The notes: generated from the letters alone by a model not told the origin. A DNA stretch of 56,110 nucleotides, filler included, from Ionaspis alba (GCA_964255285.1; 5 parts of 5 records of this genome joined end to end with filler, not necessarily neighbours in it), one strand, 5' to 3'. Positions 1 through 56,110 are shown, numbered from the whole stretch's first letter. Translations and numbers: made by a program.

Positions 1-508
1 GTCGCCCCCAGCCGCATATCCCGATTCGACATTCCCTCTTGCCTCGACGCCCCCGCAAGCCACAACAGACAGATTGAGCGTCGCCTGCTCCGTACTCCGC
101 TAAAGGCAAAGCGACTAGCAGGACTGCTACCACTACTTACTCCTACTCTCGCGCCTCCTTCAGCTCCTTCGCCCTGTTCGCTCTCTCTCTCTTCCCCAAC
201 TTGTCTACCCCCCGTCGTTCCTAAACCGGCTTGCCTTTCCCACTTCTGTCCAGTTGCCTCTGGCCCCGGCTTCCTCCTTTCGGTTTCGCGTCTCTCCTCC
301 GACCCTGAACATCCGATTCTTCGAGCTCTCGTCGAAGCTACTTATTCGACCATCGTCCGCCTCCCACTGCCTCATACGTGTGATACGGCCCTGATCGATC
401 GAGACTGCTGTCGCGTCCTGCCATCCTTATCCGATTCACCGTCTTCTACCTTCTCCATTCTTCGCCGACTGCCTCTCATGTCATGACACATTCGGCAAAG
501 TCGCGCAC

Positions 509-1996
509 ATGTTACTTACACTCAAACCACCTCCTCTCCAGAACGGGTATTCCAAACCTCATGCGTACTCACCACCACAATCCTTGTCCTCCATCAATAA
601 CTTCTCTTCCTCCGGCGGCAGCGGCGGTCCTGGTGGCGGTGGTGGTACCGGTTCCCTTCCTCCTCTCTCAGAAAGTCATACGCCAAGGATGAGCACACCT
701 CACCGAGGGTTACCGCCTCCTCTGGCGATGACTCTTCCAAATCCGGAGCGAAGCGCGCCATCCATCGGACAGACAATGCAGCTTCCACCTCCCCCACCAA
801 ACCCTTGGCAAGGAGCTGACGAGCCCATGCGGAATTGGCTTCATGCCAAGGCGGAGGACGATCGCCGGAGACAAGAGGAGGAAAGGACGAGACAGGAAGG
901 TTTGAAATTGGAGCAACGAAAGATTGAACAGACGATGTTACGCGAGTCACTCCAAGGTGGTGTACCTCCGCATATGGTTCCCATGGTATTTGCCGGCATG
1001 GCCGGCGGTAACCTTGCAAATGCGAGCTTAGAATGGGCGCAACACTATATGGCACAGATCAGTCTACAGCAACATCAGATCCAGCAGCAGCAGCAGCAGC
1101 AGCAAGTGCAGACCCTCCCACCGCCACAGCAGTCATCACCTGATCTACGTCGTGATTCCCGATTGATCACAGGACCTCAACCGAATCCATATGCCACCCA
1201 ACAACCACCCGCATTAGTACAGCCGCCTTCCGGACCTCCGAGTCAGCAAAGCCAATCGCAGACTGGCTCCAACTCAGCCTTCGCGTCGCCATATCAAGGT
1301 ATCGTCCATGATCGTTCCAGGACACAGCAGCCTCCGTTACAGGCCGCTCCTCCGACCTCGGTGCCTCGACTGCCGCCAGCCCAATCGACGCTGTCACGCC
1401 TGAATACCGGCGAGATGCAGATCCAACCGCCTCCGCAAAGCGGGCTTCAACTGCCTGGCCAGCATCCGCTTCACCAAGCTCAGAGCACGCAGCAAGACCA
1501 GCAAGCAACCTCACCTTCCATATACTTTCACCACTGGGTCCCACCCAACTCGCATAAAGATCCGCAAACCCCGTCGGGGAAGAGCCAGCACGAGTCACCG
1601 TACTCACAAAATGCCACGTCGCACTTGCGAGCGGAATATACGAATTCGCCCAAGAAGCGAAAAACTAACGCAGTACATCATGCCGCAGCCGGGGTCTCCT
1701 CGAGGACGCCTGATACGTCACCATCATTCAACCAACTGACCCAGTCCGGACGCCGTCGAGCCCATTCGGGTCAGCGTAGCGACGGCTCCTCGCGTGGTGC
1801 TCACGACGCCCTTGGTCCGCCCAGCAGTCGCCCACCGAGCCGGCCTCGGCAGCAGAGCATTTCCGAGGGTGAAGGGGGGAGTCAACGGCAATCATCCTCT
1901 CAACCGGAGACGATGCCATCTCATCATCCGGCGGGTCCGGGTCACCGACGAGCGACCAGCGGAACCCCGAAGCAGGAGCCCGAAGCCCCATCGTGA
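509..1996 (+). CDS. Pro/Gln-rich low-complexity hypothetical protein (495 aa) with coiled-coil segment and polyQ tract
   Basis: Single long ORF; WLHAKAEDDRRRQEEERTRQE coiled coil followed by GGVPPHMVPMVF; CAG run at ~1082-1102; SPKKRK NLS-like motif. Confidence 0.75.
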   Translation: MLLTLKPPPLQNGYSKPHAYSPPQSLSSINNFSSSGGSGGPGGGGGTGSLPPLSESHTPRMSTPHRGLPPPLAMTLPNPERSAPSIGQTMQLPPPPPNPWQGADEPMRNWLHAKAEDDRRRQEEERTRQEGLKLEQRKIEQTMLRESLQGGVPPHMVPMVFAGMAGGNLANASLEWAQHYMAQISLQQHQIQQQQQQQQVQTLPPPQQSSPDLRRDSRLITGPQPNPYATQQPPALVQPPSGPPSQQSQSQTGSNSAFASPYQGIVHDRSRTQQPPLQAAPPTSVPRLPPAQSTLSRLNTGEMQIQPPPQSGLQLPGQHPLHQAQSTQQDQQATSPSIYFHHWVPPNSHKDPQTPSGKSQHESPYSQNATSHLRAEYTNSPKKRKTNAVHHAAAGVSSRTPDTSPSFNQLTQSGRRRAHSGQRSDGSSRGAHDALGPPSSRPPSRPRQQSISEGEGGSQRQSSSQPETMPSHHPAGPGHRRATSGTPKQEPEAPS

Positions 1997-2119
1997 AGCT
2001 ATCGTGGCCGTCGAGGGTAGCGCTTGTTCGGGAGGAGTTCTCACACGTTGATATTGGAAGACTACGCCATTGATTCCCAGGAGCATTGCCAAGGCCCTCC
2101 TACTTTCCTCATGTTTGAG

Positions 2120-2162
2120 GCAATTTGCATCGCAATTTGCATCGCAATTTGCATCGCAATTT
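2120..2162. repeat. 12-bp tandem repeat (GCAATTTGCATC)x3.5 downstream of the first gene
   Basis: Three perfect copies plus partial GCAATTT read directly. Confidence 0.9.
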
Positions 2163-3653
2163 TGTATAACAACTATATACCATCTTGCTATTACTGTCCA
2201 ATGTCCAAGACTAGCCATTTTGAACCCCTCCAAAACCTGCCAACTTCTTGAATGGCCATACATTGATAAGTCCTCTCGTGTATCAACGTTGCGCTGTCAC
2301 CAGTTTTCATTCATATTCACATCGTTGCGCAGTAGGTGAAGTCGAGATGATAACATTGGACACGCCTATTCAAGTCCCGACCTCCAGCTTCGTACCCGCA
2401 TTTTCGCATCATGAAAATTCAGTGGGGACGTGTATGGTGTGAAAGATAGTCCGATGGCTCCAATGATCCCGGAGTCAGTAAATTGCATTTCATGACCCGT
2501 CGTACAGAGGACCTCGCACAACATGTGGCGTAATTCGAAGTTGCAACATTGTACAGGTATCCTCTTGTTCGAAGCGATCGTAAGCCCCTCCAAAACTTTA
2601 CTGCACAATCGACTACAAGAAGTTGTAGAACCGAAGAAGTCTGTGATTATGAGTGTGGCAGCGACTTGGCGAAGCCAGATCGTCAGTCAAAGTCATGTTA
2701 GAGGACAATGTGAGCGACCGACCCTAGCTCTTCTGCCCACGCGTCTCGTACATCCCTCGCAAGCTGTATCATTGCAGCCAGACTATCGAACCGAACATCT
2801 GCCACAAGGTACTGCTCTTTTGCAACTCCGCGAGGTTGTGGTGGCACATGAACTGGGTACTCGGGACAGCTACTTAGTCGTAAGCTGTGGCAGCATCTGG
2901 GATGGACAAGACTACTTGTGAGAGGCGCGAACGGAGTGCGTGTTTCAGGCTTGCCTCTGCGATAGGTGGACAAGAAATGTGTAGCGCAAACGCTGGGTGA
3001 TATGGGTTATGGCAGGTCTCAGGTGGAGGACCGTCCCTGCGAGCGGTGCCAGGGCACTGGCTTTGTACCTATCTTTCGATCTCATAGCTTTTTGTGTTGC
3101 TAAGTGTCCGGCTCTGGGTGCCCAGTCGGCAGTCTCTCAGATCACCCTAAGGCCGGGAAGCCGTGTGAGACTCGAATCTTGACTGTGGATTCAACAGCAA
3201 GGCAGACAACTGTAGTGGATAAAAAGGAGGTGTAAGTGGTGCATTGACCTTGCGGCGTTCAGCAGTAGCTTTAGTCTCAAGCTTCGCCACACCCACTCCG
3301 ATTCGAGATTGATCATCACCCGGGTACATTCGTTCCTGGCACTATGCCAGATCAAGTGTTCGGTAGAGGCAGCAGAACATCCTCGGGCTTCGGCGATGCG
3401 AGACATAACCACGCAGGACAACCTCGAGCCTTCTGTGACTCAAGCTGGATTGAGGTACCAACATGTCTGATCACAACAGTCCCGTAACCACGAGTAGATT
3501 TACTAACAGCAACGGCCAAACGTCCGTTTGGCAAAGTATGGCCAGCAAAAGGGTATCATACGGTACATAAGCAGGTCGATGATTAGCTCGCACGCTGCCC
3601 CCGCGTCTCGTGTCTTCTGAAGCAATTGTCGATGACATCCTAACGCTATCCAC

Positions 3654-6600
3654 TTATTCCTCCTTCTCCACCACCTCCTCGGCTTCATCTCCTTCCTCGT
3701 CCGATACTTGCTCTCCTAGAGCTTTAAGTCGTTCCTGGGTTTATTTAGCATCGATTGCAGGCCACAAACCATGCGCATAGACGAACCTTGTCTTTGAGAT
3801 GCTTCTCTTCGAGATCCGCTAGTACGATGAAAAGATCATCAAGCTCTGTCTGCACCGAGGACCGTGCGGTTTCTTTTTCTTCTACTCTTGTTTGGGCATT
3901 TCTCACTCTCTCCTCCGCGTCAGCAGCCCTCTCCTCTGCTCGCTTGAGCCGTATCTCGGAGATCGCTATCTTAGCTGTGTATTCTTCGTGCGCAGTACGA
4001 AGATCTTGGGCATGATCCTTGTTAGATTTGTCCAAATCAAGTTCAAGCGATCGTATCGTCTGCTTCAGGTCGTCAAGGTCAGCTTCATTTCTCTGACGAA
4101 TCCGAGATGTATCAGCTTCATGCTTTGCCTGGAGCTGCCGTGCTTCGGCTTGCAGAGATAACACGATCTTCTGATGGCTGTCGTGAAGCATGCTGAGCGA
4201 CTGCCGATTCTCCTCCTGGATCGACCTTGTCTCTTCTTCTTGGTTCTTCTGTAAGTTCTCGTTGATACTTCGTATCCTGTTGAGCTCAATCGCGGCAGAT
4301 TCTTTCGCTTTGCGGTGATCGGCCTGCTCTTGACCCAGCTTCCGTTCCAAAGTCAAGATATCCGACTCGGCTCTTTGCAGAGCCTGGCTCCGATCCTCCA
4401 CCTGTGACTTGAGAGAATCTACGAGCTCGCGAGAGACGCCTTTCTGCACTCCGTTCGCAATGATCGAGACTTCTATTCCTGGTTCTCGATCGATAGCACG
4501 TAAAATTCGGCTGTAGTTATCTTTCAGAAAATCGACGAAGGTCTTATCTAGAAACACATCTGGCAGTGATCCAGGCCGATCCAGTGCCGGTCTCTGCGAC
4601 AAGACCTCAAAATCACGAACTAGCGGGTGCTCTCGCAACTTGTTCATCTTGTCACAAAATTGCTCCCGGCCTAATCGCGTGGTAAGAATATCATGTATCG
4701 TGGTACGGGAAATGGGCGAATCTTTAGTGGAGAATTCGTATAGGACCCCAAGAAGGAACGCACAAAGTCCAGCAACAAGACCTTTCTGCTGGGATGGTTG
4801 CAGAACTATCTGAGCTAGACTCTGCACATTGCTGCCTTCACCGAGAAAGTCATTAACTGCGTCTGGATCTTCGTAAAGCCAACCGCTTAGAACCATGAGA
4901 TAGCCAACGCTAATCCGGTCATCGTCGCCCCTCTGCGCTCCAGCTATCAATTTCGCTGACAGGGCCTGTATGCATGTAATTACCTCTTCACCTTTGGCTG
5001 CGTCTCCATCTGCAATGTCCATTGCGAGTCTTTTGGCGTCATAGTCCTCGTAGATAAGGTGAAACAGTAACACGGCTGCAATCCATTGCCGATATGGATC
5101 TACGCTGTGAGCCGAAACTGAATCTTCGAGGAGTATGGTAAGAATGTTATCGGCTTCGTACTCTTCGGCCAGGTATCCATTTCGAGCCCGTTGCAAGAAG
5201 TATAAACGAATTGGAGCATGACCATAGAGATACGCTTTGATGCATTCACACGCGGAGAGCCGAACGTCGAAAGCATGGAGAGTATGGACTGATACCGCGA
5301 GATCAAGCAAGCCCTGAATGACATTCACTCTTGCCCCAATCTTGACCTGACCGTGGCCGTTGACAGCTGATGAGGCCAAATCAGGAGTCTGTTGCGATAC
5401 TACCACATTACAATGTGCAAAGCTCTCTTGAAGCGAGCTGTTGCCTCTGATAATGTCTGCACAAGTCTCTAGGGCCTAGGAAAATTTCCAAGTCAGCCGG
5501 CTTCACATTGTATACCGTGTCATGTCCATCCCAGCTTACCTCCGCTCTGATGGCCGTTGCTATTGAGCCATTGAACGCAATATCCAGAACCCGGAGAGCG
5601 ACACCGTTTTGCCAAAAGGATGTCTGATTGGCCTGGGTCCCTACATTCCCTTTAACAAGAAATAACCGAATCACAGAAAGTAGTCCCCAGAGATTCTTGT
5701 CGCGTTGGGCTATAGCCCAGTCCGCGATTTCATCAGGAGAGCTCTGCTCTTGAATAATTTGATTGAGAATCCCAGCAATTTTGGAAGCTCCTCCTGTCTC
5801 TCGAAAGAAAGATTGGTTGGAGGCGTTCAGACTCAAGAGATTCGCAAGCAACGATAGGCAATCCTGAACCATGACACCTCCATGTGTTAGAGAGCCTTCC
5901 GCGTCAACGATATCCAAGATACGATCAAATGCATTTTCAAAAGCCACGAGCTTTTGTAGGTCGGGAGACGAAGGTGTAAGTGCAATAAGTAGCTGAAGAC
6001 CCTCTAACACACAATACAACAAGGATTAGCGTTTCCTTGGGTCCAAATGGGAGCCTGATGACCCTCACCAGTACGAACGGCTTCACGTTTATCGTCAAGA
6101 ACAGCAACTAACCTTGTAACGCCCAGAGGTGCAGTATATACACACTCCTGTGTTCTTTCTGGCCGTGCAGTAGATATGGCCAAGATTAATTGCAAGGAAT
6201 ACAACCGCGAGAAGAAATCGTGCCGGTCAAGAAGATCGAGCAGGATTGTGATGTTCTCCTGACGCTGTTTCTACGATTTAGCATGGTTCACTCTCTCTTC
6301 CACAAGAATGGCGCCACAGACCTGTGTAAATTCATCGGCCAGCCACAGAGCAATATCATCCGATGCTTCAGGCTGACCAGGATCAGCAGCGTCTTAGATA
6401 TCCATCTCGCAGAGCACTCACACTTTTGTCATCCGGATTGAAGAGCATCAAGAGAGTTTCCAGCACGACTTTGGTAGTATCCACATCCTCACCATCACTA
6501 CTAAGGCTGTTAATCAAATTCCTTAGGGCTCCAGAGGCAACGGAAGCCGGATACAGCTTTGCAAAACTCCTGAGACCTAATATCGCTGCTCTTCGGTCTT

Positions 6601-6697
6601 CAAGTAGCGTCGCGCTTTGTAAGCGTCCGCTCAAGACGCTGATAGTATCCGTAGCATTCTGTTTGGCAGGACCCTGCGACTCGAGGATGCGAAACAT
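3654..6697 (-). CDS. USO1: Uso1/p115 ER-Golgi vesicle tether (multi-exon)
   Basis: N-terminal LSGRLQSATLLEDRRAAILGLRSF; LQKLVAFENAFDRI; armadillo-type head then long coiled coil; last exon ERLKALGEQVSDEE...KEE, stop at 3654-3656. Confidence 0.93.
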
Positions 6698-7297
6698 TTT
6701 TTTCTACTTCTCGAGACCTTTTCTGGGTAGAAGATTCGGGCATCATATCTCAGCCACAATGATGATTGTTCAGGGTCGTATAATCTGATAGGAGCAGAGG
6801 ACAGCAACAATAGGTAATATTTTCTTCGCGAGTACCTCTGTAGTGTGGACATGGTCTCGTTTGACGCTATGTGAGCTCGGATCTTCGGCCAAAAACTTCC
6901 GACAGTCCCGCCGCTTTGTTCGCCCAGGGCTGATTAGCGCTCTGCTGAGACTGCATTCGGACATCTTTATGTCGAGTACCTGGGAGAAGTATCCATGATT
7001 CTCCCATTCCAAGATGTTGAGTAACGAAAGACAGACTCCGATAGCCTTTGAGATCTAGATGAGATCAATGCGGGAAATTAGATGCGATCTGAAACAAAAC
7101 ACAATCAGAAGAGGTTCGAGCGTGAATGTACGACTCTAAGTAATACGACATATTCGAGGATCGCACTTCTTGTAGCTGGTGGCTCTCACACTATTTTAAT
7201 TCCATCAGCAAACCTCTTACTCAGCACTGAGTCCAAGCAATCATTCTCTCCAATGCCGTCGCCGCGCGTCTGATCCAGAACCCATACCCTTGTCACC

Positions 7298-10200
7298 ATG
7301 GTCTGTACCGTTCTATCAATCCTTTCGGTGTCTTCAACTTACATCATCAGGGTGTCCCCGCACTGTTCAGATGGCTTTCCCAGAAGTATCCCAAGATCAT
7401 CTCCCCTGTCATCGAAGAGCGCCCGCAGGACGTACATGGACAAACAATTCCTGTGGATTTCACGAAGCCGAATCCAAATGGAGAAGAATTCGACAATCTC
7501 TATCTGGACATGAATAATATTGTGCATCCATGCTCGCATCCAGAGGATCGGCCACCACCAGCTACGGAGGAAGATATGATGCTGGCAGTCTTTGACTATA
7601 CGGATCGTGTAGTCAATATGGTCAGACCAAGGAAGCTCTTGATGATCGCTGTCGGTAAGTTCCTTGGTTTGGTTACTAGACTCTACTGGACTTTCGCGTT
7701 TCATGGACGACAGCCTGATTGATTGAAGTTCAGGCTGTTCATGATGTGGCGAGGCATTCCTTCATCATTGTCTGCTCTCCACTTCTCACATGTGCTTATT
7801 GTTTCGACCATAGATGGTGTAGCGCCGAGGGCGAAGATGAACCAGCAACGCTCAAGAAGATTCCGGTCGGCCCAAGAGGCCAAGGAGAAGGACGAAGACA
7901 AGCAAGAATTACTGAAGATGCTCAGATCTCAAAATGGAGGTATATTGAAAGAGGGCACGGAGGACCTCATGCAGAAGAAGACATGGGACAGTAACGCCAT
8001 CACGCCCGGAACTCCGTTCATGAATTTGCTAGCAGCGTGCTTGAGATACTGGTGTGCGTATAAGCTCAATACCGATCCGGCATGGGAAAAGGTACTCATC
8101 ATTATCCAACGAGCTATGTGTTATGTCTTAGACTTACTCTCACAGCTGAAAGTAATCATATCTGATGCCAGCGTTCCAGGCGAAGGCGAGCACAAAATGA
8201 TGGAGTTCATTCGATCACAGCGGTCGTCCCCGGAACATGATCCCAACACTCGACACGTCATATACGGTCTTGTAAGTCCCAATGCGCCTTCTCCCTCCAC
8301 CCATGTTAATGTTGTTGTTAGGATGCCGATCTAATCATGCTTGGTCTCGCTACTCACGAGCCGCACTTTCGAGTTCTTCGCGAAGACGTTTTCTTTCAGG
8401 ATTCGAAAGGAAGGACTTGTCGTATATGTGGTCAAAAGGGTCACATTGCTGACGAATGCGGAGGCGAGGCGAAGCAGAAGGATGGAGCGTTCGACGAGAA
8501 AGACAAAGCCGTAGCCGAAAAGCCCTACATCTGGCTTCATGTTTCCGTACTTCGCGAATATTTGGAGGCAGAGCTGTACGTCCCTCAGCAGCCCTTTCGT
8601 TTCGATCTAGAGCGAGCTCTGGATGACTGGGTATTCATGTGTTTCTTTGTTGGCAACGACTTTTTGCCTCACTTACCGAGTCTCGACATCCGCGAGAACG
8701 GCATCGATACTTTGATCGCAATCTGGCGCGACAACATTCCCGTCATGGGCGGATACTTAACCAAGGATGGTTATGTCGATCTGGAGAGGGCTCAGTTCAT
8801 CTTGGAGGGCTTGGCTAGGCAGGAGGATGCCATATTCCGTCGTCGACGTCAGACAGAAGAACGTAGAGATGCCAACGCCAAACGCCGGAAAATCGAGGAA
8901 CAAAGTCGCAGCAACGTCCGAGGTCCGACCTCGGGGGATCTTCGGAGGTCACCAGAGTACAGCGCTCCAACGCGCAATGGTCACAACCCGCCACCGGCTT
9001 TACCACTATTCGCACCAGGGAAAGGCCAGATCTCTAAGGAAGTCACCACGCTAACGCATGAGATGGCCGTAAATCGAAGTGCGATATACAAAGCGAATCT
9101 TGCCAACAAAAGCGCCGCAGTAGCCTTGAAGAGTCAGCTGCTTGGGCAAGACAATTCCGGTAATGGTGAGCAGTCAAGTATTGATGCCGCACAAGCCAGC
9201 CAAGTCGACTCGGATTATGCCACCGAAGCTAGCAAGAGTCCGGCATCGGCGCTAAGGAAAAGAAAGGCAGATCTGATAGAGGAGGAGCAGCTCGGAAGTC
9301 AAGGCGGAAGAACTCCAGTCAGCCCAGGTACACCCAAAGTTGATGAAGAGGAGCCTGCGCCGGATAATATACGTTTCTGGGAGCAAGGGTACGCAGACAG
9401 GTACTACGAACAAAAGTTCGGCGTTGATCCCGGAGATGTTACCTTTCGCAACAAGGTGGCCCGAGATTACGTTGAGGGTTTAGCCTGGGTGCTTTTGTAC
9501 TACTTTCAGGGCTGTCCGTCATGGACATGGTACTATCCGCACCACTATGCTCCTTTTGCCGCAGACTTTGTGGACCTCGGTTCGATCAAGATCAGATTTG
9601 ACAAAGGCCGTCCATTCAAACCATATGAGCAGCTAATGGGAGTACTTCCAGCCGCATCAAATCACGCCATCCCGGAAGTCTTCAGGGGCTTAATGTCGGA
9701 CCAGGACAGCGAGATCTTGGACTTCTATCCTAAGGAGTTCCCGATCGATCTCAATGGAAAAAAGTTTGCCTGGCAAGGCGTGGCTCTTCTACCTTGGATC
9801 GACGAAAGAAGACTTCTTGATGCAATGAGCAAGAAGTACCCACTGTTGTCGGCAGAGGATGCTGCAAGAAACGAGACCGGCAAGGATGTCTTACTTATGT
9901 CTGATCGCCACCCTCTCTATGAGGAAGTTGCGACCAACTTCTATTCGACGCGGCAAGGATCGCCGAAGTACAAGCTAAACTCGAAGATTAGTGAAGGTCT
10001 TGCTGGAAAAGTCGAGAAGGACAATACCCACACGCTACATAGTCCCCTTGCATTCCCGCTCGGCGGTGAGGGAAGTATGCCTGGACTTGACGAAGATCAT
10101 TCAATCAGGTATGATAAGTCACTAATTTTAAGCGGAACTGTCTTCCAACGCTGATCGAAATTAGTGTTCACTACGAGATGCCTCGGTCTCATTATGTACA

Positions 10201-10660
10201 CAAATCGATGCTACTACGTGGGGTCAAGTTCGCGCCTCCTGCCTTAGATCGTGCAGATATTGAGGCCACAAAGGGCCGGGCAAATCGTTCTGGTCGGTCT
10301 CATGGTAGTGCGCCGTTGAGAGGAAGGAACGGTAATGATCGTGGTCGAGGTAGTATCAGCTACGCTCCTGATCCACGACCCAATCCTTTTGCTCTACACG
10401 TTCCTCCGGGTTATGCTCCACCAAGTGCAGGAGCTAATTACTATGGCGGTGCTCCACGACCATATCCTGCAGAATGGAGACCTTATCAGTCGAACAGTCA
10501 ATCTTATCCCCAAGGGACACATAATCATTACGCGGAAGTCGCACATCAGTACAATAGTCAGGGGCAGTCCAATCATGATGGAAGGACACAAGGGCAGTCA
10601 TACGGGTATGGTCCATCACCCTTACCGCCGCCTCCACACGGTCGCAACTTTTATCGCTAG
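7298..10660 (+). CDS. RAT1: Nuclear 5'-3' exoribonuclease Rat1/Xrn2; exons 7298-7300, 7351-7654, 7814-8091, 8146-8271, 8322-10108, 10165-10660
   Basis: [53 protein letters not shown]; zinc knuckle [18 protein letters not shown] junctions keep the frame. Confidence 0.96.
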
Positions 10661-10668
10661 CCAGACTT

Positions 10669-10941
10669 CAGTGTAATGACAAAAAAATTGAATTATAATT
10701 GTTACAGGCTGTCGCATGTAGCTGAGAGCACGCTGGTGCACTAGTGCTCTTCCCATAGTATTTAGGCCTGAGAGGCATATAATTAATAGATCATCTTTAC
10801 ACTTCACGACAATAGTCCACTTACGGCTTGACCTTAGCAATAATTGAATTATAATTTCAATTTTAATTTCATCTACAAAATTGGATTTCAATTTCAATTT
10901 CATGAGTTTAAAATTCAATTTTTCAATTTTTCAGTACATTG
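10669..10941. mobile_element. Candidate non-autonomous TIR element (MITE-like, ~273 bp), followed by AT-rich sequence to the contig end
   Basis: Left end CAGTGTAATGA..AAAAATTGAATT versus reverse complement of right end CAATGTACTGA..AAAAATTGAATT; AT-rich; no clean TSD. Confidence 0.4.
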
Positions 10942-11232
10942 TAGCCAGTGTAGAAGGCTTCCCCGGCCTCCGAGTAGGGCTTAGCCGAAAAATTTGGCCC
11001 TTTTTTGAATAGTATCTCCATCCCAAATTGAGCCATTGAGTACTTGCTAGAGTCTTTTTAGATTATAAATGGTGTGGATAAAGAATGATTGATTTTTCTT
11101 ATAATTTGTTGTTATTTAATTTATTAATTTGTAAATAATTGTAGGGGCTATCTAGGTGGTAAATAGGTTTCACGGAAAGGTTTGATTACTACGTAATAAT
11201 AGTTAAATAATAAAATATTTATAATAATATGA

Positions 11233-11332
11233 NNNNNNNNNNNNNNNNNNNNNNNNNNNNNNNNNNNNNNNNNNNNTTAATTAATTAANNNNNNNNNNNN
11301 NNNNNNNNNNNNNNNNNNNNNNNNNNNNNNNN
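11233..11332. other. Artificial contig linker
   Basis: N44-TTAATTAATTAA-N44, stops in all six frames. Confidence 0.98.
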
Positions 11333-11928
11333 GAATCTACATCCACTGCTCGCTCTCCACACCCCTTAGCCCTTCCGCTCTCGCGTCCGAAGCCGCCCTC
11401 GCCCTCGCCGCCTCTCCACCGCCTTCTCTACTACTCAGTAATCCCTCCGCCTCCTCCTCGAACTATGGCTCCCAGCCACACCCGCCCCAAACCTCCACTC
11501 CAGCCGCACCCTCCACAGACACCCCACCCCAAGGCTTCGACCGCCTCCTAGCCGCCGGTCTCGCCCCAACCGAAATCGCCGCTCTCCGTTCCCAATTCCT
11601 CGCCATCCAAGCACACACTCACACGCCAGATACCATGCCCTCGGCGACGGAGATGCGAGCACTAGAGGAGCGGTGGCTGGACAATTCACCGTCGGGTCTT
11701 GGTTCCGGCATGGGAGCGAGTACGGGAGGGGGCTGGGAAGGAGGCTTGGAGGATGAAAGCGGACTGGATGATATGCTGTGGGGGAATGTGATGGGATTCT
11801 TTTGGCCGGTCGGAGCGTTAGTGTGGTTGGTTAGGGAGGAGGGGGTTTGGAGTCCTAGGAGGCAGATTGCGGTTGTGACCGGGGCGGTGATAAATATTGT
11901 TCTCGGGGTTATGAGAGCGATGGCTTAG
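11333..11928 (+). CDS. DSC3: Dsc3-like (DUF2407) Golgi E3 ligase complex subunit, 5'-truncated by contig start
   Basis: IYIHCS; GFDRLLAAGLAPTEIAALRSQF (UBA-like); LEERWLDN; MLWGNVMGFFWPVGALVWL...WSPRRQIAV membrane C-terminus. Confidence 0.85.
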
Positions 11929-12421
11929 TGAAGGGTGGGAGAGTGGGAGAGGGGATGATGAATAAGGCGTTTGGGCTTGTTTATGATACCCTTGGGATTG
12001 GCATAGTGGAGTGCTTTGGTTATATCTGATACTGTTATTCTAAGAGAGTATTATATAGTAGAGATTTTGGAAGACACTGAATCTCACGATTGTGGTGTTT
12101 GAAGCTTCATATCACTTGTCTACACAGGAAGTAGACGAATGCCTGCAGATGAATCTGAATCTCGACGTCTTTTCAAGAGCTCGTCTCACGTTGAGTGCAG
12201 TCACAATTGACATTCGAACCTGTGGTTTGAGAGAGTTTGGAAACAGCCTTTCGGCGGATGCCAAGCTCGATCTAAAGTCTTGATAATCTTCGTGGTCGCT
12301 GAAAAGTCCACTTTACTTCCATCTGGATAAGCCTTCACCAGATTCGCTCCCACAAACATCTCTAGGGCGGATCCTCGACGCAAGAGAGCTGTAATTGTGT
12401 CTTTTAAGAAGATCGGCGCTC

Positions 12422-13949
<1,528 letters not shown>

Positions 13950-14293
13950 TGTGGTTTTGGTACACTCCTGTATAGCGCAATGGCTAATAGGACTGCGAAG
14001 GAGCTTCTTTAATCTCGAAGCTCAGAGTATTATTAACGAATTGTCGAGGTATCATAGTTGGTTTCAGGTTTTGATAGAAGATAGCTATTGTGGACGCGCC
14101 GAAAATTGAACTTTGAGAGGCCAAACGCGGATCTGACAACGGTAGTCTAAGCGGATATAGAGCGGTGTTTTTAGGCGATGCCCTACTGAACAGCCGCTTT
14201 TAGTGGGCAAACTTGGGTGACACTTGGTGCTATTCATCAACTAGTACCCGGACATCACCTGGAACGCCGACGGCCTCCCTAGACCACCTAATG

Positions 14294-15523
14294 CTATTTC
14301 CAATACACGTTGTCTTTTCCAACGACTTGTATAGTGTTTTTTGCAATATCATGTAGTCTATAATCTGCTTTGTGGTGTTTCTCTTTGGCATCTATGCTTT
14401 CTAATTGTCGATAGTGGTCTGTCTGTAAACTTGGAGAGCAAAATATCCGGAGAAGAGCATAAGCAGTGGATACCAATATATCAAGAGGAACACATGTCAT
14501 TAGCATCTTGATGAACTGAAGGGTCTGATCACTAGAGGGCCTTCAGATACATGTATGCATTCATCCTATCTCTATTCCTTGAGAAAGCAGCATTGCCATG
14601 CAGACCAAGTCTTAGAAATTTCCGAGCAGTTTGCCATCTCACTTCCGAACTCCTCGATCCTCCTTACCACTACCTACTAGAGCGCGCTCCTTTAACAAAC
14701 TGTTCAGGTAATGCTCGGCTTCGGAATCAAAGCAATGTGTGTTGGCCACAGGGTGACGCTTCAACCCCAAAATTCGCCCAAAACTGTTTTCTGTCCAGAC
14801 TGCGTCTCGTATCATCAACAGACCATCGTGCTTCTCGGTATTGGGTTCCTCTTGTTTGCAACGCGAGATGTTGAAATCATTCAGCTGTTTTAGTGTCTCA
14901 GATACCAGAAAGAGCCAATGCCAATAAGTTGGCGGCCCGAAGTGCTCTTCCTCGAGCACAAGCGTTCCTGGTAGGTCAAACCGAAGGTGTCGTAGCGATT
15001 TGCAGTGCGAGATTAACGTCGCTGTTTCAGCCCATTCGTCGCTTTTGTTCGTTATCATGCGAAGCCTCAGAGATAGCAGCTCCGAGCGTGGCCATCTGGA
15101 GTAATTCTCAATGTCCGTCGCTCCGCACAGATCGACGAAAGCATTGCTGGATATGTTGAAAATGTTTTCTCGATGGTAAATTTAAGCTGCTTCAAGATGA
15201 ATGATTTTGCATGTTGCAAGTATAGCCGAACAGGAGGACTGGAGGACTTGGTCGTCTGTCTTCAAATTATCCCCTCTGCGATACATTGTATCTCTACGCT
15301 ATGCCGGCCCACCGTCGCTAGACTTCAGGCATGAATCTCGGTAGAATATCAGGGTTTCACTCTTCGAGCCAGGATCAGTGGTCCCAGCGATCTCGAATCC
15401 TGCACAAAGCACCAGTTTGTAGATCTGGGTTCTGAGCTCGAGTGGAAGAAGGAGCAGAGGTGGGAGAGTGACGACTTGGGAGATGCTATTCAGCTCAGAT
15501 TCTTTTGCACCAGCAGAGTTCAT
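14294..15523 (-). pseudogene. Degenerate gene with F-box-like N-terminal motif
   Basis: LLLLPLELRTQIYKLVL and AILATCKIIHLEAA*IYHRENIF lie in one frame with in-frame stops at 15299-15301 (TAG) and 15182-15184 (TAA), continuing into ORF 14639-15058; 3' boundary uncertain. Confidence 0.6.
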
Positions 15524-15970
15524 GTTGAGTGAAGATGAGCTCTCTAAAATCTAGAGCAGGTGGAATGTGGAAACTGTTGCTGAGGATCGAAAGCCAGAAT
15601 CAAAAGGCAGAATCAAGGATGAAGCTCGCTGGATAGAGAGGAAAGATGACGAGTTTTTATGCTTGAGAATATAAGCTAGTGTTAAGGAAGATTGACAACA
15701 CAGCGACAACTTTGACTAATATCCACGTAGAAAGTAGTGTTAATTGAAGTCATCGAATCTTTGAACATTTAAGTGTAGACATATCACTACGAAGTTTTTT
15801 TCTATGTAGAATTAGAGACAGGTTATTGTGTTGATAGGAAGTCTGTTAACACAATAAAGCGGATGGTATATCGACTCAAAATGGTATAGCGCAATAAAGA
15901 CGAAATAGCATACCCACAATATGTCCTATCCCTTACTACACAAAGTTGCCGTCATCTATATTCAGCGGTC

Positions 15971-16495
15971 ATGGAGTCTCCAAGTCCTACTAAACTAGGA
16001 AACCCCTTCGAGTACATGCAAATGGCTCTCTCATTTGCAAAGAAGTCGCCACCAAAGCCGACCAATTTCCGCGTTGGAGCTCTCCTCGTGGACGAGAAGG
16101 ACAACCATATCCTATCGACTGGCTATACCCTTGAGCTTCCAGGAAACACTCACGCTGAGCAATGCTGCCTGATGAAGTTTGCCGCCTCATATGGGAAGTC
16201 TGAAGATGAAGTTGCAGATCTGTTGCCCGCTTCCACTGTGATCTATACCACCATGGAGCCGTGCGGAATGAGGCTGAGTGGTAACCTTCCATGCGTGGAC
16301 AGAATCCTTAACGCCAGAAACGGAGCCAATGGCGGAATCAAAGCGGTCTATGTTGGTGTCCAAGAGCCTGAGAAATTTGTTGGCCAGAACACTGGGAAAG
16401 CGAAGCTGGAGGGTGCCGGTATTAGATGCGTACATGTCGCAGGCCTTGAAGATCAGATACTCAAAGTCGCAACTGCAGGCCATGAGGCCGATTGA
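15971..16495 (+). CDS. RIB2: Zn-dependent cytidine-deaminase-family protein, stand-alone DRAP deaminase-like (riboflavin biosynthesis)
   Basis: FRVGALL; ELPGNTHAEQCC; YTTMEPC..RLSGNLPC resemble the yeast Rib2 deaminase domain. Confidence 0.8.
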   Translation: MESPSPTKLGNPFEYMQMALSFAKKSPPKPTNFRVGALLVDEKDNHILSTGYTLELPGNTHAEQCCLMKFAASYGKSEDEVADLLPASTVIYTTMEPCGMRLSGNLPCVDRILNARNGANGGIKAVYVGVQEPEKFVGQNTGKAKLEGAGIRCVHVAGLEDQILKVATAGHEAD

Positions 16496-16753
16496 TCCCC
16501 TCACATTGATGTTTCCTCGATCGATAGGCTCGCACTAAACAGAACAGCATCTCGGTGCTGCCATTTCTCAATTCCATCTTGATTGGGTTTCGAGGATCTG
16601 CATGTGACTTCGCGGTTCGGACGCAACAGTCAAAAAGGAAGTGCGTCATGACCTCGATGACGAAAATGCGATTCGGTGCTCGGGTTACATACCTTATTAC
16701 ATGGACATTTCCACCACAACTCAATCACATCAATCACTCCGATCATAAGCCCA

Positions 16754-17726
16754 ATGCGTCAACCTGTCACCTTGGCTATCAATAGACTTGTCAGAACATC
16801 AATAAACACACAACGACCTACCATCGCCAAAGTCCAACCACTTCACCAATTTCGCACCATGGCTTCATCTACAGGCGCCAATATCGAGAATACCAACATT
16901 AAGACCGCTCCCGGTGTCACTCTCGATGACGACCAGAAGACTCTTGTCGGCTGTGTCCTAGACGTCAGTATCGACCTCACCTAACTAATCGACACCAGAA
17001 ATAACATATTCGATAGCTCTTCGCTGGTCGCCCATCCTTGAAAAAGCTCCGGCTCTGGGCCGACGACGCCGTCTTTGAAGACCCCATCACCAAGGCCGAA
17101 GGACGCAAGCAGTACGAGCCTCAATGGGTCCGCTGCATCTCCCCATCACAAGTTTTATCAAGGTCACTAACAGTCCTGTAGTACGGACTCCAAGCCGCCT
17201 TCTCTGAAATCGAGCGTCTCCACCACGAAGTCACGGACGGAGGGAATCCCATCGGCATGAACCTAAAGACCCGCTACGTAGTCAAGGGCATCGGCAAAGA
17301 GCAGACCATCGACAGTAAGATCATGATCTTCTACGACAAAGCGACAGGCAAGATCACAAAGGTGCAGGATAAGTGGGATGGCCAGCTTCCAGATAGCTCT
17401 TTCAAGAATGTGAGTATTGAACAGCTCTTTAGTCCGTGGTGGTGGGTGCATTATGGGGAAGGTTGGGCGTGGTGGATGTGGAGCTTCACGTGGGATATGA
17501 GGTGGTGGCAGGTGGGTGGAGTCGTTTGCTTGAACTTACCTGCCACCTGTGAGGGGATGTTTGATTGGGTTCTTTCATTGTGTCACTGCGGATCATTTTG
17601 ATGAAAGATCCGGCTGCTGACAAGTGTCATTTCTAGGCCTTCCGCAACCTCAACTCCGTCACTGTTCCTCATATGATCAATGTCCCCAAGAACGACGAGG
17701 AGGATGCAAAGCTAGGCAATCAGTAA
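16754..17726 (+). CDS. SnoaL/NTF2-like protein; exons 16754 (or 16859)-16963, 17017-17127, 17182-17409 (alt 17511), 17637-17726
   Basis: Spliced product VLDLFAGRPSLKKLRLWADDAVFEDPITKAEGRKQYEPQWYGL...GKITKVQDKW; the DAVFEDP motif suggests the SnoaL-like fold. Confidence 0.8.
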
Positions 17727-17968
17727 ACGGCCGGCATGTTATGATGACATCTACTTGTAACAATAGTCAAAGAGGAGCACGCAGGCAATCCATGAACTCA
17801 AGCCGTTAACCATTCTTTCGGACAACCGTGCTCGCCCCCGCTGCTTATATCTTCCTGTCCACCGGCTCTTCAGAACCACACGTAGACCCCTTCCCAGTAA
17901 ATCTCCTATCAACGTGATAAATGCCCTCCTGCTCAGTCTTTCTCCTTCACTCTCTCTGATAGAATCCC

Positions 17969-18658
17969 TTAGTAGACCATCATACCTATTGCACCCGATA
18001 CAACACCTAAGACCGCTACAGTCCCTACATTGACCCTCTTCCCCGCCCCACTCTGCCTTCCCGCTCCCGCGGCCACTCCCGCACCCTGTCCGTAATCCAC
18101 TCTGCCATGACAGAACTTGCCAACAGGGCAACAAGCAATGCTCCCTCCATCATCGAACGCACAATTCTGCGTACTCAGGCATGCCCAGGAAGGATATCCG
18201 ATCTTGGCGCAGGAGTAATGCGTATCGGGGATTGCGGGGAAGAACGTAGATGTTGGAGGGTACAAGCCCTGGGAGCTCGGAGGCACATCGACCGGGATAA
18301 TGGTCATGATTCCGGTTGATGGGGAGGATGGAGGTGTGTAGGTGTATGGGCTTTGGTCGGAGGGAATGGGGTAGGGGAAACCGGCGGTTTGGGGGGACCA
18401 GGTGGAGCTGGAGAAGGAGGACGAGATAGAGGATGGTGGTGGTTGTGGTTGAGGAGGTGGTGTGACACTTGGTGCTGGCGAGGAGGGTGCGCTGCCAGGG
18501 GATTGGGGGTTGATTTGAGGATTGTTGTTGCCGGAGTTCGGGGAGAAGAGGTAGAGGGCTGGGGAGTAGTTGACGTAGGCGGTTTGTTGGTCGGCTAAGA
18601 GAAGGGTTGGGAGGAGGAGGGTGATCATGACGGAGAGTATAGGGATTGCGAACAACAT
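17969..18658 (-). CDS. Secreted, probably GPI-anchored Ser/Pro-rich protein with a Cys-rich module
   Basis: Signal peptide; YSCAKIG...ACLSTQNCAFD...IACCPVGKFCHG; SGAG followed by hydrophobic tail. Confidence 0.75.
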   Translation of the reverse strand: MLFAIPILSVMITLLLPTLLLADQQTAYVNYSPALYLFSPNSGNNNPQINPQSPGSAPSSPAPSVTPPPQPQPPPSSISSSFSSSTWSPQTAGFPYPIPSDQSPYTYTPPSSPSTGIMTIIPVDVPPSSQGLYPPTSTFFPAIPDTHYSCAKIGYPSWACLSTQNCAFDDGGSIACCPVGKFCHGRVDYGQGAGVAAGAGRQSGAGKRVNVGTVAVLGVVSGAIGMMVY

Positions 18659-19297
18659 GCTTGGAAAGTTTGGAACTGTGTCTGCGGATGGACGGGGAGA
18701 CTTCAGTCTTAGAGAAGGTAGGAGAATACAGGGACAAAGTTATTACAGAATGGAAGAATGGAGGAAAATTTGAACGCGCGGAGGACTTCATATACATAAT
18801 GATTCTGAATGAATGTCAAACTGTGCCAGTTGTTCGTGCATGAGGAAAGATCTAGAAATTAGAGGAATACATGTCTTTCTCGGTATGCAGACAGTCCTGA
18901 TAGTGATGAGACATTATAGCTCGTTGATTGTTTGATGCACTTCTCTTGCGGGCAAACATGATGCGAGTGTAATTTGTGAAATATTGGGAATGGTAGTATA
19001 GCGTAGCAAGTAAGTGAGAGTAATGCTAAAGAATCACAATCCTCTGCCGATATATCTGAAGGCAGTTGAGACAACATCGTCTGGAGGCGACAAAGTTGCT
19101 TCAGGTGATATTACTACTCACGGAATTGGAATATCTAACAATGCAGAAGCTGGTGGATTTATGACTGGCTGATCGCGGGGCTGGTGGTCCGAGCGCGTGC
19201 GCGTCGCGGCTTACAGTTGCCAGAGAGAAGGGCAGAACGTTGGCTCTTCAAAAATTGTACATAGCGTCAGTTTGGGAGTGGCTTCGGTGAACATGCT

Positions 19298-20223
19298 ATG
19301 CCAAAGCACTCATCAACTTCCTTGACCTTCTATCCAGCATACTGCTTTTCAGCTTCCCCAACTTTCAACGCATGGGCAAGGCTTTTAAGCTCCGACATTC
19401 ATTCGCTCAAAGAGAGAGAAGGTTTCGAGGGTACCGTACCTGTCTTCCTAACTACATTCTACGCAGTCTGGTTAGGACATCGAGCTCATGTACGCCTAGG
19501 TCAGAAGATCTACTTCTACCTCAACCATCCCATAAAATGGGTACGTCTAGTCGGCGTCATCGTCGCCTTCGACGAATACCCGAATCGATGGATCTTCCAG
19601 TTGGATGACAGCAGTGGAGCAACCGTTGAAGTTACTTGCCCTCGAACCGTCACGCCTACTACGGGCACTACACCTGCAGAAAGGGAGGAAAGTCGACTCC
19701 GTTCACTTCGTAGCAAAACTATATCTGGCAATGATATCGATATGACTGGCATTGATCTTGGACGTGTCGTGAAGGTTAAGGGTGGGATTGGAGAATTCAG
19801 AGGAGAAAGGCAGATCACTCTTGAACGAATTAGTATGAAAGTCGCGGATATCTGCATATACACTACGGATACGAAAGACTGACATATCATTGATCAGACA
19901 CAATACACACCACCACAGAAGAAGCTCAAGCTTGGTCTGAGCTTCACGAATTTTATACTAGCATTTTGTCGAAACCATGGATTGTTACAGGAGAAATGCA
20001 ATTGGCACTCAAAGAAGAGGCTGATGGGACAAAAGCCAGAGCAGAAGAGAGAGCACGTCGCAAGGAAAGGAGGGAAGCCAGGGAGGAGCGAAAAAAGAGG
20101 CGCGTCGAGGGGGGAAAACGGAGAAGTCACGACAATCACAAAAGAAGGACGAGTCATAAGGAAAACCAGTCTGTGGATCGTGAAGTCAAGGCTCCTGTAA
20201 GTAAACAACGACGACACCACTGA
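19298..20223 (+). CDS. STN1: Stn1-like OB-fold telomere (CST complex) protein; introns 19431-19499 and 19833-19897
   Basis: YPAYCF..SPTF..W; YFYLNHPIKWVRLVGVIV; LDDSSGATVEV; VKVKG; spliced TTEEAQAW...LSKPW. Confidence 0.85.
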
Positions 20224-21404
20224 GATAGAGGTCAGGTTCGAAAGAATGGAGGGCTGTGGGAGGAAGACTGGGAAGTGGCTGAAAAGGGGGGGTCCCCCAG
20301 GTCAAGAATGTTGAGTCAATCTCGTGTCTTGCGTGGCCATCTCTCTTCGAGGAGGACCAAGGCGTCTCTGCGGCGTATGCATTCTTACCGACAACTCTGG
20401 GTGCTAGTCATGGATATAATCACGAGGTGGCCGACCCCGATTATTTTCTGGCTCTCAGTATCTCTTGTGGGAGACCGAGGACTCGACTACGTGCAGATAC
20501 CCTCTTCAAGGAAGACGCAGATACAATGATACTTCAATTCACTTTTTTAAAGACCATTCCTAGGAGCTCAAGAACGGCCTTACAGCCGATATGAACGCAC
20601 GCATCACCTCGAGCGCATACGGGAGACTCATGCCGCAGAACCCTGCAAACAGTCGACTCATAGTGAAATACCTAACGACATTCCAACCTTGGTACTTGGG
20701 CCGTTCTTGCGGAACAGTAGGTTAAAGTTTCGGGTCGCACAGATCTTCGAACAGTTGATATTGCCTACGAATTACCAGTAGCCAATTGCACAGGGTGATC
20801 GAAGCTCCTGAGCTACAAAGATGGCGGGATTCGTCAATTGTGGCTGTAGCAATGCCCCCAGCTTTAGGCATGTTCTACAGAAGTGGTGTCGAGTCGCATG
20901 TGCTGTGCCTCCACGACGACCTGCCCTAGCCTGCCAAGGAGCGGTCCGTTGCGGGGCCCGAGCCCCAAGCGAGCACGTTAGCTCCTGCCGCTCGAATCTG
21001 ATTGCGTATACGCAACCACCAGCATCACAGAGTCTCAAACAATTCCAAACTTTGGATGGCGGTACAGAGAATGCCTTGTTTGATCAGGAACGCTCCTGAA
21101 CTTGTGTCTGCTCAAATGTCTACAACCCTACGCGTTCTTTTAGGATGTCCACTCCTTAGCCTCTTCGTGTTATCCGCTCGACCTTCGCCTGATAGGGTCC
21201 GCGATCTTCACCATCTGTTTCCCACTTCCTTCTCTATCACGCGAGGCATCCATATCAGTCCGTGCCTCAAGTCAAGAATTTTCCGACCTCTTCGATGTCC
21301 AGCCCAGGATCCTATTCTTTACTCTCCTAGAAAGGGATCAAGTTCAAATTCTCCTGCCTCTGGATTATCTCTCCAACCATCTCATTTTTCGCTTCCCTGA
21401 TCCA

Positions 21405-22497
21405 ATGTTCTCACAGTTTCTTCCTATCTTCCCAATTCTCGCCCACTTTTTCCTTCTCCACTTCTCTCCCACCTCAGCCGATTCCAAATGCTACTACCCC
21501 AATGGCCTCTACGAACCGTTCAACTCTCCCTGCAATCCTAATGCCACCGTCTCTTTCTGCTGCGGTCAAGGTCAACGCTGCTACTCAAACGGCATTTGTG
21601 AAGTCCCACAACCAGACGGCCACATCGACTTCTTACGTGCGAGCTGCACAGATCAAACTTGGAAGGATCCTGCATGTCTACATCAGTGCCTGATGTTAGA
21701 AACGTGAGTTCGTCATTCTCATCTTTGTCCTGACTTGCAAATCAACAGCAAAGATCGAACTCCGAGCTTGAAAATCACAAAGCAACCAATTGATCTAGCT
21801 TCCCTTTGCACTCTCCATCCTCTGCGCCACAACTTTCCTATCCGCCCTCGATCACCCCCACCACCCTGACAGCATCATCAAAACACCACTAACATCTTCC
21901 TCGGCCCAACAGATGGGTTCCCATCCGCCCCTGCTTCGGCCTCAGCTCCCCAAGTTACTGTTGCGACCCCAACGGCACCGGCTACGAATGCTGCGGCCAC
22001 AAAGAATCCATCTTCTCCCTCCCCGTCCCCACCGCCATCACCATTATCGGCGCGAAAAACAACAACACGTCTGCTACAGAGCTGAATCCGAACCTGCAGA
22101 CCCCATTGACAACGACAGTAGCAATGACCCTGGCAGGGACTAGTGGGGCTCAGGTGGGTAGTTCGAGTACCCTGACGGCGTCAACGACGACGGCGATTGT
22201 TATCGGGGCTAGCACCACGCCGGCAGCCGTGGATGTTGGGATGGTGGGAGACCCCGGGCTGAAGACCGCCGTTAAAGCAGGAATTGCGGTGGGCGTTGTT
22301 GTGGGTTTGATGCTTTTGGGGTTTGTGGTTTGGCTTGTGGTAAGGAATAGGCGGTTGGGAATGGAGATGCGCGAGCTGAGAGCGGGGGCTATGTCCGAGA
22401 AGGACGGGATGCATGCTGGACAGGATGGGTTAAGGAGTGCGTTTGGTGGGACGGAGGGGACGACGACGCCATTGCAGGAGATGCATGGGGGATGGCG
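21405..22497 (+). CDS. Single-pass membrane protein with Cys-rich ectodomain and Ser/Thr stalk; intron 21704-21912; 3'-truncated
   Basis: Signal peptide; CYYPNG..PC..CC..C..NGIC..RASCTDQTW..C; YCC..CC; TM AGIAVGVVVGLMLLGFVVWLVV followed by RNRR. Confidence 0.8.
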
Positions 22498-22597
22498 NNN
22501 NNNNNNNNNNNNNNNNNNNNNNNNNNNNNNNNNNNNNNNNNTTAATTAATTAANNNNNNNNNNNNNNNNNNNNNNNNNNNNNNNNNNNNNNNNNNNN
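22498..22597. other. Artificial contig linker
   Basis: N44-TTAATTAATTAA-N44. Confidence 0.98.
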
Positions 22598-22983
22598 GAT
22601 GTGGATGGGGGATGGGGGTTGGCGGAGAGGTGGTACATTTGTGTGGGTCCGAGATTGAAGACGAGTTTGTTACAATGGTTGGCCGGCAAGGAGGTTGTGT
22701 ATGAGGATTTTGGATATTAGTGAGTCTTTTATTTTCGCGTGATTCATGGCACCATGTTCGTCGCACACGCAGTGAGCGACACCACTGTTTGGCATAGATT
22801 GGAGGACCTGAATCGAGAGTAACGGTCGGATCACAAAAAGCGTAGAGCCAAGGTATCCAATCGCTGGAGCATGGGTATCATCCGAAAACAAACAAAGCGA
22901 ATACCACTGGATCACCTTTTCTTCCTCCACAAGTTTCCCCATCACGGCACAGAACCTGCCTTCTCACTTCTGCGAACTCCTAT

Positions 22984-25395
22984 TCACTCCGCCTCGTAAT
23001 TCCTCAAAAAGTCATACCTCCTATCCAACGCCTCCTGCCCATGTTTCCTGATCACAGAATCCACATCCCTAGCATCAGCAGCCCCAAAGCACGCATCATC
23101 CTTCACGGTCCATATCCCCTTCACGTTCTCCGGTATAGTGCCATCCCTCAACAAAGACTCCAACGCCTCGTCTGCAAGCTCAGGGTCCAATGATGCGCAT
23201 TTCAATGCTATTTCCAGCGTCTCCATTTCCACACCTTCCTCAACGTGATTGTCAATCCAGCGGTCCAGAATGGCGTTGATCTGGGCTTGATCTAGGACTG
23301 GTGCAGCCGGATTCTGCGGTAGAACTGGAGGTGAGGAAGGTGGAGCGGCGAGAGCATCCCATCCTTCAGCAGGTTCTGCGACATCGAGATCAAGCATTTG
23401 CATCTGGCTCCTGAATATAGCTTGCGTGTCTCGCCCCGCCGACGGCCTCGTGGACATTTCCTGAACGAAAAGTTGGTCTTCATCGTCCTCGCTGGCCTCT
23501 TCCCAGCCGCCTTCAGGAGGGACAACGTGGAAATCGAGGTCTTCGGGTGCGGTGTCGAAATTGGTTCCGTTGTTGGAGTGGCTTCGAGAGGTTTCCTGGA
23601 CGTATTCATGTGCTTCTTTGAATGCTGTCTCGTCTTCATCGTCTGCTATCTCGCCATCTTTTCTTGAGCTTTCAGCAGTATCTTCTGATAGCGAATTTTC
23701 TTCCTCGACGTCGACAATTGTGCGCTCGCCCAGTGGAGTTCGCTGAACGGGCTGGCTGATCAATGGAGGCCGTTCTGGAGTCGATGGTATTTCGTCTCGG
23801 CGTATCTCAGCGCGGTCNNNNNNNNNNNNNNNNNNNNNNNNNNNNNNNNNNNNNNNNNNNNNNNNNNNNNNNNNNNNNNNNNNNNNNNNNNNNNNNNNNN
23901 NNNNNNNNNNNNNNNNNATGGAGGCCGTTCTGGAGTCGATGGTATTTCGTCTCGGCGTATCTCAGCGCGGTCGGAACGAAGTCGCTTCTGGGGCATTTGC
24001 ACGCGCGTCTTAGGGGGTATGCTACAAGGCAGCTCTTCAGAAGATTCCCTTTTCCGCTTTGAGGTCTTCGTCACCACCACAAAATCTCTGTCACTTTCTT
24101 GGTCGACTGTGTCCTCAACGGCGGGTCTCACGGATTGCTGTAACTCATCGTCTCGCACACCAGGTTTGAGGCTGGATCTCATCTGCCGCCGTTCGGGAGT
24201 AGCTATCGTCCGAAGCTTAAGCGATTCAGGATAACAAGACGGACTCTTTTGCGATACTGTCTCCCCGACTGTGTTCTTTCGAGATGCTTCCTCCGCTTCC
24301 ATGTCTCGTGTTACATTTGAAGCAGCTGGCGCTTTTGTAACGGACTTCCTAAAGATTGCTCTGGCTTTCTCTTCCTGCCACCGGGGCCGGACGGTATTTT
24401 TCCAAAATGCTCGCCACTCCTTTGCTGAATGTTGTGGATACTGGAAGAAACATTAATTAAGGTCAAAGAGGAGCAATGAGCAGTAACGTACGCTTTCAGT
24501 CCATGTCTCCCACGCCTCATCTTGGACATCCTCACGTATATTCTCTATATCTGCGGCCATTGCAAGAAGTACCTGAGTGTCTTCTTCGGTGAAAGTACTT
24601 GCGTCACGTGCTCGCCGCAAAGGAGCCTGAACTTGTGTGCTGAAGGCTTGAGCCTGTTCTGTTGGAGGGGTAGGTGGTGCATTCTCTGGAACTTGTGTAG
24701 GCAGCTTGTGTTGTAGATATTTTACCCATCTGTCTCTCCATGACTGCAAAGTATGTCGAGGGTTCTGCTCCCTCCACATCAGCAAATTGTTGGAGTGCCT
24801 TGGGGTCCTCGGAAAACCATACCTCTGCTGCGAGCTGCTCATAGATTTTGTTTCCAAGGACATAACCGCCCCGAGCTCCATAACCAGTGACCCATTCCGT
24901 CAAGATGCGATCGTCTTCTGCTGTAAATGGCGTCCTCGTGGATTTTTTCGGCATGGAATTGACAGAACCAACAGCCCTTACGGTCCGTGCAGGCTCTCCC
25001 ACTCGATGGTCGTCAAGATTCTCCAACACCCCATTTTTCACCGACTTGTCGATATATTGCCATGAATAACTGGACTTTCTGTCAGTTCTCGCCTTGGGAA
25101 AGCATTCAGGGAAGATGGGAAGCACTGACGTCCCTGGGACATTATCCTTCCGTGCATGATCCACAATTTTTATGTCTGCGAACTTCTCCAATGGAACGAC
25201 TTCGCCTCCATTAGACTATGGTCATCAATCAGTCCAATTGAGATGTACTGTCGGGGAATTCGCTCGTACTTTTACTTGCTCGATGAACGTATTGCGACTT
25301 GGGACTCGTTGCGAAAGCCAGAATTTACGACCTTGAAACAACGTGCCTGAGATTCCCGAATTGCCTGAAATCCCGGTATAGACGATTTCAGCCAT
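22984..25395 (-). CDS. RAP1: Telomere protein Rap1 (BRCT, Myb, RCT domains); multi-exon; interrupted by an assembly gap
   Basis: LFQGRKFWLSQRVPSR (BRCT); RTPFTAEDDRIL..GNKIYEQLA..NPRHTLQSWRDRW (Myb); GIWTVKDD..KHG...RYDFL (C-terminal domain). Confidence 0.9.
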
Positions 25396-25440
25396 GGTCA
25401 TTGTCGCTGGTGGGCTTGATGAAGTGATGATAAGAGTCGA

Positions 25441-25472
25441 ACGCGTAACTTAGCAGTGATTCGCAGACGCGT
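25441..25472. promoter_or_regulatory. Two MCB (ACGCGT) elements in the RAP1/SWF1 divergent promoter
   Basis: ACGCGT at 25441-25446 and 25467-25472, within ~80 bp of the RAP1 start. Confidence 0.45.
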
Positions 25473-25758
25473 CTAGTGGATCCCTCGAGTACTGTTTCAA
25501 TTGGCCCTGGCGCTGAAAGCTACGGACAAGGCCCCCCGGGGACTCGAAAGTCGCTTACCCGGCTCCCCTCCAGGATCTTGCAGGACGCGGCCAAAATAGG
25601 TCACCAAATCGTATCGCACATCTCATTCGCAGCAGCTTTGCTCATTTGGTGTTCGCTGAGGATAACTCGACAACAATGCTTTTGTTCTTCCTAGAACACT
25701 TAGTGGCGCCGAAGCAGCTACTTGTCCTATCAAGGGCATAATAAGAGGCAAGATAATC

Positions 25759-27053
25759 ATGGGACCAGTCAAGAAGATTATAATTGCCATCCTTGTACTG
25801 TCACTTGTCACATTCATTGCTCTTTTTGGCAGTCTTCCTAGGCTCCGGTAGATCTCAAGTCTCGTAAAAGAGTACGGTTGACTTACGAATGAACAGAAAA
25901 ACCCCTATTGGCTTCGCCAACCGCTTGATATGGATCAAGATACCTAGCCTACTGCTCACAGTGGATCGCCATGTCACTGGAGGCCGGTTCACATTGGCTC
26001 TAAAGCGCTCCGGTCATTATCTTATGAATGACAACCACCCACTTGTTCTAGTATGCCATATGAATGCTCTCGGTTTGCGGAATTGACTGACTGAGGCCAA
26101 AGATCTTTTACGTGGGTTTGCTTATAGTCGCTGAATACATATTTGTACCTGCGGCCTGGACTAGGCTTAGCTTCATTCACCGCTTCACAACTGTCCTCGT
26201 TATTTCTCTTCCCTACGTGTTCACCTACAAATGCGTGATGTCCACTTCTTCGGTGGTCACGGCAGAGAACCACTCCAGGCAGATGAGGCAGTATCCCTAC
26301 GACCATGTACTGTTTCGGCCTGGTCAAATCTGTCGGACTTGTCAATTTGTCAAACCTGCGAGGAGCAAGCATTGCCGTATCTGCAAAGTTTGTGTTACAA
26401 AACATGACCATCACTGCATCTGGGTGATGAACTGCCTCGGAAGGGGCAACTATGGGTATTTTGTTGCCATGCTTTTGAGCCTTGCGATCATGCTTACCTA
26501 TGGCACATATTTGGCCTATATGCTGTTGGACAATTTTCTCCAAGATTCCCTGGTCCGTCGTACCCAAGGCGCAGGTGGCAGGAGTCATTGGAGTGTGGGA
26601 CGGCCATTCTCGAAGAGAATCGATATGTGGGCCTGGGCTTTCAGTGAGGATCTCTACGTTGGGTGCGTTGGCATGCTGGCCTTGTTTACTGCCCCTCTAG
26701 CATGGGGTCTGTTTGGCTATCACGTCTACCTCGTATGGGCTGGAATGACCACAAATGAGAGCTTCAAATGGGATGAGTGGAAAGAAGATGTTGTCGATGG
26801 CTTTGTATACAAGCAAATACAGCCAGTGGAGCAGTCCCAGACACGAGACTCCAATCTAGAGCCTTATGTTGAATGGCCTGCAATAACGGAACAGAAGCTG
26901 ATCAATCGAGCCAACAATGAGCCGATGAGTCCGGAAGAGGAAATTAGCATGCAGCAACGAGGATGGACAAGAGTGTATAGTCTCCAAGAAGTTGACAACA
27001 TCTACGATCTGGGTTTCCTAGACAACTTCAGAGATATTTTGAGGACATCCTGA
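25759..27053 (+). CDS. SWF1: DHHC palmitoyltransferase Swf1 (two introns)
   Basis: FIALFGSLPRLR/KTPI; YPYDHVLF; CRTCQFVKPARSKHC; HDHHCIW..NC; TTNE; NIYDLGF. Confidence 0.92.
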
Positions 27054-27421
27054 GCGAGATCCCAGTATCGCATTCTCCACAATAGAGCCATGGCTGGTAA
27101 CTATCAAGAACGGTCGACTTGACGCGGTCCAGTACTGCCCCTGAAGTTAGGCTCTGGGCTCAAGGACATGGACTGCTTCTCAACGGCAATTGAATTGGTA
27201 CAAAAGTCTTTCTGAACGGTATCCTAAGACGGAATGCAGATCGAGCGGAACCGGCCCGCGATCAGCCACACAAGCGAAGATTTTTCGACCGGCGATTGCC
27301 GAGCCTGGGGTTTCGACTCATCTATAAATCCTCATATTTCCTGACCAATAACTTTCTGAACAAATCTTCCACAGATAATCTTCGACCAAATCGCCAATCT
27401 TTCCTGACCATCAGAAAGGAA

Positions 27422-29267
27422 ATGGACCACCAGGCCGCCAGCGACATTTCACTCTCTGAATATCCCCGCTCAATTCGTTCTGACCACGGCGAGTCGGGCA
27501 GTACTCTTGATGATGAACGACAGCTTCAGCAAGCAAGCCAGGATGGCAATGGTCGTCGGCAAGAGTTCTCTCTACCCAGAGCTGATGGTGGGAAAGATGC
27601 GTGGCTGTTTTTAGCTGGGTGTTTCATGATTGAAGCTCTTGTATGGGGTAAGTAGCTTTAGCCTTTCATTTGTTTCTCAGTTCTTCTTGATACACATGAA
27701 CACCATCCAATGCGCGCGATTCATATTCATACCTATGTGTCATTTCCATCGGGGANNNNNNNNNNNNNNNNNNNNNNNNNNNNNNNNNNNNNNNNNNNNN
27801 NNNNNNNNNNNNNNNNNNNNNNNNNNNNNNNNNNNNNNNNNNNNNNNNNNNNNNNCACCATCCAATGCGCGCGATTCATATTCATACCTATGTGTCATTT
27901 CCATCGGGGACCGAAAAAAGAGGTTCATTATGTCCAGGACAAACCATGACCTCTTTCAAGATTGCATGTCCAATGACTTGGTCACCCATTCATTTTCAAA
28001 ACATCAACAATCACTAGCGTTTGGGACCATGTCTAATACCGTCTGATAGGATTCCCCTTCTCCTTCGGTGTCTTTCAAGAATACTACACCACCCACACAC
28101 CCTTCTCCTCCGAACCTTCTGGCATAGCGACCATCGGCACATCCGCAACAGTAAGCATTTCCACTTCCTCCAATCCTCCCTAAACCACTCTGACCTACCC
28201 ACTAATTTCGCTAGGGTATCATGTACCTCGGATCGCCTTTCATGTTCGCCGCCCTCCAACAATGGCCCAAATTCCGACGTCCAGCCTCCACGCTCGGTCT
28301 TGCCATCATCGCCCTTGCCCTCGTCGGCTCCTCCTTCTCCACACGCGTTTCGCACCTAATCCTAACGCAAGGCGTCCTCTACGCTATCGGTGGTACCCTC
28401 CTCTACTCGCCCACCATACTCTTCCTAGACGAATGGTTCATCGCCCGCAAAGGCATGGCCTTCGGCATTATGTGGGCGGGCACTGGCATGTCCGGCGTCA
28501 TTATTCCCTTCGTCATGAACTGGGGACTTTCGCGGTACGGCTTTCGGACTATGCTAAGAGCCTGGGCCATTACGCTCGTGCTGCTGTCGGGACCTTTGCT
28601 GCTGTTTGTGAAGCCACGAGTGCCACTAGCGCTCTCGTCGCATACGCGCCGCTTTGATCTGAGGTTTTTGACGACGTCGACGTTTTGGATTCTGGAGGCA
28701 GGGAATATCTTCCAGGGTCTGGGTTTTTTCATTCCGAGTATTTATTTGCCGACTTATGCGCAAAGTCTGGGGCTTTCGGCGTTGGCGTCTACGTTGACGG
28801 TTTCGTTGTCGAATACTACCTCTGTCGTTGGCGCTGTGATTCTTGGTGCGCTGATCGATCACTTACATGTCACGACTGTGATCGCTATCTCAACGATAGG
28901 CGCCACTGCCTCTGTCTTCCTGCTCTGGGGATTGGCGAACTCCTTGCCAGTGCTGTGTCTTTTCGCACTTGTTTACGGTCTCTTTGCGGGAGGGTTCTCG
29001 TGCAGTTATACGGGAATCATCAAAGAAGTGCAAAGGCGGCAGCCTGGCACAGAGCCAGGGATGGTGTTTGGGTTCTTGGCGGCGGGCAGAGGAATTGGCA
29101 GTGTGGTTTCTGGACCGCTTAGTGAAGCGCTGCTGAGCACGCGGCCGTGGGAGGGAGATGCGAAGTTGGGGTACGGAACTGGCTTTGGAGGGTTGATTGT
29201 TTTCACTGGTGTCAGTGCTGCATTGGGAGGAGTCAGCTTTTTAGGGAGGAAGGCTGGGTGGGTTTAG
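27422..29267 (+). CDS. MFS monocarboxylate-transporter-like permease (multi-exon)
   Basis: LPRADGGKDAWLFLAGCFMIEALVWG/FPFSFGVFQEYY; EWFIARKGMAFGI; many TM helices. Confidence 0.9.
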
Positions 29268-29616
29268 AGGAATGATTGGTTGTCAAAAGTGACAGTGACG
29301 TCTAATATGCTGAAGCTTGGTGTTTTTGGTGTAGAGGAGTGTATATAGAGGAGTGAAAGGACTAAGCACTGCGCTGAAAAGTCTTGGACGGTGGTTGGCC
29401 TGACGCGACAATGAAGAATTAGAATATCAAGGACCACTTGCAATGAACTCGAGCCCTAGTGCAGCTGTTGTTTATCTAGATGTTACAGAGAGTGAGGAAG
29501 ATTCGTCTCCACGTGTCACATTGAAGTTTATCATCTATTGCACCTAGCTAGATGAAACGGTCTATGAAGTTTTTACACACCCAAATCCTACATCCATGCG
29601 TAATGCATTTCGAAGG

Positions 29617-31887
29617 CTAGAAATCATTCTCATCACTACCTGCAATGATGACATTGTTAACTTTCAAGACCATCCTACACAACTGGGTTGCGAGTAATAG
29701 CTGCTGTCGTTTCCCTATCAACGGGTCGATGACAAAGTGCTTCTTCATGTCTACGGCAAACAGGAGGTCAGTAACAGTGTGCAATGAGCAGAAGATGTGG
29801 GCTTACCGTTGCTTCCAGTCTGCATACAGTCCACGCCTAATCTCGAGTTGCCCTCATTCACCTGCCGTGATTTGATGCTCGCCAGGGTTTCAATGGGACT
29901 AAGACCTGAGTTCTCGGCGAGAGCCATTGGGACAGCATCGAGCGCATCGGCAAAGGCCCGCATGGCGTACTGCTCAAGGCCAGGACTCTATGACAAAATC
30001 TGTATTAGCTCCTGCGAAGCTGAATTTGCTGAATCGCCAGAGGGATCCAGGGGTGCATACCTTATTAGCAGCTTTGTCTACGGCTAACGAGCATGCGATC
30101 TCCGCAGCTCCTCCACCATAGACAACCCGGTTGTCTTTCACCAGGTTACGGACCACACACAGCGCGTCGTGCAGGGAACGCTTTGCTTCGTCGATGATCT
30201 ATTTGCTACGATGAGCTGGATGCTTGTTAATATGGACTGAGCAAAAGATTTACCATTTTATTGCTGCCTCGTACAAAGACTGTCACAGCTCTGGTGTTTG
30301 CACATTCCTCGATGACGAGCATCTTTTCTCTCGTGGTACCAAAGCTCATTTCTCTGACCACACCAGCTTTCCCGAGTTTCGCCGCACTTAGATCCTCAAA
30401 CCTCGGTACTATCCTGCCATTGGTTGCAATGGCAATGAGCTCGATCTCTGGACCACCAACCCATCTTACTGCTGGTAACTTGTTCTGTAATAATAGGTGA
30501 TTTGCCTCATCATCGAATCCCCACTGGCATATGACCAAATTTGCTCCAGTAGCTTTGATCTGCTCAATCATCTCCGTGAATTTATTCTTCTCATAGTTCT
30601 GAAGTTTCTTGAATTCATCCACGGTGGTGATATCCAGCTTGTGTTTCGTTTTGGGTTTGGGAGGCTCAAAGGCACACGTAAGAATGGCAATTTTCGCATC
30701 TCGTACCTCGTCTGGCATTTGTGGATGAGAAAAGTCTTTGTCTACTATCACACCCTTGACCAATATCGTGTCTTCTAGGGATCCTCCGACTTTGCCGTCG
30801 ACCTTAATCAACTCAAAGTCCACATCTTTGCGCTCCAGGTCTGCCACGGAGAGAACAGCATCGACCGCTATTTGAGCAAATTGATCGTGAGCCTTGGAAA
30901 CACTATGGGAGGTGTCAGCATTGCATTTGCGCCCAGAGACTCGGACAACGTAGACATTTTGCTTCCGAGACTGGTTTTAGCAACCTCGAAAAGGTTCTCT
31001 CGTTGTTCTTTGGCGAACTCGACTTTGTCACTTATCCGATCCAGCTCTGATACAGCAACCTCACAAGCTTGGTCGTAGCCATCTGCTATCCGTATAGGAT
31101 GTATACCCTTGTCGATGAGATCTGCTGCCTGCTCTAGCAATGCTCCTGCCAGAACCACGACGCCAGTAGTCCCATCTCCTATCTCATCATCTTGGGACCT
31201 CGAGAGTTCGACCAGTAATTTTGCAACATGGTTCGAGATATCCATCTGGTAGACCAGGTGTTAGTTATGGCCCCTTGTTCGACTCAAGATTAAAGGATAC
31301 CTGTGAGAGAATTGTGGCTCCATCATTTGTGACCGTAATGTCTCCATCAGGGGAGATCAGGATTTTGTCCAGCCCTCTTGGTCCCTAAGATATGCTCAGA
31401 ATTCGTTCATATTGCTCTTTCCAACCTTGGTATCTCACCAAGGATGTCCGCACAATATTTGCAACTGTCCTTGCAGCAAGGATATGTGATTTGACGGCTT
31501 CATTTCCATGCTGCCTCTTCTTCTTCCCTTGACTAAGGCACTATCAATGTTCAAGCTCTTCTCACATATCGCACATTGATCGNNNNNNNNNNNNNNNNNN
31601 NNNNNNNNNNNNNNNNNNNNNNNNNNNNNNNNNNNNNNNNNNNNNNNNNNNNNNNNNNNNNNNNNNNNNNNNNNNNNNNNNNACTTACTCTCTGACTATT
31701 ATGAACGGCCGTCCCGATTCATCCTTCATCACCTGCGCTAAAGACCAATATGTCAGTTGTGGAGCTGCTGTGTATATTTGGGAGGTTGTGCGGACCATTG
31801 GACATGTCGAGTTCTATGAGAAATCAAAATCAGCAAAATCTTCCTCCCTCTTAGCAGTACAAGAACTGAGGACATACGCATTGCCAT
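29617..31887 (-). CDS. CCT5: Chaperonin TRiC/CCT subunit epsilon (many small exons)
   Basis: [52 protein letters not shown]; stop at 29617-29619. Confidence 0.96.
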
Positions 31888-32434
31888 CTTTAGTAGGCAG
31901 CCTCTTGAAGGCTGAGACACACAACGACCAGTAGATTTGGGAAATTGTAAAGCTTAAAATGGCTATATGAACGATCTATTCCTCAATTTGCATTGCAGTA
32001 TCTTAGATTACAACGGATTTTGGCAAATGTTTGTGATTTCCATTTCATATCACCGCGGACGTGCAACACGCCAAGCTCGGAAGCTACTTTTTTAACTAGC
32101 GTGGATTCACGCGACGGAGAGATCGTCGAATGCGCGAGCTGCCTCTCCTTCTCCACACTCTTGCGCCCAGGATTATCAAACGGCACCCACGTCCCTGAAG
32201 AATCTGCAACTGATTACAGTACTTTGATCTCGACATCTGCATACGATCGTTAGCTCAATTTACCTTCTAGATATCGAGTGGACGCGTCAATAGCGGAAAA
32301 CCCAGTGGTCCGACCTCTTCCCCTTTCCGGGTTTTGAGAGCTCTACAAACGTTGCAATATCACATCAGACAAGTTTTCAAGTTACTTTAAGGTGGAGAGA
32401 CTGTATATTTAGCACACGTTTGGAGCTGTTCACA

Positions 32435-33663
32435 ATGCCTCGTGGGTGATTCTTGCACTGCATTGATCAGCAACAACTTTGTTGTGCTGCTTCACTAACT
32501 CATTACAATCTATATAGCGCCATTGACCGAAAGTGACGTGGATTCGAATGATGAGGATATAATACTAGCTAAACCCAAGGGTGCTACGAAGGAGGTGGGC
32601 AGCAAGGATGCTGAAGAGGACGCTACCATTGCCAAAGCAAACGGAGAAGCTGGAGTCGAGGACAAAGCTGCTGACGCGGACGCGGCTGAGGAAGACGACG
32701 ATGAGGAAGTTGAGGAGTAAGTGATTTGGATCTTGCGAGCACAGGGAAATAAGGAGGCTCACAATACCATCAGATATGCGGTCGAGAAAATACTAAATCA
32801 TGACTTCGACTTTCCTGACGTGAGTCCGAGATCAGAAAAACATCAACACTACAAATGGAATGACCAGAAATACAGGGTCAAGTACGGTACGAAATCTCAT
32901 GGCTTGGATACCCCAAGAAGTCGGATCGGACATGGGAAACAGAGGACAACCTAGAGTAAGATATTCCATCATCACATCCTTACGCCCGACACCCGCAAAA
33001 CCATTCGTGTGCCGAAAAAAGTCCATGTTCTGACCGAGCTCTCCATAGAGGCGCAAAAGAGATACTGCAAGCCTACTTCGACAGCATAGGTGGGCGACCA
33101 GTGAAACCCGACCCGAAAACCAAGGCCGAAAGCAAGAAACGCGGTCGCAAAAGTCTAGTAATATCAGAGAGTCCAGAACCAGTATCATCAAAGAAGCAGA
33201 AAACCGAGAAACCTACACGAAAGTCCGACGGAAGAGGCCGGGGGAGAAGGAAATCGTCACCTGCTGGTGGTGTATCCCTAAGCAAATCGACGAGGAGCGA
33301 ATGGAAGCCTCCGAAACCCACCCCCGGGGCGTGGGAAGAAGGTGTGGTGAGCGTTGAGACGATTGAAGGTGATGCCCAGGACCAAAAATGGGCGTACCTG
33401 AAGTGGGCAGATGTGGACGAGGATGGCAAGCAGCAGTCCAATAGAGTTCTGCTCTCGACCGCGTACATTGCTTGTCCGCAGGCTGTGAGTTCTGCTGGCT
33501 CGAGTGGTCGGGGTACGGAAGATGCTGACGACGTTCGTGCAGATGCTCAAGTTCTACGAATCACATCTGTAAGGTGCCCGTCCCATTGTGAGGATATTAT
33601 GTTGCTGATAGAGAGAACAGTGTCTTTACGGATAGCAAATCGAAAGTTGATAGTACGAATTAG
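32435..33663 (+). CDS. hepA: Heterochromatin protein 1 (chromo plus chromoshadow domains), multi-exon
   Basis: Acidic N-terminus; YAVEKILNH..YEISWLGY..DRTWETEDNL (chromodomain); WEEGV..CPQAMLKFYESHLVF (chromoshadow). Confidence 0.9.
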
Positions 33664-33703
33664 AGAGGTTGTGGCTTGGTTTTGCTTGTATACAGGAACG
33701 ATC

Positions 33704-33803
33704 NNNNNNNNNNNNNNNNNNNNNNNNNNNNNNNNNNNNNNNNNNNNTTAATTAATTAANNNNNNNNNNNNNNNNNNNNNNNNNNNNNNNNNNNNNNNNN
33801 NNN
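33704..33803. other. Artificial contig linker
   Basis: N44-TTAATTAATTAA-N44. Confidence 0.98.
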
Positions 33804-34137
33804 GTCCGCGCCAAAGTCCTCCGCAAGACCCTCTCCCAATCCCAATCTCCAGCTCCCCAGCGCCAATTCACCCTTGCCCCTTCCCCAAACCCTTCCGAAA
33901 TCGCCTAGAAACCAAGAAACCAAGACCCCAAAGACGCTCATCCTCCATTCTCAAAACAAATACCAGAAAAGACAAATCCAGCCAGATCCTCCCAATCTCC
34001 CAGATCCCAGTCCCCGACCCGATCAATTGAAGTCGGGAGAATTGCCTCCCTTTATACCCTTCCCTCCTCAATTTGAGCGTACAGTCAGAGTCACAATCGA
34101 TAAATTAAGTGATCTTGGTATTGGCAGGAAAGGTTGA
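33804..34137 (+). CDS. Possible 3' end of a Pro-rich hypothetical gene truncated by contig start
   Basis: Open frame from the contig edge to the stop at 34137; no recognisable domain. Confidence 0.3.
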
Positions 34138-34932
34138 GGTACCGCGGATCGTCCGCATGCTTTTGAATTCTGAAGGACATGGAAAGCAAGAATAAGACAA
34201 GATTGTGAGTTAGATAAGATTTTGGTTGGTATATAGGAATTATTGACCAGATAAGAAGAAAGCGGTTCCAACAAAACAACATATGAACTCTGGTGGTACC
34301 ATGGATCGTCCCAAAAGTCAGCAAGGACAACAATGGCTTGGCGCGGTCACGCTTGCTGCTCTGTGAGCTCGACCACAGAACCACGGGGCGGAAACCTTGA
34401 GATAGGTATTCGATCTCAATAGCGTCTGCTCAGCACAGAAATAACCAGCTTATCCGGCGAAGCGAGTCCACGGCTTTGTTCGATTTTAAGTCTTGTGACG
34501 GGACAATACATCGCCGCGATATGTGACAGTCGACACACAAAGCCTGTAACCCAGTTGCGATGACGAGAAGCATCGAGCCGTGGAAAGTATTGGGGGTGCT
34601 TCTTGGCGTTCGCGGGTATCACGAATGATGATTGCTCTAATCCGGCATTTGTGTGCGGCATCACATATTGGTTTTCCAATGCATGGCCGGTGTGGGCAGT
34701 CCGACGAGTAATGTCATCGTTCTGAGTCCACTTGATAACTCTTCACTTGCACCATTCCCTGGATTCCAGCTTTCAGCTTAGAATGGGGCTGTCCGGTATG
34801 CACGTTCCTCGCCGCTGCCACTCTCCCCCTTCAACTTGCCTGCACCTCTTTCCTAGGTCCTCCACGTTCCCGTCTATCATATCGCAACAAGAACGTCCAT
34901 CAATCCATCAATTAACCTACCAATCCCTCCTC

Positions 34933-37674
34933 TCAATTCTGCTCCTTCTCCACTTCCTCCTCCCCTCCCTCCACCGGGCCCACAACCTCCACCTTGCCCT
35001 CCCCATCCACAACCTCCTTAACCCCACTCCCACTCCCAGCCTCCATGCCATCAACCTCAGGACTAGCATTAAGATCCTTCGTATCACCATCTCCCGCCCC
35101 CACCGGTCCGCTTTCCGCCGTCTCGCCCGTCTCAGCCGTGTCCACAACCTTTAGCTCCACAGCCGCTTCACGAGTAAAGACACGCAAGCCGACAGTCGCG
35201 ATGGCGTTCCACGGCGGTGGAACTCTAGGCTTTGGTTTAGATTTCCGCTTTTTCCTCTCTTTCTCCTTTTTGCGCACATTTCTAGGTTGTGGCGGTGGAG
35301 GCATTGGACCGAGGTAAGGTGGTGGTACCGGACCAAGGTGCGGTGGAGGCATTCCCTCGAGTCGTCGGGGACGGCGGACTTCCGAAGCCGAACTCTCATC
35401 AGCCGAGGACGAAGAACTAGAGGAGGTGTCGTCAGCGATAGAAGGTGGCGCAGAATTTTTCGAAGCCGGGTCTTGGTTCCCAGGAACCTTGGGATCGCGA
35501 CGATCCTGTTTCCCCTTGGCCTTGGGCTCGATACCCACGGTCTCGACGAGGATGGGGATGGGAGCAGCGATTTCGCCGAGGTCTTCGAGGGTACGGTCGT
35601 CTTTGTCGCCGATGCCGGGTTTCATGTGGGCGAGGTTGTATTTCTTGCCGATTTGGACGAGCTTTTTGGGGTTGCGGGAGAGGTAGAGCTTGAGGGCGTC
35701 GCGGATGGGACCGCGAGTGTAGTTGTGGTCAGCGGCGATCTTGAGGTAGACGCTGTAGGTGCCAGGGGTGAGGGTGAGTTCTGTGTTGACGCTGCGGCGG
35801 GTTTGGAAGCAGGGGATTGAATGGGCGACGACGCCTTTTTCGCCTTCTTTTTCGAGGCGGAAGGCGAGTTTGAATTTGTACGGACCTTCGAGACCGCGGA
35901 AGTAGCGGCCGTCGAGCTGGGAGAGGGATATTATGACGAGATCTTCTTTGTCAAGTGTGAAGGTGAACTTGGTTTTGTGGTATCGAATCTGCCGGGAGAT
36001 GGGGATACTGACCCATTGCTGGGTGCAGATCCAGCCTGCGCCGATCAGGCGGATACGGTCGAGGATTTCGAACTTGCGGAAAAGATCGTCGACTGGCATT
36101 GTCAGTGATGAGCAAGATCGGCATAGATGTCGGCTTGAACTTACAAGACATCCAGAACACTCCGTCTTCTCCGAACGTGTGATTCAATGTTTTCATCAAC
36201 GTCGGAGTCCATTCTTTGGAACCGTCACTCCAAGGTCCGTCCCATTCGTGGTGGGCTAAAGTATTTTGAACCAAGACCAGCCTGTGAGGAGTGCTAGGAT
36301 CACCAGCTTGAACCTCTTCGACGCGCATGATCGCGTAGGCATGGCTTCTAAGAAGGCCTTGGGACTTTTCGGCTCCATCCGGCCAGTCTCTTGTCCAGCA
36401 ACCAAAGATAAATTCTTTGTTGGAGAGCTGCATCTCTTTCCAGACACGATCTCTGTCTAGGATGTCGGCGGTCCTGACCTCAGTAGAAATGCCGCCAGTC
36501 ATATCCTCGATGGCCTCAGACATGAATCCCCCTTCAATGGCTTGATAGTCCCCGTGAGCCTTTGCGAACGCCTTCTCGAGAAGTGGCAACCAGGTCTCGT
36601 TGTCGTTGCGACTCTTGGAGAAGTACAGTGCTTCATTTCCGGTAAGAAAAGTCTTTCGATACTTCTCCTCTCCCATATCGAATAGGAGATCAGACTCGAA
36701 AGTTCCTCTCTTGTTCTTTCGATCATCATAGTTCGGTTGAGTAGGGTCCGTATCGTTGGGCTTCAACAGTTTACCGTACTCAGGATTCGTCAGATAAAGA
36801 TAGTCATCTACGATTTCGTAGATCCATTCGCCATCTATTCGGATTTAGTAAGCACCTTTTCAAACGAATTAGCAGTTGTTACCTCTGTGAAATACAAAGC
36901 CGTAGCAGCCGACTTTTTCATCACCTTCAACCTTGACATAATTCTGTCGTGATCCGTCTTCGAGATTGGTGAAGCCGGCCACTGCGGCCAAGAACCAGCA
37001 ATCACCTCCCATACCCTGGCGAACATCGCTCGCCTTCGCCTTGTCGACAAGCAGCTTAGGGGTTGGAAATATATCAGACACTCGAGCTACGGATTGAGGG
37101 GGTGGTGAGAAGAGAGGGCCTTCAGTCTTGGACGGTCGCATCAAGCCTATCAAGCATATCGTCCGGTCTTCGAGATCGAATTGAGCGTCTCGGTATCTCT
37201 GGTTCGTACGCTCGCATTCCTTCACGATAGACTCGACATGCTCTCGGCATTGCTTGACAGCAGCATCATAGCTCCTACTGGCGAACTCCGAAACGCTCCC
37301 GTCCTCTACTCCGCTATCGAACCACCATTCTGCGGACTCGTTCTTGGGCAGTATCGCGAGAAGTTTGCCACTTTTCTTCGATAGTGCAACATTCCAAAGG
37401 TCGTCAACAGGGGGTGGGGNNNNNNNNNNGAGCTTGGGGGAGGCGGGATTTTTGGCGGTAGATTATCCAGGACAGATTTGAAATTGCTTCCCGTGGTCTC
37501 CAACCAGGCGGGCAAATCCTCTATCCTCAGTGATTGCATCATCGGCGCTGACTGTGCGACAATTCCACCCGCCAGATTGCGCATGGCAGCTTGGACCTCC
37601 GCGAGCAGGTAACCCACATTGTCCGGCCGTGGAGGTGGTCCACCATCCACAGAGACTCGATCAGCCATACTCAT
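34933..37674 (-). CDS. Calpain-like cysteine protease (peptidase C2), multi-exon; 10-N gap shifts the apparent frame
   Basis: DVRQGMGGDCWFLAA; ETWLPLLEKAFAKAHGDY; HAYAI; QN..EWDGPWSDGSKEW; DGVFWM. Confidence 0.9.
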
Positions 37675-38442
37675 TATGTTGACAACAACGATGCGCTAGC
37701 GTAGAAAATATGTTGAAAGTGGATCACAGTTCACGAAAGAGACCGAGGATGGCGGCTCCTTATACAGTCGACTCAAGGCTGAATTGAGCTGAAATGCTTC
37801 AGGCAACCTTCATGGGTGCCGATAGTGGCTTTGGTCCCTATCCAATCAAATAATGCGAGACGACAAACATGAAGGCTGAGATCTTGGAGCCTCTCGTGAA
37901 CACCTCAAGTCATAATTGACAGCTACCAGACGCTGTCTCGGCTTCCCGTTTGTTGATGTCCCCACGGCATCAATGGGCATAATTCTGGGGGTATACAGAG
38001 ACGACAGCGCGACCATGCCAACACAGCCAGTACGTGTTAGAACGGTTTCAAATTGCTCACCCGACTTGCGAATCAACCAGATAGCAATTGCGACAACAGG
38101 CCATGAATTATAGGCATAGGGTATGAGATAGGCTGGTGGAGGATCAATTGCGTCCGGGCAGTGCCCCCCCGACCCGCAGGAGGAAGCCAAGTGCTTGAAG
38201 AAAGCATAATCCACCCTCGCAGTTGGTGGGACGACACGTCAAGCGCTAGACTAGTCCTGTTATATCTTGGCAGCCCCGTCACACTCGAGAGTTGAGCCCC
38301 ATTGATGCCTACATTGCTGTTCGCCGCACTCCCTTGACCAAAGGCTTTTGCCTGTAACGAGAATAACATGCTTGTTAGTTGTACATGATATGTATTAATT
38401 CTCTATGTATCTTCCCAGCGATCCTTCTTAGCAATCCTGATA

Positions 38443-40781
38443 ATGGAGACACTCTGCTCTGCATGTCTGGATATGTTCAATGGCAGAAGTAGAAACATTC
38501 ATACACTGACTGGCAAACGCCGGAATGTCTACCAAGACCGATTCGAACACCATCTTTCGCCCTGGATGCTTGAAGAAGCATCTAAGCAGGGCTGCTACAT
38601 GTGTACACTCATATGGAACTCTCTGCTACCTATCGAACATATCAGGTTGAGGAGGGCAGCGAGACACAAAGCTCTAATACGCACGAAGCAGTTGTTACGG
38701 TGTCTTTGGGATCCGGCTCTGTACCCGGATACTGAGAACTATACGTGGCATTGCGATTTCCACTCAACACAGCTCGTCTTCTCTTTTGGAGGAAGTAGTA
38801 GCTGGAGAGACGTGAGATTTGATCTTATCCACCCTCAAGGTTCCCAGAATCCAAGCCAATTGTGTATGCTGTACTGAGCAACATTTCAGATCCATGGGCT
38901 GGTCGATTGATCATCAGCAGGACAAAACAGGAGCGTGCGAGCATTGAAACGCTCATGGGGGGAGATAAAGTCAGCAACCATACGGGTTCAGAGGGTACCT
39001 GGAGTCTGATCCACTCATGGTGGAAGGAATCAATTGAAAGTCCCCTCACATCAGATCATATCGCGGAGGATTTCATCCCCACACGCTTGATTGACGTTGG
39101 CTCTTCAGAAAGTCTTCCTGTACCACGATTGGTTGTTTGTAACCAGAGAGGAGGGAATCTTCGATTTATGACTCTCAGCTACCGGTGGCCAGTAGGTAGT
39201 CAAGCTCAATCTCTAGTCACGCTCACAAAAGCTTCTCTTGATAGATTCAAAGAGCAGCTTCCATTGTCCTCTTTACTCGTCACTTTCCAGGAGGCTTTTC
39301 AGGTGACTCGAAAACTTGGCATAAAATACCTTTGGATCGATGCCCTATGTATTTTGCAGGATGACAGCTTGGACTGGTCGCGCGAGTCGTTCAACATGGG
39401 ACGAATCTACAAGAATGCTATTTGCAACATCGCTGCAGGAGGAGACTTCCATCCAGATATCGGCATATTCCGCTTGCGGGACCCTGCCCGTGTTCGGCCG
39501 TTGAAAGTTGATGTCAATTGGGACTTCGAGGTCAAGGTACGCATGTTTGATGATTACGAGTTTCTGCAAGGACCCTACTACATCCTTGGCTCCCGTTTCA
39601 TACAAGACAATATACTCAATGAGCCAATCAATGGACGTGCATGGGTACTCCAGGAGCGCCTGCTCTCTTCGCGAATTCTATACTTTGGCACAGATCAGGT
39701 GTTTTGGAAAGATATCGCGGGCTTCAAGTGTGAGAGTTTCCCTTTGGGAATCCCTAAATCAAGAAACGCGTACCGATCTCAGACAAATGAGGTCAATCCT
39801 GAAGGCCGCTACTTGGGTAGCTATCCATATGATTATTTCCGCAACCCTGTCGAACAGCGGGAGAAGACGTATGAGGAATGGGATCGCGTGATAAACCTGT
39901 ACTCTCGCTGTGATATCACGCGAGCTTCAGATAAGCTCATCGCGCTCTCCGGCCTCGCTAGACAGTTCGAGGCTCTTCTTGAGGGAGATAAATACCACGC
40001 CGGGATGTGGGAAAGCACACTGCCCCGATCCCTTCTGTGGCGTACGAAGAACGGAAGAAAAGCTGATGGGACCCCCAGCAGTCGACTCGATATCTCCACT
40101 ATCCCTTCCTGGTCTTGGGCTTCTGTTAAAGGCGTGATAGAGCCAGAAAAGCTACGATACAGGGATGAGGACAGTCAGATAACAATTCTGGCTATCATCA
40201 AGGCTCCAACTTCTATCAATGACTCGCAAGGTGCTGTGGACTGTCCCCGAATCAGATTGAGAGGTCGTCTTCTGTCCATGGAATACGCCCGCTGGAATGA
40301 GTGGCGAGATGACGACTGGAATCTTTACCACAAATCTCAGGTTGTCACACGCATTGGATGGATCGTTGGCCCTATCGCAACATGCTCCATCGACGATCGG
40401 GAACGGTTCTTGTCCAGGTGGGATGATTGTATTCTTCGAGCCATTATCCGGTCGAGAATTCTTTTCATGCTGCTTTACGCTATTTTCATGATGGTTCGTG
40501 GACAGGACTTGTTCTCGATTGTCGCGCTTACTCTTTCTAACACTTACTTGATCAATTTTCTGTTTGTCCAATGGATTGGCACTTTTCTTTGTTACAAGTC
40601 CCCGGATATATACCTACTACCCGTGAAAGAGGACACATTCAATATCGAGGGCCTAGTCCTGGAAGCCGGAGAGGTGGCAGGGGAGTATCGTCGTATTGGA
40701 CATTTCGAACGACAATACAGTAAAGAGGATTTTTTGAAAATGTTTGAGCCAATAGAGCCCGAGGAACTTATCCTGATCTAG
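38443..40781 (+). CDS. HET-domain (PF06985-like) heterokaryon incompatibility protein; intron 38840-38889
   Basis: PTRLIDV; FMTLSYRW; YLWIDALCILQDD..W..E...M..IY; RAWVLQERLLS; PSWSWAS; YRRIG. Confidence 0.92.
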
Positions 40782-41013
40782 CTCGTTATATCAACGCAAA
40801 AACCCTCGATACTATAATGGGCTTCAATACGACAGAAAGCTCCCGCTAAAATTGCTAAGACAATCCTTCGCTCCCAAGTGTATTTACACCACAACCATCG
40901 GGCCCATGCTTTCCAGGAGATTGCGAGATCCTGTTCGTTGAAGCAAGCTGTATCACAGGCCATGGCCCGACAATATCTGCCATCAAGACCACAAGTTCAT
41001 CACCACTCCAAGC

Positions 41014-41968
41014 CTAGTTTCCATCCGCCTTCCCCATTCTAGCATACATCGACTTCCACCTCGAACCCTTCGCCTCCACAAGCGAAGGAACAAGGGTCTT
41101 CTTCCCCTCCTCTCCGTGTTCAACCACGACGCCAGTTTGGCCTACTCGATAATCAGCACAAGCTTCACCTCACATGTCTCACGCGGAGTCTTACCCATAG
41201 CGAACGGCGGAAGATTCTGATAGATGTTCTCGTACCGACCAGCAGGCACCGAGTACACCTCGTGCATGATGGCGAAATGGCTATTCTTCTTGGCAGCCTC
41301 ATTGTACCAGTCCCAGCCCTCGCGATGTAGTTTGCTGTGTGCGAAAGCGTGCAGAGAGTCCATGTCTTTCCAGTAGGAGAGAACGCAAAGCGTGTTGCCG
41401 GCATCGTTGTCGGTAGCAAGGAGGGTGGATGATCTGCCCAAAACTCCACAGGAACGGTCAGTGTCTCGGGATGTTCAGAAGTAGAGGGCGAGGGACTTAC
41501 AGCCTGAGGTTTCCCGATTGTCCCTCGCATCATCCCACATTCTCTGGAAATATTCGCCCATTTTTTGGAAGCCAGGAGCTAGACGACCAAGCGGACTACC
41601 GAGTGCTATCAGTAATGACCGAGAGACTGCAAAGTCCTGAGCTGGAGGGCTTACTGGTTGGACCGGGATCCGATAATAAACACTACCATATCTTGCGCGG
41701 CAGGCTTGCGGACAAGCGAGCCATCCTCTGGGGGGAGCTGGGCTGTCTGCCTCGAACGGATGACGGTTTCTTGGATGGGATCGCGGATGAGGCCATTGCT
41801 TGATAGAATATGCTGTATGATCCGCGTTGAGAGGATGAGGACTGAGGGAAGCAAAGCGACGTTGCGAGGAAGGAGGAGGACGAGGGCAGTTTGGATAGAT
41901 GCACCAATTAGGAGCCAGGTGGTGAGTTTGAGATCGTCACGGATAAATGCTGAAAAGGAGCCAGACAT
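41014..41968 (-). CDS. DUF4188 / monooxygenase-like protein (multi-exon)
   Basis: VVFIIGSRSN; SYWKDMDSLHAFAH..HREGWDWYN; IMHEVY....YENIYQN; N-terminal TM segment. Confidence 0.8.
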
Positions 41969-44057
41969 CGCGATGATAGTATTTTGGGTTTGAAGGTGTA
42001 AAGATGTCCTGGTATATAAGGATTACAGATAGATGGGTACTGCGAAGCTGGAAGGCAAGTCAAGGTATTGCGAGAGTTGTAGTGAGCAATGGACTTCGAG
42101 CACGAGAATGATAATAAAAGGGCATATTGCAGAGTTCCAATGCTCATTATATACATCGTCAATCACCACCCGCCCGCAGCCTTCACGTTGTTACCGGCCG
42201 AGTATGCACCATCCCTGGCAGACAAATCAAAGTACGGCCGTACAATTGGCGGAAAAGCTCAACCACAAAGCCTCACGCTTGACTTCTTCCATACTTGCTT
42301 GAAAGCCCAACCTTGAGTAGCGTTGATCTCGAGGGTCCAAGAAGGATTGCGGCCGCTGAATTGTGTGGATGACGATTTAATAGCGTCGAGCTTGACGTTA
42401 CGTGCGACAGGCAATCAAGCATTCGGTATTCCACCAACCAGAACGCTCACTTGATCCGCTGCACGGACTCGGGTCACCCCGGTTCCGTTCTCCGAAGCTT
42501 CGTAATCCGCAGTATGACTTACTTAGCACGCGGCTCAAAAAATAGGCGGCGAGCTACGGGTGCTTGTGCCACAAATTACGGGGGAATCAACTATTTTGAG
42601 CACCTGGAGGCTGCCCAATAGATGGCTGTTTCAGGGGCCGTTTAATGAATTGTCCGCTAAATTTCACCTTTGATTTACCGACATTATTATTTGCAGGCCG
42701 CATGATAAGAAGTACTGCCTAAACGGCAAAGAATGCGGATAAGTATGAGCGAGCACGGTATTTGCCCGAGTCCTCCAGACCAAAGTGTATGTGTGTTTTG
42801 CCATATTAATCCAAGAGCTAAGCTGCCTTGTTCGACCCCTCTGATACGGGCTAGAAAGAGTGACCAAGGCCTAAGCTGACCACCNNNNNNNNNNNNNNNN
42901 NNNNNNNNNNNNNNNNNNNNNNNNNNNNNNNNNNNNNNNNNNNNNNNNNNNNNNNNNNNNNNNNNNNNNNNNNNNNNNNNNNNNACCATTCAATCCGTCA
43001 GCCTCTAGTGAAGCCTCAAATGCGACAACGGGATTTGGCATATGTTTCAGAATAGGAAGCCACTCTGCACTCATGTTGAGAAGCGAGGCCCTTCTTGAAG
43101 TCGAATGTGTTTCCTCTGGAATCTCCATGTCCCTAAAATGTGAGATGATCGAGGGGTAAGCTCATCAACTGGCTTGGTCGAAGAACCAAATCCTATACAA
43201 ATCTCTCTTCACGGAGAGCCACAAAAGGTCAAGGCTTGTACGACCGAAAGAAGTTCAGTCAGAATCCAAGGACAATGGAGCTTCCGATTCTGCAGCTTTC
43301 CATGATAAGAATGCGTGCCCCAATCTTTCCACTACGGCCTGGCAAAACCCTTGATGTTTAGCATACATCTCCCGCACTGCAGACTCACAAAAGAAGCTAT
43401 AAAAACTTGGACAAGGAACGAAATTGTTATAAGAGACTACGGGAAAGCTTACTATCCTACTAACATCCTGCTTCTTCACCCGCATGTGTCTTGCCGGTCC
43501 CGAATAGTATCGATATAGGAACAGCTTTTGATCATTATGCATTTCTTTAACCCTGCTGCGCTCTTATTGTGCTCTTGAGAAGAAGAATAGATCTATCTTT
43601 TCGGGGTTCAGATCATCGAGCAACAGGCCAATCATGTTGTTGCACCACTGAGTATATTTCTTTCACAAATCATAAAGACATTGTCCTCAGCCACTCCTTG
43701 GACTCACTTACGTCAGTGTCTCTTAATGCCCAAGTCTTTGATCTCACAATGAACAAAGATATCGTTGAGCCTCATCGTCCTTGTTCCCGATGGTTGGCGA
43801 GCTTGTTTATATATGGTCGATTGCAACCATTTGTCCGTTTCCCGTTTTGTCCAGAACCGAGCCTTATTCCCTACACCCGACTCCCAACCACCTTCCTAAC
43901 GATCTCAAGGCTCGCTGGTCGAGAGAAAAAGAGTTCTCGTCAAGGTAAGGGGAGTGCTTCGGGTTTATAGGACACAAATTATACGACTACCTGCACCGGC
44001 TGCAGATTTATTAAACAAGCACCAAAATCATCTTTTAAAGCCTCTACAACGACAGCT

Positions 44058-44907
44058 ATGGGCAAAATCGCAAAGTTCTTCTCTAAACTCACTCGTACTT
44101 CCACGAAAAAGCTCTCTCGGGCTTCAACAAAAATCACTCGAGCATCAACAAAGGCCTCCCGAGCCTCCACAAAGCTCGCTCGAACTTCAGCGGAAAAGGT
44201 GAAGACCTTCACAGTCCTCTTCGTCCACCCATGCGCAGAGCCCTTCGCGTCTTCCGAGTCTCCCTTCAAGGCCCAACAGCCAGGCGATCGCGTGTCTCCT
44301 ACATCGGCCAATACGGATCCAAAGAACATCAAGAACAAGTTCTTCGCCCAAGCACCGCGCTCAGAATCCCCTAGCCCGATATCTGAGCACAACCGCACGT
44401 CCAGAAATTCTTTTTCGGACTTCATACAGGGTCCTACCCTCACCGTCCGCAATCCCGACGAGAGACCCGCAACAGCAAGCACGATCGCTCCCACTTCACC
44501 TCCGCGCACTGCAGACGAGATACTCGTAGACAGCCCCATCTGTCCGGAAACCTTCGAGCTGCAAGTGACAGATGAGGAGGAGGACTGCACTACAGAGCTA
44601 TCGCTCGAGGCAGATTTCAAACCCACCGCACTACCCTCCCGCCCAGAATCCCGTCTGGACTTCTATCCCCACATTCCCGTCCATCCCTTCCACGCCTACC
44701 CTGTGTCCCTGGAGGACTTCAACGACCCTTTTGTACCACAATCACCATCCTATTCCACTCCCAAAGCCCTCGAAGTTACCGGCCTCCCTCTGTCCCCAAC
44801 AACTACTCTCGAGACCAACCTGCCACTCATCACCAACGAACCCCCCTCACCAGCCCCCAGCTCCCCCAGCTCCAGCGAATACCTCACCCCTGTCTCCCCA
44901 TCCATCC
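44058..44907 (+). CDS. Orphan Ser/Pro-rich protein with N-terminal basic heptad repeats; 3'-truncated
   Basis: ORF of over 280 codons running into the contig end. Confidence 0.55.
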
Positions 44908-45007
44908 NNNNNNNNNNNNNNNNNNNNNNNNNNNNNNNNNNNNNNNNNNNNTTAATTAATTAANNNNNNNNNNNNNNNNNNNNNNNNNNNNNNNNNNNNN
45001 NNNNNNN
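44908..45007. other. Artificial contig linker
   Basis: N44-TTAATTAATTAA-N44. Confidence 0.98.
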
Positions 45008-45642
45008 CTCTCTAAAGCCAAAGAACCGTCCCCACAGTCCCTACAGCCAACCAAATCACCACCTTCAACCTCCAACGGCCTATTTCTCCCGGCAGCGCTG
45101 CTGAGAGCAATAATAGCATCCACCCCTTTTTTATCACGAGGCGTCGCCGCATCTAGCGTCCCATTTGGAACCAAAGCTCGGTCTACCAACACTATCGGAC
45201 CTGTATGTGTCGTGCTCTCATACACGGGCGTGGACTGGGGCACCGTATGGGCATGATCTACTGGATGAGCTTGGACACAGATCACCCAAAGGACCAACAA
45301 AAGGATGGCGCCGCGAAACATTCGAACGAGGGCGAGGTTGCGGGTGAGATGCGTTTGAGGGTTGGGAGATTTGGGTTTCGTGGTGAGGGAGTCGTTAAAG
45401 GAGAGAGATCTGATAGAGGAAGAGGAGGAAGAGTCGTTGAGGGGGTTTGGGGTGTCCATGATTGTGGTTATTGAGGATAGTGGGTAGAGTGGTATGTGAG
45501 GATGAGGAGAAGGATGAGGGCTCGGAAAGGGGTTTAAATAGCCATAAGATGATGGTTGCCGACTCCTTCCGGACTGTGAAGATGTGGACGATGAAGAGTA
45601 TGTATGGCATCTCCCAGAGAATGAATGATCCGGGGAAATCAC
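45008..45642 (-). CDS. Orphan membrane/secreted protein with NGTLDAA motif; 3'-truncated, start uncertain
   Basis: Hydrophobic segment AILLLVLWVICVQA; motif shared with the neighbour at 46488-46940. Confidence 0.5.
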
Positions 45643-46487
45643 ATGTGAACTATAAGGTATTGGAGATCGAGCATGAAGTCTCGCTTTACCACATTAGTAT
45701 TATTTTCGGAGATGGAGGCCGGCACCTTCACTGAAGCCGCAGAACCATCTCTCCAGACCAACGGCTCAGTCTCCGCTCACAAACCCTTCCTACCCATCGA
45801 CTGCAAATTTTGGTTTTGACACTGAAAAAGAGCCTATCGAAGGTCTGCAGTACGTTTGATACAGAAGAGCAAGATAACGATTTCGAAGACTAGGATGCAA
45901 TATGTGTGGTCTCCTAGGTACGGTCACTCCTCACACGTGGGTCTGCCTTCATGTGTTTGTCGATCTGATCGGAAACTTCGTTGTTAGCGGCTATGGGGTT
46001 GCTATTTTTGACGGAGTCGCTGTGTGTAGGCGTGGGATTGATGTCCGAGACAGACAAGCAATGGTCTGTGGATGTATTTCTATTGTTCACGATGGTGGGA
46101 GTGAAGTATCTTGAGTGAAGGCATTCAGGTTGTGGATCGAGGAGGGATGGAGATGAGAGACAGCGCCTTATGTAGCCATGGTATGCTGGAGTGGTGACTG
46201 TTCCTGGTCCTTAAATGTTGGAGATGAAGGGGAATTGTGTCACTTCCTAGAAAAATGAGTGGGAGACCTCATTCGCACCGAATGGCAGGTTTCCCACGTC
46301 TGAGGCATCACACAAGGTACATTGTTAAGATCTAAAAAAAAAAAATTAAATCTTCAAAAGCATTCTCGAAGAGCAGGATACATCGCAGTTTGGCAAAGGA
46401 AGCTCAGAATTTGTAGTGCATGCATTTCCAGTTCCGCTGCCTCCTAATCCGGAGCTCGACAAGCCCTCCGACGCCGCCTCAGATCTC

Positions 46488-46940
46488 TCAAACATCTGTC
46501 AGCCACCAAAGACGCATTTCAAACCAAACAACCGCCATCAGAGTCCCAATCACCATCATAAGAGGTACCTCTAACGAGGCAACAAGAGCACTTGCGCTTG
46601 ACGTCGGGATGATGATTGCAGGCGAAAAGGTAGTATAGGACTCTGCAGCATCCAATGTCCCATTGCGAACAAGTCCACGCCCCGCAACGGCACTTTCGTT
46701 CACCCCAGTGTTATTCTGCTCTGCACATGCGCAAGTGACGAGGCTGATGAGTAGGGCAAGGAGAACGAGCATGGGCTTGAACCGGGTGACCGTGTTGATA
46801 CTTCCGAGCGGTGAAGGAGGTTGTTGTTCGAAGTTTTTGATAGAGGTTTCGTTACCTACCATCGCGAATTTGGTTTCCATACTGAAGGAGCCGTTGGCAA
46901 TGCACATAAGGTTCGGATTCTGCGATGGTAGATAACGCAA
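46488..46940 (-). CDS. Small orphan membrane/GPI-type protein with NGTLDAA motif; start uncertain
   Basis: MLVLLALLISLVTCACA signal-like segment; N-glycosylation sequons; hydrophobic C-terminus. Confidence 0.55.
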   Translation of the reverse strand: MRYLPSQNPNLMCIANGSFSMETKFAMVGNETSIKNFEQQPPSPLGSINTVTRFKPMLVLLALLISLVTCACAEQNNTGVNESAVAGRGLVRNGTLDAAESYTTFSPAIIIPTSSASALVASLEVPLMMVIGTLMAVVWFEMRLWWLTDV

Positions 46941-47097
46941 ATGCTGAGCTGAGGACTGTGAGGTGAGTGGAGGTCTTTGGAGGTGAAAAGGGCCTTTAAG
47001 TACTTGCTCAACAACGAGCTGAGTGAGTCCTTTCGTGTCTTAGAATCATGTTCTCTGTCATGATCTAGAACTATGCCGCTTCACATACACGTACACA

Positions 47098-49926
47098 TCA
47101 CCCAAATCTCACCCCCTGGCCCGGATTCCACTGTCCACCCTGTACAGGTCCGCTTCTCGTATTAGGGTAAGCGGGATTATGTACACTGTTACTTACAGGT
47201 GGGGCAGGCATGGCCCCACCGAATTTGATCCCCATATCGGGCGTCCACATACCCGGTGTCGCAGGAGGTGGTGCAACAGGTGCTCTCGTGGGCGTTGGTG
47301 CTGTCAAAGGCTCGCTAGCAGGAGCCTTAGCGCTGTAATGGGATCGAAGAGTCTCTCGCTGTTTTTGGTCTTGGAGGCTGTTGCTTTGGGCGATGTTGAG
47401 GGCGGACATGGCGTTGGAGAGATCACTGTAGTCTCAGGTCAGCATGGGAACGAGACAAAGAGTGGAGGGGCTTACTTCTCAATCTGCCCAGCCTCCATGC
47501 GTCTCTGATATCGAAAGTCTCGACACTCATCACGGAAGCGATTGACGATCTTGGCGAGGTCGTTGTAGAATTTCCTTCCCGTATCCAGATTTGACATGAT
47601 CTCCTTGAAGGCGACGTATGCATTTTCGAGTCGTTGTAGGGCCTGTTCTCGCTCTCTGGTCGAAGTGTCTCCACGGCGGACGTTCGTGAAAGCTGTGTTT
47701 GCTTCTTGAAGCTGCGTGGAAACATGCTCTTGTTCTTCTTTCTCATCAGATACCATGATCCGGTCATCGTCGTAGAGCTGGAGTCGCTTCTCGAAAAGAT
47801 CCTCGAAGTGAATGGCTTCGATCTTCTGCATGGGAAATTCTCTTTCCAGGCGAGCAGTTTCGGCCAGAAGAGCGGCGCCTAGATAATGGTCAGCCGAGGA
47901 AGGCAATCAAAGAGCCTTGCGGTGGCTTACTGATATCGTCAGACTTGGCCTTCTCCCTCAAAGTTTCGATTTTCCGACGTCGTCTACTCTCTAGCCGACT
48001 GACCTCATTCAGGACCGCTCTTAGTCTGCTGGCTTCTCGCTCGACCTTTGGTGGCATCACAGCTCTCCGACTGCTCGGAACATACTCCTCAAGATCTCTA
48101 TCGGTTCCTTCTAGGACTTTCAGAACGCCCTCGCAGTCTTTCAATTTCTTCTTAATGAGCTCATCGCTGCTTCCAGAGGACTTCAGATACCCATTGATTT
48201 CGCCGGCTTGTAGGTACAGCCTCTCTGCCGCCTCTTTCGAGGCTTGTCGTTTCCATCTGTCGGTCCCATACTTCATCTTCGCTTGATCGTCCTCTGCTGC
48301 CTCAAGCCGAAGAAATTCTACGCCTTCTTCGTAAGTTGCCACATCGTTGGCCTTCAAGGTCTCAACATCACGCATAGACCGTCTGAGACGATGTAAACCT
48401 TGCTGCTGACGTACTTCTTCGGCATGTGAAGTCAGAGATGGGGGAAGTCCCAGGGGCTTTTCAAGAGCTTGAAGTGAGCCTGGCAGGCTTAAAGACTTTA
48501 AGAGACTTCGGACTGGTCAGCAAATCAAGTCGGCAGATAGACGAAAGGGAAGACCGACTCTCTAAGCTTGTTTGTCGAGCTCTCAAGCTCATCAATGATA
48601 CTAGTATTGACAAGTCTATCCCGTCGATCTGCGTAAATGCTCGCAGCCACATGAACTGCATAGGGCACCAATCTTGCAAATAGTGGTTGTCCAAAAATAC
48701 CACGATCACCTAAGGACGACGAAGGATCGGAAATATCGTTAGGCTTCTTTAGCATAGCCATACCAGCACGGTCAAGTGTCTTCAGCTCTGATTTAGGAGG
48801 AACTGGCATAAGGTATATAACATCATTGTCTTTCTCCGCTCTTTTCAAGTCCTCTGATACTTTGGTCTTGAGCCCATTGAGATCTCCCAAAACGGTCTTG
48901 TTGATCCATCGAGCCTCCTTCAGAGCCTCATTGACACAGGTCACACTGTCTCTCAACCTCGCAACTTCCTCGCCGTACTTTCTTTTCTCTAAGCAATCAC
49001 ACGCTGCTCTGTATTGTGCTGCGGCGGCAAAGTGATGATGTTTGGCTGTCATATGATGGATCCATTCCGTGCTAATCGTATCGGATTTGGTTCCGAACTC
49101 CGCAGCTTGGTCGTAGAAATCGGAGACCTTGGCCGCAAGTTTGGAGATCAATAAATCCTTATATCCGTTCTTTATTGCCATGGACCACGAACATTCTTGG
49201 GCTTGAGCTAGTAGCAGCTGCTGAAGAGACTCTAGAGTCATTGTGTCCATGTCTTCCGGTGGCGTAGATCGGAGATCTGGAATTATATCGGACTTCAGAT
49301 ACGCTAGGACCCCGGCCCCTTGACAAAAATAGTTATTCGCAGCCTTGAGTCCTTCTGTCGTGGTCCGATTTAGGGACACAGCGAGCTGCGAGTAGAGAGC
49401 TGCAAGGTTGAAGAGAACATTCGCAAGCTCGAAACGAAGATTGTTCTGTGAAACTGCCATAGTTCAGTATCTCTGGATCCAGCTTGTGGTTGGACTGTCC
49501 TACCAGGTCGTTCTGCGTTGAATCCTAGAGCAGGATACCAGGTGAACTCCACCCCAATCTGTTCCTCCCAATTAGCTATGTCTAGACCATCTACGCGATG
49601 TCTCTCGTGCCCATCCCGAGCCTGCTTACATCTATCGGGAATTTACCTCCTATCCAGACAAGTTGCGCCGCGTATGCTGAAAGCTTTTTAATGCCGCTGA
49701 CATGGGCCTCTAGTGAGGTGACAGCATCTGATCGTAATCTGTCAATCGTTTCAAGATCATGCTTAAACATGTCCGGATGCTGGTCATATTTGTTCGAGAT
49801 GTACTGTTTGAGGGCTTCGGAGAGGGAGACCGAGTGCGTTCGCCGGAATGGCAGGGAGAGGATGTTACTTGTTATGCTCGTTCAGTCGAGGATACTATAA
49901 AGTGGATATGACACTTACGATGCCAT
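47098..49926 (-). CDS. palA: pH-response regulator PalA/Rim20 (BRO1 and V domains), multi-exon
   Basis: ILSLPFRRTHSVSLSEALKQYI..KYDQHPDMF; FTWYPAL; FELANVLFNLAALYSQ; AEKDNDVIY; GRKFYNDL; WNPGQGVRFG. Confidence 0.93.
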
Positions 49927-50395
49927 TCTTGCAGAGCCCACAGGCTTGGAATTCGTGTTTTGTTTATGGATTTGCTAGACTTGACGCTGGGAGCTTCAGG
50001 CACAAGTACAGTGACGTGGGAGCTTGGCGGGGTTAGTGGACTGAGGAACTGAGGCTCGTCCTTTGGTCACCACCTTCATCAGAATTCAAAACAGGGCGTC
50101 TACGACAGAGCTACTGTCTGGGCGAAAACTATTGCTAGAAACTTAACGAAACCTTGCATTAGGTTCAACCCCGGGAATCCACATCTTCTGCGATCGGATT
50201 GACTCCCACGTGATAATGGTTCATGGAGGACCTAACATAGCAGTGAAAATAGCAGGTTATCATTTGGGTATATATCTGCAAGGTTCTAGGCTGGTTGTAG
50301 TCATCCCAGCTGTCCATGACTCATGGAAGTGCTGTCTTGAATCCAGCACGGGAGCCATGTCAACACCTTGTCGACGACCTTCAGCCGAGGGTTTG

Positions 50396-52100
50396 TCACG
50401 AAGCGAGTGCCCAGGCTTTACTACCAATGAATATGATGGCGAGAGCAACGACTTTGGCAATGTCCATATCCCATGTACGCTGAAAGCTCTCGCTACCAGT
50501 TCGAAGGTCAACCAGATGACTGAACTGCTTCAGCCATCGAGCTGCAAAATCCGCTTCCATGAATCTTCTGGCGGATGTTCGTGCACGTAAGCGCATTTCT
50601 ATCTTCTCGCTGGCTGACAAGGATAGTGCCTTTTCGAAAGCAGCAGCATACTCCGACACGCTACTAGCATGGAATCCTGTTGGGCGACCATCAACATCAA
50701 CCACGATATCGTACTTGGGCCCACCGCTGTTGTTGACGACGCTGATGAGACCCGCTGCTTGATATTCCACGACCCCTATACCAAAATGCTCGTTCCACAT
50801 CCCATTGACTCCAATCGTGCTCCTCGCGAGCGACTTCAACATATCTGACCACGGCGCATTGCAGGCAAATTCCACTTGGTCCTTGATTTTCAGGTCATGG
50901 GCAAGCAGGCGAAGGGCGTATATTCGTTTCTCATCGTCAGAGTCGCGTACATTCCCTATTAGAAGTAGCTTGGCTCCTGAACTCGATTGCTTGGTGGTCT
51001 CTGCGCGCGAGTAAAGAAACTCCGCAAATGCTCGAAGAATCAACTCGTGATTCTTCTCAGGACGAAATTGGGCAATGTAGACGATTGTGTTCTCTCGATT
51101 GCTCTCGCCGGCCTGACTGACCTCGATGGCCTGTTCCAGCTCTTCCACGGCTACTGGAGGAAAGACTACTTCAATGACTGAAGATTTGCCTTTCTTTAGC
51201 CTACTCGGTCGCCATAGCGAACGAATATGTGCTTGTGTCCACGATGAATTCGTCATCACAACATCGGCACAACCTCCTGTCCAACCATATAATCGAGCGA
51301 ACAACTGCCAGTACCTCTTCTTGACGTACCCCTTCCAGCCCTTTCCTGCCCCTGCGTTCAGCCCCTCTCCTTTCTGCCCATCTAGAGAGCTGAGCATATC
51401 CGTCGATATCGTCGGATAATGAACATAAGCTCCCGTAGGCACGTCTGGAAACAAGTACTTGCAGAAGGCTATCGTAAACGAGTATCCCATGGTATCCACA
51501 AAGATATCAGGAACGAGCAACGAGAACGCATCGTAAGCAACCACGAGGGAGCCAAGGCTCTGGCCGAGGAGAGTAAAGTGTGGATATCTGGAAGGGAGAA
51601 CCCAATGACGCGTTATGAGATAAAGAAATTCTATATTCGAAGGATTAAGGGATATATTGAATTTCTTCTCCACTCCTTCCAACATTCTAGATTTGGTAAC
51701 CTCATGGTCACCAGTATAGACAATGCACATAGCATTAGGGTACTGCTTCTGCGTAGCTCTGATTGCAGCCCATAAGACTCGTTCGCCTCCACCACCTGCA
51801 TTACTTTCATAGATCTTGTCAGTACAGTGGGAAACCCAGACCCCCTAGAAGGTCGTCTTACCAAAACGGGTGGAAGAAGCCAACGATGCCTTTCCACTCT
51901 TCTGAGGCCTTTTCTGATATTGCTATATCGTGGTGGTTCGTGTGAGTGCCACGCCGTTGGAAATCACTCTTCATGCGTCTTCTCAACGTGTTCTTTCGAC
52001 GCAAATACCATCCAAGTGCGCGGACAGCTAATCTCAAAGCCGGAGGGGTGAGTGCTAAGACGACAAGAGCATAAAGGAACACTGGAAGGTAGATGTTCAT
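50396..52100 (-). CDS. ALG11: Alpha-1,2-mannosyltransferase Alg11 (one intron)
   Basis: VGFFHPFC/NAGGGGERVLW; YVHYPTISTDML; AQFRPEKNH; MWNEHFGIGVVEY. Confidence 0.95.
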
Positions 52101-52407
52101 GGTTGCCCTGTGCTAAGAATTATGAATAGCAACGTCGAAATGATAATTGACCAGAATTACAGAATAGTTCCCGTCCTTTCTTCCCTGAGAAAGCTGCGAG
52201 ATTTGTAATGCTGCGAAGAATAATATTTTGTGATGAAAGCTCTACATAATTCATTGCTGCAGTGAAGTCTAGCAGCCACGTGGACTGGCCCCTGAGACTC
52301 GCCATGGTTCGCGACATCACGTGCCGATGAATCTGGTCGTTAACGCTCTGCTGCCATGCTCCAGAGAAATTTCGACAAACGTAAGCAGCCTTCACCTTCC
52401 AGAGTGG

Positions 52408-53403
52408 ATGATGCTGGTGACATGGCGAGTTGGTCTCTCTCGTCACCTCTCGAGAGCATCAAAGTCAGGTATTCCCTCCATAGTCAGCGTTGGGCTCCAG
52501 TCCCGACCATTCCATGCGACTCCGCAACCACGGTTTCTTGATGCCTGCCTGTCGCAGACCCACACGCTCATTACTAGCCTACACAGCGTAACTGGACTAC
52601 CATGGGTTGCAACGCTACCATTGACGGCACTCTGTGTTCGAGGCGTCCTCATTCTCCCACTTGCCCTATATGCCAACGACACTCGGCAGCGCATGATCTC
52701 GGTCTCTCCGATCATAAATGCTTGGTCCCACATTATTCGAGCAAGAGTGTTCAAAGAGAACAAATCACTTGGGCCAGCAGCATGTCATAGACTACTGGTA
52801 GCTGGCATGTCTGCAAAAAGCAAAGAGATATACAACGATTTTGGTATCAAACCGGCTACTAGATTCGTGACTTGGTTGCAGCTGCCAGCTTGGCTTCTTG
52901 TGATTGAAACGATACGGAAGATGTGCGGCACCAACGAGGGACTATTGGGGCTGATCTCCAAGCCGTTTAAGCCGTTAGCCAACGATGCCAGTGGAGAAGC
53001 TATTATGGAGGCGACAAGAGCCACAAGCATACCCATTGAGCAAACGCTATCCACCGAAGGAGGTCTCTGGTTCACGGACTTGCTCGCCCCAGATCCGCTT
53101 CTCGTTCTTCCATTCGCTCTATCGGCGTCGCTCTTTCTCAATGTATACTACCAAGAATTCTACAATCGTTCCATCGGGTCAACGCACTCCACGTTTAGTC
53201 GCCGATTGGCAAACGTGAGTAAGGGATTGGCACTCGCTATTGGACCTTTGACATTGCAGGTTCCCACTGCTATGCTTATATATTGGCTGTCAAGCTCCGT
53301 GCTCGCGCTATTTCAGAACGTGATTATGGACAGATATCTTTCGAAGACTCCCGTCATCAAGCCATGCAAACCTAGACACCAGGTCCAATTGACAGGCCCT
53401 TGA
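52408..53403 (+). CDS. COX18: Mitochondrial inner-membrane insertase Cox18 (Oxa1/YidC family)
   Basis: Presequence-like N-terminus (..RPFHAT); HSVTGLPWVATLPL; QLPAW; EGGLWFTDL..PDP; IYWLSS. Confidence 0.85.
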   Translation: MMLVTWRVGLSRHLSRASKSGIPSIVSVGLQSRPFHATPQPRFLDACLSQTHTLITSLHSVTGLPWVATLPLTALCVRGVLILPLALYANDTRQRMISVSPIINAWSHIIRARVFKENKSLGPAACHRLLVAGMSAKSKEIYNDFGIKPATRFVTWLQLPAWLLVIETIRKMCGTNEGLLGLISKPFKPLANDASGEAIMEATRATSIPIEQTLSTEGGLWFTDLLAPDPLLVLPFALSASLFLNVYYQEFYNRSIGSTHSTFSRRLANVSKGLALAIGPLTLQVPTAMLIYWLSSSVLALFQNVIMDRYLSKTPVIKPCKPRHQVQLTGP

Positions 53404-53913
53404 TCTATGATGCTTTCGAGATGTTGTTAAGGTGGAATGGTAACGGGTTGTCCCTGTGTGGCTCATGAACCACCACCTCCTCACACTGTTGCAGTCAGGA
53501 ATGACGACTATGGTAGCCAGTCTATGGCAAAAACCCTCGGTTTAGGCAAGAATGCTTTGTCTATCTTTGACGGGGACAACCAACGTCAGTTAGCCTCGCC
53601 AAAAGGCGAAAGTGTCAGAAGGTGGCCATAGCTTTGGAGATCGCAACCACAAACACGTCGAACCAAAGGAGGCTAGAAATGACCTCGGGAACGAGAACTC
53701 CGTGGAACCTTCCTTGAAGAATATTTGAGGTTCATGTTAAGCTACTAGATGCAACGCTGAGAGTCTAAATGCCGAAAGCTGCAGATCTACAGAGATTCTC
53801 CCATTCCCTAGCGCCAAGACGCTCAAATGGACCACCAGGGTATCAGACCTAAATACGATACGTTAGAATGGACCGAAGCCCCAAGATCCTCCTATCAATA
53901 ATCCACGTCGAGA

Positions 53914-55903
53914 TCATAACTTCGATCTCAAAGGCTCTTTCCGAGCACTTGCTTCATCGTTCATCACGACTCCTCCACCGTGATCCCCTTCACCAAAGAA
54001 AATCACTTCTACCGTGAGATCGTCCCTAGCCTCCAGTCAACATGGGACACAGCCAAATGTTTTTGGGTTGTAGATGTCGTACCTATAGCGTCTAGAATAG
54101 GGACTTGGCAGAGTCAACAATGCACAAACCATGTCTCTATCTTTACCTCCCAATGCGTTCCGTATAAGATGCGTAGCAGCATTCTTGTCCTCTACTACGA
54201 ACCGCTCATCGCCACCGTTGATCTGCCACTGATCTTGTCGTAGCGGCACCCGTTGCCCATCTCCCTTCTTCTCAGTCTTGCTTAGCATACCGTCTTTTTC
54301 TACAGGTAGCGAACAATCTTTGTGACCAAACCAACTCTTCATCCACGTGGTATTCATACTTCCGCCACCACCAGTCGTTCTGCTGGCTTGTGAGTCTAGC
54401 CACTGGCCTACGAGGCCAATGACTTCTTCGTTTGTCAAGCACTCCCAAAGTCCATCGGTAGCCATGACCAGAAAGTCTCCCTTCTCAGGACTGACCTTTG
54501 TTGTAGTTACGATAGGCTCTGCGGTTACGTATGGGGGTGTCCTTAGCAGAGGCGAGGGAGACTTCCCGAAAAATGCGGCCTTCATTCTTTGTGAAGTCTC
54601 TTTGCTCCATTTGTAGACGGCGTCTCCGAAAGCACGGCTAGGTTCTAGTTGGCCAAGTATCCTCCCATTCTTGGTTACAAACTCTTCGCCAGGGTGTTCT
54701 TGACGGAGTCGAGCTATTTCCGATGGCGTGCCGCCCGTCTGATCTTCCGACAATGGGGTCGCTATCCACTTTCCACTAGGTCCTCGTGTTCCGAGTACTG
54801 CTCTCGAATCACCGGTGCATGCGACTCGTAAGAGCTTGGATTTACTGTCGTAAAAGGACAATAGTGCGCAGGCTCCAGACAGGGCTGGCGCGAGGAGTTT
54901 AGCTGCCGACTGCTTAGATCCATTTTTGATGACCTTTTCAACGCTTTCGTTGCAGATCTCGTTGTCTAGGCGAAGGAAACCTTGCTTAATGGCTGTATCG
55001 ATGGATTGTGGGCTTGGGAATTGGAGCGACGGATCCGCAGAGGCGGACTTGTACGTGGCCCTTAACTCTCGTGCAACAGTTGATATGAGAGCTTCCCGTA
55101 GCGTTGCTGATGTTATCCAACCACTGATGACTGATTAGCAAAAGCCTCCAATAACCGTTGACCCACATTTACCTGTGACCATCGAATACACCCCAAAACA
55201 TCCAATCAGAAATGGGTGACCCATCCTGAGCGACCGAAGCCGTCTCTGGAACTTCTATTATCTTTTCAGAATGATCGTCCTCAATAGGATTGTTACTTCC
55301 TAGTTGAACAACATCGTAGCGGACGACTCCCTTTCCCCGGCCGACCAAATAGGAAGCTTCAAATTGTCTCAGCTTGTGTGTAGCTTGCTCCGGAGTCAGC
55401 ATTTCCAGGACCATGCGCCCCGACTCTTCGATGTTTTTGCTCAGAGGTTCGTCGCCAAGGATATCTCCAGTATAAAACTGATCATTCTCCACCACCAAAG
55501 CACGACGTGTCGACTCAGCAGCTTCCTCCGCGGTCAGACCATTGAGCGGAGTCTGCGAAGAGGTAGAGTAGGCATGCGCTGGATTGATTGATCCTAGTAT
55601 TGAACTCGTATTGGTTGGTACCGTGCCGTTGCTCAGTGCTCCGGCTTCTGAGCTCGGCCGGCCTCGAAAAGCAAAATACGCTCCCGAAGCAATCAAAGTA
55701 GATACCAGAGCTAAAGAGAAGTTACGAAAGAGAAGAGCTGAGTGCAAGACTTGGAGAGGCTGATCTCGTTTGTGTAGACTTGATGCGGAGCGGATAATGG
55801 AGGCATGGTTGAATGACGACAGGGGCAATCCTCTCGAACTCAGCACCCTCCGTACATGAGTGCGTCGAGCAGTACGAAGAGCTTGGAAAGCTGCTCGACG
55901 CAT
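53914..55903 (-). CDS. PTC5: Mitochondrial PP2C-type phosphatase Ptc5 (two introns), ending in SKL
   Basis: SNNPIEDD; GVFDGH; ACTGDSRAVLG; LEPSRAFGD; VMATDGLW; YRDDLTV; last exon ...EPLRSKL*. Confidence 0.93.
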
Positions 55904-56110
55904 CGAGATGGAAGGTACACAAGGCCGGGCGAGAGTGAGCTGCGTGGAGAATGTAGCTCAAGTCATCCAACGGATCGCGTGTACAACTACCAGAGCCGTT
56001 AGACTTGCACCTACTTTACCGACAAGGTTATCGGGATGCTTGGCAGATCTTCGCTTAGATTAGCGGCGATCTTGCATTATGACTTGTGCGTCATTTGCCA
56101 AACATAAGAT

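Follow-up and report, generated by a model that had tools for sequence, protein, structure and literature searches.

Does the last intron of a small gene in Ionaspis alba offer the splicing machinery a choice between two 5' splice sites, and does an RNA hairpin over one of them weigh on that choice? The question comes from a reading of a 56,110-nucleotide stretch of DNA (the window; positions are counted from its first letter), made from the sequence alone, which proposed two donors, a single acceptor and a base-paired structure over the downstream donor acting as a splicing switch. Both donors, AAT/GTGAGT at 17410 and CAG/GTGGGT at 17512, lie at exactly the positions it gave and are in phase 0 relative to exon 3; they are spaced 102 nt, or 34 codons, apart and use one acceptor. 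Counted from donor 1 to the TAG at 17634-17636, the last intron measures 227 nt. The gene is laid out as follows.

16859-16963, plus strand: ATG and exon 1 (35 codons), from the frame; residues 34-68 of the relative P0252 are identical at 24/35 positions and contiguous with exon 2
16964-17016, plus strand: intron 1, 53 nt, GTCAGT...TAG; its junction is borne out by the contiguous cDNA-like ORFs P0252 and P0249
17017-17127, plus strand: exon 2 (37 codons), from the frame; P0252 residues 69-105 are identical at 33/37
17128-17181, plus strand: intron 2, 54 nt, GTCCGC...TAG, from the sequence
17182-17409, plus strand: core of exon 3 (76 codons), common to both isoforms; P0252 residues 106-181 are identical at 70/76
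17410-17415, plus strand: donor 1, GTGAGT after AAT, strong, doubling as codons Val77-Ser78 of the long form; from the hexamers of relatives
17410-17511, plus strand: alternative region of 34 Trp-rich codons (VSIEQLFSPWWWVHYGEGWAWWMWSFTWDMRWWQ), intron via donor 1 and exon via donor 2; coding in annotated relatives
17512-17517, plus strand: donor 2, CAG/GTGGGT, weak; an in-frame GT is at the homologous place in 35/40 distinct relatives
17617-17621, plus strand: putative branch site CTGAC, 20 nt before the intron end and common to both donors; from a motif scan
17634-17636, plus strand: shared acceptor TAG; homology of exon 4 begins at 17637 in all relatives
17637-17726, plus strand: exon 4, 29 codons and TAA (17724-17726); P0252 residues 182-210 are identical at 24/29

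The short gene model of the sequence-only reading agrees with cDNA-like ORFs of relatives. P0252, carried on a contig of 1011 nt, is identical to the four exons of the window at 151 of 177 residues over its contiguous residues 34-210, with junctions at the exon borders of that model. The putative branch site was assigned on the basis of the branch-site consensus CTRAY. The gene product is predicted to be a small NTF2-like protein of the SnoaL-type fold. Exon 2 gave weak DUF2358 and SnoaL_2 matches below cutoff; the gathering cutoff of PF12680 (SnoaL_2), 27 bits, was reached neither by exon 2 (16.1 bits) nor by P0252 (22.9 bits), and a Pfam profile search gave no PF12680 match in the relative P0003. 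Some relatives carry a precomputed PF12680 label. The AlphaFold2 model of P0003 has a core with pLDDT of 80-94, which matches limonene epoxide hydrolase, ketosteroid isomerase-like and PhzA/B chains (E ~1e-5, TM (target) 0.54-0.78); the modelled core has the NTF2-like alpha+beta cone fold.

Orthologous loci were collected by a metagenome scan, which yielded 80 loci. Three (L040, L045, L079) were truncated or without exon 4 and were dropped; the other 77 and the window are anchored on both sides of the region. This anchored set represents 57 distinct sequences, namely 40 long forms in which the Trp-rich region is present, 16 short forms and one further class. Three loci (L050, L051, L066) form a class with neither the intron nor the Trp-rich segment. 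In a tree of 71 rows and 141 columns obtained by a quick search, short forms fall within long-form clades at several separate points, which indicates that the segment was lost repeatedly. Judged from these sequences, the two-donor layout is ancient, being common to Lecanoromycetes and Dothideomycetes.

At donor 1, the hexamer of the 40 long forms is GTAAGT in 18, GTGAGT in 12, GTAAGC in five and another sequence in the remaining five. GT[AG]AGT is therefore found in 30 of 40 long-form relatives against about 8% expected from codon use, Val being encoded by GTA or GTG in 33% of cases (GTA 7.6%) and Ser by AGT in 25% elsewhere in these genes; the rows are related sequences, and the excess is large but has no formal probability attached. 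Val77-Ser78 is invariant in 21 aligned proteins. All 16 distinct short forms have an intron of 53-76 nt that begins exactly at the donor-1 position and ends at the same acceptor, donor 1 being the sole donor of this homologous intron (GTAAGT in eight, GTGAGT in seven and GTATGT in one). The comparison indicates that donor 1 is constrained as a donor at the nucleotide level, beyond the coding of Val-Ser. In the predicted ensemble of 17182-17726, the unpaired probability of donor 1 is 0.6.

The region between the donors was simply part of the last intron in the sequence-only reading. The coordinates of that intron stand; what was overlooked is that 17410-17511 is a conserved coding sequence for a 34-residue Trp-rich segment. 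The reading frame of exon 3 runs on across 17410-17601, where a stop at 17599-17601 closes it, and a protein search queried with this read-through frame returned 359 candidates, 358 of which are relatives at E <= 0.001. Annotated proteins of 209-218 aa from Xanthoria sp., Villophora, Caloplaca, Lobaria, Elsinoe fawcettii, Sphaceloma and others align across 17410-17511 and then jump to exon 4. In the 21 aligned proteins W87, W88, Y91, W100, S101, W104 and W109 of the segment are invariant. The Trp-rich ORF is free of stops in 35 of the 40 distinct long-form sequences and interrupted in five. Across 66 pairs from 12 diverse lineages the segment has a mean pS of 0.74, which is saturated, and a mean pN of 0.30 (pN/pS 0.41), compared with a pS of 0.73 and a pN of 0.21 for the core of exon 3; within Lecanoromycetes the pN of the segment is 0.04-0.14. 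Because the frame is open in 35/40 and pN lies far below saturated pS, the Trp-rich segment is read as coding sequence under protein-level constraint. It is modelled as a helix at pLDDT ~50 in P0003 (AlphaFold2), and we therefore make no functional claim for it; to call it a membrane or lipid anchor would be guesswork.

Donor 2 has a conservation of its own. Protein-like conservation ends at the in-frame GT in 35 of 40 distinct long forms, and the tails beyond it are unrelated between lineages. The GT is missing from L010, L012 and L023 and dubious in L025 and L027. Position -1 is G in 35/35 sequences, though the codon is that of Q, R, M, L or E, and G is found at +3 in 33/35 and at +5 in 34/35. 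The consensus GT[AG]AGT occurs at donor 2 in 0/35; the hexamers include GTGCGT (12 sequences), GTGGGT (six) and GTGAGA (six). Among the relatives, donor 2 is thus conserved and at the same time kept weak. Conservation of the donors in orthologues had been named beforehand as a test, and both are conserved as donors among relatives. With the same phase, one acceptor and both donor signals conserved, the two sites have the makeup of a conserved alternative 5' splice-site pair.

Such a pair has to be weighed against retention of the whole intron as the means of expressing the Trp-rich segment, in which the unspliced sequence would be translated to the stop at 17599-17601 to give an alternative C-terminus, the hairpin serving to block donor 2 or to slow splicing. 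Intron retention is the commonest type of alternative splicing in fungi, and the frame here is open all the way from 17182 to 17601. A clade without donor 2 (L010, L012) has an intact Trp-rich ORF, and the intron past donor 2 is open in frame to exon 4 in some relatives (gaps of 18-33 residues; P0245, P0246). However, retention would leave unexplained why conservation halts exactly at donor 2 while subsequent tails share nothing between lineages, and it has no need of the conserved donor features at -1, +3 and +5. We consider this explanation quite unlikely.

Which junctions are actually joined was approached through the sequences of relatives. The donor-1 junction is present in three cDNA-like ORFs, P0252, P0249 and P0230, which come from sources with non-splicing callers; other entries from those callers are intron read-throughs. 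From the contiguity of their exons, we infer that the three ORFs are cDNA. P0249, Teloschistaceae-like, is represented by 10 contigs (the longest 1836 nt) and is identical at 166/178 residues to Xanthoria P0003, whose genome holds the Trp-rich ORF. P0230, represented by 16 contigs (the longest 1121 nt), is identical at 171/177 to the long-form locus L072. The direct join of the segment to exon 4 occurs in 17 proteins, all of them NCBI gene predictions. A junction-directed search with the Trp-rich segment plus exon 4 of P0003 as query gave 47 matches (E <= 1e-5). Among the matches read, eight of them by eye, no donor-2 junction occurred outside gene predictions, and the non-NCBI full-coverage ones proved to be read-throughs or short forms.

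These data bear on two simpler schemes with a single product. According to one, the long form is constitutive: donor 2 is real, and the GTGAGT at 17410 encodes Val-Ser and nothing more, as in the NCBI models of Xanthoria sp., Villophora, Caloplaca, Lobaria and Elsinoe fawcettii. The seventeen annotated long proteins and the coding constraint on the segment would both follow, yet the hexamers at donor 1 depart widely from the way these genes otherwise use codons, splicing in short-form relatives takes place at precisely this site, and the cDNA-like ORFs lack the segment though relatives' genomes hold it (P0230 against L072, P0249 against P0003). Donor 2, moreover, is weak and is fully paired in the predicted ensemble. 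A constitutive long form seems to us barely credible.

The second scheme makes the short form constitutive. Donor 1 alone would ever be used, 17410-17636 would be one long intron, and the ORF, donor 2 and the stem would be kept for other reasons or by inertia; in a variant, the stem could silence a cryptic donor, or could compact the 227-nt intron and in this way let donor 1 reach the branch site. This would account for a donor-1 junction in every cDNA-like ORF found and a donor-2 junction in gene predictions only, for the annotation of donor 1 in several relatives (Xanthoria parietina, Letharia, Lasallia and Aureobasidium pullulans, among others), and for the stops in the ORF in 5/40 and the loss of donor 2 in 3/40. 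Nevertheless, an intron would not hold a 34-codon frame in 35/40 sequences, nor a pN far below saturated pS, and its conservation would not end at an in-frame GT preceded by G in 35/35. The ORF moreover decays in two of the four distinct sequences without donor 2 (L023, L025), as expected if donor 2 is needed. We judge a constitutive short form to be unlikely.

We then consider the hairpin. Its parts in the window are the following.

17504-17517, plus strand: 5' arm, GGTGGCAGGTGGGT, positions -8 to +6 of donor 2; from sequence and fold
17518-17533, plus strand: loop of 16 nt, inside which the minimum free energy (MFE) structure forms a small stem of 4 bp; from the fold
17534-17547, plus strand: 3' arm, ACTTACCTGCCACC, intronic complement of donor 2, 'U1-like'; from sequence, fold and relatives

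The proposed 14-bp stem over donor 2, with 12 Watson-Crick and two G-U pairs and a 16-nt loop, was found where the sequence-only reading had put it. The stem is present in both the MFE and the centroid folds of the 227-nt intron, which has a z-score of -3.21 and is matched in folding by 0 of 200 shuffles; an ungapped stem of equal score over the GT arose in two of 1000 dinucleotide shuffles of the downstream intron. In the predicted ensemble (17182-17726) donor 2 has an unpaired probability of 0.0 from -3 to +6. At 37 C the hairpin is computed at -27.4 kcal/mol, and an RNA thermometer was rejected on this value and on the in silico fold at 80 C: simple thermal switching is unlikely because the stem is predicted to be folded even at that temperature. 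The term 'switch' is not supported by what was observed.

Several other identities of the hairpin were tried. An Rfam search of 16700-17900 gave no TPP aptamer at E <= 10, as the sequence-only reading had noted by eye, and membership of the TPP riboswitch family (RF00059) was rejected. The sole match at E <= 10 in the window region was Prion_pknot, at 15.6 bits against a gathering threshold of 39 and caused by TGG repeats; the stem-bearing relatives L001, L019, L022, L044 and L046 gave no Rfam match at E <= 1. An intronic snoRNA or miRNA-like hairpin was rejected, there being no Rfam match and the 5' arm consisting of exon and donor. The 14-mer occurs three times at <=2 mismatches in the 56-kb window, against 0.29 expected, and two of the three are the arms themselves. 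A MITE or repeat was rejected, as no further good copy of the arm occurs in the window and the local inverted repeats number only two.

In relatives, a stem was scored if it was ungapped, covered the donor-2 GT, had a score >= 10.5 and a shuffle P <= 0.02. Such a stem is present in 11 of 35 distinct donor-2 sequences from about five lineages, with loops of 4-17 nt: the window, L001, L004, L006, L017, L019, L020, L026 and L022, and a distant pair, L044 and L046. It was found at none of 81 control donors (0/56 donor-1 sites and 0/25 distinct orthologous intron-2 donors). The arm core CCTGCCACC is identical at 9/9 positions in five lineages (window, L001, L019, L020, L022); the rest of the intron in those lineages is 0.38-0.69 identical, compared with 0.36-0.56 for shuffles, and the length and sequence of the loop vary among relatives. 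Conservation of the stem in orthologues, which had been proposed as a check, is thereby borne out for about five lineages. In L022 a stem of 15 bp persists despite a stop codon in the Trp-rich ORF. The motif of the 3' arm, in one of its three frames, is found in 11/94 read-through peptides versus 3/94 reversed controls. The donor-2 junction thus pairs with the nearby intron, beyond chance and with conservation, in the manner of donor-occluding stem-loops.

The strong stem is absent from 24 of 35 donor-2 sequences. These include Teloschistaceae-like relatives in which the short form is still the assembled transcript, and the stem is therefore not needed for donor 1 to dominate. The genomes of Xanthoria parietina, Cladosporium and Aureobasidium pullulans likewise contain the Trp-rich ORF but no strong stem.

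Covariation, the other comparative check that had been suggested, gave a divided result. In L044 and L046 the exon codon is GAG, not CAG, and the arm reads CCTCCCA, not CCTGCCA, amounting to a C-G to G-C change at -3 in the fold-anchored table; L046 is also changed on both sides at -7, -8 and -9. Such compensatory changes become visible only if each sequence's own fold sets the position of the 3' arm in L044 and L046, a procedure that leans towards the structure. The formal pair count in the model-fitted alignment (covariance model, MAFFT), which sets that arm four columns off, gave 0 pairs changed on both sides. The same alignment has 88.2% paired cells, a level reached by 83 of 500 column shuffles, with slid controls at 34-58%. 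The L044/L046 changes separate two clades only, and an independent origin of the stem could mimic covariation.

Independent origin is at the heart of another explanation, that the stem came about neutrally through local inverted duplication (template switching), more than once, and plays no role in splicing. The reverse complement of the 3' arm is indeed a near copy of the exon-intron junction (12/14), the stem is patchy in its distribution (11/35), the pair count finds no double-sided changes within the main clade, and the two stem clades are unlike along the entire arm, as expected of independent duplications. A neutral by-product would hardly have kept a 9-nt core unchanged in five main-clade lineages while the loop (4-17 nt) and the intron were randomised and synonymous sites saturated, nor does it explain the lack of any comparable stem at the 81 control donors. 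We regard it as very unlikely.

Taking these observations together, we think it fairly probable that the locus is a conserved two-donor intron with a hairpin-masked weak donor, the short form being the default and the long form minor or conditional. Use of the strong distal donor at 17410 would remove 227 nt and give a protein of 177 aa, whereas the weak proximal donor at 17512 would remove 125 nt, keep 34 codons and give a protein of 211 aa, in which a Trp-rich, probably helical segment precedes the common C-terminal tail. The default product appears to be the short form; the long form would be minor or conditional, yet under protein-level selection. In the window and in about four other lineages a very stable hairpin also covers the weak donor from -8 to +6, and the strand it pairs with, 16 nt further on in the intron, resembles the 5' end of U1 snRNA. 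Most likely the hairpin is a competitor of U1 at donor 2, by which the long form would be lowered or gated; donor 2 might be usable only before the 3' arm, 30 nt downstream, has been transcribed, or after a helicase or another protein has opened the stem. A further effect of the hairpin may be to bring donor 1 closer, in effective distance, to the branch site. What the sequences establish is the layout, the conservation of the two donors, the coding constraint in the segment, and a stem that is both conserved and specific; that donor 2 is used, that the stem represses it and that there is any regulation are what we infer. The locus looks like real structure-tuned alternative splicing.

A bolder version may be stated, which we put forward tentatively and hold to be doubtful. 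It pictures an ancient bistable splice module, older than the split of Lecanoromycetes and Dothideomycetes, whose two donors, one strong and one deliberately weak, would toggle a possibly membrane- or lipid-binding Trp-rich helix on an NTF2-like protein. A U1 look-alike in cis would clamp the weak donor in several lichen-forming lineages, and output of the long form would be tied to how fast transcription proceeds, or else to an RNA-binding protein or helicase responding to the wet-dry or symbiotic state of the lichen; lineages would repeatedly have resolved to short-only or long-leaning genes. If true, the module would be a ligand-free RNA-structure splicing switch in fungi.

The layout can be compared with known systems. 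In MAPT (tau) exon 10, the junction reportedly pairs with the intron just downstream, which is said to limit U1, and the isoform ratio reportedly depends on donor strength and stem stability. A stem-loop at the 5' splice site of this exon has been described (PMC9236610). The Ionaspis locus is alike in that the donor junction is paired with the adjacent downstream intron and both products are in frame; it differs in that the tau stem is short, marginally stable and concerned with cassette-exon skipping in a vertebrate, whereas here a predicted stem of 14 bp and -27 kcal/mol accompanies a choice between two donors of one fungal intron. In SMN2 exon 7, terminal stem-loop 2 (TSL2) is an inhibitory local structure that sequesters a weak 5' splice site, as established by mutagenesis (PMC1802598). 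Local RNA structure over a weak 5' splice site is the common element; SMN2 is a human disease gene in which exon skipping was established by mutagenesis, while the evidence here is comparative only.

The fungal TPP riboswitch of the NMT1 type is said to regulate expression through uORFs and not through two protein isoforms. The Neurospora crassa NMT1 type controls alternative 5' splice sites by base pairing (PMC3597705). A fungal nuclear intron, two donors and pairing to the donor region are held in common; the riboswitch needs an aptamer, whereas none is present here or in five stem-bearing relatives. In budding-yeast introns, hairpins hide splice signals or reduce the span between donor and branch point. 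They resemble the present case as stable stems hiding a donor or bringing it near the branch site, and differ in being artificial constructs or parts of long constitutive introns, not conserved alternative donors encoding two proteins. On the comparative evidence, the locus is best classed as a new example of the known donor-occluding stem-loop kind, with the layout of MAPT exon 10 or SMN2 TSL2, and not as a member of the TPP class.

To our knowledge, no control of donor choice by RNA structure other than the TPP riboswitch has been established in fungi, and protein-diversifying alternative splicing conserved across fungal classes has, as far as we know, rarely been documented. A literature search found nothing on this gene. 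The locus offers a compact, testable case, with a strong and a weak donor, a selected 34-codon segment and a donor-masking stem, and with natural variants: some lineages bear the stem and others do not, and there are lineages that have no donor 2 or no segment.

Public annotations of relatives are divided over the two forms. Xanthoria parietina P0136 is annotated as short and Xanthoria sp. P0003 as long, the two being 99% identical over the aligned part, and in Paraphaeosphaeria minitans both short and long models are annotated. With 177-aa and 212-aa models given for near-identical genes, gene sets of lichen fungi mis-state one isoform or the other. Two DNA-type runs gave contigs with no bearing on splicing: one run is source-like, and the second contained low-depth pieces identical to the window together with a diverged relative that departs from the window sequence after 17519.

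Among the orthologous metagenome loci, three (L050, L051 and L066) lack both the intron and the Trp-rich segment at the corresponding site, so that residue 76 of the NTF2-like protein runs straight into exon 4. Such an arrangement suggests that the donor-1 intron was lost precisely from these loci. The second donor was lost in a clade comprising L010, L012-L014, L023 and L025, in which the site reads CAG/GGAGGT and exon 3 is 97% identical to that of the Alectoria sarmentosa protein P0121. Within this clade, the Trp-rich ORF between the two donor positions is intact in L010 and L012 and carries one or two stops in L023 and L025.

Reciprocal decay was found in L038 and L043, which are sister rows in the tree (71 rows from a quick search; a short alignment of 141 columns). 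In L038, donor 1 is destroyed and reads TTAAGT, the Trp-rich ORF is intact, and the acceptor shows AA where AG is expected. In L043, a GTAAGT donor 1 is intact and the Trp-rich ORF contains three stops. This pattern could reflect paralogues or species in which opposite isoforms have been fixed, or one of the two loci may be a pseudogene.

The intron bearing the hairpin over donor 2 also contains a second inverted repeat, 17568-17578 paired with 17601-17611 (11 nt, 91% complementary), and a further local structure:

17590-17611, GGATC...GATCC hairpin, directly upstream of the branch site

Ensemble predictions place a portion of the CTGAC branch region mostly in base pairs. Directly 3' of the hairpin's 3' arm, L001, L006 and L017 carry CTGATGAG, a sequence reminiscent of the hammerhead core motif. 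An Rfam search of L001 with E values up to 1 returned no match, hammerhead included, and the likeness is probably due to chance.

The NTF2-like gene is flanked by two open frames:

15890-16495, + strand, cytidine-deaminase-type gene, upstream neighbour, identified by Pfam matches
17969-18739, - strand, 256-aa Ser/Pro-rich open frame, downstream neighbour, identified by frame reading

A Pfam search of the downstream frame gave no match. The upstream gene matched Inv-AAD (PF18785; E = 1.8e-58) and dCMP_cyt_deam_1 (E = 7e-16). The neighbourhood of the deaminase-type and NTF2-like genes seems to be kept in relatives, since two Teloschistaceae NCBI models (P0239 and P0240; 343 aa, PF00383) fuse a deaminase-type domain to the NTF2-like gene; both models are probably merged genes. 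In another NCBI model, P0248 from Umbilicaria vellea, the between-donor region is present but translated in a different frame, which suggests a mis-modelled or frame-shifted copy. The NTF2-like gene is annotated inconsistently from one lichen genome to another.
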